A stretch of 64,000 bases of DNA, taken from contig JAZODI010000029.1 in NCBI GenBank assembly GCA_045596965.1, forward strand, positions 20,779-84,778. Direction: 5' to 3'. Origin of the DNA: Eubacteriales bacterium (GTDB lineage Bacteria > Bacillota > Clostridia > Oscillospirales > QAKW01). Each line of letters opens with the position of its first letter. Position 1 is the first letter of the stretch. Under the pieces are notes generated by a model that saw only the letters and a list, made by a program, of their open reading frames with translations, did not search any database and was not told the DNA's origin. The position numbers and the translations under genes are program-made. This document shows, in pieces, positions 1 to 64,000 of this stretch.

Positions 1-38
1 CTTTGCCGCAGGCTTGCTGGCCTTTCAGATGAAAGATC

Positions 39-614
39 ATGAATAAAATACCCATTGATCCCATCGTTATTGTTGAAGGTAAATACGATAAAATTGCCTT
101 GGATAATATCATTGATGCAACCATCATGACCTGCGAAGGTTTTGGGATATTTAAAAACGAGGAGCAACGGGCGATTTTGCGAAATTTGGCGCGGGAACGC
201 GGTGCAATTATTCTAACGGATTCTGATCGTGCAGGCGCTGCGATTCGTTCACATCTCCAGACGATATTGCAAGGGGTAACGGTATATACATTATATATAC
301 CGCCCATTTTAGGGAAGGAAAAAAGAAAAACCACCCCATCTAAAGAAGGTCTTTTAGGGGTGGAAGGTATGGCCGGAGACGTTTTGCGCAATCTGTTTGC
401 TGAATTTAAGGCTGAGCCGATCGGCAACGAAATCAAGCCGATCGATCTTTATGAACTGGGGCTGACAGGTCAAGCGGGTTGCAAAGATAAGAAACTACGG
501 TTATTGCGTTCACTAATGCTTCCGTCTCATTTATCAAATAATGCTTTGCTGAAAGAATTAAATCGAAAATTTACTAAAGAATCCTTTGCTGATTATGTGT
601 TAAAGTTAAAATAA
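39..614 (+). CDS. Toprim-domain protein, ribonuclease M5 (RnmV)-like / DUF4093 family
   Basis: 191-aa ORF. 'IVIVEGKYDKIAL' and 'IILTDSDRAG' fit the Toprim E...DxD signature of RNase M5-type proteins. Hairpin terminator directly downstream. Confidence 0.7.
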   Translation: MNKIPIDPIVIVEGKYDKIALDNIIDATIMTCEGFGIFKNEEQRAILRNLARERGAIILTDSDRAGAAIRSHLQTILQGVTVYTLYIPPILGKEKRKTTPSKEGLLGVEGMAGDVLRNLFAEFKAEPIGNEIKPIDLYELGLTGQAGCKDKKLRLLRSLMLPSHLSNNALLKELNRKFTKESFADYVLKLK

Positions 615-645
615 AAAGGTGCTTCCGATTGGAAGCACCTTTTAA
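613..645. terminator. bidirectional rho-independent terminator between the convergent Toprim gene and rpsR
   Basis: Perfect stem 'aaaaggtgcttcc'/'ggaagcacctttt' with a 4-nt loop, flanked by an A-run and a T-run. Confidence 0.8.
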
Positions 646-652
646 AATTCAA

Positions 653-895
653 TTAGTCGCTTACATAGGGCAGCAGAGCAATAACACGGGCGCGCTTGAT
701 TGCGACAGTCAGCTGACGCTGATGCTTTGCGCAGGTACCGGTTACGCGGCGGGGAAGGATCTTTGCACGCTCGGAGATATACTTTCTGAGCTTGCCAATA
801 TCCTTATAATCGATTTCAGTTACTTTATCCACGCAAAAAGCACAAACCTTACGTCTGGGCTTTCTGTTGGGTCTGTAATTCTTTTCTCTTTCCAC
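653..895 (-). CDS. rpsR: 30S ribosomal protein S18
   Basis: 80 aa. '[19 protein letters not shown]...[24 protein letters not shown]' is the canonical S18 sequence. Sits in rpsF-ssb-rpsR synteny. Confidence 0.95.
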
Positions 896-916
896 AGCTA
901 AATCCTCCTTTACAGA

Positions 917-1339
917 TTAGAAGGGCAATTCATCATCTTGGACTTCTTCGAACTCAACGGTGTTGCCGCCGGTAACGGGCGGAGCCTTGAACTCGGGAGC
1001 TACAGGACGAGAAGAGTCCTTTTTGGATTCTACAAAGTGCGCCTCATCGGCAACAACCTCAAAAGCAGTTCTTTTTGCACCGGTCTTATCCTCGTAGGTA
1101 CGGGATTGCAGGGAACCGACCAAAGCGATCAGATTGCCCTTTTCAAAGTATCTGCAGATAAAATCAGCAGTATTGCGCCATGCCACGCAGTTGATAAAAT
1201 CGGTCGGATAATTTCCGTCCGGACCCTTATACTGCCGCTGAACAGCAACAGAAAAGGAAACGACCGAAACATCGGAAGAAGTTTTTCTCAGCTCGGGATT
1301 GGCGGTCAGGCGACCGGTTAAAATAACTTTGTTTAACAT
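917..1339 (-). CDS. ssb: single-stranded DNA-binding protein
   Basis: 140 aa. 'MLNKVILTGRLTANPELR' OB-fold N-terminus and acidic C-terminal tip 'DDELPF'. Lies between rpsF and rpsR. Confidence 0.95.
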   Translation of the reverse strand: MLNKVILTGRLTANPELRKTSSDVSVVSFSVAVQRQYKGPDGNYPTDFINCVAWRNTADFICRYFEKGNLIALVGSLQSRTYEDKTGAKRTAFEVVADEAHFVESKKDSSRPVAPEFKAPPVTGGNTVEFEEVQDDELPF

Positions 1340-1353
1340 AGCAGAATCCTTCC

Positions 1354-1653
1354 TTACTTTTCTTCTTTGTTCACAACGATGGAACGAAGAATGCCGTCAG
1401 TAATGCCGTAAATTCTCTCGAGCTCGGCAGGGAAGGCAACGGGTGCTTCAAAATTGATCAGCACATAATGACCTTCATTGACGAAGTCGATGGGATAGGC
1501 AAGCTTTTTGACGCCCCAGTCTTCAACAGATTCAACAGAACCGTGCTTTTCGATCAAGCCCTTGAACTTTTCAACAAGCGCAGTGAACTCCTCTTCTGTT
1601 AAATTCGGCCGGGTGATGAAAATAGTTTCATACTTGCGATTTCCTTCAGCCAT
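1354..1653 (-). CDS. rpsF: 30S ribosomal protein S6
   Basis: 99 aa. 'RKYETIFITRPNLTEEE...WGVKKLAYPI' is typical S6. Confidence 0.95.
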   Translation of the reverse strand: MAEGNRKYETIFITRPNLTEEEFTALVEKFKGLIEKHGSVESVEDWGVKKLAYPIDFVNEGHYVLINFEAPVAFPAELERIYGITDGILRSIVVNKEEK

Positions 1654-1821
1654 GATTTACACCTCCTTATGGACTTTTGGCTCATTCAATGATGAGCAAG
1701 GACCTAATAATTATACTATAAATATATTATTTGTCAAGAGTTTAATTTTTAAATCAGGCTTTATTTTTATGGAAAATGTGTTATAATGACTATATCACTA
1801 AAGATAGGGGGTTGAATTTCA

Positions 1822-3789
1822 TTGAATTATTTTGATTTAATTTCCAAATACAAGCCGACCGGCGATCAGCCCCAAGCCATTGAATGTTTGAGCAAAGGCT
1901 TTCGGGAGGGAAAGAAGGAGCAGGTTTTGCTTGGTGTTACCGGGTCCGGAAAAACCTTCACAATGGCTAATGTTATTGCTCAAATCAATAAACCAACATT
2001 GGTTCTCGCTCATAATAAAACGTTGGCTGCACAGCTTTGTTCTGAATTGCGTGAATTTTTTCCCAACAATGCGGTGGAATATTTTGTTTCCTACTACGAT
2101 TACTATCAGCCTGAGGCGTATATTCCGTCCTCGGACACCTATATTGAAAAAGACAGTTCCATCAACGATGAGATCGATAAACTGCGCCATAGCGCTACTT
2201 TTTCTCTTTTAGAACGCAAGGATACTATCGTCGTTTCCTCCGTTTCCTGTATTTACGGTTTGGGGGATCCTGAAGAATATAAAAATCTTGTTTTATCCCT
2301 TCGGCCGGGTATGGTTAAGGATCGGGATGAGGTGATTGAGCATCTTATCGGCGTGCAGTATGAGCGCAACGACTTTGATTTTACCCGTAATAAATTTCGT
2401 GTTCGAGGAGATGTTTTGGAAATTTTTCCGCCTTCATCCAGCGATACGGTTATCCGAGTCGAATTTTTTGGCGATGAAATCGATCGCATCTCGGAAATTG
2501 ATCATCTGACCGGCGAGTTTAAAAGGGATCTGACCCATGTTGCGATTTATCCTGCCTCGCACTATGTTGTCGGTGAAGAAAAGCGGGAAAGCGCGTTAAA
2601 AGAAATTGAGCGCGAACTTAAGGATCGAATTGCCTATTTTACCGAAAACGGCAAGCTTTTAGAGGCGCAACGGATCGAACAGCGCACGCGCTATGATCTG
2701 GAGATGCTTCGGGAAATCGGATTCTGCAACGGCATTGAGAATTATTCCCGTATTTTAAGCGGACGAGCTCCCGGAAGCCCACCGGCCACTTTGCTGGATT
2801 TTTTTGGAGATGACTTTCTTCTGATTGTTGATGAATCACACGTCACTCTACCGCAGGTGCGGGGGATGTATGGCGGGGATCGTTCCCGCAAGGAAATGCT
2901 GGTGGAATATGGATTCCGCCTGCCCTCTGCTTTCGATAACCGCCCCTTGAATTTTCAGGAATTTACCAATCGATTGGATAAAATCCTCTATGTCAGCGCA
3001 ACGCCCGCTGCTTATGAATTGGAACGAAGTGAGCAGGTTGCAGAGCAGATTATTCGTCCAACAGGTTTGCTGGATCCCGAAATTTCCGTTCGTCCTGTGG
3101 AAGGGCAGATGGATGATTTGTTGCAGGAGATCCACCTGTGCGTAGAACAGCATTCCCGCGTCCTTATTACCACCTTAACAAAACGAATGGCTGAGGATTT
3201 AACGGAATATTTGGAAGGCATGGGTGTAAAGGTTAAATACTTGCACCACGATGTTAAGACGGTTGAGCGAATGGAAATCGTACGCGACCTTCGTCGAGGG
3301 GTATTTGACGTTCTTGTTGGCATCAATCTGCTTAGAGAAGGACTTGATATTCCCGAGGTTTCCCTGGTTGCCATTCTGGACGCAGACAAAGAGGGCTTTT
3401 TGCGTAGCGAGACCTCGTTGATCCAGACGATCGGTCGCGCTGCCCGTAATGCGAATGGGCGGGTTATTATGTATGCCGATCAAGTTACCGCCTCTATGGA
3501 AAATGCGATCCGGGAGACCGAACGCAGACGGACCATACAAGCGGAGTATAACACTAAGCATAATATAACCCCTCAATCCATTGAAAAAGAAATCCATGAG
3601 GTATTAGAGATCGGTGCATTGCCCAGCACTCCTTCCAGACGCAAGCTTAAACTTTCGATGGATGAGAAGCAACGCATGATCAAAGATCTTGAAAAGCAAA
3701 TGCAGGAAGCGGCACGGATGCTGGAATTCGAATATGCAGCCATGCTTCGCGATAAAATTGCCTCTTTAAAAGGAGATTCGAATGAATAG
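1822..3789 (+). CDS. uvrB: excinuclease ABC subunit B
   Basis: 655 aa. Walker A 'GVTGSGKTF', helicase motifs, C-terminal UVR domain '[15 protein letters not shown]'. TTG start. Confidence 0.97.
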
Positions 3790-6610
3790 AGAATTCATTA
3801 CAATTAAAGGAGCCAAAGAGAATAATCTTAAAAACATTGACCTCAAGATCCCAAGAGATAAATTGATTGTTTTCACAGGCCTTTCCGGTTCCGGCAAGAC
3901 TTCTTTGGCTTTTGATACGATCTATGCCGAAGGACGCAGAAGGTATGTGGAGAGTTTATCCTCTTATGCCAGAATGTTTCTGGGGCAGATGAATAAACCG
4001 GATGTAGACAACATCTCGGGCTTATCACCTGCTATTTCCATCGATCAAAAGACCACCTCTAAGAATCCTCGCTCCACCGTTGGCACAGTAACAGAGATCT
4101 ACGATTACCTGCGCCTGCTTTTTGCACGTATCGGTAAGCCTCATTGCCCCGTTTGCGGGCGTGAGATCACCCAACAAACGGTGGATCAGATCGTGGATCA
4201 GGTCTGCGCCCTTCCCGAAAGAACCCGTCTGACCGTTCTTGCTCCGGTGGTGCGTGCCAGAAAAGGCGAGCATCAAAAACTTTTGGAAGATGCGAAGCGC
4301 AGCGGCTTTGTTCGCGTTCGTGTGGATGGAAATCTTTATGATCTTTCCGAAGAGATCAAATTAGAGAAAAATATTAAGCATAGTATCGAAATCGTTGTGG
4401 ATCGCTTAATTATGAAGGAGGGGATCCAACAACGCTTAACCGATTCCATTGAAACAGCTCTTCATCAGGCGGATGGATTGGTTATTATTGCGCCCGAAGG
4501 GGAGGAAGAGATCCTCTTTTCTCAGGATTTCACCTGCCCGGAGCATGGATTTTCTATGGAAGAGCTTTCACCCAGAATGTTTTCCTTCAATAACCCCTTC
4601 GGCGCTTGTCCCGAGTGTGACGGGTTGGGACTTTTGATGAAGGTGGATCCTTCTTTGGTCGTACCCGATCCTAAACTTGCGGTTAACCAAGGGGCAATTC
4701 GGGCAAGCGGATGGTATCTCTCTGGTTCGGATAACATTGCCAGGATGTATTTTCGGGCTTTGAGCGAAAAATATAACTTTTCGCTTGATACCCCCTTTGA
4801 AGAGCTGACCAAAAAGCAACAAAATATTCTTCTCTATGGAAATGATGGAGAAAAACTGGAAATGCAACGAAACTCTTCCTTTGGATCGGTTGCCTATAGC
4901 AGTTCGTTTGAGGGTGTGATCCCCAACCTTGAGCGGCGGTTTAAAGAAACGAACAGTGACTTTATCCGCCGCGAAATCGAATATGTTATGAGCGATTGTC
5001 CGTGCATGTCATGCGAAGGGAAGCGTTTAAAGAAAGATATCTTAGGCGTAATGGTCGGGGATAAAAATATTGCCGAAATTACCGACCTCTCCATTACCGC
5101 CGCCATTGATTTTTTTCAAAATATTTCTCTATCCGAGAAAGAACAGTTAATTGGCCGTCGCGTTTTAAAAGAAATCATCGAACGGCTTACGTTTTTAAGC
5201 AGTGTGGGTCTGGAATATCTGACACTTTCGCGAAGTGCGGGGACTTTATCCGGCGGGGAAAGTCAAAGAATCCGCCTGGCAACGCAGATTGGCTCCTCTC
5301 TTATGGGAGTTCTTTATATTTTGGATGAGCCCTCCATCGGCTTGCATCAACGGGATAACGATAAATTGATCGCCACATTGCAGCGTTTGCGGGATCTGGG
5401 AAATACGCTGATCGTTGTTGAACATGATGAAGACACTATGCGGGCGGCCGATCATATTGTTGATATTGGGCCCGGTGCAGGTATCCACGGGGGAGAGGTT
5501 ATCTTTAACGGCACACCCGAGGAACTGATGAAATGCGAAGATTCTTTGACCGGTCAATATCTCAGCGGCAGGAAGAAGATTGAAATTCCTGCTGAACGCC
5601 GCAAAGGAAACGGCAAAGTTCTTGAAATTATCGGAGCAGAGGAAAATAACCTAAAAAAGGTGGGGGTTCAGATTCCCCTTGGAACCTTTACTTGTGTAAC
5701 CGGGGTATCCGGTTCGGGTAAATCCTCTTTGGTCAATTCCGTTCTATATAAGTCCTTGGCCCATGAATTAAACGGCGCAAAAACTTTCCCGGGCAAAGTT
5801 GAAGAAATCAAAGGGATGGAATATCTTGATAAGGTGATTGATATCGATCAATCGCCGATTGGAAGAACACCGCGTTCTAATCCCGCCACCTATACCTCGG
5901 TTTTTACCGATATTCGCGATTTGTTTGCATCCACCAACGGTGCAAAGGCGAGAGGATATAGTTCCAGCCGGTTTTCCTTTAATGTTCGCGGCGGTCGTTG
6001 CGAAGCTTGCCAGGGTGACGGTATTATCAAGATAGAGATGCATTTTCTGCCCGACGTTTATATTCCCTGCGAGGTTTGCAAGGGGAAGCGGTATAATCGG
6101 GAAACACTGGAGGTTAAGTATAAAGATAAGTCTATCTCTGATGTTTTGGATATGACGGTAGAGGAAGGGCTTTATTTCTTTGAAAATCATCCTAAAATAC
6201 GACGCAAGCTCCAGACACTTTATGATGTTGGGCTCTCCTATATTAAGATCGGCCAACCCTCCACAACCCTTTCGGGAGGCGAGGCTCAGCGTGTGAAATT
6301 GGCCACAGAACTTTCCAAGCGTTCAACGGGTCAAACGATTTATATCCTTGATGAACCCACCACCGGACTTCATACAGCGGATGTTCAAATGCTGATCACT
6401 GTTTTGCAACGGTTAGTAGACGGCGGCAACACAGTTGTTGTTATCGAACACAATCTGGATATTATTAAAACTGCCGATTATATTATTGATCTCGGTCCGG
6501 AAGGTGGAGATCGGGGTGGAACAGTCCTTGTTACGGGAACACCGGAAGCGGTGGCCAAATGCCCGGAGAGTTATACAGGGGCATATCTTAAGAAGTATGG
6601 TGTAAAGTAA
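3782..6610 (+). CDS. uvrA: excinuclease ABC subunit A
   Basis: 942 aa. Two ABC modules ('GLSGSGKTS', 'GVSGSGKSS', two LSGGE signatures) and Zn-finger Cys pairs. Overlaps the uvrB stop. Confidence 0.97.
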
Positions 6611-6623
6611 AAAGGCATTACAG

Positions 6624-6664
6624 AAAACAAACGGTGCAAAAACTGCATCGTTTGTTTTTTTGTT
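6624..6664 (+). terminator. rho-independent terminator after uvrA
   Basis: Stem 'aaacaaacg'/'cgtttgttt' followed by a T-run. Confidence 0.7.
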
Positions 6665-6720
6665 TATAGACGACTAAAAAAACAGATAAACGCATAGATT
6701 TTAAGCAAAGAGGTGGTGAA

Positions 6721-7161
6721 ATGGCATATTCAGATCGCGAACTTTTAGCGCGCCTGATCCAATGTGAGGCCGGAGGAGAGGGAGACATTGGAATGAAGGC
6801 GGTAGCCAGTGTTATTATGAACCGTGTAAATTATCCGGTTGGAGAATATGCAAGAGTTGGGCAGAGGAATATTCAAAATATTATTCTTCAGCCCGGGCAA
6901 TTTGCTTGTGCAAGCACAGTTGAGAATGGGCAATATAATCCGCAGAACATCTATAATATGAATCCAACGGGCGAGCATTTTGCAATCGCAGATTGGGCCA
7001 TTGCAGGAAATCGGCTGCCCGGCTTGGGAGATGCGCTTTGGTTTTATAATCCCTTCAATCCTAATTGCAGGCAGACTTTTCCATCGGATGTTGGTTACTA
7101 TATTGGACGTTATCAAGAACATTGTTTTTATGATCCTACGGATCTTTATGAATTTACTTAA
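6721..7161 (+). CDS. spore cortex cell-wall hydrolase, CwlJ/SleB catalytic-domain family
   Basis: 146 aa. 'LLARLIQCEAGGEGDIGMKAVASVIMNRV' is the SleB/CwlJ hydrolase_2 signature. The size and the adjacent gerQ-like gene fit CwlJ. Confidence 0.8.
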   Translation: MAYSDRELLARLIQCEAGGEGDIGMKAVASVIMNRVNYPVGEYARVGQRNIQNIILQPGQFACASTVENGQYNPQNIYNMNPTGEHFAIADWAIAGNRLPGLGDALWFYNPFNPNCRQTFPSDVGYYIGRYQEHCFYDPTDLYEFT

Positions 7162-7174
7162 ATGAGGTGTTATT

Positions 7175-7501
7175 ATGTCTGATTTAAATGGAAACGCAAG
7201 CTATTTTCGTCCCTCAGAGGATTCCAATCAAGAGTATAGCCAATCTCCGGCATATCCCGGCTCCTGGCAGCAAGTTCTTCGAAATAATGAGGGGCAATAC
7301 TGTGTCATCGATTTCTTGATAGGAACGGATAATTTGGTTCAACGAGAAGGGGTTCTTTATGATGTTGGTGTAAGTTTTGTTGTTTTATTTGAGCCCCGCA
7401 CCGGCAATTATATTGTTTGCGATCTTTATTCCATTAAGTTTGTAACGTTTGTCGGTTCCGGCGTTTTGCCGACAAGTAAAAGCAACAAGAGAAGGGTATA
7501 G
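7175..7501 (+). CDS. gerQ: spore coat protein GerQ-like
   Basis: 108 aa. The C-terminal pattern 'LRNNEGQ..IDF....REGVLYDVGVSFVVLFEPRTGNYIVCDLYSIKFVTF' resembles the conserved GerQ domain. Sits directly after the cwlJ-like gene. Confidence 0.6.
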   Translation: MSDLNGNASYFRPSEDSNQEYSQSPAYPGSWQQVLRNNEGQYCVIDFLIGTDNLVQREGVLYDVGVSFVVLFEPRTGNYIVCDLYSIKFVTFVGSGVLPTSKSNKRRV

Positions 7502-7508
7502 TAAAAAA

Positions 7509-7535
7509 GGCGATGCGTATTTGCATCGCCTTTTT
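7509..7535 (+). terminator. rho-independent terminator after gerQ
   Basis: Stem 'ggcgatgc'/'gcatcgcc' plus 'ttttt'. Confidence 0.8.
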
Positions 7536-7565
7536 GCATAATTTATGTATAATTTTCTCAATTTG

Positions 7566-7593
7566 TTGACAAATATTTAATTTGTGATATTAT
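7566..7593 (+). promoter_or_regulatory. sigma-A type promoter upstream of yicC
   Basis: TTGACA (7566-7571), 16-nt spacer, TATTAT. Confidence 0.45.
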
Positions 7594-7623
7594 TATATAA
7601 TAAAATAATAGTGAGGTAGTATC

Positions 7624-8508
7624 ATGTCCGTAAAAAGTATGACCGGTTTTGGACGAGGAACCGGTAGTTTCGGTGGCTTGGATTTTACAATCGATATTAA
7701 ATCGGTTAATCACCGCTTTTTTGATTTTTCTGCACGCATTTATAAAGACTACGCTTTCCTGGAAGAGCCCATTAAAAAGAGAATCGGGGAATCGGTATCG
7801 CGGGGTAAGGTTGATGTATATTTCCATACCGAGAAAAGCGCAGAGGATGTTGAATTAACCGCAAAATTGGATCAAAACTTAGTCCGCGCTTATTTGGATG
7901 CCGCAAAAGAGTTAGAGTCGGAATTTGGTGTGCGTAACGATCTTGCCGCCGCTCGTATTCTTACCTTGCCCGATGTTTTGGCCATTACCCAGCCCGAAGT
8001 TTCCGATGAAGATGTTAAAACGGCTGTTTTGACTGCCTTGGACGAAGCTCTTGCTTCTTTTTTGGAGATGCGGGAGATTGAAGGCTCAAGGCTGAAGGGG
8101 GATCTTTTGGATAACCTTCTTTTTATCGAAAAAGCGGTGGAGAATGTGGAAAAACTTGCTCCCGAATCGGTTTCTGCCTATAAGGCGCGGTTGGAAGAAA
8201 AAATCAAGGAGACCCTTGCTGATCGAAACGTTGATGATTCTCGTCTTCTGACAGAGGTTGCCATCTTTGCTGATAAGGTGGCGGTTGATGAAGAAACGGT
8301 GCGCCTTGCGAGCCACATTTCTCAATTCCGCGGTCTTTTGAATCAGGGTGGCCCGATCGGTAAGAAGCTGGATTTTCTGGTTCAGGAAATGAACCGAGAG
8401 ATCAATACGATCGGTTCTAAGTGCAACAGTATTGAAATAACAAAAATCGTTGTTGATGTCAAATCCTGCATTGAAAAAATTCGGGAGCAGATTCAAAACG
8501 TAGAATAA
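7624..8508 (+). CDS. yicC: YicC family stress-induced protein (RNA endoribonuclease YloC-like)
   Basis: 294 aa. 'SMTGFGRG' N-terminus and C-terminal 'EMNREINTIGSK' are typical of YicC/YloC. Sits in yicC-remA-gmk-rpoZ synteny. Confidence 0.85.
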   Translation: MSVKSMTGFGRGTGSFGGLDFTIDIKSVNHRFFDFSARIYKDYAFLEEPIKKRIGESVSRGKVDVYFHTEKSAEDVELTAKLDQNLVRAYLDAAKELESEFGVRNDLAAARILTLPDVLAITQPEVSDEDVKTAVLTALDEALASFLEMREIEGSRLKGDLLDNLLFIEKAVENVEKLAPESVSAYKARLEEKIKETLADRNVDDSRLLTEVAIFADKVAVDEETVRLASHISQFRGLLNQGGPIGKKLDFLVQEMNREINTIGSKCNSIEITKIVVDVKSCIEKIREQIQNVE

Positions 8509-8520
8509 AGGAGTTTTTTC

Positions 8521-8787
8521 ATGAAACTGATCAACATTGGTTTTGGCAACATGATCAATTCATCGCGGATCATTGCGATCGTCAGCCCCGATAGCGCACC
8601 GATCAAACGTGTTGTTACCGAAGCAAAGGATCGCAGCGTTTTAGTAGACGCAACCTACGGCCGCAGAACAAGAGCCGTTATTATTACCGATAGTGAGCAT
8701 GTTATTTTATCGCCTCTGCAACCGGAAACGGTGGCAAATCGTTTGAATGACAGCTACGATGAAGAGGATGATGAAGATGATGAATAA
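8521..8787 (+). CDS. remA: RemA/DUF370 family regulator
   Basis: 88 aa. '[27 protein letters not shown]...[16 protein letters not shown]' is the RemA signature, followed by an acidic tail. Confidence 0.85.
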
Positions 8788-9331
8788 AGGCAAACTGATT
8801 ATTATTTCCGGCCCCAGCGGAGCCGGGAAGGGGACGGTTTTGGCGGAACTCCTGCGCAGAATACCGCAGCTGAAGGTTTCCGTTTCGGCAACCACTCGCG
8901 CACCGCGCCCCGGTGAGGAGCATGGGGTTCATTACTACTTTATTACCCATAAAGAGTTTGAAGAAAAGATCAAACGCGGCGATATGCTGGAATATGCCAC
9001 CTATTGCGATAATTACTATGGAACTCCTGCAGATTATGTTGAAGAGCAGCGTCTTAAGGGCAACGATATCGTATTGGAGATCGAGCCTTGCGGCGCGCGT
9101 CAGGTGAAGAAAAAATGCCCTGATGCTATGATGATCTTCATTTTACCGCCCAACATTGAAGTTTTAGAAGCGCGTCTTCGGGGGCGGGGGACTGAAAGCT
9201 CCCCGGTTGTTGCCGCTCGCATTGAGCAGGCAAAAAAAGAAATTGCAAATTCCGGCGATTATGAGTATACAGTTGTCAATGATACTGTTGAAAGAGCGGC
9301 CGATGAAATTGAAAAAATTATCAATCAATAA
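8780..9331 (+). CDS. gmk: guanylate kinase
   Basis: P-loop '[11 protein letters not shown]' and GMP-binding motifs. The ORF opens at 8747, but the ATG at 8780 ('MNKGKLIII') overlapping the remA stop is the likelier start. Confidence 0.92.
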
Positions 9332-9346
9332 AGGAGATTTTGAAAA

Positions 9347-9574
9347 ATGTTGTATCCCGCAGTAGCTGAACTTGAAAAGGTAACCCAGAGCCGATATGCG
9401 CTGGTTATCATGACCGCAAAGCGTGCTCGCCAGATTTCGGAACACGCTGAGTCCAATCAGATCGATCTGAGCGACAAACCTGTTAAACTGGCTATTACTG
9501 ATATTGCAAACGGTAAAGTCAACATTAAGACGGATATCGATAGCATGGTTGCATTCAACGAAAGCGAAGAATAA
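9347..9574 (+). CDS. rpoZ: DNA-directed RNA polymerase subunit omega
   Basis: 75 aa. 'SRYALVIMTAKRARQI' is the omega motif. Sits directly after gmk. Confidence 0.85.
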   Translation: MLYPAVAELEKVTQSRYALVIMTAKRARQISEHAESNQIDLSDKPVKLAITDIANGKVNIKTDIDSMVAFNESEE

Positions 9575-9575
9575 A

Positions 9576-11999
9576 ATGCCGTTTGTTTGCCGGGTTGCCA
9601 TCGATCAGATCGTGCAGAAGATCGACAGGGATTATGATTATATCCTGCCGAATTCTTTTGTTGCATCCGTTTTGCCCGGTATGCGTATTTTAGTGCCCTT
9701 CGGAAAGGCCAACGTTTTAAAAAAAGCAATGGTCTTGTCTGTTTTTCAGTCCGATGATACCGCTGAATTGAAGGAAGCAGTTCGCCTATTGGATCAGAAA
9801 CCCATGCTTGATAACATCCACCTGAAGCTTTGTGATTGGATGGCGGAGCAATATTTCATCACCCGCTATCAAGCAATTCATTGCATGATCCCGCGGGGAT
9901 TGGATTATAAAATCAACGAAACCTTTGCGTTGAATCCTTCGCGAGAAGAAATCCCTGATGAATATGCCGAATTGGTTTCCTTTATGAAAGAGGCCGGTCA
10001 TTCTGTAAGGCGCAGTGAAATTCCGCAGAAATTAAAAAAGCTTTGCCTGCCCGCTTATCGCGACGGTATTTTGATCGAAGAGATCAAATCGATCCGCAAT
10101 ATCGGCGATTTAAAGGAGAAAAGAATTCGGCGTGCCCGTTCTGTTGAAGAGATTGAGCTTTTTCTTTCGGAGTTGGGGCCTCGCTTCGATAAGCAGCGGG
10201 ATCTTCTCTCCATTTTCTTGGATGAATCGGATCTCTCCGCAAAGGATGTGCTTTACTATTCGGGTTGTGGCGTTTCCACCGTGAAGACGCTCTCTCAAAA
10301 GGGTTATATTGAGGTATACAGCCAGGCAAAAGAGCGTGTGCCGTATCAAAGTATGGAGCGCACCCAAGATCATACCCCTATCCATTTGCAGCAAGAGCAA
10401 CAGTCTGCCTATCAAGAAATTGCTGATCACTATAACTGCGAATCCACCCATTTACTTCATGGTGTTACCGGAAGCGGTAAAACTCATGTTTTTATGAAAT
10501 TGATGGATGATATGATGGAACAGGGGAGATCGGTCCTGATGATGGTCCCTGAGATTGCGCTTACGCCCCAAATGCTTAACCGTTTTTACCACCGCTATGG
10601 CGATTGCGTTTCGGTTTTGCATAGCGGACTCTCCATTGGTGAGAAAGCAGATGAGTGGAAAAAGATTCATCAAGGGGATGCTCGCATCGTTGTCGGAACC
10701 CGGAGCGCTGTTTTTGCTCCTTTAAAGAATCTTGGTCTCATCATCATGGACGAGGAGCATGAATCCACCTATAAATCCGAGACCAGCCCCCGTTTCCACG
10801 CCCGCGATATTGCGCGATTTCTTGCGCACCACCAGAATATTCCTCTTGTCCTTGCATCGGCAACACCTTCTATGGAGAGCTATTATGCGGCCGAACGAGG
10901 ACTTTATCAACTGCACACATTAGAGAAAAGATATAACGACGCGGCTCTGCCTGAGGTTACCCTTGTCGATATGAAGGAAGAGATCGCGGTTGAAGGCGCA
11001 AAGCTCTTTGGTGAGTCTTTGCTGGAAGCAATGAAGGATACTTTTCAAGCAGGGGAACAAGCCATTCTTTTTCTTAATCGACGCGGGATGCATTCCGTTG
11101 TCGGTTGTTCATCTTGCGGAAATGTTTCCAAGTGTCCATCCTGCGGAATTGCGCTAACCTACCATAAACCCAATCAACGGCTGATGTGCCATTATTGCGG
11201 TTATAACATTAAGCGATATTATAATTGCCCCGAATGTGGTAGCGCGCACATTAAAATGCTGGGATTGGGAACTCAATATGTTGAAGATGAGCTTCAAGCC
11301 TTATTCCCCGATATCCGCATTCTTCGCATGGACATGGATACGGTGGATTCCTATTTGTCCTACGGCGAAAAACTATCGGATTTTCGCGAGAAGAAATATG
11401 ATGTTATGCTTGGCACCCAAATGGTTGCTAAGGGTTTGGACTTTCCCCATGTTACCCTGGTGGGGGTTCTTCAGGCGGATATGTCCCTATATAACAATGA
11501 TTTTCGCGCCAACGAGCGCACCTTTGATCTTCTTACGCAGGTCTGTGGGCGCTCGGGCCGAAGCGATAGACCCGGTCGGGCAATTATTCAAACCTATTGC
11601 CCCGATCATCGTGTGATCGCTCTTTCCAAAGAGCAAAACTATTTAGATTTCTATCAGCAGGAACTTGCTTTTCGAAAATTGGCGAATTATCCGCCTTATT
11701 GCGATATCTTGCTGATTATGGTCGAGGGATTTTCTCAAGATACCGTCTCGAAAGGGATGGGATCGATCTATCAGTATCTCCAGCGAGCGAGTGTTGGTGA
11801 ATATAATAACATTCCTTTGCGCTTACTTTCGCCGATTGTGCCGAAAATCGGTATGATCCGCGGAAAACACCGGATGCAGATGTTGGTGAAATGCAAAAAC
11901 TCTCCAACGCTGCGCCGCTTAATTCGTGCGTGCAAAGAGCTGGAATTGCCCGGAAATCTTTCGGTTACATTCAACATTAATCCCATTCAATATTTTTGA
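9576..11999 (+). CDS. priA: primosomal replication restart helicase PriA
   Basis: Walker A 'GVTGSGKT', 'MDEEH', and Cys-rich Zn motifs 'CSSCG...CPSCG...CHYCG...CPECG'. The ORF opens at 9504, but the ATG at 9576 just after the rpoZ stop is the likely start. Confidence 0.93.
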   Translation: MPFVCRVAIDQIVQKIDRDYDYILPNSFVASVLPGMRILVPFGKANVLKKAMVLSVFQSDDTAELKEAVRLLDQKPMLDNIHLKLCDWMAEQYFITRYQAIHCMIPRGLDYKINETFALNPSREEIPDEYAELVSFMKEAGHSVRRSEIPQKLKKLCLPAYRDGILIEEIKSIRNIGDLKEKRIRRARSVEEIELFLSELGPRFDKQRDLLSIFLDESDLSAKDVLYYSGCGVSTVKTLSQKGYIEVYSQAKERVPYQSMERTQDHTPIHLQQEQQSAYQEIADHYNCESTHLLHGVTGSGKTHVFMKLMDDMMEQGRSVLMMVPEIALTPQMLNRFYHRYGDCVSVLHSGLSIGEKADEWKKIHQGDARIVVGTRSAVFAPLKNLGLIIMDEEHESTYKSETSPRFHARDIARFLAHHQNIPLVLASATPSMESYYAAERGLYQLHTLEKRYNDAALPEVTLVDMKEEIAVEGAKLFGESLLEAMKDTFQAGEQAILFLNRRGMHSVVGCSSCGNVSKCPSCGIALTYHKPNQRLMCHYCGYNIKRYYNCPECGSAHIKMLGLGTQYVEDELQALFPDIRILRMDMDTVDSYLSYGEKLSDFREKKYDVMLGTQMVAKGLDFPHVTLVGVLQADMSLYNNDFRANERTFDLLTQVCGRSGRSDRPGRAIIQTYCPDHRVIALSKEQNYLDFYQQELAFRKLANYPPYCDILLIMVEGFSQDTVSKGMGSIYQYLQRASVGEYNNIPLRLLSPIVPKIGMIRGKHRMQMLVKCKNSPTLRRLIRACKELELPGNLSVTFNINPIQYF

Positions 12000-12007
12000 G
12001 GTGAACT

Positions 12008-12475
12008 ATGGCATTAAGAAACCTTGTTAAGAACGATAATGAATTTCTGGGCAAAAAATCCCGCCCTGTAACTGTTTTCGATAACAAACTCTCTATGTTG
12101 GTAGATGATATGAGAGAGACTTTGCGCAAAGAAGTCGGCGCAGGGCTTGCAGCGCCGCAGGTTGGGATTTTACGCAGAATATTTATTGCGGATATCCACG
12201 GGGACGGGAGTGAATATAAAGAATTCATCAACCCCGAAATCATTTCTGCCACCGGCAAAAACGACCGCTATCTGGAGGGTTGCCTTTCCTATCCGGGCAG
12301 AAGTTTCCGCATCACCCGCGCCCATAAAGTGAAGATGCGCGCGCAGGATGTGAACGGAGAATTCTTTGAGTTTAAAGCGGAAGATTTTGTTGCAAGATGT
12401 TTGCTTCATGAATATGACCACCTGGAGGGAATTACCATTCCTATGATCGGGGAAGAGGTTTTTGAAAATGAATAA
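12008..12475 (+). CDS. def: peptide deformylase
   Basis: 155 aa. 'GAGLAAPQVG', 'EGCLSYPG' and 'HEYDHLEG' are the three Def motifs. Confidence 0.95.
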   Translation: MALRNLVKNDNEFLGKKSRPVTVFDNKLSMLVDDMRETLRKEVGAGLAAPQVGILRRIFIADIHGDGSEYKEFINPEIISATGKNDRYLEGCLSYPGRSFRITRAHKVKMRAQDVNGEFFEFKAEDFVARCLLHEYDHLEGITIPMIGEEVFENE

Positions 12476-13403
12476 ACTGCGTGTTTTATTTATGGGTACG
12501 CCCGATTTTGCACTACCTTCCTGCGAGGCATTATATCAGCGTTTCAATTTGGTCGGTGTTGTTACCCAGCCCGACCGCCCCAAGGGAAGAGGCGGGAAAC
12601 TATCCGCACCACCCGTTAAAGAATTTGCGCTTGCTCATGATCTGCCTTGCTGGCAACCGACGATTCTTAAAGATGGGTCCTTCCAAGGAGTTTTGGATGA
12701 GACTAAACCGGATCTGATTGTTGTGGCAGCCTATGGCCGTATTTTACCGGAATATATTTTGAATTATCCCCAATATGGCTGCATCAATGTTCATGGCTCT
12801 TTATTGCCCAAATACCGCGGTGCCGCCCCTATCCAACGCGCAGTTATCGATGGGGAAAAAGAGACCGGTGTTACCATTATGAAGATGGCCAAGGGGATGG
12901 ATACCGGCGATATGATCCTGAAGGTATCGACCCCCATCACCGAAACAGATACAGCGGGAACTCTTTTTGACCGACTGGCTGTTTTGGGCGCCGAAGTTTT
13001 ATTGGAAGCAATCGCTCAAATTGTTGAGGGTACTGCTATATATACGCCTCAGGATGATGCACAAGCCACTTATGCACCCATGATTGAGAAATCGGAGGGG
13101 GCGATCGATTTTAATCGCCCTGCATCGGATTTATTCCATTTGATTATGGGCATGAACCCCTCACCGGGAGCATTTGTTGATTTCGGCGATTATCGCATCA
13201 AGATCCATGAAGCAAGTGTTTCCGACCGATGCAACAACCAACCCGGCGTAATTTGTACTGTATCTAAAGATGGCATAGATGTTGCCTGTGGAGATGGCAA
13301 TTCCTTGCGTTTGAAAATGGTTCAGAAGCAAGGAAAAAATAAGACCGATGCATATTCCTATGCATGCGGCGCAAAACTTGTCGTGGGGGAAGAATTTAGA
13401 TAA
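12462..13403 (+). CDS. fmt: methionyl-tRNA formyltransferase
   Basis: 313 aa. 'VLFMGTPDFA', 'NVHGSLLPKYRGAAPIQ'. Sits in def-fmt synteny. Confidence 0.94.
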   Translation: MKMNKLRVLFMGTPDFALPSCEALYQRFNLVGVVTQPDRPKGRGGKLSAPPVKEFALAHDLPCWQPTILKDGSFQGVLDETKPDLIVVAAYGRILPEYILNYPQYGCINVHGSLLPKYRGAAPIQRAVIDGEKETGVTIMKMAKGMDTGDMILKVSTPITETDTAGTLFDRLAVLGAEVLLEAIAQIVEGTAIYTPQDDAQATYAPMIEKSEGAIDFNRPASDLFHLIMGMNPSPGAFVDFGDYRIKIHEASVSDRCNNQPGVICTVSKDGIDVACGDGNSLRLKMVQKQGKNKTDAYSYACGAKLVVGEEFR

Positions 13404-13419
13404 GGAGTCCGTGCTTTTT

Positions 13420-14109
13420 ATGTTCTACGGTTATGATTATGGTATTTTTGCCATGCTTCCGATTATTATACTTGCAACGATCGTTCAATTTCGTTTGCAA
13501 TCGGCCTATTCCAAGTATTCTAAGATCTCCAACGGCAAGGGGATAACAGGGGCCATGATGGCAGAAATGATTTTGCACGGTGCCGCCATTTTTGATGTTC
13601 GGGTAGAGCAGACAAACGGTAAGCTTTCCGATCATTACGATCCTGCCAAAAAGGTGGTGCGTTTGTCCGATGAAGTCTATAACGGAACAAGCGTTGCCTC
13701 CATCGGCATTGCTGCCCATGAATGTGGCCATGCCATTCAGCATAATGTGAATTATTTTCCCTTGCGCTTGCGTTCATCGGCTGTAGGGATCACAAACTTT
13801 AGCTCAAAATTACTGTATATTTTAATTCTTAGCAGTTTCTTTTTCTATAGCTATTCTTTTAGCACCGTCATTTTTAACATTGCTACAATCTGTTATGCAA
13901 TCATCTTCTTATTTCAGTTGATCACATTGCCGGTGGAATTCAATGCTTCGAACCGTGCTGTTAAGATCATTGAAGCCAATGGATTTACGAATCAGGATAT
14001 ATCCGGAGTGCGAAAGGTATTGAACGCGGCTGCTATGACCTATGTTGCCTCTGCGGCCACGGCGCTCTGGCAACTTTTGCGAATGCTCAGCAGAGCTAGA
14101 AGGCGTTGA
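13420..14109 (+). CDS. membrane zinc metallopeptidase (YugP-like, Zn_peptidase_2 family)
   Basis: 'AAHECGHAIQH' HExxH motif, TM helices at both ends. The ORF opens at 13348; the ATG at 13420 is the likely start. Confidence 0.8.
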   Translation: MFYGYDYGIFAMLPIIILATIVQFRLQSAYSKYSKISNGKGITGAMMAEMILHGAAIFDVRVEQTNGKLSDHYDPAKKVVRLSDEVYNGTSVASIGIAAHECGHAIQHNVNYFPLRLRSSAVGITNFSSKLLYILILSSFFFYSYSFSTVIFNIATICYAIIFLFQLITLPVEFNASNRAVKIIEANGFTNQDISGVRKVLNAAAMTYVASAATALWQLLRMLSRARRR

Positions 14110-15380
14110 TGATGGATATACGTTTATTGGCATATAATTTGATCGAAGAATGGGATGTTAAAAAATCCTATCCCAATCTATCTTTAAAAAAAGCGTTGCG
14201 CTCTGTTGCTGATCTGCGGGATCGCCGTTTTATAACTGCGTTGGTTTATGGCGTTGTTGAAAGAAAGATCACGTTGGATCATTTTATCAACCAATGCGCC
14301 AATCGCAAGGTGGATAAAATGTCTGCAGCGGTTCGCTCAATTCTTCGGATGGGTGTTTATCAGATGTTTTATATGAATGTTCCGCTCTCGGCGGCCTGCA
14401 ACACATCCGTTGATTTAATTAAGAAAAGAGGGTTTTCCCATAGCGCTTCCTTTGTCAACGGTGTACTGCGGTGTTGTGCGCGGAATAAAGATCAACTTTT
14501 GGCACTGAAAAAGGCAGATTACTCTGTTCGATTTTCAATTGACCCTATGATTGTTGATCTTTTGCTTGAGCAATACGGGAAAGAAACCTTTTTGAAAATA
14601 ATTGAAGGCATTTCCGCTCAGAGCAATGCCATATATCTTTACCATAATACAAAAAAAGGAGATACATCCGCCTTTTTAGATCAATTGAATCAAGAGGGAA
14701 TCGAAGTGGATCAAACCATGATCCCAAACCTATATCAAAGTAAGTACGGCTTTTCGGTCGAAGATTCCGAGAGTTTCCGGCAGGGTTGGTTTCATATCGT
14801 TGGAGTGCACTCTGCTGAGGCGGCTCTTTTGATGCCGAAAGATGCGAAGGTCGTTTTGGATCTTTGCGCGGCACCGGGCGGCAAGACCTTTATAATGGCT
14901 ACCCAAACCGATGGTCGGATTCATTCCTTCGACATTCACCCCCATAAGGTTCAATTATTAACGCAATCTGCAAACCGCATGGGCCACGCAAACGTTACCG
15001 CCGATTGCGCAGATGCCTCTGAATTTAAAGAGGCATTTAAGGAAGCTGCCGATTTCGTTTTATGTGATGTGCCATGCAGTGGCCTTGGAATTATAGGCAA
15101 AAAGCCCGACATTAAATATAAGACCTATAACAGCGAGGAATTTACAAATCTTCAATATAATATTCTTTGCAACGCATCCGACTATTTAAAGAAAGGCGGT
15201 CGGATGGTTTATTCCACCTGCACATTAGATAAGAGGGAAAACGAAGATCAGATTCATCGTTTTCTTAGAGAACATCCTGCATTTTCTTTGGATAGCCAAA
15301 CAATTGAAAATGGCATGCGAACATTCTTGCCAAACAAAGAAACAGATGGTTTTTTCATCGCGGCATTAAAGAAAGGTTAA
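14109..15380 (+). CDS. rsmB: 16S rRNA (cytosine967-C5)-methyltransferase
   Basis: NusB-like N-terminal domain plus 'DLCAAPGGKT', 'DVPCSG' and 'YSTCT' motifs. Confidence 0.9.
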   Translation: MMDIRLLAYNLIEEWDVKKSYPNLSLKKALRSVADLRDRRFITALVYGVVERKITLDHFINQCANRKVDKMSAAVRSILRMGVYQMFYMNVPLSAACNTSVDLIKKRGFSHSASFVNGVLRCCARNKDQLLALKKADYSVRFSIDPMIVDLLLEQYGKETFLKIIEGISAQSNAIYLYHNTKKGDTSAFLDQLNQEGIEVDQTMIPNLYQSKYGFSVEDSESFRQGWFHIVGVHSAEAALLMPKDAKVVLDLCAAPGGKTFIMATQTDGRIHSFDIHPHKVQLLTQSANRMGHANVTADCADASEFKEAFKEAADFVLCDVPCSGLGIIGKKPDIKYKTYNSEEFTNLQYNILCNASDYLKKGGRMVYSTCTLDKRENEDQIHRFLREHPAFSLDSQTIENGMRTFLPNKETDGFFIAALKKG

Positions 15381-15383
15381 CGC

Positions 15384-16442
15384 TTGAAAAAAGACATAAA
15401 GTCCATGACAATGGAGGAACTTTCCGCCTACATACTTAATATCGGTGAACCAAAATTTCGAGCTAAGCAGATTTATAAGTGGTTGCATCGGGGTGTGCGT
15501 CGTTTTGATGAGATGACCGATCTTTCCAAAGCCCTGCAGGCAAAGCTGGATGATGATGCGTTTATTACTACCCTGAGGATCTATAAACGATTTAAATCCC
15601 GATTAGATGATACGGTCAAATATTTATTCCAATTAGAAGACGGTAATATCATTGAAACGGTTGCGATGAGCTATTACCATGGATATTCAATTTGCATTTC
15701 CTCTCAGGTGGGATGCCGCATGGGCTGCGCATTTTGCCAATCCACCAAAAAGGGTTTGGTTCGTTCGCTGACCGCAGGGGAGATTCTGGATCAGATCATA
15801 AAGGTTCAGGAAGATCTTGGAATTCGCATTTCAAACATTGTTATGATGGGAATCGGTGAACCCTTGGATAACTTTGATGAGGTCATACGTTTTTTAAAGA
15901 ACGTAAATGATCCCGAAGGCATCAACATAGGGTATCGACATATTTCTCTTTCCACCTGCGGCTTGATTCCGCAAATTGCCCGCTTGGCGGAATATGAATT
16001 GCCCATCACATTATCAATTTCCCTTCACGCAACAAATGATGAGAAGCGGTCTCAGATCATGCCGATCAACCGAAAGTACCATATTGATCAATTGATCGAA
16101 GCCTGTAGGAAATATCAGGCGCAGACGGGGCGCAGAATTTCATTTGAATACGCGGTTATTGATGGTGTGAATGACCGTTATGAAAATGCGAAGGAATTAA
16201 AAGAACTCTTAACGGGTCTTTTATGTCATATAAATCTAATTCCTGTTAATCCGATTGAGGATGGTGCATTTCGTCCACCTTCCCGAAAGAACATTCTCGG
16301 TTTTCAGGAAACACTCATTAAAATGGGGCTGAACGCCACCATTCGCAGAACACTCGGCGGCGATATTTCCGCTTCTTGCGGTCAGCTCCGCCATCAAGCT
16401 TCGGAAAAGGAGGGAATTGGACTTGAAAATTATCGGCAATAG
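15384..16442 (+). CDS. rlmN: 23S rRNA (adenine2503-C2)-methyltransferase (radical SAM)
   Basis: 352 aa. 'FRAKQIYKWL', radical-SAM 'GCRMGCAFC'. TTG start. Confidence 0.93.
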   Translation: MKKDIKSMTMEELSAYILNIGEPKFRAKQIYKWLHRGVRRFDEMTDLSKALQAKLDDDAFITTLRIYKRFKSRLDDTVKYLFQLEDGNIIETVAMSYYHGYSICISSQVGCRMGCAFCQSTKKGLVRSLTAGEILDQIIKVQEDLGIRISNIVMMGIGEPLDNFDEVIRFLKNVNDPEGINIGYRHISLSTCGLIPQIARLAEYELPITLSISLHATNDEKRSQIMPINRKYHIDQLIEACRKYQAQTGRRISFEYAVIDGVNDRYENAKELKELLTGLLCHINLIPVNPIEDGAFRPPSRKNILGFQETLIKMGLNATIRRTLGGDISASCGQLRHQASEKEGIGLENYRQ

Positions 16443-17139
16443 CGACATCGGCCTGGTTCGCCAAGAGAACCAGGATGCCTATTGGGTATATCAAATCGAT
16501 GATCAAACATGCCTGGCTGTTGTTTGCGACGGCATGGGCGGTGCGCGCGGCGGTCAGCAAGCAAGCACCTTGGCTGTTCAATCAATTAAAGAATATGTTG
16601 AGAAAAACGGCTTAACAGAAAAACCCGAAAAGTTATTTGATAAGATTGTTACATTTTGCAACACGAACGTTTTCAATGCCGCAAAATCCAACGAGGATTT
16701 GATTGGGATGGGAACAACATTAGTTCTGGCACTCATATGCGATGATACCGTATCGTTTGCCAACGTTGGAGACAGTCGCGCCTACCATATAACCAACGGT
16801 TCTATTCGACAGATCACTAAAGATCATTCTGCCGTTCAAGAACTGGTGGATAGCGGTCATATTACAGAACGACAAGCAAAGCTACATCCTAATAAAAATA
16901 TCATCACCCGCGCAATCGGGATTGAAGAGAGCATACCTTTTGATTTCTTTGAGGAAAAACTCCAGAGCGGAGATATTATACTCTTGTGTACCGACGGACT
17001 GAGCAATTATGTGGATGAAAATGAAATTCAGTTCGAGGCTTCCGGCGGGGAATTTGAGGGACTGACATCCCGATTGATCGATCTTGCAAACAGCAGAGGC
17101 GGAACGGATAATATCACGGTTGCCGCCATTCAGATTTAA
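16417..17139 (+). CDS. stp: PP2C-family Ser/Thr protein phosphatase
   Basis: 240 aa. 'SDIGLVRQENQD', 'VCDGMGG', 'GGTDNITV'. TTG start after 'aaaaggaggg'. Confidence 0.9.
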   Translation: MDLKIIGNSDIGLVRQENQDAYWVYQIDDQTCLAVVCDGMGGARGGQQASTLAVQSIKEYVEKNGLTEKPEKLFDKIVTFCNTNVFNAAKSNEDLIGMGTTLVLALICDDTVSFANVGDSRAYHITNGSIRQITKDHSAVQELVDSGHITERQAKLHPNKNIITRAIGIEESIPFDFFEEKLQSGDIILLCTDGLSNYVDENEIQFEASGGEFEGLTSRLIDLANSRGGTDNITVAAIQI

Positions 17140-17152
17140 GGAGGATTTAGGA

Positions 17153-19135
17153 ATGGAAAAGTATATCGGACAAGTGCTTAATGATCGGTACATGATTACC
17201 GAGGTAGTGGGCGTCGGCGGCATGGCCTATGTTTTCAAAGCGTTTGATAAAGTTTGCAACCGTGTTGTTGCTGTGAAGATTTTGAAGGACGAATTTATGT
17301 CCGACGCGCAGTTCCGCCGTCGGTTCACTAATGAATCCAAGGCCATCACCATGCTTTCTCATAATAATATTGTTGATGTTTATGATGTTTCTCTCGAAGG
17401 GGATGCGCTTTATATCGTTATGGAATACATCGATGGCATCACCTTGAAGGAATACATGGAGAAAAAGGGCATTCTTTCGGATGTGGAAGCCCTTCATTTT
17501 ATCAAGCAGATTTTAAAGGGCTTAGCCCATGCCCACGAGCGTGGAATCGTTCATCGAGATGTTAAGCCTCATAACATCATTTTGCTCAAAGACGGCACCA
17601 TCAAAATTACCGATTTCGGCATTGCTCGCCTGACAAAATTTGACACTCAGACCATCAGCGACATGACCATTGGCTCGGTTCATTATATCAGCCCTGAGCA
17701 GGCAAGCGGTGACCGCACCGATGAGCGAAGCGATATCTATTCCGTTGGTATTATTCTTTATGAAATGTTGACCGGAAAGCTGCCCTTTGAAGCAGATACC
17801 GCAGTTGCAGTTGCTCTGATGCAGGTCCAGGCCCAGCCTGATCTGCCTACCGAACTCAACGATCAGCTTCGTCAGGGTCTGGAAGATATTACTTTGAAGG
17901 CGATCATGAAAGATCCGGCTGTCCGCTATCAGTCTGCCGCCGCTGTCTTGGCTGATATTGTTCAGTACGAAGCAGATCCCACCATTACCTTTAATTATTT
18001 CTCCGAGGAACAGGACGAACCGTTCCTTTCTGCCGATAATTCCCCCACACTTTTTGCTTCGGATCTCTTAAAAGATGAAGCAAACTATACTGAAGATGAG
18101 GAAGAAGCAGAGGATGAGGAAGAAAATCCTTCTAAATTCAAGAGTACTTGGCTGCCCATTATTGCCGGCATCGGCACAGCGGTATTGCTTTTGATTCTTT
18201 TTGCTTTGGGTGTGATCTTCCAAAAAGAACTCTTTGGTCCCGGCACCGTTAGTTGCCCCAATGTTGTCGGCATGGATCTGGAGAAAGCCAAGGCCGAATA
18301 TAATTTCAAGTTTGTTGTTGGTTCTACTGCCTCCAGCGATAAATATTTGGAAGGCGAGATCATCTCTCAAAGCCCTGATGCAAACAGCGATATCAAAAAG
18401 AAGAGCACCATTACGGTCGTTATCAGCGATGGCCCTGCAAGTATTAACAAAAATGATCCCTCTACTGCAACCAATTATGTTCCTGCTGTTGTAGGGATGT
18501 CCAAGGCTGCCGCCATTGCAGAATTCCGTCTTCAGGAAATCTCCTATCGCATTGAAACCAGATTCGATGCAAACGTGGAAGAAGGGAAAGTTATTTCCAC
18601 TTATCCCTCTGCCGGTAAGGAAGTGGATGATGATACGATTGTTACCATCACCATCAGCCGCGGACCTGAAGAGTCCGATGAAGAGGAGCCGGGTGAAATC
18701 GAAACCATTATCATGCCCGATCTTTCTAATCTTACCGAAAACGCCGCAAAGACCACATTGAAGAATAACCGCCTGGAAATCGGTACCGTTAAGAGCGAAC
18801 ATCATGATACTATTGAAAAGGGGAAGGTGATCTCCCAAAGCGTTTTAAAAGATGTTAAGGTAGAAGTCGGCACCACCATTGATATCGTTATCAGCCTTGG
18901 TCCTAAGGAGGATGGCGATACAGTTCCCGACGAAACTGATAAGCCCGATGGAGGTACAAACGAGCCTGATAAGACTCCCGACGGGGAGACTCCCGATTCC
19001 GGTAATGGCACAACCCAACCGGATGGAGGCGATACCCCGACAAGCGGCGAAACGGATGGGAATACTGCTAACGGCAATTCCGGTAACAACAATTCCAATC
19101 CGAGTAATTCTAATAATTCCGGAAGTTCCAATTAA
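17153..19135 (+). CDS. prkC: Ser/Thr protein kinase PrkC with PASTA repeats
   Basis: Kinase motifs 'GVGGMAYVFKA', 'HRDVKPHNI' and 'DFG', one TM helix, three PASTA-like repeats and a Gly/Asn/Ser/Pro-rich tail. The ORF opens at 17084; the ATG at 17153 is the likely start. Confidence 0.93.
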   Translation: MEKYIGQVLNDRYMITEVVGVGGMAYVFKAFDKVCNRVVAVKILKDEFMSDAQFRRRFTNESKAITMLSHNNIVDVYDVSLEGDALYIVMEYIDGITLKEYMEKKGILSDVEALHFIKQILKGLAHAHERGIVHRDVKPHNIILLKDGTIKITDFGIARLTKFDTQTISDMTIGSVHYISPEQASGDRTDERSDIYSVGIILYEMLTGKLPFEADTAVAVALMQVQAQPDLPTELNDQLRQGLEDITLKAIMKDPAVRYQSAAAVLADIVQYEADPTITFNYFSEEQDEPFLSADNSPTLFASDLLKDEANYTEDEEEAEDEEENPSKFKSTWLPIIAGIGTAVLLLILFALGVIFQKELFGPGTVSCPNVVGMDLEKAKAEYNFKFVVGSTASSDKYLEGEIISQSPDANSDIKKKSTITVVISDGPASINKNDPSTATNYVPAVVGMSKAAAIAEFRLQEISYRIETRFDANVEEGKVISTYPSAGKEVDDDTIVTITISRGPEESDEEEPGEIETIIMPDLSNLTENAAKTTLKNNRLEIGTVKSEHHDTIEKGKVISQSVLKDVKVEVGTTIDIVISLGPKEDGDTVPDETDKPDGGTNEPDKTPDGETPDSGNGTTQPDGGDTPTSGETDGNTANGNSGNNNSNPSNSNNSGSSN

Positions 19136-19143
19136 CCAAGTGT

Positions 19144-20037
19144 ATGATAGGTAAAATAATCAAATTGCTCTCCGGTGTCTACACGGTTGAGACACCGGAA
19201 GGGCTCTACCTATGCCGTGCGAAAGGTAGTTTTCGAAAGAAAGGCATCTCCCCGGTGCCCGGGGATCAGGTTGAAATCCTCCCATTGCCGGATCACACCG
19301 GGCGCATTGAGGCGATTTTGCCGCGCCGTAATTATATGATTCGTCCGAATGTGGCGAATGTGGATGTTCTTTGCTATGTTTCGGCATTTTCTAAGCCCAC
19401 CCCCTTTCAATATACCATTGATAAGATGCTTATCATTGCGCAAAATCAAAAGATTGAGCCCATACTTGTGTTTAATAAAAGTGATCTTGCAGATGAAGAA
19501 AATGTTTCGGAACTTGCCGCGTTATACACCCGCCTTGGCTATAAGGTTTTTTGCGTTTCTGCGTCCCTTGGCTACGGAATAGAAGAACTGAGTGAAGCGT
19601 TGAAAAATAAGACCGTTGTCTTTGCGGGAAATACCGGCGTGGGGAAGAGCAGTATTCTGAATGCGCTTTATCCCGAACTACGATTAGAAACGGGTGAAGT
19701 ATCTGATAAGCTTGGGCGTGGCCGCCATACAACCCGCCATATCGAACTGTTTCCATCAAACGGTAGCTATATCGCCGATACCCCCGGCTTTGGCGCTCTG
19801 GAATTAGAAGGTTATCCCATGGAACGAAGAGAACTTGCTTCCTATTTTCCGGAATTTGAGGCCTATTTGGATGAGTGCATCTATTTAGATTGTTCTCATT
19901 TGAACGAACGATCCTGCGGGGTATGTAACGCTGTCCAACAAGGGCAGATCGACACCAAGCGATATGAAAGTTATCGGCAGATCTATCAATATTTAAAGGA
20001 GGCGGAAACGCCTTGGACCAAAAAGAACGCAAATTAA
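19144..20037 (+). CDS. rsgA: ribosome small-subunit-dependent GTPase A
   Basis: 297 aa. 'FNKSDL', 'GNTGVGKSSILNAL', C-terminal Zn cluster 'CSHLNERSCGVC'. Confidence 0.92.
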   Translation: MIGKIIKLLSGVYTVETPEGLYLCRAKGSFRKKGISPVPGDQVEILPLPDHTGRIEAILPRRNYMIRPNVANVDVLCYVSAFSKPTPFQYTIDKMLIIAQNQKIEPILVFNKSDLADEENVSELAALYTRLGYKVFCVSASLGYGIEELSEALKNKTVVFAGNTGVGKSSILNALYPELRLETGEVSDKLGRGRHTTRHIELFPSNGSYIADTPGFGALELEGYPMERRELASYFPEFEAYLDECIYLDCSHLNERSCGVCNAVQQGQIDTKRYESYRQIYQYLKEAETPWTKKNAN

Positions 20038-20651
20038 TCGTTTTTCTCGCCGGAGAACTGCGTAATGAAGATAACATAAAGAAACTTATATCGATAGGCC
20101 CATTTGATTTTTTTGCAGCAGATGCCGGGTATCGGTTAGCGAACAAAATGAACCTGACGCTTCATCGCGTTTTTGGGGATTTTGATTCATCGGAAGTGCC
20201 GAATTTACCAAATCTTACCGTATACCCTTGTGAAAAAGATCAGACCGACAGTGAATTAGCCCTTGATCTGGCCATCCAAGATGGATATAAATGTATATGG
20301 ATGATTGCTCCTTTCGGCGGGCGGTTGGATCACACGATGGCTAATATCGCATTGCTTGAAAAGGCAAACAACAATCAGGTGGATCTGAAGCTCTACGACG
20401 GGGAAAACCTTGCGTTTTTACTTGGTGAGGGTAAACATACGCTTGATCCTAAATATCGTTATATATCGTTTTTCCCCATCGAACAGCAAGCAACCATATC
20501 CTTAAATGGTCTTAAATATCCTTTAGACCATCAAACGGTTTTTCGATCGATACCAATGTGTATCAGCAATGAACCGTCTGAAGAATTACCTACTATAGAG
20601 ATTCACGATGGCAAGATCTTATGTATCTGCATCGAACAGGAGGCAATATGA
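20013..20651 (+). CDS. thiN: thiamine diphosphokinase
   Basis: 212 aa. 'ADAGY', 'GDFDS', 'KDQTDSELAL', 'GGRLDH'. Confidence 0.85.
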   Translation: MDQKERKLIVFLAGELRNEDNIKKLISIGPFDFFAADAGYRLANKMNLTLHRVFGDFDSSEVPNLPNLTVYPCEKDQTDSELALDLAIQDGYKCIWMIAPFGGRLDHTMANIALLEKANNNQVDLKLYDGENLAFLLGEGKHTLDPKYRYISFFPIEQQATISLNGLKYPLDHQTVFRSIPMCISNEPSEELPTIEIHDGKILCICIEQEAI

Positions 20652-21040
20652 CAAGACAAAAGCAACGAAAAATTGTATTTCAATTAGTCTATTCCTTAAA
20701 TTATCAAGGAATAGACCAAAAAGAAACTGTTCTACAGGAGTTTTATAATCAACAGGAAAACGCCGATGTGATTCCTTATATCGACGAAACTTTGGCAGGG
20801 ATCTGCGATAATTGGGAGAAAATCGACTATATTATTGAGCCTGCGTTGAAGAATTGGAAAATTAATCGGATCACCCCCGTCTGCTTGGCGATTTTAAGGG
20901 TGGCGGTATATGAACTGAAGTTCAACGAGAACATTCCCAACCGTGTTGCAATCAATGAAGCAATTGAATTGGCTAAGGAATTCGGCGAAGAGGATTCGGG
21001 CAGTTTTGTTCATGGTGTTTTAAGCTATATTGCAAAATGA
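20648..21040 (+). CDS. nusB: transcription antitermination factor NusB
   Basis: 'RQKQRKIVFQLVYSL' and 'NEAIELAKEFGEEDSGSFVHGVL' are typical NusB. The ORF opens at 20621. Confidence 0.9.
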   Translation: MTRQKQRKIVFQLVYSLNYQGIDQKETVLQEFYNQQENADVIPYIDETLAGICDNWEKIDYIIEPALKNWKINRITPVCLAILRVAVYELKFNENIPNRVAINEAIELAKEFGEEDSGSFVHGVLSYIAK

Positions 21041-21044
21041 ATTT

Positions 21045-22262
21045 ATGAAAGAAATCAATGCCATTTCGGTTTCTCAATTAAATACCTATCTCAAGAGCAT
21101 TCTGGAAGCAGACTTAAATCTTCGTGGTGTTTGGGTTTTGGGCGAAATTTCAAACCTAACGATCCATGGGAGCGGTCATATTTATTTTCGCCTGAAGGAT
21201 GAGCAGGGAATCATCAGTGCCGTTATGTTTCGTTCAAGCGCTGCAAAACTGACCTTTCGACCTGAAAACGGCATGAAGATCATGGCTAAGGGAAGCGTAT
21301 CCATCTTTGAAAAGACCGGGGCATATCAACTTTATGTCACTGAAATGAAGCAAGATGGGGCAGGGGACCTTTATGTTGCTCTGGAGCAACTGAAAAAGCA
21401 ACTTGCCGCGGCAGGCATTTTTGCTGAAAGCCATAAACGCCCTATTCCCTTAATGCCCGAGCGAGTTGGTGTTATTACATCGCCAACCGGCGCCGCCATA
21501 AGAGATATCCTTCAAATATTAGGAAGAAGATTTCCATTGGCAGAGGTGGATGTATTTCCTGCGATTGTTCAGGGAGAGCAAGCGCCTTCCTCCTTAATTC
21601 AAGGCATCGACTACTTCGAACGCGCGCATAACGTTGACGTTATAATCATTGGCAGGGGTGGCGGCTCCATTGAAGACCTTTGGGGATTCAATAATCCGGA
21701 TCTTGCTTTGGCGATTTATAATTGTACCATTCCTGTTATTTCCGCAGTCGGGCATGAGACGGATTTTACTATTTGCGATTTTGTTGCAGATCTTCGAGCA
21801 CCCACACCTTCGGGCGCAGCGGAACTTGCCGTTCCGGATCAGCAGGATTTATTGCAACAATTAAAGCAAAATCAAAGAAGACTTTCCGCCGCGTTAAACA
21901 GATCCGTTCAAAACGAACGTAACCGATTGAATCGTTATGTTCAATCTAAAGTACTGACCGACCCCAAGGCATTTACCGATAAGCCCTATATGCTTCTGGA
22001 TCATTTGAACGAACGGCTGCATCGATCCATTGTCACGCATTGTGAGGGATATAAGTATCAAATCGCCAATTCTATAGCCAAATTAGATGCGCTTAGTCCG
22101 CTAAAGATTCTAACGAGGGGCTATTCCTTTGTTCAGGATAAAGGCGGAGCAGTTGTCCAGAAGGCGGCAAATCTTTCGCCAAAGGATATGGTTACACTTC
22201 GTTTTGCAGATGGTTCTGCAGTTTGTGAAGTTCAGGAAATTGAAGAGGTAAAAAACCAATGA
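21045..22262 (+). CDS. xseA: exodeoxyribonuclease VII large subunit
   Basis: OB-fold N-terminus 'VSQLNTYLKSILE...VWVLGEISN' and 'IIGRGGGSIEDLW'. The ORF opens at 21030. Confidence 0.92.
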   Translation: MKEINAISVSQLNTYLKSILEADLNLRGVWVLGEISNLTIHGSGHIYFRLKDEQGIISAVMFRSSAAKLTFRPENGMKIMAKGSVSIFEKTGAYQLYVTEMKQDGAGDLYVALEQLKKQLAAAGIFAESHKRPIPLMPERVGVITSPTGAAIRDILQILGRRFPLAEVDVFPAIVQGEQAPSSLIQGIDYFERAHNVDVIIIGRGGGSIEDLWGFNNPDLALAIYNCTIPVISAVGHETDFTICDFVADLRAPTPSGAAELAVPDQQDLLQQLKQNQRRLSAALNRSVQNERNRLNRYVQSKVLTDPKAFTDKPYMLLDHLNERLHRSIVTHCEGYKYQIANSIAKLDALSPLKILTRGYSFVQDKGGAVVQKAANLSPKDMVTLRFADGSAVCEVQEIEEVKNQ

Positions 22263-22471
22263 GTAATGAAATTAAATTTGAAGACGCCATGAAGAGACTC
22301 GGCGAAGTTGTTCGTGTCTTGGAAAGCGGCGAGGCTTCTTTGGATGAATCAATTGCACTTTTTGAAGAAGGTATCAAGCTTAGCAAGAGATGCACTGATC
22401 TTTTGGAAAAAGCAGAACAAAAGGTTCGTTTTTTGCAGGAAGAACAGGCGGAGATTTCAGAAGATGAATAA
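22259..22471 (+). CDS. xseB: exodeoxyribonuclease VII small subunit
   Basis: 70 aa. 'FEDAMKRLGEVVRVLESGEASLDESIALFEEG'. Confidence 0.9.
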   Translation: MSNEIKFEDAMKRLGEVVRVLESGEASLDESIALFEEGIKLSKRCTDLLEKAEQKVRFLQEEQAEISEDE

Positions 22472-23321
22472 AGAGTTTTTGGATAAAAAACAATTGGTGG
22501 ATCAGCAGATTGAAAAGGCGATGGAATCTGCCACCTTTAAAAACTCACCACTATATCCCGCCATCCATTATGCGGTAACCGCCCCGGGTAAACGAATTCG
22601 AGGCGTACTGACCCTGGCGTTTTGCGAACGTCTTTCCGTATCCTTGGAAGAGGCCCTTCCTTTTGCGGTGTCGCTGGAACTGATTCACGCCTATTCGCTG
22701 GTACATGACGATCTTCCCGAAATGGATAATGATGATTACCGCCGCGGATTACCCACCTGCCATAAAAAATTTGGCAATGCAATGGCCCTTTTGGCAGGGG
22801 ATGCCATTTTAAACTATTCTATAGAATACATTTTAAAAAACAAAAAATTATATCAACCTGATCGTCTTCTTAATGCAATTGACGTTCTTTATAATGCTTC
22901 CGGAGCAGAGGGAATGCTTGGCGGACAAGCTATTGATAAGATTGGAGAAACCCGCCAATTATCCTTGGAAGAGCTTTTAGAACTCCATAACAAAAAGACA
23001 GGTGCATTGCTTTTGGCACCGATCTTAATTGCGAATGCGCTTGCGGATAGAAACGAACAAAGTTATGTAAACTATTCAAAACATATTGGTTTAGCCTTTC
23101 AAATCAAAGATGATATTTTGGATGTTGAAGGCTCTGCCGAAAAATTAGGTAAAGAAATCGGCAAAGATGCAGAAGAGAATAAATCCACCTTTGTCTCAAT
23201 TATGGGTTTGGATTCTGCAAAAGAATATTTGCGCAATGAATTGGCGTCCGCAACAAAAGAGGCGGAAGGGGATCCGTTTTTAATCTGGCTTGTTGAATAT
23301 ATCGGCGGCCGCGACCACTAA
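22464..23321 (+). CDS. ispA: (2E,6E)-farnesyl diphosphate synthase / polyprenyl synthetase
   Basis: First Asp-rich motif 'LVHDDLPEMDNDDYRRG', second 'KDDILD'. The ORF opens at 22308; the ATG at 22464 overlapping the xseB end is the likely start. Confidence 0.88.
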   Translation: MNKEFLDKKQLVDQQIEKAMESATFKNSPLYPAIHYAVTAPGKRIRGVLTLAFCERLSVSLEEALPFAVSLELIHAYSLVHDDLPEMDNDDYRRGLPTCHKKFGNAMALLAGDAILNYSIEYILKNKKLYQPDRLLNAIDVLYNASGAEGMLGGQAIDKIGETRQLSLEELLELHNKKTGALLLAPILIANALADRNEQSYVNYSKHIGLAFQIKDDILDVEGSAEKLGKEIGKDAEENKSTFVSIMGLDSAKEYLRNELASATKEAEGDPFLIWLVEYIGGRDH

Positions 23322-23341
23322 TCTGTAAAGGAGGGGAAACC

Positions 23342-25207
23342 TTGCAAGAATTCAATTTTTTAAATCAAATAAAACATCCTGATGACATTAAGGAATTTAA
23401 TTATGAGGATATTGCCGTTCTTGGCGAGGAAATCCGCTCCTGCCTGATTAATGGCATATCCCATACCGGCGGCCATCTTGCAAGCAATTTGGGAGTCGTT
23501 GAACTGACTATGGCGATTCATCGTGTTTTTGATTCCCCCAAGGACCAGGTTGTCTTTGATGTTGGCCATCAATGCTATGTTCATAAACTTCTGACCGGGC
23601 GTTATGGTCAATTTAAATCTCTGCGCCAGGAAGGCGGTCTATCGGGTTTTCCCGATCCAAAAGAAAGCGATCACGATATTTTAAAAACAGGACACAGCTC
23701 TACCGCTATATCTTCCGCAGTCGGTCTGGTCAATGCCCTTCAGCTGAAAGGGGAGACCGATCGCCATGTTGTTGCTGTTGTGGGGGATGGCGCAATGACC
23801 GGCGGATTATCCTATGAAGGGTTAAATAACGGCGGAAAATTCCGCGGAAATCTCATCATTATCTTGAATGATAACGATATGAGTATTTCCCCAAATGTCG
23901 GTTCCTTTGCAGATTATCTTTCTAAGATCCGTTCTCGCCAAGGATATTTCCGATTCAAGGATTTTCTCACCCGAACAACCAATGCAACCCCCGTTATCGG
24001 CAAACCTCTTTATCGCTTGTTTCAAAGAATTAAGAATGCAATAAAATCCATGTTTTATCAAGGAAATATTTTCGAAAACATGGGTTTTGCATATCTTGGC
24101 CCTATCGATGGGCATAATCAAAAAACTCTTGAGCGTGTTTTAAAACGTGCCAAGAACCTGCAAAAACCCTGCCTTGTCCACGTAAAGACTGTAAAGGGAA
24201 AAGGCTATACATTTGCAGAAAACCAGCCCACCGCTTATCATGGGCTTGGTGCCTTTGATATTGAAACAGGGAAGCATACTCCCAAGGTGAAAGCGGACTT
24301 TTCCGAAATTTTCGGTGAAGAACTTTGTAAAATAGCAGAAAATGATCCGAAAATCTGTGCCATTACCGCGGCAATGACTCCCGGATGCGGTTTATCCGAG
24401 TTTTCAAACCGTTTCCCCGATCGGTTCTTTGATGTCGGTATTGCAGAACAACACGCCCTTACCTTTGCAGGCGGTTTAGCCAAAAATGGAATGAAACCTG
24501 TTTTTGCAGTATATTCCTCTTTCCTTCAAAGGGGATATGATCAGATTATCCACGATCTGGCATTGCAGAACTATCCTGTAACCGTTTGCGTTGACCGCGC
24601 CGGAATTGTTGGTGAAGACGGTGAGACCCATCAAGGCCTTTTTGATATCCCCATGCTATTGCCGATTCCCAATATTTCAATTTATTCCCCTACTTCCTAT
24701 GATGATCTAAGAGTTGTTCTCCATCGTTGCCTTACAAGTGGAGAGGGAATTTCCGCCATTCGATATCCGCGCGGATTTGAGCCCGATATGGTGCTCCCCT
24801 TTAAAAAGCACAATGAAGATGTGGAATGGAGCGGGACATCAAACGAATTATGTATTATTTCCTACGGCAGAGAGGTGGTTGCCTGCCTCCAAGGAATTCG
24901 ATTGGCTAAAACTCCCGTCTCCTTTTTGAAACTCAATAAAATTTATCCCATCTCGGATGATGTTATTAAGAAGTTGCTCTCCTTCAAACGAATCCTCTTT
25001 GTTGAAGAAGGTTATCAGCAAGGTAGCATCGGTTCCTATCTCGGCAATCAATTGATTAACCGCCAATATAAAGGTATATATCGTAATTTTGGCATTAACA
25101 ATCAATTTTTGAAATCCGGAAAGCCTGATCAGCTGCTGAAGGAGACCCATCTGGATGGCGAGAGTATTGCCCGCATGATTCAAAAAATCGGAGAAATGAA
25201 TGCATGA
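23342..25207 (+). CDS. dxs: 1-deoxy-D-xylulose-5-phosphate synthase
   Basis: 621 aa. 'GGHLASNLGVVELT', TPP motif 'GDGAMTGG...NDN'. TTG start. Confidence 0.95.
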   Translation: MQEFNFLNQIKHPDDIKEFNYEDIAVLGEEIRSCLINGISHTGGHLASNLGVVELTMAIHRVFDSPKDQVVFDVGHQCYVHKLLTGRYGQFKSLRQEGGLSGFPDPKESDHDILKTGHSSTAISSAVGLVNALQLKGETDRHVVAVVGDGAMTGGLSYEGLNNGGKFRGNLIIILNDNDMSISPNVGSFADYLSKIRSRQGYFRFKDFLTRTTNATPVIGKPLYRLFQRIKNAIKSMFYQGNIFENMGFAYLGPIDGHNQKTLERVLKRAKNLQKPCLVHVKTVKGKGYTFAENQPTAYHGLGAFDIETGKHTPKVKADFSEIFGEELCKIAENDPKICAITAAMTPGCGLSEFSNRFPDRFFDVGIAEQHALTFAGGLAKNGMKPVFAVYSSFLQRGYDQIIHDLALQNYPVTVCVDRAGIVGEDGETHQGLFDIPMLLPIPNISIYSPTSYDDLRVVLHRCLTSGEGISAIRYPRGFEPDMVLPFKKHNEDVEWSGTSNELCIISYGREVVACLQGIRLAKTPVSFLKLNKIYPISDDVIKKLLSFKRILFVEEGYQQGSIGSYLGNQLINRQYKGIYRNFGINNQFLKSGKPDQLLKETHLDGESIARMIQKIGEMNA

Positions 25208-25995
25208 GATTGGATTTGTATTTAACCAACAGAGGCGATTTCGATAGCCGAAATAAGGCGGCAGCGGCAATCAAAGAGGGCCGTTATGCCATTAATGGGA
25301 AAACAGTTTCCAAACCTTCTTATGATATTTCTGAGCATGATGAAATAACGATATTAAAGGAAACCAACGTTTATGTTGCTCGATCTGCATATAAACTTCT
25401 CCATGCAAACCGTCAATTTAACCTCGATTGGTCCGGAAAAACCGTAGCGGATTTTGGGGCATCAACCGGCGGATTTTGCCAAGTTTTGCTGGAATGTGAT
25501 GCCAAGAGGATCTACGCTGTAGACATTGGAACAGCCCAGCTGCATCCAACCATTAAAAATGATCCGCGCATTGTTAATATGGAACATCATAATGCTCGTT
25601 ACCTTAATGCAGGTGATTTTGCGGAACCCATTGATGCAATCACTGCAGATCTATCCTTTATTTCAATCAAAGCGGTTCTGCCTGCAATCCGCGACACTTT
25701 GGCTGAATGGGGAGAGGCAATCGTTTTGATCAAGCCGCAATTCGAGGCAGGCCCGCAGAATTTAAGTAAGAACGGCGTTGTTCGCGACCGTAAGGTTCAG
25801 TTTCATATCATTGAAGAGGTTGCTTTATTTGCAGAAAACTGTGGTTTCGGAATCAAGGGGATCTCTTTTAGCGGATTAGCCGGCGAGAGCGGCAATCGCG
25901 AATATCTTCTTAATTTAACGAAGGGTGAATCATCATCCATCGATATTCCTACCGCCGCCCACGCAGCGGTATATTCGGAGGATCATTATGAATAA
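25204..25995 (+). CDS. tlyA: TlyA-family rRNA (cytidine-2'-O)-methyltransferase
   Basis: 263 aa. S4 domain 'RLDLYL', FtsJ-type 'DFGASTGGF'. Confidence 0.88.
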   Translation: MRLDLYLTNRGDFDSRNKAAAAIKEGRYAINGKTVSKPSYDISEHDEITILKETNVYVARSAYKLLHANRQFNLDWSGKTVADFGASTGGFCQVLLECDAKRIYAVDIGTAQLHPTIKNDPRIVNMEHHNARYLNAGDFAEPIDAITADLSFISIKAVLPAIRDTLAEWGEAIVLIKPQFEAGPQNLSKNGVVRDRKVQFHIIEEVALFAENCGFGIKGISFSGLAGESGNREYLLNLTKGESSSIDIPTAAHAAVYSEDHYE

Positions 25996-26842
25996 AATCG
26001 GAATTATTGTGAACCCCGAAAAAGATCCTGAACTGAATTGCTTAAATCAGGTTCTGGATCTTTTAAATGAAACGGATTATACCTATTCTGTATCCTGTTG
26101 CAATTATAAGCCGGATATTCCTTTTGACTTCTCATCGCCGGAAGAATGCTTTTCCGACGCTTCGTTGGTACTTACCTTGGGCGGAGACGGCACTCTTTTG
26201 AGAGCGGCCTCCTATGCCAATCAGTATGATGTGCCGCTTTTGGGGATCAATCTTGGCCATCTTGGATTTTTGGCCGAATTGGAAGGGAACGAGCTTCGCG
26301 TGCTTCCTGAGATCCTAAGCAACGGGTTTGAATGTACTGAACGGATGATGCTCAAGGTATCGGTTATTCGCGAAGGAGAAAGCATTATTGAAACCACCGC
26401 ATTGAATGATGCGGTTATCCGAAGTAATAACGGAAAACCGGCTCATATCGTTATTGCAGATCATAGTATCGACCTGTTGGATTACTTTTGTGACGGTTTT
26501 ATTATTGCCACCCCGACCGGTTCAACCGCTTATTCTATGAGTGCCGGCGGACCGATTTTAGAGCCGCGTTCGGATAGCATTGTTGTAACCCCTATTTGCC
26601 CCCATACATTAGGCTCAAGGTCCGTTGTTTTCGGCACCGCCCAAAAAGAATTGGATGTACGAGTAGCCAATGCAGAGCGTATACAACCTATTTTGGAATG
26701 CGACGGAGCGGAACTTGCCCGCCTTTCCGAAGGCGATTACGTTTCGATCACCCGCCATGTCAAGCCGTTGCGTTTAGTTAAACTAAACAATAAAAGTTTT
26801 TATAAAGTGCTGAATGAGAAAATCAGCCGGAGGATGTCATGA
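25988..26842 (+). CDS. nadK: NAD kinase
   Basis: 'LGGDGTLL', 'GINLGHLGFL', 'ATPTGSTAYSMSAGGP'. The ORF opens at 25925. Confidence 0.9.
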   Translation: MNKIGIIVNPEKDPELNCLNQVLDLLNETDYTYSVSCCNYKPDIPFDFSSPEECFSDASLVLTLGGDGTLLRAASYANQYDVPLLGINLGHLGFLAELEGNELRVLPEILSNGFECTERMMLKVSVIREGESIIETTALNDAVIRSNNGKPAHIVIADHSIDLLDYFCDGFIIATPTGSTAYSMSAGGPILEPRSDSIVVTPICPHTLGSRSVVFGTAQKELDVRVANAERIQPILECDGAELARLSEGDYVSITRHVKPLRLVKLNNKSFYKVLNEKISRRMS

Positions 26843-27291
26843 AAAATTTAAGGCAAGAGGCTATACTCAAGATCATTGATGAGCAAGCTGTTTTTACCCA
26901 GGAAATGTTGGTTTCCATCCTGCAAGATCAGGGGTGGAATGTAACCCAAGCAACCGTTTCCCGCGACATTAAGGCGCTTGGCTTGCGCAAGGCCTCCGAC
27001 GGGAGAGGGACTCGCTATGTGAAACCTTCAGCCGGAACGCCGCCGTTGCCGACCCAGGTTCATGCCAACACCATACTGAATAACGGTATCATTGACGTTA
27101 TCAATGCGCAGAACTTTGTGATTGTTAAATGTTATGCCGGAATGGCGGGAGCGGTTTGCGCAACCATCGATAGCATGCATCTCCAGGGTGTTGCCGGCTC
27201 TATTGCGGGGGACGACACTATTTTTATCTGCACCCTTGATAATGAATTTGCTGTTAAAATTAAATCCCTTCTGATCAGTGTAAAGGAATAG
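26839..27291 (+). CDS. argR: arginine repressor
   Basis: 150 aa. Winged helix 'TQATVSRDIKALGL', C-terminal 'GSIAGDDTIF'. Confidence 0.9.
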   Translation: MKNLRQEAILKIIDEQAVFTQEMLVSILQDQGWNVTQATVSRDIKALGLRKASDGRGTRYVKPSAGTPPLPTQVHANTILNNGIIDVINAQNFVIVKCYAGMAGAVCATIDSMHLQGVAGSIAGDDTIFICTLDNEFAVKIKSLLISVKE

Positions 27292-27300
27292 GAGCAAGTA

Positions 27301-28980
27301 ATGTTAACTGCACTGCATATTGAAAATATAGCTATTATTGATCAACTGGATGTTGAATTTCAAAAAGGCTTTTCGGTACTGACGGGTGAAACCGGCGCAG
27401 GCAAAAGTATTATCATTGACTCCATTCAATTGCTGCTGGGAAATAAGGCATCGAAGAACCTGATTCGAACAGGTGCGGAACATGGGGTTGTCAGCGCTTG
27501 TTTTTGCGATCTTTCCAAAGAGGCACTTGATATTTTGCGTGAAAACGAGTTATCTCCCGATGAAGATGGTAATATTACCATCTATCGAAAAATCGGTGCA
27601 GACGGTCGTAATAATGCGCGTATTAACGGTGTGTCCGTCATTGTTTCTCTGCTAAAACAGTTGGGAGAACACCTGGTTAACATCCACGGTCAACATGATG
27701 GGGTATTATTATTGGATCCCCGGCGTCACCTTGGTTATCTCGATGAATTCGGAAATATCGAATGCGAAGAGTATTCTAAAGCATACGCAAAGGTCAAAGG
27801 CCTTCGTGACGCATTGACAAAAACCAAACAGGACGAATTGAATAAAGAATCCCGCCGCGCAGAACTCGCTTTATATCTCGAGGAATTGGATCGCTGTGAT
27901 CTGAAGATGGGGGAATACGACGATTTAATGAACCGTCGAAAGAACCTGATGCTGACCGCCGATATCACCGAGGCCTTAAATGTTGCGGCCAATGCCGTTT
28001 ATGATGGTGAGATGCCCGCCGCCCAACAAGTCAAGATTGCGTTGGACAGTATTATTTCCATCGAAAAAAGTTTACCCCAGGGGGAGGAACTTTCTAAACG
28101 CCTAACGCAGCTTTCTGCAGAATTAGACGATATCGGCGCAGAACTCGGGAAATTATTCGATCATTATGCCGGCGAGCAATCGGATCCCGATCAAATTGAA
28201 AATCGCTTGGATGAATTGGATAAGATTAAGAAAAAATATGGTCCCGCCGATGAGCAAGTGTTGGCATGCCGCAAGCGTTATCGCGAAGAATTTGATCATC
28301 TGGACCAAGGGACTGAGTACATTGAATCTCTTGAAAAGGAGTTTGTCGAGGCTCGAGCTGTATTGGATCGTTGTGCGCAGGCACTTTCTGCGCAACGATG
28401 CAAAGCGGCCGAAAAGATGGAAAAACGCCTTCAGGATGAACTTGCCTATCTAGATATGCCGAAAATTAAATTTCAAGTTCTGGTAGAGGATCGCCTCAAT
28501 GAGCGCGGCGGCATTCGTTACCGGGATGACGGTAAGGATCATGTTGAATTCTTTCTCTCTGCCAACGCCGGCGAGACCCCGCGTCCATTGGCAAAAATTG
28601 CCTCGGGTGGCGAGCTTTCGCGCATTATGCTTTCGATGAAATCGGTTTTGAACCAAGGCTTTGATACTGTCATTTATGACGAAGTCGATACCGGCGTTTC
28701 CGGTGCAACGGCCGAGAAGATTGGCAAAAAACTACAGTTCGGAGCAGGGGAGCGTCAGGTGTTTTCCATCACCCATCTTGCGCAGATTGCCGCCTGTGCA
28801 GACCATCACTATAAGGTCTCCAAATCAACTGTAGATGGTCGTGTCCAATCTCAAATACACCTTTTAAGTCGAGAAGAAAGGGTGGGCGAAATTGCCCGTA
28901 TTATGGGCGGTGAGGAGCTTTCCGATACTCTCTTAATGAGCGCGGAAGAAATGATAAATAATAATAAAAATAAAGATTGA
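27301..28980 (+). CDS. recN: DNA repair protein RecN
   Basis: 559 aa. 'LTGETGAGKSI', long coiled coil, C-terminal 'ASGGELSRIML...YDEVDTG'. Confidence 0.93.
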   Translation: MLTALHIENIAIIDQLDVEFQKGFSVLTGETGAGKSIIIDSIQLLLGNKASKNLIRTGAEHGVVSACFCDLSKEALDILRENELSPDEDGNITIYRKIGADGRNNARINGVSVIVSLLKQLGEHLVNIHGQHDGVLLLDPRRHLGYLDEFGNIECEEYSKAYAKVKGLRDALTKTKQDELNKESRRAELALYLEELDRCDLKMGEYDDLMNRRKNLMLTADITEALNVAANAVYDGEMPAAQQVKIALDSIISIEKSLPQGEELSKRLTQLSAELDDIGAELGKLFDHYAGEQSDPDQIENRLDELDKIKKKYGPADEQVLACRKRYREEFDHLDQGTEYIESLEKEFVEARAVLDRCAQALSAQRCKAAEKMEKRLQDELAYLDMPKIKFQVLVEDRLNERGGIRYRDDGKDHVEFFLSANAGETPRPLAKIASGGELSRIMLSMKSVLNQGFDTVIYDEVDTGVSGATAEKIGKKLQFGAGERQVFSITHLAQIAACADHHYKVSKSTVDGRVQSQIHLLSREERVGEIARIMGGEELSDTLLMSAEEMINNNKNKD

Positions 28981-29005
28981 CATTCCAAAATGTGTATGTT
29001 ATAAT
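28977..29005 (+). promoter_or_regulatory. consensus sigma-A promoter of the rplU-prp-rpmA operon
   Basis: TTGACA (28977-28982, overlapping the recN stop), exact 17-nt spacer, TATAAT (29000-29005). Confidence 0.7.
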
Positions 29006-29011
29006 CTTTTA

Positions 29012-29087
29012 AGCCGCGTATGTCAGGTCTTAATGGGAAACCAACCTGCCATAGCGAGTTTTCTATAAGAAAGTGAGGTGCTTTGTA
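29012..29087 (+). promoter_or_regulatory. possible ribosomal protein L21 leader
   Basis: About 75-nt 5' UTR with hairpin 'caggt...acctg' upstream of rplU. Position matches the Firmicute L21-leader family. Not verified by covariance model. Confidence 0.35.
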
Positions 29088-29420
29088 ATGTACGCAATTT
29101 TTGAAACCGGCGGTAAGCAATACAAAGTGCAGGAAGGCGACACTCTTTTCATTGAAAAGTTGGACGCCGAAAACGACAGTGTTGTTACCTTTGACAAGGT
29201 GGTTAGCGTTGGCGAAGGCAAGAAGCTGAAGATCGGTAAGCCCTATGTTAAGGGTGCTACCGTCGAAGCAACCGTGATCAAGAGCGGTAAGGAAAAGAAG
29301 ATCATCGTTTATAAGATGAAGCCCAAGAAGAACTACCGCAGAAAGCAGGGTCATAGACAGCCCTATACCAAGATCCAGATCAATACCATCAACGCCACCG
29401 CGCCCAAGGCTGAAGCATAA
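29088..29420 (+). CDS. rplU: 50S ribosomal protein L21
   Basis: '[18 protein letters not shown]'. The ORF opens at 29073. Confidence 0.95.
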
Positions 29421-29424
29421 ATTT

Positions 29425-29745
29425 ATGACGATCCTCAGGATCTACCGTAAAGGAACGCTTTATACCGGCTTTGAATGCGAAGGGCATAGCGGATATGCCG
29501 AAGCAGGGAGCGATATTGTATGCGCTGCTGTTTCAACCGCTGTCCAGTATTGCATCAACTGCGGTGAAAAAATCGATCGGGTTCCGATGCAGCTTACCAT
29601 TGATCAGGATGCTGCGTTGATCCGATGTTTCAGCAAAAAACCAAACGCTCAGTTTTCAAAACATATTGAGATCTTGGTTGAGCTGGGAGAAAGCATTGCA
29701 AAGGATTATGCAATGTATTTTAACCTTGAAATAATGGAGGTGTAA
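29425..29745 (+). CDS. prp: ribosomal-processing cysteine protease Prp
   Basis: 106 aa. 'GHSGYAEAGSDIVCAAVS'. Lies between rplU and rpmA. Confidence 0.85.
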   Translation: MTILRIYRKGTLYTGFECEGHSGYAEAGSDIVCAAVSTAVQYCINCGEKIDRVPMQLTIDQDAALIRCFSKKPNAQFSKHIEILVELGESIAKDYAMYFNLEIMEV

Positions 29746-29748
29746 CAA

Positions 29749-30027
29749 ATGTTGTTTAATATTCAGTTTTTTGCGCATAAAAAAGGTATGGGCTCTACCA
29801 AGAACGGCAGAGATTCCGAATCCAAGCGCCTGGGTGTGAAGAGAGCCGACGGTCAGTTTGTTCTGGCCGGCAATATTCTGGTTACCCAGAGAGGGACAAA
29901 GATCCATCCCGGTAACAATGTAGGCCGTGCTTCCAACGACTCTTTGTTTGCTCTGATCGACGGCAAAGTGAAGTTCGAGCGTATTGGCCGCGACAGAAAA
30001 AAGGTTTCTGTTTACGCTGTAGAGTAA
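29749..30027 (+). CDS. rpmA: 50S ribosomal protein L27 (with Prp-cleaved N-terminal extension)
   Basis: 92 aa. '[17 protein letters not shown]'. Confidence 0.95.
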
Positions 30028-30035
30028 TTCAGCAT

Positions 30036-30066
30036 AAAAATCCCGGATCTTTCCGGGATTTTTTTC
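30036..30066 (+). terminator. rho-independent terminator after rpmA
   Basis: Stem 'atcccgga'/'tccgggat' plus a T-run. Confidence 0.8.
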
Positions 30067-30100
30067 GTTTAAATCCAATCGCAAAGGAGACGATTGCATC

Positions 30101-31369
30101 ATGTTTGTTGATGTTGCAAAAATATGGATTAAAGCAGGGAAGGGCGGCGATGGTGCCGTTGCTTTTCATCGTGAAAAATACGTTAATGCAGGCGGACCCG
30201 ATGGTGGAGATGGCGGTAAAGGCGGGGATATTATCTTTAAGGCTGACCGCAACCTCAATACCTTGATGGATTTCCGATATAAGAGAAAATATGTTGCCGA
30301 AAACGGCAAAAACGGTGGGACCAACCAGTGCACCGGTGCCGGCGCGCCCCCCTTGGTTATCAAGGTACCTTTTGGAACTTTGATTAAGGATGCCGAAACA
30401 GGGTTGTTGATCAAGGATCTTTCCGATGATCAACCTTTCATTGCCGCTCGCGGCGGAAACGGTGGATGGGGAAACCAGCATTTTGCCACCCCCACCCGTC
30501 AGATTCCTCGTTTTGCCAAGCCCGGCCAGCCCGGCGAGGAGTTTCATATTCAATTGGAATTGAAGTTGATTGCCGATGTTGGCTTGATTGGCTTCCCAAA
30601 CGTTGGAAAATCCACTTTTTTATCGGTTGTATCTTCTGCAAGACCTAAGATTGCCAATTATCATTTTACAACCATGACCCCCAACCTTGGCGTTGTTGAT
30701 TACTTTGGAAACGGCTATGTTATTGCTGATATTCCCGGAATTATTGAAGGTGCTGCAGGCGGTGCAGGGCTGGGAACAGCGTTCCTGCGCCATGTGGAGC
30801 GTTGTAGAATGCTTCTTCACCTGGTTGATGTGGCGGGAACCGAAGGAAGAGATCCTATTGAGGATTTTGAGATCATCAATCGAGAACTGCAATCCTATTC
30901 GCCTACTTTGGCAGCCTTACCTCAAATCGTTGTTGCTAATAAATGCGATGCGGTTTACGATGAGGAAATGAAAGAACGCTTTATTGCCCATGTGGAAGCA
31001 AAGGGTTATCCCGTCTTCTGCATCTCTGCCGCAACCAAAAATGGGTTGGAACCCCTTCTTGGTAAGACCGGCGAATTGCTTGAAACCCTGCCTAAAACCA
31101 AGGTTTTTGAGGCTGAGTATGTCAAGCCTACCGTCGCTGTTGAAAAGGATAAATCCTTTACAGTCCGCAAGGAGAATCGCACCTTTATCGTTGAGGGCGA
31201 ATGGCTCTTTAAGATCCTCGAAACCGTTCGTTTTGATGATTATGAGTCTATGAATTTCTTCCAACGAGTTCTCCAAAGCAACGGCATCATCGAAAAGCTG
31301 GAAGAGATGGGCATTCAAGAAGGCGATCCTGTTCAGATCGGGGATCTGGAATTCGATTATATTCGTTAA
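30101..31369 (+). CDS. obg: GTPase Obg
   Basis: 422 aa. 'MFVDVAKIWIKAGKGGDG', 'GFPNVGKST', C-terminal TGS-like domain. Confidence 0.95.
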   Translation: MFVDVAKIWIKAGKGGDGAVAFHREKYVNAGGPDGGDGGKGGDIIFKADRNLNTLMDFRYKRKYVAENGKNGGTNQCTGAGAPPLVIKVPFGTLIKDAETGLLIKDLSDDQPFIAARGGNGGWGNQHFATPTRQIPRFAKPGQPGEEFHIQLELKLIADVGLIGFPNVGKSTFLSVVSSARPKIANYHFTTMTPNLGVVDYFGNGYVIADIPGIIEGAAGGAGLGTAFLRHVERCRMLLHLVDVAGTEGRDPIEDFEIINRELQSYSPTLAALPQIVVANKCDAVYDEEMKERFIAHVEAKGYPVFCISAATKNGLEPLLGKTGELLETLPKTKVFEAEYVKPTVAVEKDKSFTVRKENRTFIVEGEWLFKILETVRFDDYESMNFFQRVLQSNGIIEKLEEMGIQEGDPVQIGDLEFDYIR

Positions 31370-31383
31370 TTTACGAGGTATCT

Positions 31384-32127
31384 ATGGATCAGTTTACTGC
31401 GTTAGCTAAATATTACGACCGTTTTGTCGGCGCAGACTATAGTAAGATAGCCGATTTTATTGATGATAAAATCAAGGAGTTTTTTCCTTCCGCAAGTCTT
31501 GTCTGCGATATAGGCTGCGGAAGCGGAACTCTAACCCTTTCCTTACTTGAAAAAGGGTATGATATGATCGGTATCGACGGAAGCGTAGAAATGCTCTCTG
31601 AGGCTATTAATAAGCGCGCGGAGGTTGAAAACGGCGATAGAGCACTATTTCTTTGCCAACAGTTGCCCGAGTTTGAGCTCTATGGTACCGTAGATTGCAT
31701 TGTATCCACTTTAGATACCATCAATTATCTCGCTGAAACAGACGATTTGGAGCGCTTGTTCCATTGGTTTAATAACTATTTAAACCCCTGTGGATTGTTG
31801 ATCTTCGATGTCAATACTTTGTTTAAATACCAAAAAATTCTGGATGGCCATTGTGCGGTCTATGATGAAGATGATGTATTTATGACCTGGCATAGCCGTT
31901 TCTTAGATGGTTTGTGCCATCACAAACTTTCCGTTTTCTCTAAAAACGGCAACAACTATCAACGATCCGATGAAGAACAAATTCAACGCTACTATTCTGT
32001 TGAGAATATCAAGGAGATTCTTGATAGACATCATTTTAAATTAGTGTGTATTGTCGACGATTATTCCGATAATTTGCCTTCAGAGCAAACCCAACGTCTG
32101 ACATTCGTTGCAATAAAGGAGAATTAA
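31384..32127 (+). CDS. class I SAM-dependent methyltransferase
   Basis: 247 aa. Motif I 'VCDIGCGSGTLT'. Confidence 0.75.
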   Translation: MDQFTALAKYYDRFVGADYSKIADFIDDKIKEFFPSASLVCDIGCGSGTLTLSLLEKGYDMIGIDGSVEMLSEAINKRAEVENGDRALFLCQQLPEFELYGTVDCIVSTLDTINYLAETDDLERLFHWFNNYLNPCGLLIFDVNTLFKYQKILDGHCAVYDEDDVFMTWHSRFLDGLCHHKLSVFSKNGNNYQRSDEEQIQRYYSVENIKEILDRHHFKLVCIVDDYSDNLPSEQTQRLTFVAIKEN

Positions 32128-32128
32128 C

Positions 32129-33010
32129 ATGAAAAACCCCGGTATTTCCATCCTTTCCGATAACGGAATGGTGCGTGGATATTTTTTAAACTCAAAGGAA
32201 CTGGTTCAGCAAACTTTTGACTATCATAAAACCGCACCGGTTGTAACCGCAGCACTTGGTCGTTTGTTGACCGCCACCGCCATCATGGGCCGTACTCTTA
32301 AAAATGATTCCGACCTCATTACTCTGCAAATTGAAGGGGATGGGCCGATTAAAACCATTTTAGCAACCGGCGATCGTAAGAGTAATGTTAAGGGTTATCC
32401 GGGGGAATCCATCATCGATCTTCCTTTAAATAAGCATGGGAAATTAGATGTTAGCGGAGCGATCGGTGTTGGAACCCTTACTGTTTTGCGGGATAATGGG
32501 GAAGGGGAACCTTATGTCAGCCGCACCGAGCTGGTTAGCGGAGAGATCGCAGAGGATATTACTCATTATTACGCCACCAGCGAGCAAACGCCCACTGTAT
32601 GCGCTTTGGGTGTTTTGGTTGATCGCGATTATTCCGTAAAATCATCCGGCGGATTTATTTTGCAACTGTTGCCGGGCGCAGATGAAGAAACGATTGAAAT
32701 CTTGGAAGAGAATCTTCAAAAGGTAACCAATGTTTCTTCCATGTTTGAGCATACTTCCAATGAAGAAATTGCAAACATATTAATGGATCGCATTCCATAT
32801 CATGTTAATGAGCGGTGGAGCGCAACCTATTTCTGCAATTGCTCTAAGGAAAAAACAGAAAAGGTTTTGCTCAGCCTTGGCAAGAAAGATTTGGCAGAAT
32901 TGATCGAGGAAGGAAATCCTGTTGAACTCTGCTGTCATTTCTGCGATAAGACCTATACTTTTTCGCCCGAGGAACTGAAAACACTCCTGATCAGCGGGCT
33001 TAAAAAATAA
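32129..33010 (+). CDS. hslO: redox-regulated chaperone Hsp33
   Basis: 293 aa. C-terminal Zn centre 'CNCS...CCHFCDKTY'. Confidence 0.9.
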   Translation: MKNPGISILSDNGMVRGYFLNSKELVQQTFDYHKTAPVVTAALGRLLTATAIMGRTLKNDSDLITLQIEGDGPIKTILATGDRKSNVKGYPGESIIDLPLNKHGKLDVSGAIGVGTLTVLRDNGEGEPYVSRTELVSGEIAEDITHYYATSEQTPTVCALGVLVDRDYSVKSSGGFILQLLPGADEETIEILEENLQKVTNVSSMFEHTSNEEIANILMDRIPYHVNERWSATYFCNCSKEKTEKVLLSLGKKDLAELIEEGNPVELCCHFCDKTYTFSPEELKTLLISGLKK

Positions 33011-33033
33011 ATTATATTTTTACAGAAAAACAC

Positions 33034-33062
33034 TTGACTTTTAATAGCATATGTTGTAAAAT
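33034..33062 (+). promoter_or_regulatory. sigma-A promoter for the tRNA cluster
   Basis: TTGACT, 17-nt spacer, TAAAAT. Confidence 0.55.
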
Positions 33063-33094
33063 ATCTATCGTTGCAACAATAGATTGTTGCATTT

Positions 33095-33171
33095 GGCCTG
33101 GTAGTTCAGCTGGTTAGAACGCTAGCCTGTCACGCTAGAGGTCGTGGGTTCGAGCCCCATCCAGGTCGCCA
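33095..33171 (+). tRNA. tRNA-Asp (GTC)
   Basis: Hand-folded cloverleaf. Acceptor GGCCTGG/CCAGGTC, anticodon loop CTGTCAC, T-loop TTCGAGC, encoded CCA. Confidence 0.9.
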
Positions 33172-33175
33172 TTTT

Positions 33176-33251
33176 GCCTCTGTAGCTCAGTTGGTAGAGC
33201 AGGGGACTGAAAATCCCCGTGTCGGTGGTTCGATTCCGCCCGGAGGCACCA
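33176..33251 (+). tRNA. tRNA-Phe (GAA)
   Basis: Acceptor GCCTCTG/CGGAGGC, anticodon loop CTGAAAA, T-loop TTCGATT, encoded CCA. Confidence 0.9.
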
Positions 33252-33298
33252 ATTTAATAAGAAAAGGTATATGTTACATATGCCTTTTCTTAATCTCT

Positions 33299-33373
33299 GG
33301 TGCCATAGCCAAGTGGTAAGGCCAAGGTCTGCAAAACCTTTATTCCCCGGTTCAAATCCGGGTGGCACCTCCA
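33299..33373 (+). tRNA. tRNA-Cys (GCA)
   Basis: Acceptor GGTGCCA/TGGCACC, anticodon loop CTGCAAA, T-loop TTCAAAT, encoded CCA. Confidence 0.9.
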
Positions 33374-33374
33374 C

Positions 33375-33434
33375 AATGAATGACATCCCAAATCTGAACT
33401 GTTGCGGTTCGATTGAGATGTCATTCATTTTTTT
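33375..33434 (+). terminator. terminator after tRNA-Cys (13-bp stem, unusually long 29-nt loop)
   Basis: Stem 'aatgaatgacatc'/'gatgtcattcatt' plus 'tttttt'. Confidence 0.7.
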
Positions 33435-33445
33435 AAATCTAGTAG

Positions 33446-33478
33446 GGAACGGCTTTCTTGGCCGTTCCTTATTTTTTA
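33446..33478 (+). terminator. second tandem terminator
   Basis: Stem 'ggaacggc'/'gccgttcc' with a 7-nt loop and a T-rich tail. Confidence 0.6.
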
Positions 33479-33514
33479 TTTAATCGAACTTAAATGAAAG
33501 AAGTGCTTAAAAAC

Positions 33515-34792
33515 TGTGCTATATCCGAAAAATTAAAATGATTTGAACCACGAAAGTTCGATTAAATTGTTTGGCTTATATCATCAGCATGACGCTTGAA
33601 ATAAGCTTCTTCTGTAGCATTTGGAGTGCGATATCGATTGATTTGATGCGGTCTTTTGTCATTATAAAAATCAATGTACTTTTGTACCCGCTCCCTAAAC
33701 TCTCTTTCAGAACGATAGTTGTTCCGATATAATTCCTCTGCTTTTAAGGATTTGAAAAATGCTTCCATAACTGAATTGTCGTACGGTGTTGCAGTTCTTG
33801 ATAGTGATTGCGTGATTCCCAGTGTTTTGCAAAACGTTGAGAAAGAACGTGAAGTATAGTTGGCACCGCGGTCACTATGGAATAATAAACCTTCCTTTGG
33901 ATTTCGATCATAGTATGCTTTTGCCAGCGTTTCTTTTGTAATTCGTGAACTGTTGCCGGTGGAAATGGTATAAGCAATTACTTTTCTTGCGAATAGGTCA
34001 ATAACTACGCAGATAAAATATTGGATTTTTTTGCATGTGAAGTAAGTAACATCACTAATCCATACTTCGTTTGGTGCCGAAGCAGTAAACTGTTGGCTGA
34101 GAATATTTTCTTTTCTTTCCTTATTCATTTCATAGATTGCCTTCGCGCCACCACGCACACTAAACCATCCGTTTTCGTGCATGATGGCTGCTACTGTTTT
34201 ATCGGCAACAACGTATCCGCGGCTTCTCAAAATGGCATTAATTTTACTGGCACCAAAGATCTGATTGCTTTCGTTAAAAATCTCTTCAATGATTGGTGTA
34301 ATCTCTTTCTTTTTACGCATATACGATGTATTCTCATTAGCATTTCTAAGTATGTGATTATAATAACTGCCTTTTGCGACTTTTAAAGCCTGACAAAGCA
34401 GATTGATGGAGTAAGTGCCGGATAGGTCTTTAATAACCTGATATCGATCGTGCAAAGGTGCGCTAACCGGGCAAGGCGATAACTGCAACACCTCTACCAT
34501 CTTTTCTAATGTTTCGCAACGCTGCCGTAGTATCCGAAAGTCCGACATGTTGATAGTTTTGCTTTTCTTTTTGTTATTGGATTTTGTCCACTCATAAATA
34601 GTACTTTTAGCGATGCCGGTGTCTTCACAAATACTTGCTACTTTTTCCCCAGAGCGATAGCGCTGCAGGATTTCGTTTCTCTGTTCCTCAGTATAAATTT
34701 TCTTCATAATATAAACCTCCTGAACTTTGTACGGGTAAAAAGTAAACTTACTCATCATTATTGTACAAAGTTTTGGATGGCAAGTGAACACA
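33515..34792 (-). mobile_element. IS3-family insertion sequence (boundaries tentative)
   Basis: Contains the fused HTH+DDE transposase. Both proposed ends start with TGTG and share an 'ATCC.AAAA' string, but the inverted repeats are weak and no clean target duplication was found. Confidence 0.45.
33562..34707 (-). CDS. IS3-family transposase (HTH + rve/DDE integrase core, single fused ORF)
   Basis: N-terminal HTH 'ICEDTGIAKSTIYEW'. DDE core 'WISDVTYF', 'HSDRGANYTS', 'PYDNSVMEAFFKSLKAE'. ATG at 34707 preceded by AGGAGG; the ORF track extends to 34821. Confidence 0.9.
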   Translation of the reverse strand: MKKIYTEEQRNEILQRYRSGEKVASICEDTGIAKSTIYEWTKSNNKKKSKTINMSDFRILRQRCETLEKMVEVLQLSPCPVSAPLHDRYQVIKDLSGTYSINLLCQALKVAKGSYYNHILRNANENTSYMRKKKEITPIIEEIFNESNQIFGASKINAILRSRGYVVADKTVAAIMHENGWFSVRGGAKAIYEMNKERKENILSQQFTASAPNEVWISDVTYFTCKKIQYFICVVIDLFARKVIAYTISTGNSSRITKETLAKAYYDRNPKEGLLFHSDRGANYTSRSFSTFCKTLGITQSLSRTATPYDNSVMEAFFKSLKAEELYRNNYRSEREFRERVQKYIDFYNDKRPHQINRYRTPNATEEAYFKRHADDISQTI

Positions 34793-34950
34793 CTAGGACC
34801 GTTACAGTAACGGTGGGACAATGAGTTTTGATAATTTTTTTGATTGTAACTGATTTTTTAAAATACATGCATCGTGACTCCTTTGTTAATCTTTTGTTGT
34901 CGAAATGTGTTGAATTGTATGAAAAATATGGTAAAATATAAGAGAAAGGA

Positions 34951-37539
34951 GTGTTGATAGTGGAATTAATTTCAACAATGGGCACGGGTTTAATATGCAG
35001 TGCTCTATATGATACAGTAAAATTTGTTATTGATAAGTTTATTGATAAATATGAGGATAAGAAAGGTAAGAAAGAGTTAATTGAAAATATAACTAAAGAA
35101 CTTTATTCTAATGTTCCAGAAGAATGTAAAAAAGTTTTGGATTCAGGAACCTTTGTGGAGTATCTTAATTCATATCGCTTTTTAGATTTGTTCAACACAT
35201 ATTTAGAACAAAAAGTAATGACAAATTATGCTAGTAAAAATGCGAAGTTAAGGAAGATTATTAACTCGCGCGGAATTATTACTATAGATACAGTCTTAAA
35301 TCATATAACAGATAAATTAGTGGATTTATATGATCAAAACAAGGTGTTAACACCTCCGTCAAGAAATGATATATACAAAACTTTGGATCATATTATTCAA
35401 GTGAGCGAAAGAGTTATAATGTCTACTCTTTCGCCTGATAATTCCAGAATGCTATATTCGATTAATGCTAGGATGGATGAAATTGGTGCTAGAATTATTG
35501 ATCAAATTATCATTCTCCAAGAAAGCTTTCAAATTATAGAAAAGAAATTATTTTCTGCAAAATTTTCTGTTGAAGATTTTGAAAAAACGAGAAAACAATA
35601 TTATGAAATCTTAAAAGAGAAAAATGCAGAAGCTCATATTTATCTTCTTGATAAATTTCCTTTTAATTCTTTTTATGTCCCGCCTGTTTTGGGTAAATCA
35701 AGAAAGAATTTTATGGGAATGCCACTTCATGTAGCACGAAGAAGAGGTTTGTGTGTGACGTGGGATAATATATTTTCAACTAGTAATATCGTCTATGTTG
35801 TTGGCGGTGCAGGTTATGGAAAATCTTTATTCGAAAAGAAAATTATTAATGATTATAAAAACTTGAATATTTTTCGAGCTGATGAGTATATTGTTTTATA
35901 TGGAGAGTTAAAATCGTTTTATCCAAATAATGTAGATTCACCAATCTCAGTTATTGACTTTTTAAAAAACAGTGTACGTTCTAACACACTTATAGATGTG
36001 TCGGATGAATTTATTCAACATTATCTTGATGCCGGCAGATGTATTATATTATTGGACGCATTAGACGAGGTGGATAAAAATAAACGAGATTCATTGCATG
36101 AAACGGTTGCTTCTTTCTTTAAAAAGCAGAATCCAAATAATAAAATATGTATTACATCGCGCGAAAGAGGGTTTCTGCCTGAAAAAAATATTGAGGTGTT
36201 TAATATTTATCCCCTTGATAGAGAACAAATCGAAGAATATGTTGATAAAATAATTGCATTAGGGCGATTTGAATCTACAGATAAAGCAGCATTTATTGAA
36301 CAAACAGAGGAATTGATCGAAAAAGGCTTTTTGAATAGTTTTTTAGTATTATCTTTATTGGTAAACATATATAAAGCAGAACGTGAACTTCCCGAAAATA
36401 AGCTGGAATTATATCAAAAATGTTTTGATTATATTGCTAATAAACGTGAAAAAGAAAAAACGGGTGAAGAGTTTGACTGGTCGCAAATAATTCCTTTAAT
36501 GAAAGATAGTACCTTTATTGAGTTGTCTCAGATGTGTCTTCCTAATAATACAAGTGTTGATAAAGCACATATCAAGGAAAAACTGCTCGAGGTATATAAA
36601 AATAAATTTTCTTCAGAAGCAGAACTGGAAAATGCCCTTGAAGAATTTCTTAAATTTTGTTCAGAGAGAACAGAATTGTTTGTGCCATCAGAAGAGGAAA
36701 GATTTAAGTTTTTTCATCGTTCCTTTTTTGAATACTTTTATGCGAAATATATTACAAAGAGATTTCATAGTGCAGTTGAAAGATTGAATGAATTAACAAA
36801 ATTTGATATAGATTCAGAAATATTTGAACTGACTGTTGCAATGTTAAAGCAAGATTATGAGCAGGACTATCAAGCATTAATTGATCTAATGTTTGATAAG
36901 GTTGAGGAAGAGTTTAAAAACTCCTTATCCGATTTCCAAATATTCAACATTTTGATATTGTCGATGCAAGTAATTGACGATGCATTGTATCGGGATAAAT
37001 TTGTTCAGTTAATCGAAGTTAATAAGAGAATTATTTTATCCAATTATGAAAAGGTACAGAATCTTCATTTGTTTGGTGAAATATTTAAGAATTCTAAAGA
37101 ACACAGTCTTCGAATTGCAAAAGCGTACGAGGATGAATCGGTGCTATGTTTATTAAAAAATTGTGTTGAGTTTTTCTATTTAATAGATAATTCTGAAGAT
37201 ATTAATATTGACGAGTTTTTGGAACGTGATTTATCGAACTTGGATATGCTTTCCTTAAGGCGAAGAAAAATGTTTGATAGAAAAGATCTTTGGTATGCGT
37301 TTTATATGAGAGAATTCGTAAAGGTTATAGATTGTCATGAGTTGCTTACAAATATTGATATTGAAAGAATTCTCGAGGTTCATAAAAAGTTTAGACCTAA
37401 CAATTATAGAAAACCTTCACAAAAAGCAGAGGAAGCTGTAAATAGATATCGTGATTTATTAGGAAAAAAACAATCTAATGCTTTAAAAATTATCACCACT
37501 TATTTTGGAATTATAGGTCACGTTATTTACATTGCGTAA
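34951..37539 (+). CDS. STAND-class P-loop NTPase with NACHT module (candidate antiphage sensor); N- and C-terminal domains unassigned
   Basis: 862 aa. Walker A 'GGAGYGKS' (nt 35803-35826), Walker B 'CIILLDALDEVD' (from nt 36040), 'ICITSRE', 'NSFLVLSLLVNIY', 'FFHRSFFEYFYAKY'. The start is ambiguous: GTG 34951, GTG 34960 (best RBS spacing) or ATG 34978. Confidence 0.85.
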   Translation: MLIVELISTMGTGLICSALYDTVKFVIDKFIDKYEDKKGKKELIENITKELYSNVPEECKKVLDSGTFVEYLNSYRFLDLFNTYLEQKVMTNYASKNAKLRKIINSRGIITIDTVLNHITDKLVDLYDQNKVLTPPSRNDIYKTLDHIIQVSERVIMSTLSPDNSRMLYSINARMDEIGARIIDQIIILQESFQIIEKKLFSAKFSVEDFEKTRKQYYEILKEKNAEAHIYLLDKFPFNSFYVPPVLGKSRKNFMGMPLHVARRRGLCVTWDNIFSTSNIVYVVGGAGYGKSLFEKKIINDYKNLNIFRADEYIVLYGELKSFYPNNVDSPISVIDFLKNSVRSNTLIDVSDEFIQHYLDAGRCIILLDALDEVDKNKRDSLHETVASFFKKQNPNNKICITSRERGFLPEKNIEVFNIYPLDREQIEEYVDKIIALGRFESTDKAAFIEQTEELIEKGFLNSFLVLSLLVNIYKAERELPENKLELYQKCFDYIANKREKEKTGEEFDWSQIIPLMKDSTFIELSQMCLPNNTSVDKAHIKEKLLEVYKNKFSSEAELENALEEFLKFCSERTELFVPSEEERFKFFHRSFFEYFYAKYITKRFHSAVERLNELTKFDIDSEIFELTVAMLKQDYEQDYQALIDLMFDKVEEEFKNSLSDFQIFNILILSMQVIDDALYRDKFVQLIEVNKRIILSNYEKVQNLHLFGEIFKNSKEHSLRIAKAYEDESVLCLLKNCVEFFYLIDNSEDINIDEFLERDLSNLDMLSLRRRKMFDRKDLWYAFYMREFVKVIDCHELLTNIDIERILEVHKKFRPNNYRKPSQKAEEAVNRYRDLLGKKQSNALKIITTYFGIIGHVIYIA

Positions 37540-37540
37540 T

Positions 37541-37574
37541 AATAGTCCTCTGCGCGAAAACGCAGAGGACTATT
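37541..37574 (+). terminator. terminator after the NACHT gene
   Basis: 14-bp perfect stem 'aatagtcctctgcg'/'cgcagaggactatt'. Confidence 0.7.
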
Positions 37575-37745
37575 ATATAAAACTGATTTTTGCAAAAACT
37601 TGAAAAAATGTGTTTTTAAGTTTTTGAACGAGTTTTGGGGACAAAATTAATGTTTTCTTGAAACCGCAAATAAAACAATTCTTATACTTATAAACGAAGA
37701 GTCGCGAGAGCGGCTCTTTAGTTTTTATATGAGTGAGGTTTTATT

Positions 37746-37970
37746 ATGGAAAAGAAACTATGTTACGAAGATGGAAGAGAATTGTTCGTTAATAAGCTCT
37801 GCAAGTTAATGAACGAGAGAAATTTATCTTGCCAGTATCTGAGTAGTAAGATAAAAAAGAATGATGGATATATCAACCGTATTATCAATGGTAAAAAAGA
37901 TCCTTCTTTTGAGGTGCTGTTTGATATCGCATCTGCTCTGAAGGTCACAGTAGCTGAATTGTTCGAATAA
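37746..37970 (+). CDS. XRE-family helix-turn-helix transcriptional regulator
   Basis: 74 aa. 'LSCQYLSSKIKKNDGYINRIINGKKDPSFEVLFDIASALKVTVAELF' is the Cro/C1 HTH_3 pattern. RBS 'gagtgagg'. Confidence 0.8.
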   Translation: MEKKLCYEDGRELFVNKLCKLMNERNLSCQYLSSKIKKNDGYINRIINGKKDPSFEVLFDIASALKVTVAELFE

Positions 37971-38011
37971 AAATTTGCATGACCTGTGGGGTCATGTTTC
38001 TGCTAAACCCA

Positions 38012-38040
38012 TTGACCTAGTATTTCGGCAATGGTATAAT
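38012..38040 (+). promoter_or_regulatory. near-consensus extended -10 sigma-A promoter with no ORF behind it
   Basis: TTGACC, 17-nt spacer ending in TGG, TATAAT. Confidence 0.6.
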
Positions 38041-38046
38041 GAGTAC

Positions 38047-38230
38047 AACAAAACATCAGAACGGCTTGAAGCACAAGACAAGTCGAAGGGTGAAAAAAGA
38101 GTAGCTTTCTTAAGTAAACTGTTTTGGTTCTTCTATAGGGGCCACGAAAGTGGAGAAGAGTGCGAAGCGGTAGCAAATAGGGAAGTCTTGTTTCCGTGCG
38201 CAGGAAACAGTCTGTTTGATTCCAGTTTTT
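38047..38230 (+). ncRNA. putative ~185-nt structured transcript of unknown class
   Basis: Starts behind the 38012 promoter. Has a GNRA hairpin 'ccac gaaa gtgg' (38142-38153) and a 3' hairpin 'tgtttcc/ggaaaca' (38189-38209) followed by a T-rich tail. No credible RBS or ORF. Confidence 0.3.
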
Positions 38231-38403
38231 GATGTTGTAATAGTGCTTTTCTTATGTGACCCAGTTTTAGGGTGAACCATGCGTTAATAGGGGAGAGAAG
38301 TATTTTATCAACTAAATATATTATTTGATAACGGTTGTAGTTTTGCAGGCGTTTGCTTTGCATTGCCGTTATAAATTTCAAGGGAACTTTCTGCATTTTT
38401 GTA

Positions 38404-38432
38404 TTGCAGAAAGTGCTTTTTTATGTTATAAT
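38404..38432 (+). promoter_or_regulatory. sigma-A promoter (copy 1 of the 'tttatgttataat' promoter module)
   Basis: TTGCAG, 17-nt spacer, TATAAT. Confidence 0.55.
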
Positions 38433-38438
38433 GCATTC

Positions 38439-38544
38439 GTAAAGAAAATCCGGGTTAAACCCGGTAAAATTAAGGGTTTCTCACCAGTTCTTTTTTGGAC
38501 ACGAGAGACAAAAAACTCTCGTTCCGAAGAACGAGAGTTTTTTT
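38439..38544 (+). ncRNA. putative leader/attenuator RNA with mutually exclusive antiterminator and terminator hairpins
   Basis: 'acgagag' (38501-38507) or 'acgagag' (38531-38537) can each pair with 'ctctcgt' (38516-38522). The downstream pairing is followed by 'ttttttt'. There is also a 5' hairpin 'ccggg..cccgg' (38451-38465). Confidence 0.4.
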
Positions 38545-38564
38545 ATCCAAGCCGACAGGCTTGG

Positions 38565-38781
38565 TATATCATCACGACGCAGTCGTGTATATCATCAACA
38601 CGGCGTTGCCGTGTTGTATCTCATCACACCGTTAAGTGTGCATTAAAAATTTGTCGGCTTGATGATATACAAAACTTCGTTTTGATGATATGCAATTCCT
38701 GCGGAATTGATGATATACAATGCTCCGCATTGATTTTTCGTTGTTTCTATGCTATAATACACTCAAGGCGGTGATGATATG
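38565..38781. repeat. nested inverted array of a 10-mer, with a different mini-palindrome in every spacer
   Basis: Forward TATATCATCA copies at 38565, 38588 and 38617 (the third degenerate). Inverted TGATGATAT(A/G)C copies at 38660, 38683, 38708 and 38772. Confidence 0.8.
38730..38758 (+). promoter_or_regulatory. sigma-A promoter of the 172-aa ORF (copy 2 of the promoter module)
   Basis: TTGATT, 17-nt spacer, TATAAT. 38 of 46 nt identical to 48828-48873. Confidence 0.55.
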
Positions 38782-39297
38782 AAAAAGAAAAGAATTGCTT
38801 TGGTTGTTATTGGTGTTATTGTAATTCTTCTTGCAATAAATTTTTTTGTCAATGGTTTTGAATTTTCTATTTACGGTGTCTGCAGTTTTAATTCGAAATA
38901 TTATGATTCTCCAAAAATCGCTTTTGAACAAAATGAGGAAATAGACATTTCGGAAGATATAGGAATAGCTGAAATTGATTCGCATAATGTGATGTATTTT
39001 GCTAAAACCGAAGATGGAAACATACTTGCTGCTCAGATGAAGTGTAAAAATGACGGCTATTTCTTTGTTGGCGATTATAGTTTGTCTTCTGATTATTCTT
39101 TTGAATCACTTTTGCCTAATGAGTATCCTTTTTCTAAGAACTGTATGTACAAGGAAAATGGTCTATTCAAGTGCAACTTTGAATATTTCATAACCAAAAA
39201 ACTGGTTGATCCGAATATTGAAGGATGCACAGTTAAAAGATTTGATATCGGCACTGATGAAAATTTATATTTTGTATATAAAATTATAGATGAATAA
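38779..39297 (+). CDS. hypothetical membrane-anchored/secreted protein
   Basis: 172 aa. N-terminal 'MKKKRIALVVIGVIVILLAINFF' signal/anchor. No recognisable domain. Its start codon lies inside the last TGATGATATG repeat. Confidence 0.65.
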   Translation: MKKKRIALVVIGVIVILLAINFFVNGFEFSIYGVCSFNSKYYDSPKIAFEQNEEIDISEDIGIAEIDSHNVMYFAKTEDGNILAAQMKCKNDGYFFVGDYSLSSDYSFESLLPNEYPFSKNCMYKENGLFKCNFEYFITKKLVDPNIEGCTVKRFDIGTDENLYFVYKIIDE

Positions 39298-39382
39298 ATT
39301 GACGATAAAAATAATAACTAAAGAAAATCCTCGGTTTTCAGGCACATTTCATTCGTGCCATTAAGTTCAAAACACCCAAACG

Positions 39383-39414
39383 AAAATCCGTTCTCAAAAG
39401 AGAACGGATTTTTT
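39383..39414 (+). terminator. rho-independent terminator
   Basis: Stem 'aaaatccgttctc'/'gagaacggatttt' plus a T-run. Confidence 0.8.
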
Positions 39415-39546
39415 GTTTGTTTTATTCACTATTTATTTTTTATCATTCATTATTCATCAAATAATGAATAATTTCGGTATGGCTTGGACACAAATTATTA
39501 TTTCTTCCTTAAATATGGTTTTTTACTTATATTCTTGATTTTGAGG

Positions 39547-39575
39547 TTGACTGTTTTATATAGATGAGTTATAAT
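39547..39575 (+). promoter_or_regulatory. sigma-A promoter of the riboswitch-led operon
   Basis: TTGACT, 17-nt spacer, TATAAT. Confidence 0.65.
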
Positions 39576-39602
39576 AAAACAAATTAAATACCGATATAAG
39601 AA

Positions 39603-39802
39603 GATACGGTTTGAAAAGTTGTTAGCTGAGTAAATGAAAAAGGGAATCAGGTTCGAATCCTGAACAACCGCCATTACTGTATTTGACTGAATGGAAACAA
39701 AAAGTCCATTGAAGTGTTGGGTAGTAATGCTTGCACTTTGAGAAGGATAGTTTCCCCGGCAATACACATTGCCGCATCATAAGTCAGGAAACCTGCCGTG
39801 TC
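39603..39802 (+). promoter_or_regulatory. cobalamin (B12) riboswitch aptamer
   Basis: Core 'AAAAGGGAATCAGGTTCGAATCCTGAACAACCGCCATTACTGT' and B12 box 'AAGTCAGGAAACCTGCC'. P1 is 'gatacgg' (39603-39609) pairing with 'ccgtgtc' (39796-39802). Confidence 0.85.
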
Positions 39803-39832
39803 TTTTTAGGTTCAACACAACTTTGGTGAGAA

Positions 39833-39887
39833 GAGTGCAACCGATTTATCGCCGCATGGTCGGCTTTGGGTTTGCATTCTTTTTTTA
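39833..39887 (+). terminator. riboswitch expression-platform terminator
   Basis: Outer stem 'gagtgcaacc'/'gggtttgcattc' followed by 'ttttttt'. Confidence 0.6.
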
Positions 39888-39933
39888 ATTGTAAATTCAA
39901 AGCTCTTTTTTGCTATGCTGTTTTAAGTCTGTT

Positions 39934-39972
39934 GTACTCTTTTAACCTATTTGGTTGAAAGAGTATTTTTTT
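39934..39972 (+). terminator. second terminator-like hairpin just upstream of the first ORF's RBS
   Basis: Stem 'gtactcttt'/'aaagagtat' plus 'tttttt'. Confidence 0.5.
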
Positions 39973-39995
39973 ATTTTGTAAAGGAGGGATGATAC

Positions 39996-40301
39996 GTGAC
40001 AAATGAAGAGAAAAAGTCCTTGGCGGAAGAACTTTTACGTCAAAAAGCCAAGGAACTCGGAAGATTGCCTCGTAAAGATGATTTCGATGAACCCACTCGT
40101 TCGCGAATCAAAGCCTTCTTAGGTCCTTGGCCGAGAGCATTGGAAGCTGCAGGACTCAAAGAACCGAGAACGATTTCAAAAAAATCGGAAAAACGCAAAA
40201 AAGCGGCAACCAAATCCAAAAAACAAGCCATTTCGGCTCATCAGAAGTTGGAACGTCGCAGAGCGAAAGCCAACGAGAATAAAGAAAAAACAATTGATTA
40301 A
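39996..40301 (+). CDS. small basic protein with one homing-endonuclease-associated (HNH_repeat-like) motif
   Basis: 101 aa. GTG start after 'aaaggaggg'. 'AKELGRLPRKDDFDE...IKAFLGPWPRALEAAGL' followed by a Lys/Arg-rich tail. Confidence 0.6.
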   Translation: MTNEEKKSLAEELLRQKAKELGRLPRKDDFDEPTRSRIKAFLGPWPRALEAAGLKEPRTISKKSEKRKKAATKSKKQAISAHQKLERRRAKANENKEKTID

Positions 40302-40321
40302 CCAAAAAGGAAAAATCCATT

Positions 40322-43177
40322 ATGAAAAAAAGAGTTTTGAGCTTACTGCTCACATTTGTAATGCTGTTTACAATGATTCCTTCGTCTGCAACAGCAGTCG
40401 ATGAAAACTGTGTATATCTTTCTATCAGTTACGACGGACAGTACATTAATGGCAAAAACGGTAAACCTATCGTTTATTTACCGGTTTCTCTTGATGATAT
40501 TGAAGCAGTTGATCTGACCGAATATGGTCTTGACAATATGCTCTACGATGCAGACGGTGACAGCGATTATGAAACCACCGCACTGCAACTGCTTATTTAC
40601 GCCCACGAAGAACTTTATGGTGGGGATTGGGGTGATGTAAATTTCGATGCACTTCCCGGAAGTTCATATTTCAAGGGCGGTATCTTCGGATTTACCGAAA
40701 ATCTGATGTATTTCCATAACGGAGATTTCCCCGTTGATGAATCTCAATCAAGCGATTGGATGACCGTCGGTGCAACCTCTGATCGAATCATTTTAGAGGC
40801 GGGAGATTTTCTTGATATAGCAAGTTTTGAATGTTTCAGTTTCCTTTGGGATCAGCTTGGCGGATTCCATTTCTTTGCAGATGAAAATGAAAATCTTCTG
40901 CATGATTTCACTGTGGAATCCGGAGAAACTTTGCCCATCAAATTGATGCACTCTTTCTGTGATTTGATGTATGGCGAAGCATATATTTACGGTGCAGCAG
41001 ATTATGATATATATTACGGCAAAACCTACGGCAATGCGGAAGGTACTCTCACTACCGATGGCGACGGCAATGTTGATATCACCATAGATGAACCCGGTAC
41101 ATATTATATGTGGTGTTACGGTGCGAATGGTTCGGATGATGGCACACACGGCAGTTGCGACCATTACTTTGAAACCGGAGAACCTTGTATTGTATCCGCA
41201 CCCGGTTTTGCTAAGATTACCGTTAATGGCGGAGCATCATCCGAAACAACTCGTGAACCGCAGGATGTTAGCGCTGTATTAAACGCAACGTTAGCACAAC
41301 TTGCAAACACCGTGACTGTTCCTTCCTTTGGTACAAATGCGGGTGAATGGACGGTATTCAGCCTTGCACGCGGCGAATATTTTGCGAATGATAACGCTTA
41401 TTTTACCGATTATTATGATCGAATCGTAGAAACGGTTAATGAAACCGCTTCGAGCGTTAATCTGAACGGTGCTCTTGATAAAAATAAATCCACCGAAAAC
41501 TCTCGCCTTATTGTTGCTCTTTCCGCTATCGGTAAGGATGCAACCTCGGTTGGTGATTGGAACTTAGTTGAGGCATACAGCGCAAACGGAATCAATTGGA
41601 TCAAAAAACAGGGCATTAACGGTACAATATGGACGCTTATCGCTCTTGATTCAAACGATTATGCAACCTCGGATACAACAATTCGACAGCAGTGTGTAGA
41701 TTCAATCCTGTCGGCACGTCATAACGATGGCGGTTTTTCTTTGGTGACAGCAAAAGCACAGCCCTCAAACGTTGATATCACCTGTATGACCTTGACTGCA
41801 CTTTATCCTTACCGTGACAGAGAAGATGTTGCTACTGCTTGTGCAGAAGCGATCGAGTGGTTATCTGCTTCACAGCTTTCTACCGGCGGATTCCCTTACG
41901 GAAACGGTGAGACCTCTGAAAGCTGTGCGTGGGCAATCGTTGCTCTGACTACTTGGGGTATCAATCCCGATACGGACGCTCGTTTTATTAAAAATAGTAA
42001 CTCTTGCGTTGATAATCTCTTGACATACTATGTAGAAGCAGACAGAATGTTTGCTCATCAAGGAACTGAGTCAAATGCTATGGCTACCGATCAGGCTTGC
42101 TATGCGCTCGTTGCGTATAACCGTTTTGTAAAGGGCAAAACCGCCCTTTATGACTATAGTGACGTTACTTTTGATGAAAGTGAGGTCATTATCGGCAAAC
42201 CTAAAGCAACACTTGGACTTCCCTCTCAAATTACCGATGATACTGGAAAAACCTTTAACGCTACCATTTATCTTGATCAGTGGGATAATGCTGCAGGGTA
42301 TAAACTGATTGACTTTGTAATGAATGTGCCTGCCGGTTTAAGTGTTACAAATGTTACCTCAGGCAACCGTCTCGTCGGCGGTACGGTCAATTATAACCTT
42401 GAAGCCGATACCGGCAAGCTTCGTGTCGTTTATTTTGATGCAAACAATCATAGCGATATTACTATTACAAACAATGAAGGCGGAAATGCTTTTCCTGCAT
42501 TGTTCTTTACCGTAACATTCGAGGTTAACGATGTAAGTGTTGGTGATAAGTTAGGCGTTAGCCTTGGTGGTATGTCGATTAAACGTAACTCCGATTCTAC
42601 TGACGAAAATGCTATGGTGGTTGTAGATACTGCAAAAGCAGGCGGTAACATTGACGTTGTACAAGGCATTTCTTACAGCGCAGTTTGCCTTTACATCGGC
42701 GATGATATTGACCTCATTCCCTCTACCAAAAAAGCTGTAGCTGTTTCGGTGGTTGGTATCGAGAATGTTACGAAACTTAATTTTAACGACGGCACGAATG
42801 CTTATGAATTTAAGTATAGTGCAGAAATTTCTGAAAAAACAGGCGTTGCAACCTATGTTGCGTTGGTAGACGCTTCTATCGAAATGACTCAGTTTGTAAA
42901 CAAGTCAAACTTTGCTTTCACAGAAGTAAGCGCAAGCGAGATTACATTCGGTGATTCCAATGGTGATGGTGTTATCAATGCGCAGGATGCTCTTGCGGGT
43001 GTTGACACCTGGCTTCGTAAAACCGATGCTCCGACTGATGATGAGATTTTGGCACTCAACGTAAACAGCGACGGCCGTATCAATACCTTTGATGCTTTGG
43101 GGATCGTAGAAGCGTTTGTTAACGATAGTGAGTATCTTATTGTTACCAAAGCGGCAACCCTTAGTACAAACAATTAA
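40322..43177 (+). CDS. secreted multidomain protein: N-terminal beta-rich region, prenyltransferase/terpene-cyclase-like alpha/alpha toroid, cohesin-like domain, C-terminal dockerin
   Basis: 951 aa. Signal peptide 'MKKRVLSLLLTFVMLFTMIPSSATA'. Toroid repeats 'AGEWTVFSLARG', 'NGTIWTLIALDS', 'HNDGGFSL...TCMTLTALYPY', 'STGGFPYG...SCAWAIVALTTWG', 'ATDQACYALVAY'. Dockerin 'DSNGDGVINAQDAL...NVNSDGRINTFDAL'. Confidence 0.85.
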   Translation: MKKRVLSLLLTFVMLFTMIPSSATAVDENCVYLSISYDGQYINGKNGKPIVYLPVSLDDIEAVDLTEYGLDNMLYDADGDSDYETTALQLLIYAHEELYGGDWGDVNFDALPGSSYFKGGIFGFTENLMYFHNGDFPVDESQSSDWMTVGATSDRIILEAGDFLDIASFECFSFLWDQLGGFHFFADENENLLHDFTVESGETLPIKLMHSFCDLMYGEAYIYGAADYDIYYGKTYGNAEGTLTTDGDGNVDITIDEPGTYYMWCYGANGSDDGTHGSCDHYFETGEPCIVSAPGFAKITVNGGASSETTREPQDVSAVLNATLAQLANTVTVPSFGTNAGEWTVFSLARGEYFANDNAYFTDYYDRIVETVNETASSVNLNGALDKNKSTENSRLIVALSAIGKDATSVGDWNLVEAYSANGINWIKKQGINGTIWTLIALDSNDYATSDTTIRQQCVDSILSARHNDGGFSLVTAKAQPSNVDITCMTLTALYPYRDREDVATACAEAIEWLSASQLSTGGFPYGNGETSESCAWAIVALTTWGINPDTDARFIKNSNSCVDNLLTYYVEADRMFAHQGTESNAMATDQACYALVAYNRFVKGKTALYDYSDVTFDESEVIIGKPKATLGLPSQITDDTGKTFNATIYLDQWDNAAGYKLIDFVMNVPAGLSVTNVTSGNRLVGGTVNYNLEADTGKLRVVYFDANNHSDITITNNEGGNAFPALFFTVTFEVNDVSVGDKLGVSLGGMSIKRNSDSTDENAMVVVDTAKAGGNIDVVQGISYSAVCLYIGDDIDLIPSTKKAVAVSVVGIENVTKLNFNDGTNAYEFKYSAEISEKTGVATYVALVDASIEMTQFVNKSNFAFTEVSASEITFGDSNGDGVINAQDALAGVDTWLRKTDAPTDDEILALNVNSDGRINTFDALGIVEAFVNDSEYLIVTKAATLSTNN

Positions 43178-43185
43178 TGCAGATG

Positions 43186-43221
43186 TTTAAGGGGGTGGGA
43201 GAACACTCCCACCCCCTTAAA
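43186..43221 (+). promoter_or_regulatory. GC-rich intra-operon stem-loop (attenuator or processing site?)
   Basis: 16-bp perfect stem 'tttaagggggtgggag'/'ctcccacccccttaaa' with loop 'aaca' and only a weak T tail. Confidence 0.5.
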
Positions 43222-43245
43222 CTGCTTTTCAAAAGGAGAACAATT

Positions 43246-43872
43246 ATGAGCAAAAGACCTATGAACCCCAAAGCGAAAAAGAAACTGATTATCTGTATCA
43301 GCGCCGGAGTACTTGCTCTTTTGTTGATACTTTTTCTCCTTTTAACGAATTGGGATAAGATTGCAGGTGGTACACCCACTCTTGCTATTGAAACACCGCA
43401 AAAAATCAGCAAGACCGCAACAGAAGAATTCACACTTGACGTAACCATTTCATCCTTTGGTAATGCGATCTATCCTGCGGCAAGTATGAGCATATCCTTT
43501 GATTCTTCACGACTCGAGTTTATCGGTTTGGAAGAAGGGAACGTGTTTATTCGCAACGACGAGGGTGAGATTCCGCAAAAGCTTCCCGAATGGAGTTGTA
43601 ACCCTGAACAATGCAACAAGTCCGGCAAGATCAACATTATGTATCTTGATACAACGGGTGGTAAAAATGCTTTTATCAAGGAACTTCTTGCAGAGGACGA
43701 TAACGTAGTGTTACGCCTTAAATTCCGTCTGCGTGGAAGTGTGCGAAACGGTGATGTTTGCGATTTGATTTTTGACGATGCAATTTTTGCAGCATCGGAT
43801 GAAACCGAAAGTCTTGCAATGACAACCGATACATTAAAAGTAAGAGACGGCAAGATTGTGATAGGAGAATGA
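43246..43872 (+). CDS. membrane-anchored cohesin-like domain protein
   Basis: N-terminal TM 'LIICISAGVLALLLILFLLL', then the cohesin-type pattern 'FTLDVTISS...MSISFDSSRLEFIGLEEGNVF...INIMYLD...VVLRLKFRL'. The ORF opens at 43177; the ATG at 43246 has RBS 'aaaggag'. Confidence 0.7.
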   Translation: MSKRPMNPKAKKKLIICISAGVLALLLILFLLLTNWDKIAGGTPTLAIETPQKISKTATEEFTLDVTISSFGNAIYPAASMSISFDSSRLEFIGLEEGNVFIRNDEGEIPQKLPEWSCNPEQCNKSGKINIMYLDTTGGKNAFIKELLAEDDNVVLRLKFRLRGSVRNGDVCDLIFDDAIFAASDETESLAMTTDTLKVRDGKIVIGE

Positions 43873-45011
43873 AAATGAAGCGAATAACGAGTTTAATTTT
43901 AACGTTTATTTTTCTGCTGTCTCTTACAGCGTGTAGCGGAAACTTCGCACAGGTGGATCTGAAAGAGCCAATTACACTATCGGAAGACGGTATCGTTGAA
44001 AAGAGTGTGTTAGATGAGGTTAAAGACGAAAATGCTATTGCCACTTTTACGGGCAAATCCGGCGATATAAAATATGAATGGACGATTTTCGGCAGCGACC
44101 TTGTTGACGTAAGGGATGTAAACTTATCTCTTGTTTTAGAGAAAACCGAAAGAGGCATTGGAATTAAATTCTCCGAAACAGAGGATTTGGGATTTTCTGC
44201 TCTTTTGTCAATTCATTTGAATGAAAAATGGAAGGTAGACAGCGCTACCGCTTTTGACGGTGACACTGCCATATATTCTGTTTCCGTTACGGGAAGCAAA
44301 ACAAGTATCTTAAATATATCAGTCAATAAGATTGTAGCCGAGTGCGAAATTCTTCCCGATAACATAAAACCAACGGGAAGCACACCCTTCAACGACTCGG
44401 AAACACAGGATAAAGATGATAGGGACGGCTTTGAAACAAACAAAACAGACGATTATCTTTCCGATGTAAAGAATAATGACGATCGTGTGTATTCTGATGG
44501 TCAAAGCACATTGAAAGATAAGTATGAAACAGACCCCGTTCCCGAAGGAAAGCCGATGCCTGTAGAACCCGAAGATCAGGAAGTAAATAAGAATAAGTCG
44601 TATACTTGTACATTCTCCATTGAATGTTCAACCATACTCAACAATCTAAAAGACCTTGATCCCGATAAACGTGAGCTTGTTCCCTCAAATGGTGTGATTT
44701 TGGCACCTACAAAGGTTACTTTCTATGAGGGCGAATCGGTATTTGATGTATTACAGCGAATTTGCAAAGAAAAAGGAATTCATTTGGAATCTTCTTGGAC
44801 GCCAATTTATAACAGCGCTTATGTAGAAGGAATACACAATCTTTATGAATTTGATTGCGGTGCACTTTCGGGATGGATGTACCGTGTGGACGGTTGGTAT
44901 CCTAATTACGGTTGCTCTCGTTATCAGCTTAAAGATGGTGAAAAGGTGGAATGGCGTTACACCTGCGACCTTGGAAAAGACGTCGGTTGTGATTGGTTGG
45001 CGGGGTCATAA
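43869..45011 (+). CDS. lipoprotein with C-terminal DUF4430 (transcobalamin-like C-terminal) domain
   Basis: 380 aa. Lipobox 'LLSLTAC'. C-terminal 'VTFYEGESVFDVLQRICKEKGIHLE...GALSGWMYRVDGWYPNYGCSRYQLKDGEKVEWRYT'. Confidence 0.8.
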   Translation: MKMKRITSLILTFIFLLSLTACSGNFAQVDLKEPITLSEDGIVEKSVLDEVKDENAIATFTGKSGDIKYEWTIFGSDLVDVRDVNLSLVLEKTERGIGIKFSETEDLGFSALLSIHLNEKWKVDSATAFDGDTAIYSVSVTGSKTSILNISVNKIVAECEILPDNIKPTGSTPFNDSETQDKDDRDGFETNKTDDYLSDVKNNDDRVYSDGQSTLKDKYETDPVPEGKPMPVEPEDQEVNKNKSYTCTFSIECSTILNNLKDLDPDKRELVPSNGVILAPTKVTFYEGESVFDVLQRICKEKGIHLESSWTPIYNSAYVEGIHNLYEFDCGALSGWMYRVDGWYPNYGCSRYQLKDGEKVEWRYTCDLGKDVGCDWLAGS

Positions 45012-45904
45012 TGATGCGTGACAGTTTTACAGATTATCATCCATTTATTAACCTTTTATATTTTTCATTGGTGATCGGGTTTTCCCTTGCGCTGAGTCAC
45101 CCTTTGGCACAAGGCATTGCCCTTATTTGTGCGTGTGCTTACGCCATTAGCATAGACGGTAGAAAAAGTGTTTTATTTCTGCTGAAATACTGTTTACCGA
45201 CGGTGCTTTTAACCGCATTTATTAATCCCGCCTTTAACCACGAAGGAACCACCATTTTGCTCTATTTCAGTAACGACAATCCGCTTACTTTGGAAAGCAT
45301 CTTATATGGTATCTCGGCAGGTGCTATGCTTGTGACACTATTACTTTGGTTTTCTTCTTTTAATCGAGTAATGACGTCGGACAAGTTTATTTACCTGTTC
45401 GGCAAAATAATTCCGGCGTTGTCTCTTGTGCTGAGTATGTCCCTGCGGTTTGTACCGAAGTTCAAATCACAGATGGCAAGTGTTACCGAAGCACAACGAA
45501 GTATCGGTAGGGATGTATCACACGGTAGTTTTTGGAGCCGAACGAAAACGGCTATTCTCATTTTCTCCATTGTGATTACTTGGTCCCTTGAGAACGCTAT
45601 CGAAACGGCAGACAGTATGAAAAGCCGTGGCTACGGACTAGAAGGACGAACCGCTTTTTCTATTTACCGCTTTGACGAGCGTGACAAATATGTTCTTATT
45701 TGGTTTGGGTTTTGTGGTCTGTTCTTGCTTTCGGGCACAATGCTGATGGCGTTTGGATTTCGTTATTTCCCGAATATTCGCTATGCCGCATTTGATTTGA
45801 CAACGATACCGTTTTACTGCGTATATTTTGCCCTTTGCATTACCCCTGTTGTACTAAATTTGAAGGAGGAGAGAAAATGGAAAACTTTAGTTTCAAAAAT
45901 GTAA
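45011..45904 (+). CDS. ecfT: ECF transporter transmembrane (T) component, CbiQ/EcfT family
   Basis: Polytopic protein. The 'SMSLRFVP' and 'AIETADSMKSRG' coupling-helix region is typical of EcfT/CbiQ. The ATG overlaps the upstream stop (taATG). Confidence 0.8.
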   Translation: MMRDSFTDYHPFINLLYFSLVIGFSLALSHPLAQGIALICACAYAISIDGRKSVLFLLKYCLPTVLLTAFINPAFNHEGTTILLYFSNDNPLTLESILYGISAGAMLVTLLLWFSSFNRVMTSDKFIYLFGKIIPALSLVLSMSLRFVPKFKSQMASVTEAQRSIGRDVSHGSFWSRTKTAILIFSIVITWSLENAIETADSMKSRGYGLEGRTAFSIYRFDERDKYVLIWFGFCGLFLLSGTMLMAFGFRYFPNIRYAAFDLTTIPFYCVYFALCITPVVLNLKEERKWKTLVSKM

Positions 45905-48516
45905 GCTTTGCATATCCTGAGCAAGAGATTAAAGCACTCCGTAACATCTCCTTTGAGGTTAGTCAGGGTGAGTTTTTAATTCTTTGCGGCCCGTCGGGTT
46001 GCGGAAAGTCTACCTTGCTCCGCCACCTTAAAACTTGCCTAACTCCTCACGGCGTTTTGACGGGTGAAATACTGTTTGATGGGAAACCGCTTGGCGAAAT
46101 CGACGAGCGTACACAGTCGCAGGAAATTGGCTTTGTTTTGCAATCTTCCGAAAATCAGGTGGTTACAGATAAGGTGTGGCACGAGCTGGCTTTTGGTTTG
46201 GAAAGCTTGGGTTTTGATACACCTACCATTCGCCGCCGTGTAGCAGAGGTTGCCGCTTTCTTTGGAATTGAGAATTGGTTTTATAAAAACGTTACCGAGC
46301 TTTCGGGCGGACAAAAACAACTATTAAGTTTGGCTTCGGTTATGGCGATGAGTCCGAAAATCTTGGTACTTGATGAACCTACCGCACAGCTTGATCCCAT
46401 CGCCGCCGCAGACTTTTTGGCGCTCCTCGGCAAGATCAACCGTGAACTTGGTATAACTATCATTTTGACCGAGCACCGTTTGGAAGAAGCGTTCCCCTTT
46501 TCTACAAGAGTCATTGTAATGGAAAAGGGTGAAATCGTTTGTGACGATGCACCTGAAAAGGTCGGGTTGCATCTTCGTGATAAAGACAGCGGTATGTTTC
46601 TTGCAATGCCTACTGCTATGCGGGTGTGGGCGGGGATTGAAACGGATCTTGCCTGTCCTCTGACTGTACGAGACGGTAGTGATTTTTTAACCGCAAGAAA
46701 CAAGGAGAAAGAAATATTACCGCTTGTAGCAAAACAAAAGCATACATATAGCGACGAAATCACCTTGCAATGCGATGAAATATGGTTTCGTTACGAAAAA
46801 AACCTGCCCGATGTGGTGAAAGGCTTTTCGCTGACCTTACATAAGGGTGAGTTTTATGCTATCCTCGGCGGTAACGGTGCGGGTAAAACCACCTCACTTA
46901 AAGTAATTTCGGGATTACAATCGGCGTATCGTGGAACGGTAACTACAAACGGCAAAGTTGGAATGCTGCCCCAAAATCCGCAGGTACTTTTCGTTAAAAG
47001 AACGGTGCGTGAGGATTTGTATGAAGCTCTGCGTGCCGTTAAACTTTCCAAAGAGGAAAAGGATACTCAAGTTGCCCGTGTAGTTGCTTTGTGTTCGCTT
47101 CACGATTTCCTTGACCGCCATCCTTATGATATTTCGGGCGGCGAGCAGCAAAGAACCGCACTTGCGAAAGTACTTCTGACCGCACCGGATATTCTACTCT
47201 TAGACGAGCCTACAAAGGGCTTCGATGCAGAGTTCAAGGTAACCTTTGCGGATATACTAAATAAACTGACAAAACAAGGGATTACTGTTCTTATGGTAAG
47301 CCACGACGTACCGTTCTGTGCCAAGTATGCTCACCATTGCGGTATGTTCTTTGATGGCAACATTGTAGCGGAAGGCACTCCCTGTGAGTTCTTTTCGGGC
47401 AACAGTTTCTATACCACTCCTGCAAACCGTATGGCACGACATTTGATTCCAGACGCTGTAACGGTGGAAGACATTATAACTTGTTGTGGTGGAACAGTGA
47501 CGAAATCCGAAACAGAAGCAGAAATTCTTCCTTTGCCCGAACCGACACCGAGAAGCGTGAATTTTAAACCGCAACCTTTGAAACTGTGGAGAAAAATACT
47601 TGCACTTGTATCAGGACTTGTGCCATTCGGTGTGTTCCTTTATGCAACAGGTATAACCGATCTGTCTGCCCTTGTAAATTCTTCGGGCACCAGTTCACAG
47701 GGTGAGGAACAGTTATCGTTGTATATCGTTTTGTTTGCGGCACTGACAGTGTTTTTATTGGCTATCGGACGGCGAAGCGAGCCACCTTTGGTGCAAACCC
47801 CAAAAGAAAAACGGAATCTCAGCAAACGCACCATAATGGCAACTGTTTGTATTTTGCTACTCATACCTCTTACGATTTTTGCGGGTATTTTCTATATGGA
47901 TGATCGGCAGTACAATCTGATTGCGCTTTTGATACTTTTTGAGTGTATGCTTCCGTTTATTCTTGTTTTTGAGGGCAGAAAACCGAAAGCGAGAGAGCTT
48001 GTTACCATTGCTGTTCTTTGCGCTATCGGCATTGCAGGAAGAAGTCTGTTCTTTATGTTGCCGCAGTTCAAACCTGTACTTGCTCTCACCATTATCGCGG
48101 GTGTTGCCTTTGGGGGAGAAGCGGGATTTTTGGTGGGAGCCGTCACGATGCTTACCTCTAATATGCTTTTCTCGCAAGGCCCCTGGACTCCCTGGCAGAT
48201 GTTTGCAATGGGTATTATCGGTTTTCTTGCCGGCGTGTTATTCAAAAAAGGATGGCTTCGCAGAACTCGTGTGTCTCTTGCGGTGTTCGGTGCATTTACC
48301 GCTATCATTATCTACGGCGGTATTATGAACCCTGCTGCCGCTTTTATGGTATCGTCAGAGGGTATCACATTAAAAACCTTGTTTTCCTATTATATTACAG
48401 GACTGCCGATGGATCTTGTTCACGCTTTCGGAACGGTGATTTTCATTATGTTCGCCGCAGAACCAATGCTTGAAAAGATGGATAGAATCAAGGTTAAATA
48501 TGGTTTAGTGGAATAA
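45877..48516 (+). CDS. triple fusion: tandem ECF ATPases (EcfA-EcfA') plus a C-terminal polytopic ECF S-component-like membrane domain
   Basis: Two ABC modules ('GPSGCGKST...LSGGQKQ...LDEPT' and 'GGNGAGKTT...ISGGEQQ...LDEPT'), then about 320 aa with about 9 hydrophobic helices. The ORF opens at 45835; the ATG at 45877 follows 'gaaggagg'. Confidence 0.85.
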   Translation: MENFSFKNVSFAYPEQEIKALRNISFEVSQGEFLILCGPSGCGKSTLLRHLKTCLTPHGVLTGEILFDGKPLGEIDERTQSQEIGFVLQSSENQVVTDKVWHELAFGLESLGFDTPTIRRRVAEVAAFFGIENWFYKNVTELSGGQKQLLSLASVMAMSPKILVLDEPTAQLDPIAAADFLALLGKINRELGITIILTEHRLEEAFPFSTRVIVMEKGEIVCDDAPEKVGLHLRDKDSGMFLAMPTAMRVWAGIETDLACPLTVRDGSDFLTARNKEKEILPLVAKQKHTYSDEITLQCDEIWFRYEKNLPDVVKGFSLTLHKGEFYAILGGNGAGKTTSLKVISGLQSAYRGTVTTNGKVGMLPQNPQVLFVKRTVREDLYEALRAVKLSKEEKDTQVARVVALCSLHDFLDRHPYDISGGEQQRTALAKVLLTAPDILLLDEPTKGFDAEFKVTFADILNKLTKQGITVLMVSHDVPFCAKYAHHCGMFFDGNIVAEGTPCEFFSGNSFYTTPANRMARHLIPDAVTVEDIITCCGGTVTKSETEAEILPLPEPTPRSVNFKPQPLKLWRKILALVSGLVPFGVFLYATGITDLSALVNSSGTSSQGEEQLSLYIVLFAALTVFLLAIGRRSEPPLVQTPKEKRNLSKRTIMATVCILLLIPLTIFAGIFYMDDRQYNLIALLILFECMLPFILVFEGRKPKARELVTIAVLCAIGIAGRSLFFMLPQFKPVLALTIIAGVAFGGEAGFLVGAVTMLTSNMLFSQGPWTPWQMFAMGIIGFLAGVLFKKGWLRRTRVSLAVFGAFTAIIIYGGIMNPAAAFMVSSEGITLKTLFSYYITGLPMDLVHAFGTVIFIMFAAEPMLEKMDRIKVKYGLVE

Positions 48517-48538
48517 TAGAAAGGATAATGTATCAGCG

Positions 48539-48769
48539 ATGGAAAATTGTTCATCATTTTTCAGAAACATAAATTGTGATAAATTCCCTTGTCACAAGAT
48601 CGAAAACGAAGAGGATTTTAATTGCTTGTTTTGCTACTGTCCTCTTTACCATTTGGAAAATTGTGGAGGTAATTACAGTTTTACTAAAAATGGCATTAAG
48701 GATTGTTCCAACTGCACCTTACCGCATAAAGCGAATAATTATGATTTTATAATTTCAAAACTCAAATAA
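48539..48769 (+). CDS. cysteine-rich small protein (resembles the cobalamin-pathway-associated 'cysteine-rich small domain')
   Basis: 76 aa with 9 Cys, including 'FNCLFCYCPLYHLENCGG' and 'KDCSNCTLPH'. Confidence 0.65.
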   Translation: MENCSSFFRNINCDKFPCHKIENEEDFNCLFCYCPLYHLENCGGNYSFTKNGIKDCSNCTLPHKANNYDFIISKLK

Positions 48770-48830
48770 ATATATAACGATCCGCCTTAGGCGCATGTAA
48801 TCAGTTCCATATTACGAACAAAGCGTTGCA

Positions 48831-48859
48831 TTGATTTTTCACCGCTTTTATGTTATAAT
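48831..48859 (+). promoter_or_regulatory. sigma-A promoter (copy 3 of the promoter module)
   Basis: TTGATT, 17-nt spacer, TATAAT. Confidence 0.5.
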
Positions 48860-48915
48860 ACACCTAAGGCGGTTATTTTTTGGATTTTATTGTAGAATTC
48901 TTGTTGACTTTTTGG

Positions 48916-49151
48916 ATGGAAATGGCTACGCAAATTATGCCGCGAAAAAGTAGTAAAAGGCAACGTTTACTGCAAAAAGTATTATCGTTTTATTAATCAT
49001 TTATATTATCATTGCTTTCGTTTCAGGATGCATTATGTTGAGTAACGAATTTGGGTCAAGAGGCATAGCAACTGCATTAATTGCCACATCTGTTATCGTT
49101 TTTCTTTCTCAAATAGTTTTAGGAATTGTTTTTCATTATAAAAATAAGTAG
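48916..49151 (+). pseudogene. possible frameshifted small two-TM membrane protein gene
   Basis: ATG frame 48916-48996 ('MEMATQIMPRKSSKRQ...'). A second frame is open from 48957 to 49151 and encodes 'SIIVLLIIYIIIAFVSGCIM...IATALIATSVIVFLSQIVLGIVF' without an upstream ATG. The junction lies in A-runs. Confidence 0.3.
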
Positions 49152-49196
49152 AATATAAGGTGACATAGTCTTTATTCACAGCGAAGGAGAACAACT

Positions 49197-50264
49197 GTGG
49201 AACAGCGGATCAAAGCCATTCAAAATGAGTTACAACAAGGGGAGGGGGTTCTGGTCAACCATGCCCCTAATCGACTTTATTTAACTGGTTTTTCATCATC
49301 GGCAGGAATCCTTTTAATCACTAAAAATTCCTGCGATTTTTTGATTGATTTTCGTTACTTTGAAAAAGCGCAAAGCGTTATAAAACATTGCAAGGTTCAT
49401 TTAGCAAACCGCATGGCAACGCAGCTCAAAGAGCTGACAGAGCAACACAGCATCAAGACGCTTTATATTGAGACATCCTATGCAACAGTAAACGATCTAC
49501 AATGTTTCAAAAGTATTTTGCCTGATTGCATCATCTCAACAGAAGATAAATTGGATCAAAAGATACTCTCTCTACGTAGCATTAAAACCCAAAGCGAGAT
49601 CGAAAACATCAAAAAAGCGCAAGCAATTACCGACGAAACCTTTGCATATATCTTAGATCAGATCTACGTTGGCAAAACAGAACGGGAAATCATGCTGGAC
49701 ATGGAGTTTTATTTAAGAAAGCAGGGGAGTAGTGGCGTTGCCTTTGATTTCGTTGTTGTTTCCGGCAAAAATTCTTCCTTGCCCCACGGAGTTCCTACTA
49801 ATAAAACAATCCAATCCGGTGATTTTATAACAATGGATTTTGGCGCTGTTATAAATGGATACCGATCGGATATGACGAGAACGATTGCAATAGGGGATGT
49901 TACCAAAGAGCAAAAATTTGTTTATGACACGGTTTTAGAGGCACAAAAGCTTGCGCTTAATGCCATCAAGCCAGATGCTGTATGTAAAGAAATAGACCGC
50001 GTAGCGCGCGATTTCATTTATCAAGAGGGCTTTGAGGGATGCTTTGGTCATGGTTTGGGGCATAGTGTGGGGATTGAGATCCATGAAAACCCTTCCTTTA
50101 ACACCTCTGATCAAACATCGATAAAACCCGGAATGGTAATAACTGTTGAACCGGGAATTTATTTACCCGGGCAATTTGGGGTCCGCATAGAGGATATGGT
50201 TGCCATCACCGATGATGGTTTTGAAAATCTGACAAAATCACCCAAGGAATTAATTCAATTATAA
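49197..50264 (+). CDS. pepP: Xaa-Pro aminopeptidase (M24B family)
   Basis: 355 aa. 'DFGAVINGYRSDMTRT', 'HGLGHSVGIEIHE', 'EPGIY...GVRIED'. GTG start. Confidence 0.9.
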   Translation: MEQRIKAIQNELQQGEGVLVNHAPNRLYLTGFSSSAGILLITKNSCDFLIDFRYFEKAQSVIKHCKVHLANRMATQLKELTEQHSIKTLYIETSYATVNDLQCFKSILPDCIISTEDKLDQKILSLRSIKTQSEIENIKKAQAITDETFAYILDQIYVGKTEREIMLDMEFYLRKQGSSGVAFDFVVVSGKNSSLPHGVPTNKTIQSGDFITMDFGAVINGYRSDMTRTIAIGDVTKEQKFVYDTVLEAQKLALNAIKPDAVCKEIDRVARDFIYQEGFEGCFGHGLGHSVGIEIHENPSFNTSDQTSIKPGMVITVEPGIYLPGQFGVRIEDMVAITDDGFENLTKSPKELIQL

Positions 50265-50296
50265 AAAAATGCAGCGAATAATCGCTGCATTTTTTA
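50264..50296. terminator. bidirectional terminator shared by pepP and the integrase gene
   Basis: Stem 'gcagcga'/'tcgctgc' flanked by A7 and T5 runs. Overlaps the integrase stop codon. Confidence 0.75.
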
Positions 50297-51277
50297 TTCA
50301 TCATTTGATTTCTTGCGATGCATTTTAGAAAGGGGATTGCTCATGGAAGCCTCTTTAATGGATTCGCTGTCTACATGGGTATAAATTTGGGTTGTCCCCA
50401 AATTTTCATGGCCGAGAATTTCTTGCAAAACGCGGATATCCACATGCCCATGGCGATGCATCAATGTAGCTGCCGTATGGCGTAGTTTATGGGTTGATAG
50501 ATTCTTATCATCCAAACCGGCTATTTTAAGATACTTTTCAACTAAATTCTGAACTGCACGGCGGGAAATGCGTGATTTATTGCGGCTGATAAATAGCGCC
50601 TCCGGGTCTTTTAAACCTTCTTTAGGGCGTTCGTTGGCAATATAATCATCCAACGCCTCTCGGCAGGCTTGATTCAAATGGATTGTCCGCTGTTTGTTGC
50701 CCTTGCCGGTGATTACCACATATTCATTCTTAATATCTTTAATATTGAGTGAAACCAGCTCTGCGAGGCGCATTCCACAATTTAAGAATAAAGTGATAAT
50801 AGCATAATCCCTGCGGCTTTTGCGGACTGCCGACAATAACTCAGTGCTTTCTTCCAGTGTTAGATATTTCGGCAAGGTCTTGGAGAGGGAAGGGGTCTGA
50901 ACATTTTCCATCGGGTTGGTTTTTAAATGATGCATACGCTGAGTCATGTATTTAAAATAGACCCGAAGGGTAGACATTTTTCGCGCAATGGTTCTGGACC
51001 CGTTTCCGCGCTTTTCACGACAAAAATAAAAATAGTCGTAAATATCTTCCAACGTGATGGAGGCAACAAAATCAACGCCCAATTCATGGATGGAAACATC
51101 GTGAAGTTTTGTCTGAGGAGAAAGTTTTTCTTTTTTTATTTTCATAAAACGAAAAAAGTTCTCCAGATCCAGAAGATATTCGTATGTAGTTGTCTTTGAT
51201 TTGCCCAAAACGACCTCGAGATAGAAAATAAAGTCTTTGAGCGTCTGGGGAAGGCCATCATAGTTAATCAAAATCAT
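50294..51277 (-). CDS. tyrosine-type site-specific recombinase/integrase (XerC/D-like)
   Basis: 327 aa. 'GMRLAEL', 'HKLRHTAATLM', 'LGHENLGTTQIYTHV' give the R..HxxR..Y catalytic set. Confidence 0.9.
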   Translation of the reverse strand: MILINYDGLPQTLKDFIFYLEVVLGKSKTTTYEYLLDLENFFRFMKIKKEKLSPQTKLHDVSIHELGVDFVASITLEDIYDYFYFCREKRGNGSRTIARKMSTLRVYFKYMTQRMHHLKTNPMENVQTPSLSKTLPKYLTLEESTELLSAVRKSRRDYAIITLFLNCGMRLAELVSLNIKDIKNEYVVITGKGNKQRTIHLNQACREALDDYIANERPKEGLKDPEALFISRNKSRISRRAVQNLVEKYLKIAGLDDKNLSTHKLRHTAATLMHRHGHVDIRVLQEILGHENLGTTQIYTHVDSESIKEASMSNPLSKMHRKKSNDE

Positions 51278-51339
51278 TCAACTCCTATTCAATATTTAAC
51301 TGCACAAAATGAATATTTTGTGTAGTTGGGGGGATATGT

Positions 51340-51969
51340 GTGCCAAGGTATTATAATGTATGTGCTATATCATATGCGCCGAGAGATATAATTAAAAATG
51401 CTCTTGAATCGCATTTGGATTTGATTAAGGGGTATTCGTATATTCGGCATGATAAATTCTCTGATGCCGAGTTAAATGATGATGGTACTGAACCTGAACC
51501 ACATTATCACATAGTAATTAGATTTTGGAAACAAATTTCTTTATCTACTGTTAAGCGTTGGTTTTGGTGCCTTGATGATAATGGTGTCGTAAATACCCAT
51601 GTTCAGCGGTGTACTGATGTTATAGGTCAGTATGAATATTTGATACATAAGTATGACCCTGATAAATATCAATATTCGGTTGATGATCGCTTTGTATACA
51701 ATAAAATGTATTTTGAGGTTGAAGATCAAGTCGAGGCAGATTCTGCTTTCCTTGCCCTTCAAATGGCTCTTGTAGATACTGATCCCTATGTTATCGCTCG
51801 CCGTTTTGGTAAAGATTTTATTTACCATCAACGCGATATATATGAGTTAAGAGATCGTATAAATGTATTTCATGCCGATAGGACATGCTTGCATTTACAC
51901 GATGAAATTAAGAAAGGAGTTAATGATGCCGTATCCATAGTTAAAATGCCTAAATTTGAATTGAGGTAA
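51340..51969 (+). CDS. HUH-superfamily rolling-circle replication initiator (Rep)
   Basis: 209 aa. HUH motif 'PHYHIVIRF', Tyr motif 'QYEYLIHKYD'. GTG start. Confidence 0.7.
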   Translation: MPRYYNVCAISYAPRDIIKNALESHLDLIKGYSYIRHDKFSDAELNDDGTEPEPHYHIVIRFWKQISLSTVKRWFWCLDDNGVVNTHVQRCTDVIGQYEYLIHKYDPDKYQYSVDDRFVYNKMYFEVEDQVEADSAFLALQMALVDTDPYVIARRFGKDFIYHQRDIYELRDRINVFHADRTCLHLHDEIKKGVNDAVSIVKMPKFELR

Positions 51970-52036
51970 GACAGATGAAAATTTTTAGACACTTAATTTA
52001 TTATGTTATCAATCAAGTTTTATGGAGGTTTAAAAA

Positions 52037-52276
52037 ATGTTTAAAGTTATTGGTAAGGCTCATTATTCGGTAAATTATGAGGGTAAAACCTATGATAAAA
52101 TTCGGTACACCCTTGAGTTAACGGATTTACCGAAAAGTATTAAAGATCGTGAAGGTGTTATTGCTGATACTGTTTGTGTAAAGCAAAACGACTTTAACGA
52201 TCTTCCGCAAATTGGCGATTCCGTCAATGTTTCCTATAATCGCTTTGGGAAGCCTGATGTTATTATCGTAGTTTAA
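52037..52276 (+). CDS. small phage protein; ssDNA-binding (gV-like) role suggested by position only
   Basis: 79 aa, beta-rich. Lies between Rep and the coat gene as in the canonical inovirus order. Confidence 0.5.
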   Translation: MFKVIGKAHYSVNYEGKTYDKIRYTLELTDLPKSIKDREGVIADTVCVKQNDFNDLPQIGDSVNVSYNRFGKPDVIIVV

Positions 52277-52293
52277 AGAAAGGAGAATGCCTT

Positions 52294-52479
52294 ATGGCTG
52301 AAGGTGCTATGACTGCTTTGCTGTCCAGTATTACTGAGTTTGGTACTGCTGCTATCGGTTGGATGGGTGATATTTTCGCTGAGGTTAACTCTGAACCTGC
52401 CCTCCTGATCATGGTCATTGCAATTCCCATCTTTGGTGTTGCAATTGGCTATTTGAATCGGCTGTTCCGACTCGGCTAA
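52294..52479 (+). CDS. putative inovirus major coat protein
   Basis: 61 aa. Amphipathic N-terminus, hydrophobic core 'ALLIMVIAIPIFGVAIGYL', basic C-terminus 'NRLFRLG'. Strong RBS and a terminator directly downstream. Confidence 0.6.
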   Translation: MAEGAMTALLSSITEFGTAAIGWMGDIFAEVNSEPALLIMVIAIPIFGVAIGYLNRLFRLG

Positions 52480-52493
52480 TATACCCCTCCTCT

Positions 52494-52531
52494 GGGCGGG
52501 GCGGAGTCCCTTCCGCTCTGCCCTATTTTTA
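52494..52531 (+). terminator. terminator immediately after the coat gene
   Basis: 11-bp G/C stem 'gggcggggcgg'/'ccgctctgccc' (two G-T pairs) plus a T-rich tail. Confidence 0.6.
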
Positions 52532-52546
52532 TTTAAGGAGTGTATT

Positions 52547-53542
52547 ATGAAGAAAAAATATTTAATACCTATTATTTCTATTATTTTAGTTTTTTGTTTC
52601 TCATTTTCTACTTTTGCTTTGTCCTCATATAATTACACATTAAAGGATTATTTAGGTTTAAATGGTTCGTCTATTTATGCTTATAGAAGATCTCAAAATG
52701 GAGTTTCTTACGGTGCTAATTATCAATGGGATTCAAATTATTCGTTGCGTATTTTTACGCCTGGTAGTGATTCTCCTGCCAATACTGCATACGGGCTTGA
52801 TGTGCGGTCAAGTTTTAATGGCGGTGATACTTCTCCCATTCTTGATTTTAATAATAATGATGTTATTATTTTTTCTGCCCCTCGTTTACGCTATGAGTAT
52901 ACGACTACAAGCACTACGAAACCCTCTCAAGCCTTTTTTATTCTTGACATAACTTTTGGTTTTCGTGATAAAAATGGTGATTTGTATGATGTTCAAATGT
53001 ATAATTCACGCGCTTCATCTACGTATTTAGATAATGGAACTGTTGCTGTTCATTTTGATGATGTCAAGTTTGATTATAGTGTACCTATTAATTATGTATC
53101 TCTTGAATATATGCGCTTTGAGATTAGAGCTGTTGTTTTGGGAACTGCGGCTGGTAGTGATGTTGTTTTAGCATCTTCTGATAATGTTCTTTTTTATGTT
53201 GGTGGTCGTTCCGATGCTCCATTATATGATGGTGCTGACACATCAACTACAGATCGTTTTCATGATGTTGAACAGGGACTTTTGAATGATACACAAGGTG
53301 GTCGCGATCAATCTATTTCTATTTTAGAAGGTGGAATGAATGCTTTTAAATCTGCGCTTGGTATTGCAGAAGGTACTCTTGCCGTAAGTGCTTTGTTTAG
53401 TAGTGTTATTAATGGCATTGGTTTGCAACCTCTGCTCTATATTTCACTTGCGCTTGGTATGTTTGCTTTTATTGTTGGTATGAGCTCTTTGATAATTTCA
53501 CGCGCTGGCAAGGGTAATTCAGTTAAAAAGAAAGGTGGTTAA
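52547..53542 (+). CDS. putative minor coat / receptor-binding protein (gIII-like)
   Basis: 331 aa. Signal peptide 'IISIILVFCFSFSTFA', C-terminal TM 'LALGMFAFIVGMSSLII' and basic tail. Confidence 0.55.
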   Translation: MKKKYLIPIISIILVFCFSFSTFALSSYNYTLKDYLGLNGSSIYAYRRSQNGVSYGANYQWDSNYSLRIFTPGSDSPANTAYGLDVRSSFNGGDTSPILDFNNNDVIIFSAPRLRYEYTTTSTTKPSQAFFILDITFGFRDKNGDLYDVQMYNSRASSTYLDNGTVAVHFDDVKFDYSVPINYVSLEYMRFEIRAVVLGTAAGSDVVLASSDNVLFYVGGRSDAPLYDGADTSTTDRFHDVEQGLLNDTQGGRDQSISILEGGMNAFKSALGIAEGTLAVSALFSSVINGIGLQPLLYISLALGMFAFIVGMSSLIISRAGKGNSVKKKGG

Positions 53543-53544
53543 TA

Positions 53545-53763
53545 ATGGGCTTTTTTGATTCTGTTATAGATTTTTTTACGTCTATATGGACGTTTATTAC
53601 TAATTTTGTTCAAAGCCTTATTACTGCGATATTGCTTCTTTCTCAATCTATTTCGCTAACCACTTATTTAACAGCATATGTCTTTCCTTTGTTGGGATCT
53701 TGCATTATTGCGGTAGCTGCTGTTGCTGCAATTAAACTTATTGTAGGTTGGGGGAATCAGTAA
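53545..53763 (+). CDS. small phage membrane protein (gVI-like)
   Basis: 72 aa with two hydrophobic helices. Translationally coupled to its neighbours. Confidence 0.5.
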   Translation: MGFFDSVIDFFTSIWTFITNFVQSLITAILLLSQSISLTTYLTAYVFPLLGSCIIAVAAVAAIKLIVGWGNQ

Positions 53764-53933
53764 TGTATCAATTTTTCGAATATATGATTTATCTTATGGA
53801 TTCGTTTATCAAATTCTATCAGTCCTTTTCTTTTGAAATTGGTGGAATGACTATCAATTATTTTTCTCTTATTCTCGGTTTTCTTGTTACAGGTTTTGTT
53901 ATATCGGTATTTTGGAAAGGAGCGCGTACATGA
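53763..53933 (+). CDS. small phage membrane protein
   Basis: ATG overlaps the upstream TAA. 'INYFSLILGFLVTGFVISVFW'. The ORF opens at 53748. Confidence 0.45.
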   Translation: MYQFFEYMIYLMDSFIKFYQSFSFEIGGMTINYFSLILGFLVTGFVISVFWKGART

Positions 53934-54040
53934 TTATATTAGCATGTTTACCTATCTTTTTGCAAGGGTTTAATTATATCTTTGCCGTTTTCTTTCTTAT
54001 GCTGATTTTTGGTTTTATTTATAAACTTATTAGGGGGTAA
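53930..54040 (+). CDS. tiny phage membrane protein (36 aa)
   Basis: ATGA overlap with the upstream stop. 'MIILACLPIFLQGFNYIFAVFFLMLIFGFIYKLIRG'. Not in the supplied ORF track (under 60 aa). Confidence 0.35.
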   Translation: MIILACLPIFLQGFNYIFAVFFLMLIFGFIYKLIRG

Positions 54041-54042
54041 TT

Positions 54043-54117
54043 ATGTCATTACAAGTAATTTTACTTATGGCTATATTTGCCGTTTTGTGTATTTCTGTAT
54101 TTGTAAGGGGTGAATGA
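54043..54117 (+). CDS. tiny phage membrane protein (24 aa)
   Basis: 'MSLQVILLMAIFAVLCISVFVRGE'. Not in the supplied ORF track. Confidence 0.3.
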   Translation: MSLQVILLMAIFAVLCISVFVRGE

Positions 54118-54301
54118 TATGCAAACAGTTTTAGAGGCTCTGCGATCTATTCTTGGTGAACCCGATTTTTATAAGCGTTTAACTGATACCTCAAATTATA
54201 CTTGGGATTACGGTGCCATGATTGAATATCTTTGCGGTGCTATTATTCTCATGATCGTTGTAAGTTCGGTTTTTCGTTTAGTGTCCAAAATGTTTAAATA
54301 A
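54110..54301 (+). CDS. small phage membrane protein
   Basis: 63 aa (or ATG at 54119). C-terminal TM 'LCGAIILMIVVSSVF'. Confidence 0.45.
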   Translation: MNDMQTVLEALRSILGEPDFYKRLTDTSNYTWDYGAMIEYLCGAIILMIVVSSVFRLVSKMFK

Positions 54302-54357
54302 AATGGAATCCCCCGCAGCATGACTGCGGGGATTCCATTATCGAGGAGGAATTATTT

Positions 54358-54984
54358 ATGATTAGAATTTTCTTTGGGAACCCTGGATGCGGTAAGACAA
54401 CTTTGGCTTGCCGTTTACTCCGTAAGCATCAAAAGCGTATTCAAAAACAAAAATCACCCTATAAACATTTGTATTCTAATTTTGAAAATACTATTTCCCA
54501 TAATGTCTCTCTTGTTGGCCTTGGTACTTGGACATTCCCTATTAAGAGTTATGTTGTAGTTGATGAGGCGGGGATCGAATATAATAACCGTAAATTTAAA
54601 TCCTTAGATAAAGAGACTATTGCATGGTTTAAACTACATAGACATTATCTTTGTGATGTTGATTTTATTTCTCAATCTTGGGAGGATATCGATATTACTG
54701 TACGCCGTCTTGCTGATGAATTATGGTATGTTCGCCGTCTTGGTCCTTTTACTATGATTCGTAGGATTTATAAAAGAGTTGGCGTTGACAATCAAACTAA
54801 ACAGATTATAGATGCATACGAATTAGGCAAAATTTTGCCTTGCATCCTCCCTCCCCCCTTCCACAGAGATAATATTCGCATATTTCTTAGAAAGCCTTAT
54901 TACAAGTATTTTGATAGTTATAGCCGTAAATACTTAAAGACTAAACTTAAAGAAGGCATTATTATTCCGCCTAAAATGAGTTGA
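54358..54984 (+). CDS. Zot-like P-loop ATPase (inovirus assembly protein gI-like)
   Basis: 208 aa. Walker A 'GNPGCGKT' at the extreme N-terminus, Walker B 'YVVVDEAG'. Confidence 0.7.
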   Translation: MIRIFFGNPGCGKTTLACRLLRKHQKRIQKQKSPYKHLYSNFENTISHNVSLVGLGTWTFPIKSYVVVDEAGIEYNNRKFKSLDKETIAWFKLHRHYLCDVDFISQSWEDIDITVRRLADELWYVRRLGPFTMIRRIYKRVGVDNQTKQIIDAYELGKILPCILPPPFHRDNIRIFLRKPYYKYFDSYSRKYLKTKLKEGIIIPPKMS

Positions 54985-54985
54985 A

Positions 54986-55032
54986 GGAGCATAAAAAAAA
55001 GCCGGAGAAGCTTATGCTCCTCCGGCTCTTAT
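54986..55032. terminator. bidirectional terminator (two overlapping hairpins)
   Basis: Stems 'ggagcataa'/'ttatgctcc' and 'agccggag'/'ctccggct'. Confidence 0.7.
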
Positions 55033-55040
55033 TATGCTAT

Positions 55041-55409
55041 TCAGGGTGCTTTAGGAATAACAGTTATTTTGATCGGATGATCAAAATTTGCTTTTGCTAA
55101 CTGTTGTACCATGAAAGGCGTGTATCTGTATTCAGCATAAAGTTCAATTTCCAATTTTGTATCTTGAAATATATTTCCTTCATAACCTTTTGTTAAACCT
55201 AAACAGTTTTTCATGTGATCTTTGTCTGCAAAAAAGTTGACTAATTGATAAAGGTCTTTTCCGTTTTCGTTCCACTCTGCAACCATAATGGCAAGAGCGT
55301 TTCCTGAATAAATGTTGTAGAGAAATTCTCTTTCAGAGCCATCTCTCATTTTATGCGTTTCTTTCCATGTGCCGATTTTGTCAGTGTTAAAATTCCAATT
55401 TAAACTCAT
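55041..55409 (-). CDS. hypothetical protein (prophage accessory gene)
   Basis: 122-aa ORF with a plausible terminator. No recognisable motif. Confidence 0.6.
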   Translation of the reverse strand: MSLNWNFNTDKIGTWKETHKMRDGSEREFLYNIYSGNALAIMVAEWNENGKDLYQLVNFFADKDHMKNCLGLTKGYEGNIFQDTKLEIELYAEYRYTPFMVQQLAKANFDHPIKITVIPKAP

Positions 55410-55856
55410 TTAAAAATCTCCTTTACAAATTAAATATTTTTTGATAAAATGAAAACAAGAGGAAAGACGCGGTAACATCTTCCCTCTTGTCGTTGATTAG
55501 CCTTGCTTATTCTTTGGTTTAACAAGCGTTATAGTGATTTTGATACGATCTAATTCACTTTGAGCTTTTAACGCTTTAACCAAGTTCTGCAAGGCTTTTT
55601 CTATGTTTTCCAATGATCCACCTCCTTTCGGAGCTCTTTTTAGATCCTCTCCTTTCTGCCTGCTCTCGGCAATTTATAAATAAAACCGTCTCACAAGTCA
55701 AGGGAGGAATATGAAAATTTTTTGTCTATTTGTTATATCAAAAAAATTTCATGACCCTTGACTCTTCGTTTTCGTAGCTGCTTACGGCGGTTTTATAATG
55801 AAAAGACCGAGAGAGAAAGAGCGGTAGAAACCCGTCGGAGACATATAAAAAATCGC

Positions 55857-55896
55857 ATAGGCACTATGATCTTGTCATAGTGCCTATCGTTTTTTT
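55857..55896 (+). terminator. strong orphan terminator in the prophage non-coding region
   Basis: 13-bp stem 'ataggcactatga'/'tcatagtgcctat' plus 'ttttttt'. Confidence 0.65.
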
Positions 55897-56124
55897 ATAC
55901 AATATGCGTGCCCCTCCGCGACATAGGGCACGCAATTTATAAGCAAGTTCCGTGCTTTTGCACAAAAACAACCCCTTAAAACGGCTTGGATCACGCTCAG
56001 CTCGTTAGGTTTTATTGTGCAATATGCCGAAACCTGCTTATTGGGTCTCTCTCAAAATTACTCTTTTTGGTAGGTGAATTTAACTAAAAATTAGAATTTT
56101 AGGGGGTTATTTTGTTCTACTTGC

Positions 56125-56319
56125 TTATTTTTCTTTTAAACCGAGAATGTAATCTGTTGATATATTAAAGTGTTTTGACAATATTATTAATTTTTCTCCG
56201 CTTATGTCTGATTTTCCGCTTTCTATATTACTATATTGTTGTTGCGTTGTTTGTAGTAATTTTGCCATGTCCTTTTGTAGTAGATTGTTTTGTTCTCTTA
56301 TTTCTTTAATTCTGTACAT
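56125..56319 (-). CDS. XRE-family HTH repressor (prophage)
   Basis: 64 aa. 'LLQKDMAKLLQTTQQQYSNIESGKSDISGEKLIILSKHFNISTDYILG'. Confidence 0.85.
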   Translation of the reverse strand: MYRIKEIREQNNLLQKDMAKLLQTTQQQYSNIESGKSDISGEKLIILSKHFNISTDYILGLKEK

Positions 56320-56347
56320 AGTTTATCTCCTTTTAAAACAAATAAAA

Positions 56348-56409
56348 TTTGTATTGACAAATACAAATTTAACTTGTATAATCTATTTAGATACAAAATT
56401 AATTTGTAT
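56348..56409 (+). promoter_or_regulatory. perfect consensus promoter embedded in two operator palindromes
   Basis: TTGACA (56354-56359), 17-nt spacer, TATAAT (56377-56382). Palindromes TTTGTATTgacaAATACAAA (56348-56367) and ATACAAAattaaTTTGTAT (56391-56409). Confidence 0.7.
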
Positions 56410-56428
56410 ATTTTAGGAGGGTAATAAA

Positions 56429-56674
56429 ATGATTTGTAGATGTAGGTTTTGTTATGATTGTACTGTTGATTCTTCTTTAGATCCCAGTAATGATTTTTCA
56501 AGTATTTCTATAGGTGATTCTTATAAAGGGTTTCGTATTATGTTTTCTTCGGGTTACGGTAAACCTCCTCGTATTGAAGTTGACTTTTTTAATAATGATT
56601 GTTGGCATACTGTTGCTACTTATTATCCGTCATTTTGTCCTTTTTGCGGTCGTAAATTAGAGTATTTTAATTAG
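56429..56674 (+). CDS. hypothetical Cys-rich (zinc-ribbon-like) phage protein
   Basis: 81 aa. 'CRCRFCYDC' near the N-terminus and 'CPFCGRKL' near the C-terminus. RBS 'aggaggg'. Confidence 0.6.
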   Translation: MICRCRFCYDCTVDSSLDPSNDFSSISIGDSYKGFRIMFSSGYGKPPRIEVDFFNNDCWHTVATYYPSFCPFCGRKLEYFN

Positions 56675-56909
56675 CATGATATTTCTTAATGATATGTTTT
56701 AAAGTTGGAGATATTATTTATACTGGTTGGTTTAGAAAGTGCTTGGTTGTTGAGGTAAAACAAGAACATTTTTGGATATATGCTTTTGATACTGAAAAGT
56801 ATTATTGTGTTTCCTCTTCCCTTGCTGAATTGTTTTATAAACCGATCTTTGATTAATTGACAAAATTGAATATTTTGCGCAGTTAAGGGGAGAGTCACTA
56901 TAATATTAA

Positions 56910-57030
56910 GGGTGTTTTCGTTATCTTAATGTGTTTTGTGTTATCTTAGCGTGCTATGCGCTATCTTAGCTTGTAATGCATTATCTTGGTGTAATTTATA
57001 AAACAATTTTGCTATGCTTTATCTTATCCT
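56910..57030. repeat. iteron array: (T/C)TATCTT(A/G) repeated 5 times, four copies at exact 20-bp spacing
   Basis: Copies start at 56921, 56941, 56961, 56981 and 57019. The flanking 'gtg.t.tg.g' is also partly conserved. Confidence 0.8.
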
Positions 57031-57234
57031 GCTCTAAATTGTTTTAATGTATTTATATTCCTCTAAATATCCATTACGTTAATTCGTTTTACTTACGCAC
57101 GATCTATACTATCAATTAAAATCAAAAATCTTAAATCCCTCTTTTGTATTTAATTTATAATTCTCATTAAAAACAATTTCTTTATAAAGTCATTCATGCT
57201 TTTCTTATGGATACATTTTATTTGCAGTTCATGT

Positions 57235-57603
57235 TTATTTACAGCAACCACATCTGAAGAAGCCTTCCAATTCCAGATAATACTGCCCATTTTTCATAGA
57301 AAAGCCGATTTTTTGAGCCAATTTTGCATTATTGTACGTAAAGCAAACATACTTTACATTATTAATATCCATGATATTCAATATGGCCCTGCAAAGGCCA
57401 TCAAGCATATCTAAATCGCCATCAAACCCACTGATTGATTGGATTTTCCCTTCTTCTCCGGAATAGCTAAAAACCGCACTGTTAAGCCATTTTTCGCCAT
57501 TCATCGTCGCAATAACATGAATATCATGCGACCAAGCGAGCCCTTGCTCTTCACACACCATTTTGGCAATTCTATCATCATTAATTTTCTTGATTTCAAT
57601 CAT
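57235..57603 (-). CDS. hypothetical protein
   Basis: 122-aa ORF ending in 'FFRCGCCK'. No confident family assignment. Confidence 0.6.
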   Translation of the reverse strand: MIEIKKINDDRIAKMVCEEQGLAWSHDIHVIATMNGEKWLNSAVFSYSGEEGKIQSISGFDGDLDMLDGLCRAILNIMDINNVKYVCFTYNNAKLAQKIGFSMKNGQYYLELEGFFRCGCCK

Positions 57604-57729
57604 AAAACACCAATCCTATATATTTTCTTTATTATATTACATAACTTTAATGAAAGCAAGGTTATTTCCGTCTTTTCAGCAACTGACAAGCGACTGTTTG
57701 CATAGAATTCATCATGAGGTGATTATTTT

Positions 57730-58407
57730 ATGTTAATACCGTTGCAAAGCTTTTTGGACCGCACTGTTTTTTTGATGCTCTATCTTTCCGGAGGTGCCAC
57801 TTTTCCAAAGCCTCTCTCTCTTGCTGAAGAACGATACTATTTAGAGCGATTTAAAAACGGAGATTTAGAGTCCCGAAATATTTTGATTGAACGAAATTTA
57901 CGTTTAGTGGCTCATATTATCAAAAAGTACTATGCTACCAGCAAAGATCAGGATGACCTAATTTCCATCGGTACGATTGGGTTGATTAAAGGCGTCTCTA
58001 CATTTGATCATAAGAAAAGCACAAGATTAGCTACATATGCGGCACGATGCATTGAGAATGAGATTCTGATGTATTTTCGCAACCAGAAAAAGCGTCAAAA
58101 TGATGTTAATATTAGTGACCCCATTGACACAGATACCGAAGGCAATGCTCTGACCTTTTTAGACATTGTCTATGAAGAAGAATGTTTCGCCGAAGACCTT
58201 GATCTTAAAATCAACAGTAAAAAACTTTATAAATATCTCGAAGAAATTCCGCAACGGGAAAAGAAAATCTTAATCATGCGTTATGGTCTTTATAATACAA
58301 AAGCACTAACACAAAAGCAGGTTGCAGAAAAGCTTGGAATTTCTCGCAGTTATGTTTCACGCATTGAGAGCAAGGCACTAAAACGACTAAAAGACTATTT
58401 TAAATAA
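57730..58407 (+). CDS. sigK: sporulation sigma factor SigK (intact, with pro-sequence)
   Basis: 225 aa. 'FPKPLS', 'NLRLVAHIIKKY', 'DLISIGTIGLIKG', 'YAARCIENEILMYFR' and 'GISRSYVSRIE' match sigma-K better than sigma-E. No spoIIGA gene upstream. Confidence 0.85.
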   Translation: MLIPLQSFLDRTVFLMLYLSGGATFPKPLSLAEERYYLERFKNGDLESRNILIERNLRLVAHIIKKYYATSKDQDDLISIGTIGLIKGVSTFDHKKSTRLATYAARCIENEILMYFRNQKKRQNDVNISDPIDTDTEGNALTFLDIVYEEECFAEDLDLKINSKKLYKYLEEIPQREKKILIMRYGLYNTKALTQKQVAEKLGISRSYVSRIESKALKRLKDYFK

Positions 58408-58431
58408 AGGCTTCGCAAAGCGAAGCCTTTA
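58406..58431. terminator. bidirectional terminator between sigK and the aspartokinase gene
   Basis: Stem 'aaaggcttcg'/'cgaagccttt'. Confidence 0.75.
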
Positions 58432-58433
58432 TT

Positions 58434-59159
58434 TCATGAAATAATCGTTCCATCAAGATGCTGAAAGCTTGATAGGATTTGAAGTTCGATCTTATGCTTT
58501 TGCGCCAATTCCACACTTTTTCTTTGCAAAACACCCGAACCTTTATCGCAGATCTTCAGCATTTCATCATAGGATAACCGATCGTACTTTTTAGCAGATA
58601 GATCTTTACGCGGATCTGCGTTATAAATTCCATCCACATCTTTATATATGCGGCAATAGTCCGCTTTCAGCGCTGCGGCCAACGCAACCGCTGAAGTATC
58701 AGACCCCCCGCGACCTAACGTAACAGTATTTTTGTCACGATCAACACCTTGAAATCCAGTGATAACTACTGCCCGATTCCGATCTAAATGTTTTTGAATC
58801 TCTTTGACTTCAATCTTCTCGATTTCCCCATATCCAAAATTTCCGTCTGTTATGATCCCGGCTTGTGCGCCGGTCAAAGAAACAGCCGGTATGCCGATAG
58901 CGATTAGGGCAATTGCCAATAAGGCTGCAGAAGATTGTTCGCCGGTTGCAATCAAAGCATCTAATTCCCGCGGATCAGGATCAGGTGCGATTTCAAGCGC
59001 TTTTGCAAGCAGATGGTCCGTAGTATCACCCTGGGCGGAAACCACCGTTACAACTCGATACCCCTCGCTCATTCTGCGTGCAATAATATTTGCGACATTA
59101 TATATGCAAATTCGGTCAGCTACCGAAGTTCCGCCGAATTTTTGGACGAGCAGTCCCAT
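58434..59159 (-). CDS. aspartate kinase catalytic domain only (no ACT domains)
   Basis: 241 aa. 'VQKFGGTSV', 'VVSAQGDTTD', 'GRGGSDTSAVALAAAL'. The ORF ends where ACT domains normally begin. Confidence 0.8.
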   Translation of the reverse strand: MGLLVQKFGGTSVADRICIYNVANIIARRMSEGYRVVTVVSAQGDTTDHLLAKALEIAPDPDPRELDALIATGEQSSAALLAIALIAIGIPAVSLTGAQAGIITDGNFGYGEIEKIEVKEIQKHLDRNRAVVITGFQGVDRDKNTVTLGRGGSDTSAVALAAALKADYCRIYKDVDGIYNADPRKDLSAKKYDRLSYDEMLKICDKGSGVLQRKSVELAQKHKIELQILSSFQHLDGTIIS

Positions 59160-59218
59160 GAAATCCTCCTGTATTTCCAGCGATTTTGACGAATTGATAT
59201 TCTATATTTTATTATATT

Positions 59219-59662
59219 CTACCCACGCTCTTTTGCCACCGGCTTTACACTTAATACACCGTTAAGTTTTGCCATTTCCTGAAGTAGATGTTCCAACTCA
59301 ATTTCCATATTTAACGTTATAAATGAAATTGAAACAGGAGCAATTCCATTCATCGGAACATTCTGATTAATCGTCAGAATACTCGCACCAACCGATGAAA
59401 TTAAGGATAAAACACGCGATAGAGCACCAATTTCGTCGGATAGATACAGAATAATGGTTATGATATTTTGCTTATCCTTTTCCACAAAAACATGCACGCT
59501 ATCGCGGTATTTATAAAAAACGCTGCGCGATATATTCACCTTTTTGGTTGCATCATTCACCGTTTTGCATTGGCCTGTCTGCAATAGTTTCTTAGCCTCA
59601 ATAACCTTCGAGAATATCTCAGGCAATACACTTTTATCGATTAAAAAATATTCTTGGTTCAT
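59219..59662 (-). CDS. ACT-domain protein (UPF0735/PheB-like)
   Basis: N-terminal HTH-like 'TVNDATKKVNISRSVFYKY' plus an ACT fold 'ITIILYLSDEIGALSRVLSLIS'. The ORF opens at 59725; the ATG at 59662 is the likely start. Confidence 0.75.
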   Translation of the reverse strand: MNQEYFLIDKSVLPEIFSKVIEAKKLLQTGQCKTVNDATKKVNISRSVFYKYRDSVHVFVEKDKQNIITIILYLSDEIGALSRVLSLISSVGASILTINQNVPMNGIAPVSISFITLNMEIELEHLLQEMAKLNGVLSVKPVAKERG

Positions 59663-59830
59663 AAAACTTCGTCCTTTATGGATAATCAATTGTTTTTTCT
59701 TCACGAACACTATAACATATTTCACCTATTATATCAAGTAATTTTACTTTTTTATAAAATAACCTTTATTTTTAAATAAACTATGTGTTATAATATTTTA
59801 GAAATAATGGATAGATTTGGGGTACTTAAA

Positions 59831-60964
59831 ATGCTTTCGAAACGCGACTATAAAAAACTGCATTATCTGATTCAGGTTGCATTCACCGGCGTATTCTTAT
59901 TCTTAGCTTATCTTGCGGTACGCTATGTTTTTGGAGCGATTGCGCCCTTTATTATAGCATTCATTGCAGCATCGCTTGTTGAACCTTTAGTTCGTATCAT
60001 GGTGTCGAAATTACGTATCCCCCGCGGAATATCCAGTTCTGTTTGCATTATTTTTTTACTGCTGGTTTTATTGGCGATAAGTGCTTTTCTTTCCACCTAT
60101 ATTTGGAAAGAAGGAAAAACTCTGGTATTTAACATTCCAACCTATGTTAACCAGATTATCGGCCATCTCAAAACCACCGTTCAAAATAATGACGGCATTT
60201 TTGCAAGCATCCCCGATGCTGTTTTGGAAAAAGTTTTCAATTACGTTTCTAATTACGACTACAGTTCGCTTGTAACCGGTTCGGTGGGTGGTTTGGTCTT
60301 GGGCTATGCCGGCGATATGGTCGTGCACATCCCCAACGCAATTGTCTTTTTTATCGTGTCCGTTGTTTCAAGCATTTTCATGTCCATCTCCTTCCCCATT
60401 GTTAAAGGATTTATTCTCGCTCAGTTCAAACCCCGCATGCAAGAATTGATTCTCGACATTAAACGCACGCTTTTTTCCACCGTTTGGAAATACCTTCGTT
60501 CCTATTCCATTCTAATGTTCATCACTTTTGCGGAGCTTTTGGTCTTTTTCCTGATCTTTGGCTTTAAGCCCGCGTTGCCTCTGGCGTTCCTGATTTCAAT
60601 TGTCGATATTTTGCCTGTTTTGGGTGTTGGTACCATTTTGATTCCATGGTCTGCATTCTGTTTACTGACCGGATCCCCATGGCGTGCATTGATCATTATT
60701 TGCATTTATGTTGTTATTACCATTGTCCGCCAGATTCTTGAGCCTAAGGTAATCGGTGACCATGTTGGAATGTTGCCGATTCTGACCCTATTTTGCATTT
60801 GGGTGGGCCTGAAACTCTTTGGTTTCGGCGGTATGTTCCTGATCCCAATCACGGTTGTCATCTTGAAAAATTTGCATGAATCCGGCAAGATTAAAATCTG
60901 GAAACCACTTGTAAATTCTGAAGAAAATAATGAAGGAGGAGAAAATGCAACCGCAGGAATTTAA
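59831..60964 (+). CDS. ytvI: sporulation integral membrane protein YtvI / AI-2E (PerM) family
   Basis: Polytopic protein. 'ISIVDILPVLGVGTILIPW' and 'EPKVIGDHVGMLPILTLF' are typical of the family. The ORF opens at 59783. Confidence 0.75.
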   Translation: MLSKRDYKKLHYLIQVAFTGVFLFLAYLAVRYVFGAIAPFIIAFIAASLVEPLVRIMVSKLRIPRGISSSVCIIFLLLVLLAISAFLSTYIWKEGKTLVFNIPTYVNQIIGHLKTTVQNNDGIFASIPDAVLEKVFNYVSNYDYSSLVTGSVGGLVLGYAGDMVVHIPNAIVFFIVSVVSSIFMSISFPIVKGFILAQFKPRMQELILDIKRTLFSTVWKYLRSYSILMFITFAELLVFFLIFGFKPALPLAFLISIVDILPVLGVGTILIPWSAFCLLTGSPWRALIIICIYVVITIVRQILEPKVIGDHVGMLPILTLFCIWVGLKLFGFGGMFLIPITVVILKNLHESGKIKIWKPLVNSEENNEGGENATAGI

Positions 60965-61538
60965 AGAAAAATTTTGTTCATTGTATCGGTCGTTGATCAA
61001 ACGTGATGGTGCCGAAGAACTATTAGAATATCTTTGCGGGAACGGTTCTGATTTTTTTACCGCCCCGGCCAGCACAAGATTTCACGGCAACTATCCCGGC
61101 GGTCTATGTGAGCATAGCTTGAATGTTTATCAATGCCTTTGCGAATATTTAAAACGACCCTACACAAAAAAACTTTTCGCCAATGAATACAGTGAAGAAT
61201 CAATCGCAATCGTTTCTTTGCTCCACGACCTTTGCAAAGTGAATGTTTATAAAACGTCCATGCGCAACGTCAAAAATGACGCAGGTGTATGGGAGAAGGT
61301 CCCCTATTATGAATTTGACGATAACCTCCCCTATGGTCACGGCGAAAAAAGTGTCTACATTATTGGTGGATTTATGCGCCTGACCCGTGAAGAGGCCTTT
61401 GCCATCCGCTACCATATGGGTTTTTCAGAAGAAAAAGATATTCGAAATTGCTCCAAAGCTTTCGAAATGTACCCCTTGGCATTTGCCTTGGCAACCGCCG
61501 ATATGGAAGCTTCTCTTTATTTAGAAGAAAAACGATAA
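60945..61538 (+). CDS. HD-domain phosphohydrolase
   Basis: 'STRFHGNYPGGLCEHS' and 'LLHDLCK' form the H...HD metal site. The ORF opens at 60930. Confidence 0.7.
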   Translation: MQPQEFKEKFCSLYRSLIKRDGAEELLEYLCGNGSDFFTAPASTRFHGNYPGGLCEHSLNVYQCLCEYLKRPYTKKLFANEYSEESIAIVSLLHDLCKVNVYKTSMRNVKNDAGVWEKVPYYEFDDNLPYGHGEKSVYIIGGFMRLTREEAFAIRYHMGFSEEKDIRNCSKAFEMYPLAFALATADMEASLYLEEKR

Positions 61539-61571
61539 AAATAAGCCTTGCAAATGCAAGGCTTATTTTTT
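61537..61571. terminator. bidirectional terminator between the HD gene and radA
   Basis: Stem 'aaaataagccttgc'/'gcaaggcttatttt'. Confidence 0.8.
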
Positions 61572-62928
61572 ATTTATTCCGTAATTTAAAGATCGCTTGG
61601 GACACAGAAGAAACTTTAATGATCTCGATTCCATCGATAGTTTCGGAAATCTTATTTCTGCTCGGAACCATGATGCGCGAAAAACCTAATTTTTGCGCCT
61701 CTTTAATTCGTTTTTCAATAAAAGAAACGGCGCGAATCTCGCCTGATAGACCAATTTCACCCACCGCAATAAGATCTCCCGGCATTTCAAAATCCGAAAA
61801 ACCGGAAGCAAGTGCCAAAACAATGGCTAGATCCGCAGCAGTTTCCAAAACACGAAAACCGCCCACAACATTAACATAGGCATCCTGATTATAAAGCGCA
61901 AAGTTTGCCCGTTTTTCCAAAACAGCAATCAAGAGTGCCATGCGGTTAAAATCGATGCCGCTTGCCATACGGCGCGGAACCGGATAGCTCGTTTTGGAAA
62001 CAAGCGCCTGAATCTCCGCTAAAACGGGGCGGGTCCCTTCCAGAATACATGTAACGCATGTCCCCGGTACATTTTCGGGGCGGCCTTCCAAAAACATTTT
62101 AGAAGGATTATCCACCTCTTTCAGGCCTCCGTTCTGCATATCAAATACGCCGATTTCGTTGGTGGATCCGAAGCGGTTTTTAACTGTTCGCAATATGCGA
62201 TAATTAAGATTTTTATCTCCTTCAAAATATAAAACCGTATCGACCATATGTTCCAAAACCTTCGGACCCGCAAGAGCCCCTTCTTTAGTTACATGACCAA
62301 TAATAAATACGGTTATCCCCTGCTCCTTTGCCAGATGCATAAATGCTGCAGTTGCTTCCTTGATCTGGGAAACACTTCCGGGCGTTCCGGAGACATGATC
62401 ACTTACCATTGTTTGAACCGAATCGACGATCAGAATATCGGGAGATTTAACAGAACAGGTGGCCAGAATACTTTCCACGTTTGTCTCGCAGGCAAGGTAA
62501 AGATTTTGGGTATCCACCTTTAGGCGCTCTGCCCGAAGCTTGATCTGACTCATGGACTCTTCGCCTGAAACATAAAGAACTACCTTATCATTCCCAAGAT
62601 GCTGGCAGATCTGCAAAAGCAGGGTTGATTTACCGATTCCCGGGTCACCGCCAACGAGAGTTAGAGAACCGACCACCAATCCTCCGCCGAGAACACGGTC
62701 CAATTCCTTTAAACCGGTTGAAAAACGCAACTCACTTCCGCCTTTGATTTCCCCGATCGGTTTGATCTCCGAAGCGACAGCATTTGAACCCGTCGCTTTA
62801 TTCGCCCCGGTATGAACGACCTTTTCCTCCATTGTGCTCCACTCGCGGCAATGAGGGCATTGGCCAAACCATTTAGGACTTTCATATCCGCACTCGGTGC
62901 AGACAAACAGCTGCTTGATCTTTGCCAT
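61570..62928 (-). CDS. radA: DNA repair protein RadA/Sms
   Basis: 452 aa. Zn finger 'CTECGYESPKWFGQCPHC', Walker A 'GGDPGIGKST', 'KNRFG', Lon-like C-terminus. Confidence 0.95.
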   Translation of the reverse strand: MAKIKQLFVCTECGYESPKWFGQCPHCREWSTMEEKVVHTGANKATGSNAVASEIKPIGEIKGGSELRFSTGLKELDRVLGGGLVVGSLTLVGGDPGIGKSTLLLQICQHLGNDKVVLYVSGEESMSQIKLRAERLKVDTQNLYLACETNVESILATCSVKSPDILIVDSVQTMVSDHVSGTPGSVSQIKEATAAFMHLAKEQGITVFIIGHVTKEGALAGPKVLEHMVDTVLYFEGDKNLNYRILRTVKNRFGSTNEIGVFDMQNGGLKEVDNPSKMFLEGRPENVPGTCVTCILEGTRPVLAEIQALVSKTSYPVPRRMASGIDFNRMALLIAVLEKRANFALYNQDAYVNVVGGFRVLETAADLAIVLALASGFSDFEMPGDLIAVGEIGLSGEIRAVSFIEKRIKEAQKLGFSRIMVPSRNKISETIDGIEIIKVSSVSQAIFKLRNK

Positions 62929-62987
62929 AAATACGAACCGCCTTTTTAAATCTTATAGCATTATTCTACATGAATTTTACTTCAAAG

Positions 62988-63689
62988 TCAACCTTGGCTC
63001 ATGAGGACAGAAGCAATGATTTCGGCTAATTTGTTTTGATATTCCTCATCCTTTAGTTTTTTCAGTTCTTCCCCATTGGAAATAAACCCACATTCGATCA
63101 AAATAGACGGGTTTTGAATATGGGAAAACAAATAAATATTTTTGGAGATCGGCTTGATTACCTTTGCATTATCGGGTTGGATTTGCTGATTGAAGGCTTC
63201 TTGAAGCGATTGTGCTATCGTTCTGGCCTTTTCGTCACCATCCCCATAAAAAATCTGAATGCCATGGACATTACTATTTGGGTATGTATTCATGTGAATG
63301 CTTACAAACGGAACATCCGTGGCTTCGTTTGCAATCGTAATCCGCTGACGAACATCCGAAACTTTTTTAGCGTGGATGGTCTCCCCTTCAGTGAAAATAC
63401 TGTTATTATCCAAGCGGGTTTGCTTGAAAGATACCTTGTTCTTTTTCAGGATTTCTCCGACTTTCAATGAGATTGAAAGATTTAGCTCCTGCTCCGTTGT
63501 TCCATCGACGCCAACCGCTCCCCCATCAGGTATCCCATGCCCGGCATCAATAATATATTGAATCTGCTTGTTCGATGTATTTTGAAACATGTTAAAATAC
63601 GGTAATTTAGATGCAACTGCAGTAAAAACCAGGCAGATACTAAAAACAGCGACAATACCCTTTAATTTATTCAGCAACAATACGATCAC
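62988..63689 (-). CDS. cwlD: N-acetylmuramoyl-L-alanine amidase, CwlD-like (germination-specific)
   Basis: 233 aa. N-terminal anchor, 'IIDAGHGIPDGGAVG', 'SIHMN', 'ILIECGFISN'. Confidence 0.8.
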   Translation of the reverse strand: MIVLLLNKLKGIVAVFSICLVFTAVASKLPYFNMFQNTSNKQIQYIIDAGHGIPDGGAVGVDGTTEQELNLSISLKVGEILKKNKVSFKQTRLDNNSIFTEGETIHAKKVSDVRQRITIANEATDVPFVSIHMNTYPNSNVHGIQIFYGDGDEKARTIAQSLQEAFNQQIQPDNAKVIKPISKNIYLFSHIQNPSILIECGFISNGEELKKLKDEEYQNKLAEIIASVLMSQG

Positions 63690-63724
63690 CTCTTGATACT
63701 ATATGAGAAGATCGTGGACATTAT

Positions 63725-63758
63725 GAAAACAGGCGTGGCTAAAGCCACGCCTGTTTTC
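63725..63758. terminator. hairpin terminator
   Basis: 15-bp stem 'gaaaacaggcgtggc'/'gccacgcctgttttc'. Confidence 0.75.
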
Positions 63759-64000
63759 ATTTTTCAAATTTCTTATAAATCTTGACCAAGAGATCCAAAA
63801 CAATAAAATTCTTATAGCCGGCGATATAACCGATCCAAGGAATAAGGATCATCGGGACGAAACCCAAGGGCAAAAAGAACGCCTGGTGATTGGGGAAAAT
63901 ATTTCTCATAGGCCAGGCCCAATACATATTTCCAATCTTATAACAAAATTCAACAGCAGGAGACTTTGTTGATAGATAAACAATATATAAAACAATTATC
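63757..64000 (-). CDS. 3' end of a membrane protein gene running off the window
   Basis: Minus-strand frame is open from the window edge to the TGA at 63757-63759. It encodes '...YWAWPMRNIFPNHQAFFLPLGFVPMILIPWIGYIAGYKNFIVLDLLVKIYKKFEK'. Confidence 0.45.
   Translation of the reverse strand, partial: IIVLYIVYLSTKSPAVEFCYKIGNMYWAWPMRNIFPNHQAFFLPLGFVPMILIPWIGYIAGYKNFIVLDLLVKIYKKFEK

Follow-up and report, generated by a model that had tools for sequence, protein, structure and literature searches.

What is a two-fold-symmetric array of short repeats and hairpins doing between a terminator and a promoter in a Clostridia genome, and is it read as DNA or as RNA? The array lies at positions 38545-38735 of the 64,000-nucleotide stretch of Eubacteriales DNA analyzed here (hereafter, the window), and the initial annotation had entertained three roles for it: an operator or centromere-like site for a small protein such as the adjacent XRE regulator, a recombination or origin structure, and an RNA in which upstream repeats act against the start codon of a 172-aa open reading frame (ORF). 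Our results reveal that the array is a member of a repeat family widespread in gut Clostridia and not a private regulator of the neighboring ORF or XRE gene; among the earlier proposals, only a recombination or origin structure is still compatible with the data.

Anatomy of the array and its surroundings

The 10-mer TATATCATCA, exact or with one mismatch, occurs on the forward strand at 38565, 38588 and 38617, and on the reverse strand at 38660, 38683, 38708 and 38772. These seven copies cluster at the array and belong to a set of 20 matches in the window, where 6.8 ± 2.6 would be expected; a count of 20 was not reached in any of 100 shuffles, ruling out chance or low complexity as the source of the array. 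The inverted arrangement of the 10-mers and the seven hairpin spacers reported by the initial annotation were confirmed, as were the positions of the reverse copies, whose end coordinates had been off by one. The last of these copies (38772-38781) had been counted as part of the array and is instead the Shine-Dalgarno (SD)-spacer-ATG string GGTGATGATATG (GGTGA+TGAT+ATG), the commonest translation-initiation region (TIR) of the cassette family described below, which also follows arrays whose motifs are of unrelated types.

The array proper spans ~190 bp and contains seven small hairpins with a fixed 8-10-base linker. It opens with hairpin H1 on the forward strand (38547-38564; CCAAGCC GACA GGCTTGG). 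The left half-array (38565-38640, forward strand) alternates the linkers TATATCATCA, TATATCATCA and TATCTCATCA with H2 (38573-38587, loop GCA), H3 (38596-38616, loop GTT) and H4 (38625-38640, loop CGTTAA), and the right half-array (38660-38732, reverse strand) alternates linkers that read TGATGATATA, TGATGATATG and TGATGATATA on the forward strand with H5 (38670-38684), H6 (38693-38709) and H7 (38718-38732), showing the loops GAA, GCA and GGA, respectively, on the reverse strand. In the array centre (38641-38661, forward strand), a fourth linker in degenerate form, CATTAAAAATT, precedes TGTCGGCTTG, which is the complement of the left arm and loop of H1 (38548-38557 versus 38652-38661; inverted repeat I17, 10 nt, 100%). 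On the G-containing strand, the repeat unit reads GA(T/G)AT(A/G)-hairpin-TGAT and leaves an unpaired linker of 8 nt (TATATCAT/ATGATATA); the G-free linker strand is the forward one in the left half-array and the reverse one in the right half-array. Linkers are spaced by 23, 29, 23 and 25 bp in the window and by 19-33 bp across homologues, which leaves the linkers without helical phasing, unless hairpins fold away. The nested fold first suggested for the 10-mers (1:6, 2:5 and 3:4) is indeed the minimum-free-energy structure computed by RNAfold and by DNA folding (z-scores of −6.8 and −6.3), but it is not conserved, as the number of units per half-array differs among homologous arrays (1+3, 2+3, 3+2 and 3+4).

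The array is flanked by a bidirectional terminator and a sigma-70-type promoter. The intrinsic terminator (38510-38543) comprises an A-run, a 15-bp stem (inverted repeat I8, 15 nt, 100% complementary), a 4-nt loop and a T-run, and the array begins immediately 3′ of this T-run. Preceding it is an "empty cassette" (38418-38509, forward strand), in which a promoter-like sequence (TTTTTATGTTATAAT) is fused directly to a conserved cassette 3′UTR segment (aaagaaaatcc...cagttcttttttggacacgagagac); the promoter-like part is an 81% direct repeat (D4) of the real promoter (38744-38764), and the 3′UTR segment, recognized by motif match, occurs also in intergenic regions of related locus L001 and is conserved in L136. 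Downstream of the array centre, the promoter of the 172-aa gene (38730-38758, forward strand) matches the consensus at 10 of 12 positions. Its −35 element, TTGATT, is composed of the 3′ arm of H7 plus ATT, and is followed by a 17-nt spacer and a TG-extended −10 element, TATAAT (38753-38758). The −10/5′UTR/SD string, TATAATACACNCAAGGYGGTGA, is kept in at least 118 genome loci.

The 172-aa ORF (38765-39297, forward strand, including the SD AAGGCGGTGA and the TGAT spacer; ATG at 38779) encodes an N-terminal transmembrane segment, had no hit in a Pfam search, and is the cargo of a cassette slot; its orthologue lies behind a different array type in L001 and L002, and without an array in L003-L007. 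A truncated junction module follows (39382-39470, forward strand), made up of the terminator of the 172-aa cassette (39382-39413) and a degenerate hairpin-less heptad array (ATTCACT/ATTCATT ... AATGAAT), of which intact versions are present in L027 and L125. The view that the array is not a simple terminator cluster holds: only 38510-38543 and H7 (38718-38732 plus ATTTTT) qualify as a GC-rich hairpin with a T/U tract, whereas the internal hairpins run into TATATCAT/ATGATATA, and tandem weak terminators were rejected because these linkers are not U-tracts. A phage or plasmid origin was likewise dropped, as a blastn search with 38400-39400 returned no hits in phage and plasmid collections. The transposase gene at 33562-34821 contains one TATATCATCA with no inverted-repeat relation to the array, and IS3 end repeats were discarded as its source.

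A repeat family at the junctions of gene cassettes

Arrays of this architecture are present in more than 100 Oscillospirales genomes and at least 120 metagenome contigs, and near-identical copies recur among these contigs and across many species. Every array consists of two inverted half-arrays located 3′ of a terminator, often that of a tRNA: a T-run lies just upstream of 62 of 70 arrays, and 46 of 127 slots follow a tRNA. Both polarities are represented among the 70 arrays (37 class I and 33 class II), so that what is conserved is the two-fold symmetry and not the orientation relative to transcription. The linker motif varies by subtype, and its types number a dozen or more.

Selection acts on the hairpins. 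Across 105 arrays, 292 of 333 spacers fold, compared with 87 of 333 shuffled spacers, and pairing is kept throughout the 183 distinct hairpins that these arrays hold. The initial annotation had asked whether hairpins covary around a fixed 10-mer, and this is what homologous arrays in L001 and L002 display, with the 10-mers retained and the stems changing compensatorily. The distinction drawn from CRISPR also stands, given 8-10-nt repeats in two orientations and palindromic spacers of 11-21 nt in place of the identical one-orientation repeats of at least 23 nt and unique, non-palindromic spacers of a CRISPR array, and so does that from classical REP elements, since only the linker is conserved. 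The arm of the first hairpin and the centre constitute a conserved alternative long-range pairing, the complementarity between them having a family-wide median of 11 nt versus 6 nt in controls; the hairpin 1 allele of L001 (CCATTGC GAAA GCAATGG) has a matching centre. The type-a centre complements the loop as well, which makes it a pairing partner and not a direct duplicate, and an origin by target-site duplication was discarded on these grounds. In some loci the same slot is occupied by hairpin-less heptad arrays, some junctions have no array, and one L197 terminator has arrays on both sides.

The conserved promoter/SD fronts 113 analyzed cassette ORFs, which form 77 unrelated clusters. Near-identical strains differ in their gene content, and arrays, terminators and ORFs assort independently. 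When the same ORF is compared across genomes, homology extends only ~42-55 nt upstream (promoter −10/5′UTR) and 20-60 nt downstream (3′UTR), which locates the exchange points in the promoter/3′UTR flanks and not in the array. The dynamics of the arrays themselves are mobile-DNA-like: their GA(T/G)AT(A/G)-hairpin-TGAT units come from a shared pool and vary in order and number, insertions of foreign two-hairpin pieces lie precisely at TTGAT^GATAT joints and in the hairpin 1 loop, and in L136, a close relative, homology to the window ends exactly after the T-run, with a different array starting from the next base. A transposon with ends flanking the cassette was rejected because the two half-arrays bordering a gene usually belong to different types, and a free MITE because array orientation is fixed relative to the terminator. 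ORF clustering in the 4-10-kb flanks of ~250 loci revealed no recurrent HUH, RAYT or integrase gene, and large serine recombinases were found in only 7 of these loci. Linkage of the arrays to XRE, NACHT or IS3 genes was discarded, being absent from all other loci.

Relation to the Gut-1 motif and loop composition

The subtypes with GUGAAAU-like linkers are the Gut-1 motif of Rfam (RF01706), and the initial annotation thus missed that sister arrays were already catalogued there. Sister arrays in L001, L079, L091 and L095 score 45-68 bits against RF01706, while the two halves of the window array fall below its gathering score of 50 bits, with 14.5 bits on the reverse strand (38561-38650) and 12.9 bits on the forward strand (38641-38721); besides Gut-1, the Rfam scan of the window returned only sub-threshold noise (such as miRNA and snoRNA models). 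Gut-1 and the window array share three variable GC-rich hairpins split by a short conserved A/U/G linker, as well as their occurrence in gut Clostridia and gut metagenomes. They differ in the linker, which in Gut-1 is GUGAAAU with three unpaired bases and in the window is 8-10 nt long (AUGAUAUA), taking the form (U)GAUGAUAU(A/G), with 8 nt unpaired, and recurring unchanged among the three hairpins of each half. They differ also in direction, as the strand of the Gut-1 model converges on the centre in Rfam hits and diverges from it in the window array, which is a polarity-reversed sister of the Gut-1-catalogued elements. The Rfam entry describes a single RNA, without the obligatory inverted pair between terminator and promoter, and it is the only account of this architecture in Clostridia that our search of the literature found.

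The composition of the hairpin loops points to DNA. As DNA, the loops d(GNA) and d(GNNA) closed by a C:G pair have extraordinary stability, and their RNA counterparts are much weaker (PMC3201870, PMC13037366). GNA/GNNA loops number 100 on the G-free-linker strand versus 10 on the other (binomial p = 8e-20), an indirect statistic in that GNRA loops are good RNA loops too, and the favored strand switches between half-arrays. The loops conform to the d(cGNAg)/d(cGNNAg) format, with a C:G closing pair in 80 of 84 GNA/GNNA loops, and 16 of 39 GNNA loops are GNYA. In the window, such loops are found on the forward strand of the left half (GACA and GCA) and on the reverse strand of the right half (GAA, GCA and GGA). 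Of 161 distinct array hairpins, 80 (about half) have triloops, as opposed to 4 of 29 bona fide terminators from the same regions, in which tetraloops prevail (23 of 29), mostly GNRA or UUCG (Fisher p = 2e-4, computed with 92 triloops among 183 array hairpins, as tallied from the loop list). The stem bases of Gut-1-type units fit the opposite strand: their AU...GU ends pair as A-U and U.G on the G-containing strand only. The resulting excess of U.G over A.C (39 versus 11) comes from this one systematic position, and the comparison of G.U and A.C wobbles was set aside as a strand test because it is uninformative.

Competing readings and significance

We tentatively favor the reading of the array as a DNA-level, REP/BIME-like hairpin platform recognized by a putative ssDNA- or hairpin-binding protein. 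During a single-stranded phase (replication, repair or transfer), or under negative supercoiling, the palindromic spacers would snap into mini-hairpins optimized on the G-free-linker strand (TATATCAT), the top one in the left half-array and the bottom one in the right, so that each strand would present, with two-fold symmetry, three to four units of a compact hairpin and an 8-nt single-stranded linker. A trans-encoded protein of an ssDNA-specific kind might then bind the linkers between hairpins, with DNA as the active form, and the array may function as a host boundary module that separates a terminator from the following promoter, to which it would supply the −35 element. Primases at G4/ssi sites, the N4 virion RNA polymerase and HUH/RAYT nucleases at REPs are ssDNA readers of such formats. 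The position of the array after a strong terminator and before a promoter speaks against a transcript dedicated to it. To extrude 4-9-bp hairpins from duplex DNA is costly in energy, however, and both this cost and the finding that no enzyme gene recurs within 4-10 kb of ~250 loci count against a DNA-level role; the hairpin-less heptad arrays that fill the same slot indicate, in addition, that hairpins are not indispensable.

A serious rival, considered only slightly less probable, is that the half-arrays are structured RNA (a small ncRNA, or the tail of a read-through or antisense transcript) that insulates neighboring units through fail-safe termination, as an RNase III or exonuclease barrier, or by sequestering protein on the repeated linkers, the hairpins and long-range pairings forming a multi-branched structure. 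Weinberg et al. (2010) classed Gut-1 as "certainly RNA" on the basis of covariation (PMC2864571), and this rating speaks against DNA, as do the U.G stem-base pairs, which suit the strand opposite to the loop-favored one. The scores of the sister arrays against RF01706, the RNA folding z-score of the window element and a location directly 3′ of gene ends, which suits an insulator, are likewise in keeping with RNA, and the centre, complementary to the arm of the terminator or of hairpin 1, is often followed by a U-rich tract, suggesting a possible second terminator that shares one arm. Yet no promoter was found for either half between the strong terminator and the downstream promoter, and the half-arrays are invariably paired in inverted fashion and occur in both polarities, neither of which a single transcript needs. 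The strand with good loops switches between halves, real terminators in the same DNA use loops that differ from those of the arrays, and the window halves barely resemble the Gut-1 model in score.

The remaining readings are less probable. A bolder version of the DNA hypothesis, which we consider unlikely, is that arrays and promoter/3′UTR flanks together are the cis-acting sites of an undescribed tRNA-anchored integron-like platform of gut Oscillospirales, where a trans-encoded enzyme reading folded ssDNA (hairpin and linker units on both strands) would capture or shuffle small genes or prime their replication or repair, and that "Gut-1 RNA" would be a DNA signal. That the folded array is itself an attC-like substrate on which a site-specific recombinase inserts, excises or exchanges the cassettes behind tRNA genes is decidedly unlikely. 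Like integron attC sites, which act as folded single-stranded DNA, the arrays are structure-conserved, sequence-variable inverted repeats between small, diverse, same-orientation genes, and the single promoter/SD in front of unrelated ORFs, the frequency of tRNA-linked slots, the turnover of gene content between near-identical strains and the insertions at defined joints all fit such a role. Unlike attC, they have seven hairpins instead of one and no R″/L″/L′/R′ core boxes (RYYYAAC ... GTTRRRY), and their genes carry a conserved promoter of their own; exchange takes place in the promoter/3′UTR flanks, assortment is independent, with some junctions lacking an array, and no integrase recurs nearby.

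A double-stranded operator or centromere-like array, through which the adjacent XRE protein or an omega/ParR-type RHH protein would control the promoter, has only a small chance of being correct. Direct and inverted repeat blocks abut the −35 element, as in the iteron/heptad arrays of omega of pSM19035 and of ParR/parC, which the hairpin-less family members sharing the same slot closely resemble, and the linker motifs ATATCAC and TTCACT appear similar to the WATCACW heptads bound by omega. The arrays depart from that format in their variable, unphased spacing (19-33 bp), their palindromic spacers and the absence of a cognate binding-protein gene; a duplex binder leaves these spacers, the compensatory changes and the strand-specific loops unexplained, and each of the dozen or more motif types would require a regulator of its own. 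The XRE proposal in particular fails on distribution, as no XRE homologue occurs in 135 array-bearing loci (919 kb) and L136 encodes an identical XRE protein beside a different array type. There is next to no likelihood, finally, that translation of the 172-aa ORF is gated by pairing of the upstream UAUAUCAUCA copies with UGAUGAUAUG at its start codon. The two do share 10 nt of complementarity (38566-38575 versus 38771-38780; I18), but the array is bracketed by terminator and promoter and lies upstream of the −10 element, so that the mRNA of this ORF does not contain it. Moreover, GGTGATGATATG is a generic cassette TIR that accompanies many array types, a permutation test detected no association between array motif and downstream start region (p = 0.21), against a motif that complements this region, and the orthologue keeps its TIR behind a different array in L001 and L002, the TIR being different in the more distant, array-less orthologues of L003-L007.

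The closest known counterparts of a DNA-level hairpin platform are the REP, BIME and REPIN elements (PMC2817692, PMC3116915), with which the arrays share extragenic clusters of hairpin repeats after gene ends and terminators in both orientations, a conserved hairpin-adjacent tag, dispersal within and between genomes and, probably, reading as ssDNA. REP hairpins, however, are conserved within a genome as one imperfect palindrome of 20-40 nt with a GTAG or CGTC tag, whereas the arrays combine differing hairpins with a conserved linker and have no such tag at the foot of the hairpin. In REP clusters, units of alternating orientation take the place of the two inverted blocks seen here, and REP systems have a cognate RAYT, none of which recurs in the flanks of the ~250 array loci. 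Small hairpins with C:G-closed GNA/GNNA loops are also a feature of phage G4-type complementary-strand origins, RSF1010 ssiA/ssiB and N4 early promoters, where they arise in DNA that is single-stranded or supercoiled and are recognized by primases or polymerases (PMC13037366). Those signals are single hairpins of defined sequence in replicons and phages, in contrast to the three to four variable hairpins per strand seen here at many chromosomal junctions. RSF1010 carries two such signals on opposite strands, in a two-fold arrangement like that of the half-arrays.

These results place Gut-1, an orphan "RNA" for more than 15 years and known only from human-gut reads, in a genomic setting: Gut-1-type elements occur as inverted pairs next to terminators, at the junctions of tRNA-linked series of small genes that, in more than 100 species-level genomes, have a single promoter and ribosome-binding site in common. 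The loop statistics make the question of DNA versus RNA testable. If the arrays act as DNA, they would link REP-like biology, ssDNA-reading enzymes and cassette exchange in a dominant and poorly cultured gut lineage. The terminator-array-promoter modules are, in turn, natural insulated expression slots that could be used in the engineering of Clostridia.

Organization and surroundings of the array

The array at 38545-38735 of the window comprises seven hairpins joined by short linkers, a left half-array being followed by an inverted right half-array. With up to one mismatch allowed, the window contains 20 copies of TATATCATCA, against an expectation of 6.8 ± 2.6, and seven of them cluster at 38565-38781. 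The facing 10-mers reported in the initial annotation were confirmed from the sequence as three forward versus three reverse copies, each palindromic spacer proved to be a different hairpin, perfect or near-perfect, and the proposed nested pairing was reproduced on folding 38540-38790 both as RNA and as DNA (z-scores of -6.8 and -6.3, respectively). In the left half the + strand loops are GACA and GCA, and in the right half the - strand loops are GAA, GCA and GGA. The left border is a bidirectional intrinsic terminator (38510-38543) and the right border a sigma-70-type promoter, whose -35 element (TTGATT, 38730-38735) is formed by the last hairpin's 3' arm and whose -10 (TATAAT, 38753-38758) is TG-extended; flanked in this way, the array lies outside the mRNA of the 172-aa ORF.

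Upstream of the array, a segment at 33095-37970 starts with genes for tRNA-Asp, tRNA-Phe and tRNA-Cys, followed by those for an IS3-type transposase (33562-34821, - strand), a NACHT STAND NTPase (34951-37539) and a 74-aa XRE protein (37746-37970); the last three have the appearance of an island that entered between tRNA-Cys and the cassette region. In eight other loci, the conserved host locus consists of Hsp33, a methyltransferase and tRNAs. At 38418-38509 a promoter-like TTTTTATGTTATAAT is joined directly to a conserved cassette 3'UTR-like segment, as if an ORF had been precisely removed, and this "empty cassette" is conserved in contig L136. The 172-aa ORF, which has no Pfam match, ends in the same kind of cassette 3'UTR, followed by a terminator and a degenerate, hairpin-less heptad array (ATTCACT/ATTCATT ... 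AATGAAT, 39413-39470); intact heptad arrays (L027, L125 and other loci) comprise five ATTATTC copies, a centre copying the terminator arm and five GAATAAT copies. Downstream of this cassette lie a promoter-like site (39547-39575) and, beside it, a cobalamin riboswitch (RF00174, 75.7 bits; 39590-39814, + strand), followed by genes for an HNH_repeat protein (39996-40301) and a 951-aa protein. The cassette promoter/SD is present a second time (TATAATACACCTAAGGCGGTTA, two mismatches), without an array, at 48800-48875, behind a fragment (gcgttgcattgattttt) that resembles the last hairpin of type-a arrays, type a being the linker type of the window's array.

Arrays and cassettes across genomes

The promoter/SD string GCTATAATACACNCAAGGYGGTGA has exact matches in at least 118 species-representative genomes, and the hosts among the matches listed are all MAGs, assigned to Acutalibacteraceae, Oscillospiraceae, Faecousia or unclassified Clostridia. 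The 113 ORFs analysed behind this string group into 77 clusters, and the complete ones have a median length of 155 aa. Cassette cargo includes GNAT, isochorismatase, glutaminase, MBL, HAD, GDPD, PTH2, ADP-ribosylglycohydrolase and DMP19 domains, as well as many small membrane proteins, and a same-strand tRNA directly precedes 46 of 127 slots. A generic search returned 105 distinct arrays, whose linkers comprise about 20 7-mers; the type-a pattern is present on at least 120 metagenome contigs, human gut samples among them, and beside tRNAs in three viral-collection contigs. Six loci (L001 1-6400, L091, L095, L079, L045 and L054) carry co-oriented chains of small genes with common promoter, SD, 3'UTR and terminator, the cargo differing between near-identical strains. 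Such chains behind rRNA/tRNA genes constitute an integron-like cassette landscape in Oscillospirales, of which no description was found in the literature searched.

Relatives of the 172-aa ORF with 95% identity are encoded on metagenome contigs L001 and L002, where the preceding array is of another type, with four copies of (A/G)TGATAT(A/C) followed by four of TATATCAT and with spacers that likewise form hairpins; the more distant orthologues (L003-L007) lack an array. The window's array type is found elsewhere on both contigs, before unrelated genes and preceded by a tRNA or tRNA 3'-end fragment and a terminator, with the 10-mers of the window kept and the stems compensatorily changed (CCAAGCC/GGCTTGG to CCATTGC/GCAATGG). 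All L001 junctions, save one without an array, proceed from conserved 3'UTR to terminator, symmetric repeat array, and conserved promoter and SD, and the linker motif changes between junctions. This contig also holds three tRNA-Asn 3'-end copies (ggttcgagtccaacagggggcgcc; ~330-350, 635-660 and 2190-2212) with a repeated ~200-nt segment between them, suggestive of remnants left by serial integration at the tRNA.

On their G-containing strand, type-a arrays are composed of GA(T/G)AT(A/G)-hairpin-TGAT units, drawn from a limited pool and varying in order and number, and the variable base moves together with the hairpin 3' of it. Three arrays (L105, L117 and L135) carry a 33-nt two-hairpin insert in the right half exactly at TTGAT^GATAT, and two type-a arrays carry a 43-nt two-hairpin insert in the loop of hairpin 1, bordered by GCAG before and GCAG (L209) or GTAG (L230) after. 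The same ORF, compared between genomes, shows homology over only ~42-55 nt of upstream and 20-60 nt of downstream sequence; ORFs, terminators and arrays thus assort independently. No recombinase or HUH gene is found repeatedly near the arrays, where the genes that do recur are host ones, for Hsp33, a methyltransferase and tRNAs. Among individual layouts, two type-a arrays of L197 (~1-120 of the segment displayed) flank a single bidirectional terminator with their hairpin 1 ends facing it. In L046, L064 and L080, after tRNA-Cys or others, an array of type ACATCATT / AACGATGT lacks the usual ccgcttttatgc spacer, and its last hairpin provides the -35 (TTGCAC) directly to the -10.

Hairpin loops, symmetry and relation to Gut-1

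Hairpins of at least 4 bp form in 292 of 333 inter-linker spacers, versus 87 of 333 when shuffled, and the family includes 183 distinct hairpins. GNA triloops and GNNA tetraloops number 100 on the strand with G-free linkers versus 10 on the other (p = 8e-20), the favoured strand being the top one in one half and the bottom one in the other; 80 of 84 such loops are closed by C:G, and 16 of 39 GNNA tetraloops are GNYA. Triloops make up about half of the array loops (80 of 161 distinct hairpins), whereas of 29 bona fide terminators from the same regions only 4 have them and 23 have tetraloops, mostly GNRA or UUCG (Fisher p = 2e-4, with our own tally of 92/183 triloops as array input). The d(cGNAg) and d(cGNNAg) sequences are classic, extraordinarily stable DNA mini-hairpins, with much weaker RNA counterparts (PMC3201870, PMC13037366). 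In nearly all arrays the centre complements the left arm of hairpin 1, often with its loop, or the terminator itself, over a median of 11 nt versus 6 nt in cross-type controls; over 25 sequence versions of this complement occur. The two polarities are nearly equal (37 vs 33), and a T-run lies just upstream of 62 of 70 arrays.

Arrays with GUGAAAU- or AUGAUAU-like linkers match the Rfam motif RF01706, "Gut-1 RNA", at 45-68 bits and invariably as convergent +/- pairs. The 2010 description of Gut-1 drew on 43 sequences from human-gut metagenomes and rated the motif as certainly RNA, without known function (PMC2864571). The halves of the window's array score 14.5 and 12.9 bits, the gathering score being 50, and their model strand diverges from the centre, whereas in the Rfam matches it converges on it. 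The window's array is real and non-random; it represents a polarity-reversed variant, divergent in sequence, of a motif that is catalogued but lacks an explanation.

Interpretation of the arrays

The varying spacing, the compensatory changes and the strand specificity of the loops all indicate that the hairpins must matter in a single-stranded or extruded state. A dedicated transcript is hard to reconcile with the two-fold symmetry, the occurrence of both polarities, the location between a strong terminator and a promoter and the DNA-type loop rules, and these features favour a DNA-level, REP/BIME-like hairpin platform that a putative ssDNA- or hairpin-binding protein would read, an interpretation we put forward tentatively. 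The Rfam classification, U.G stem bases and terminator-like alternative pairing speak for an RNA role, which we regard as nearly as likely. Of the nested helix, the computed fold of the window's array stands, but its one-to-one pairing is not conserved, since homologous arrays have unequal unit counts in their two halves. A recombination role of the attC kind is unlikely, as exchange points fall in the conserved flanks.

The suggestion that the array is a duplex operator for the adjacent XRE protein appears very improbable: no homologue of this protein, the NACHT protein or the IS3 transposase was found in 135 other loci (919 kb), and L136, which shares its upstream region with the window through the terminator and encodes an identical XRE, continues from the first base after the T-run with another array, of the GTGATAT type, and another gene. 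The proposed anti-start-codon switch is essentially excluded, because the array motif is not associated with the downstream SD-ATG region (mean longest match of 5.98 nt vs 5.84 nt permuted, p = 0.21) and GGTGATGATATG, annotated as a fourth reverse copy, is the commonest cassette start region and is found behind many array types, so that its resemblance at the start codon is coincidental. The array is significant through its family and cassette context, and not through any particular tie to the 172-aa ORF or the XRE gene.
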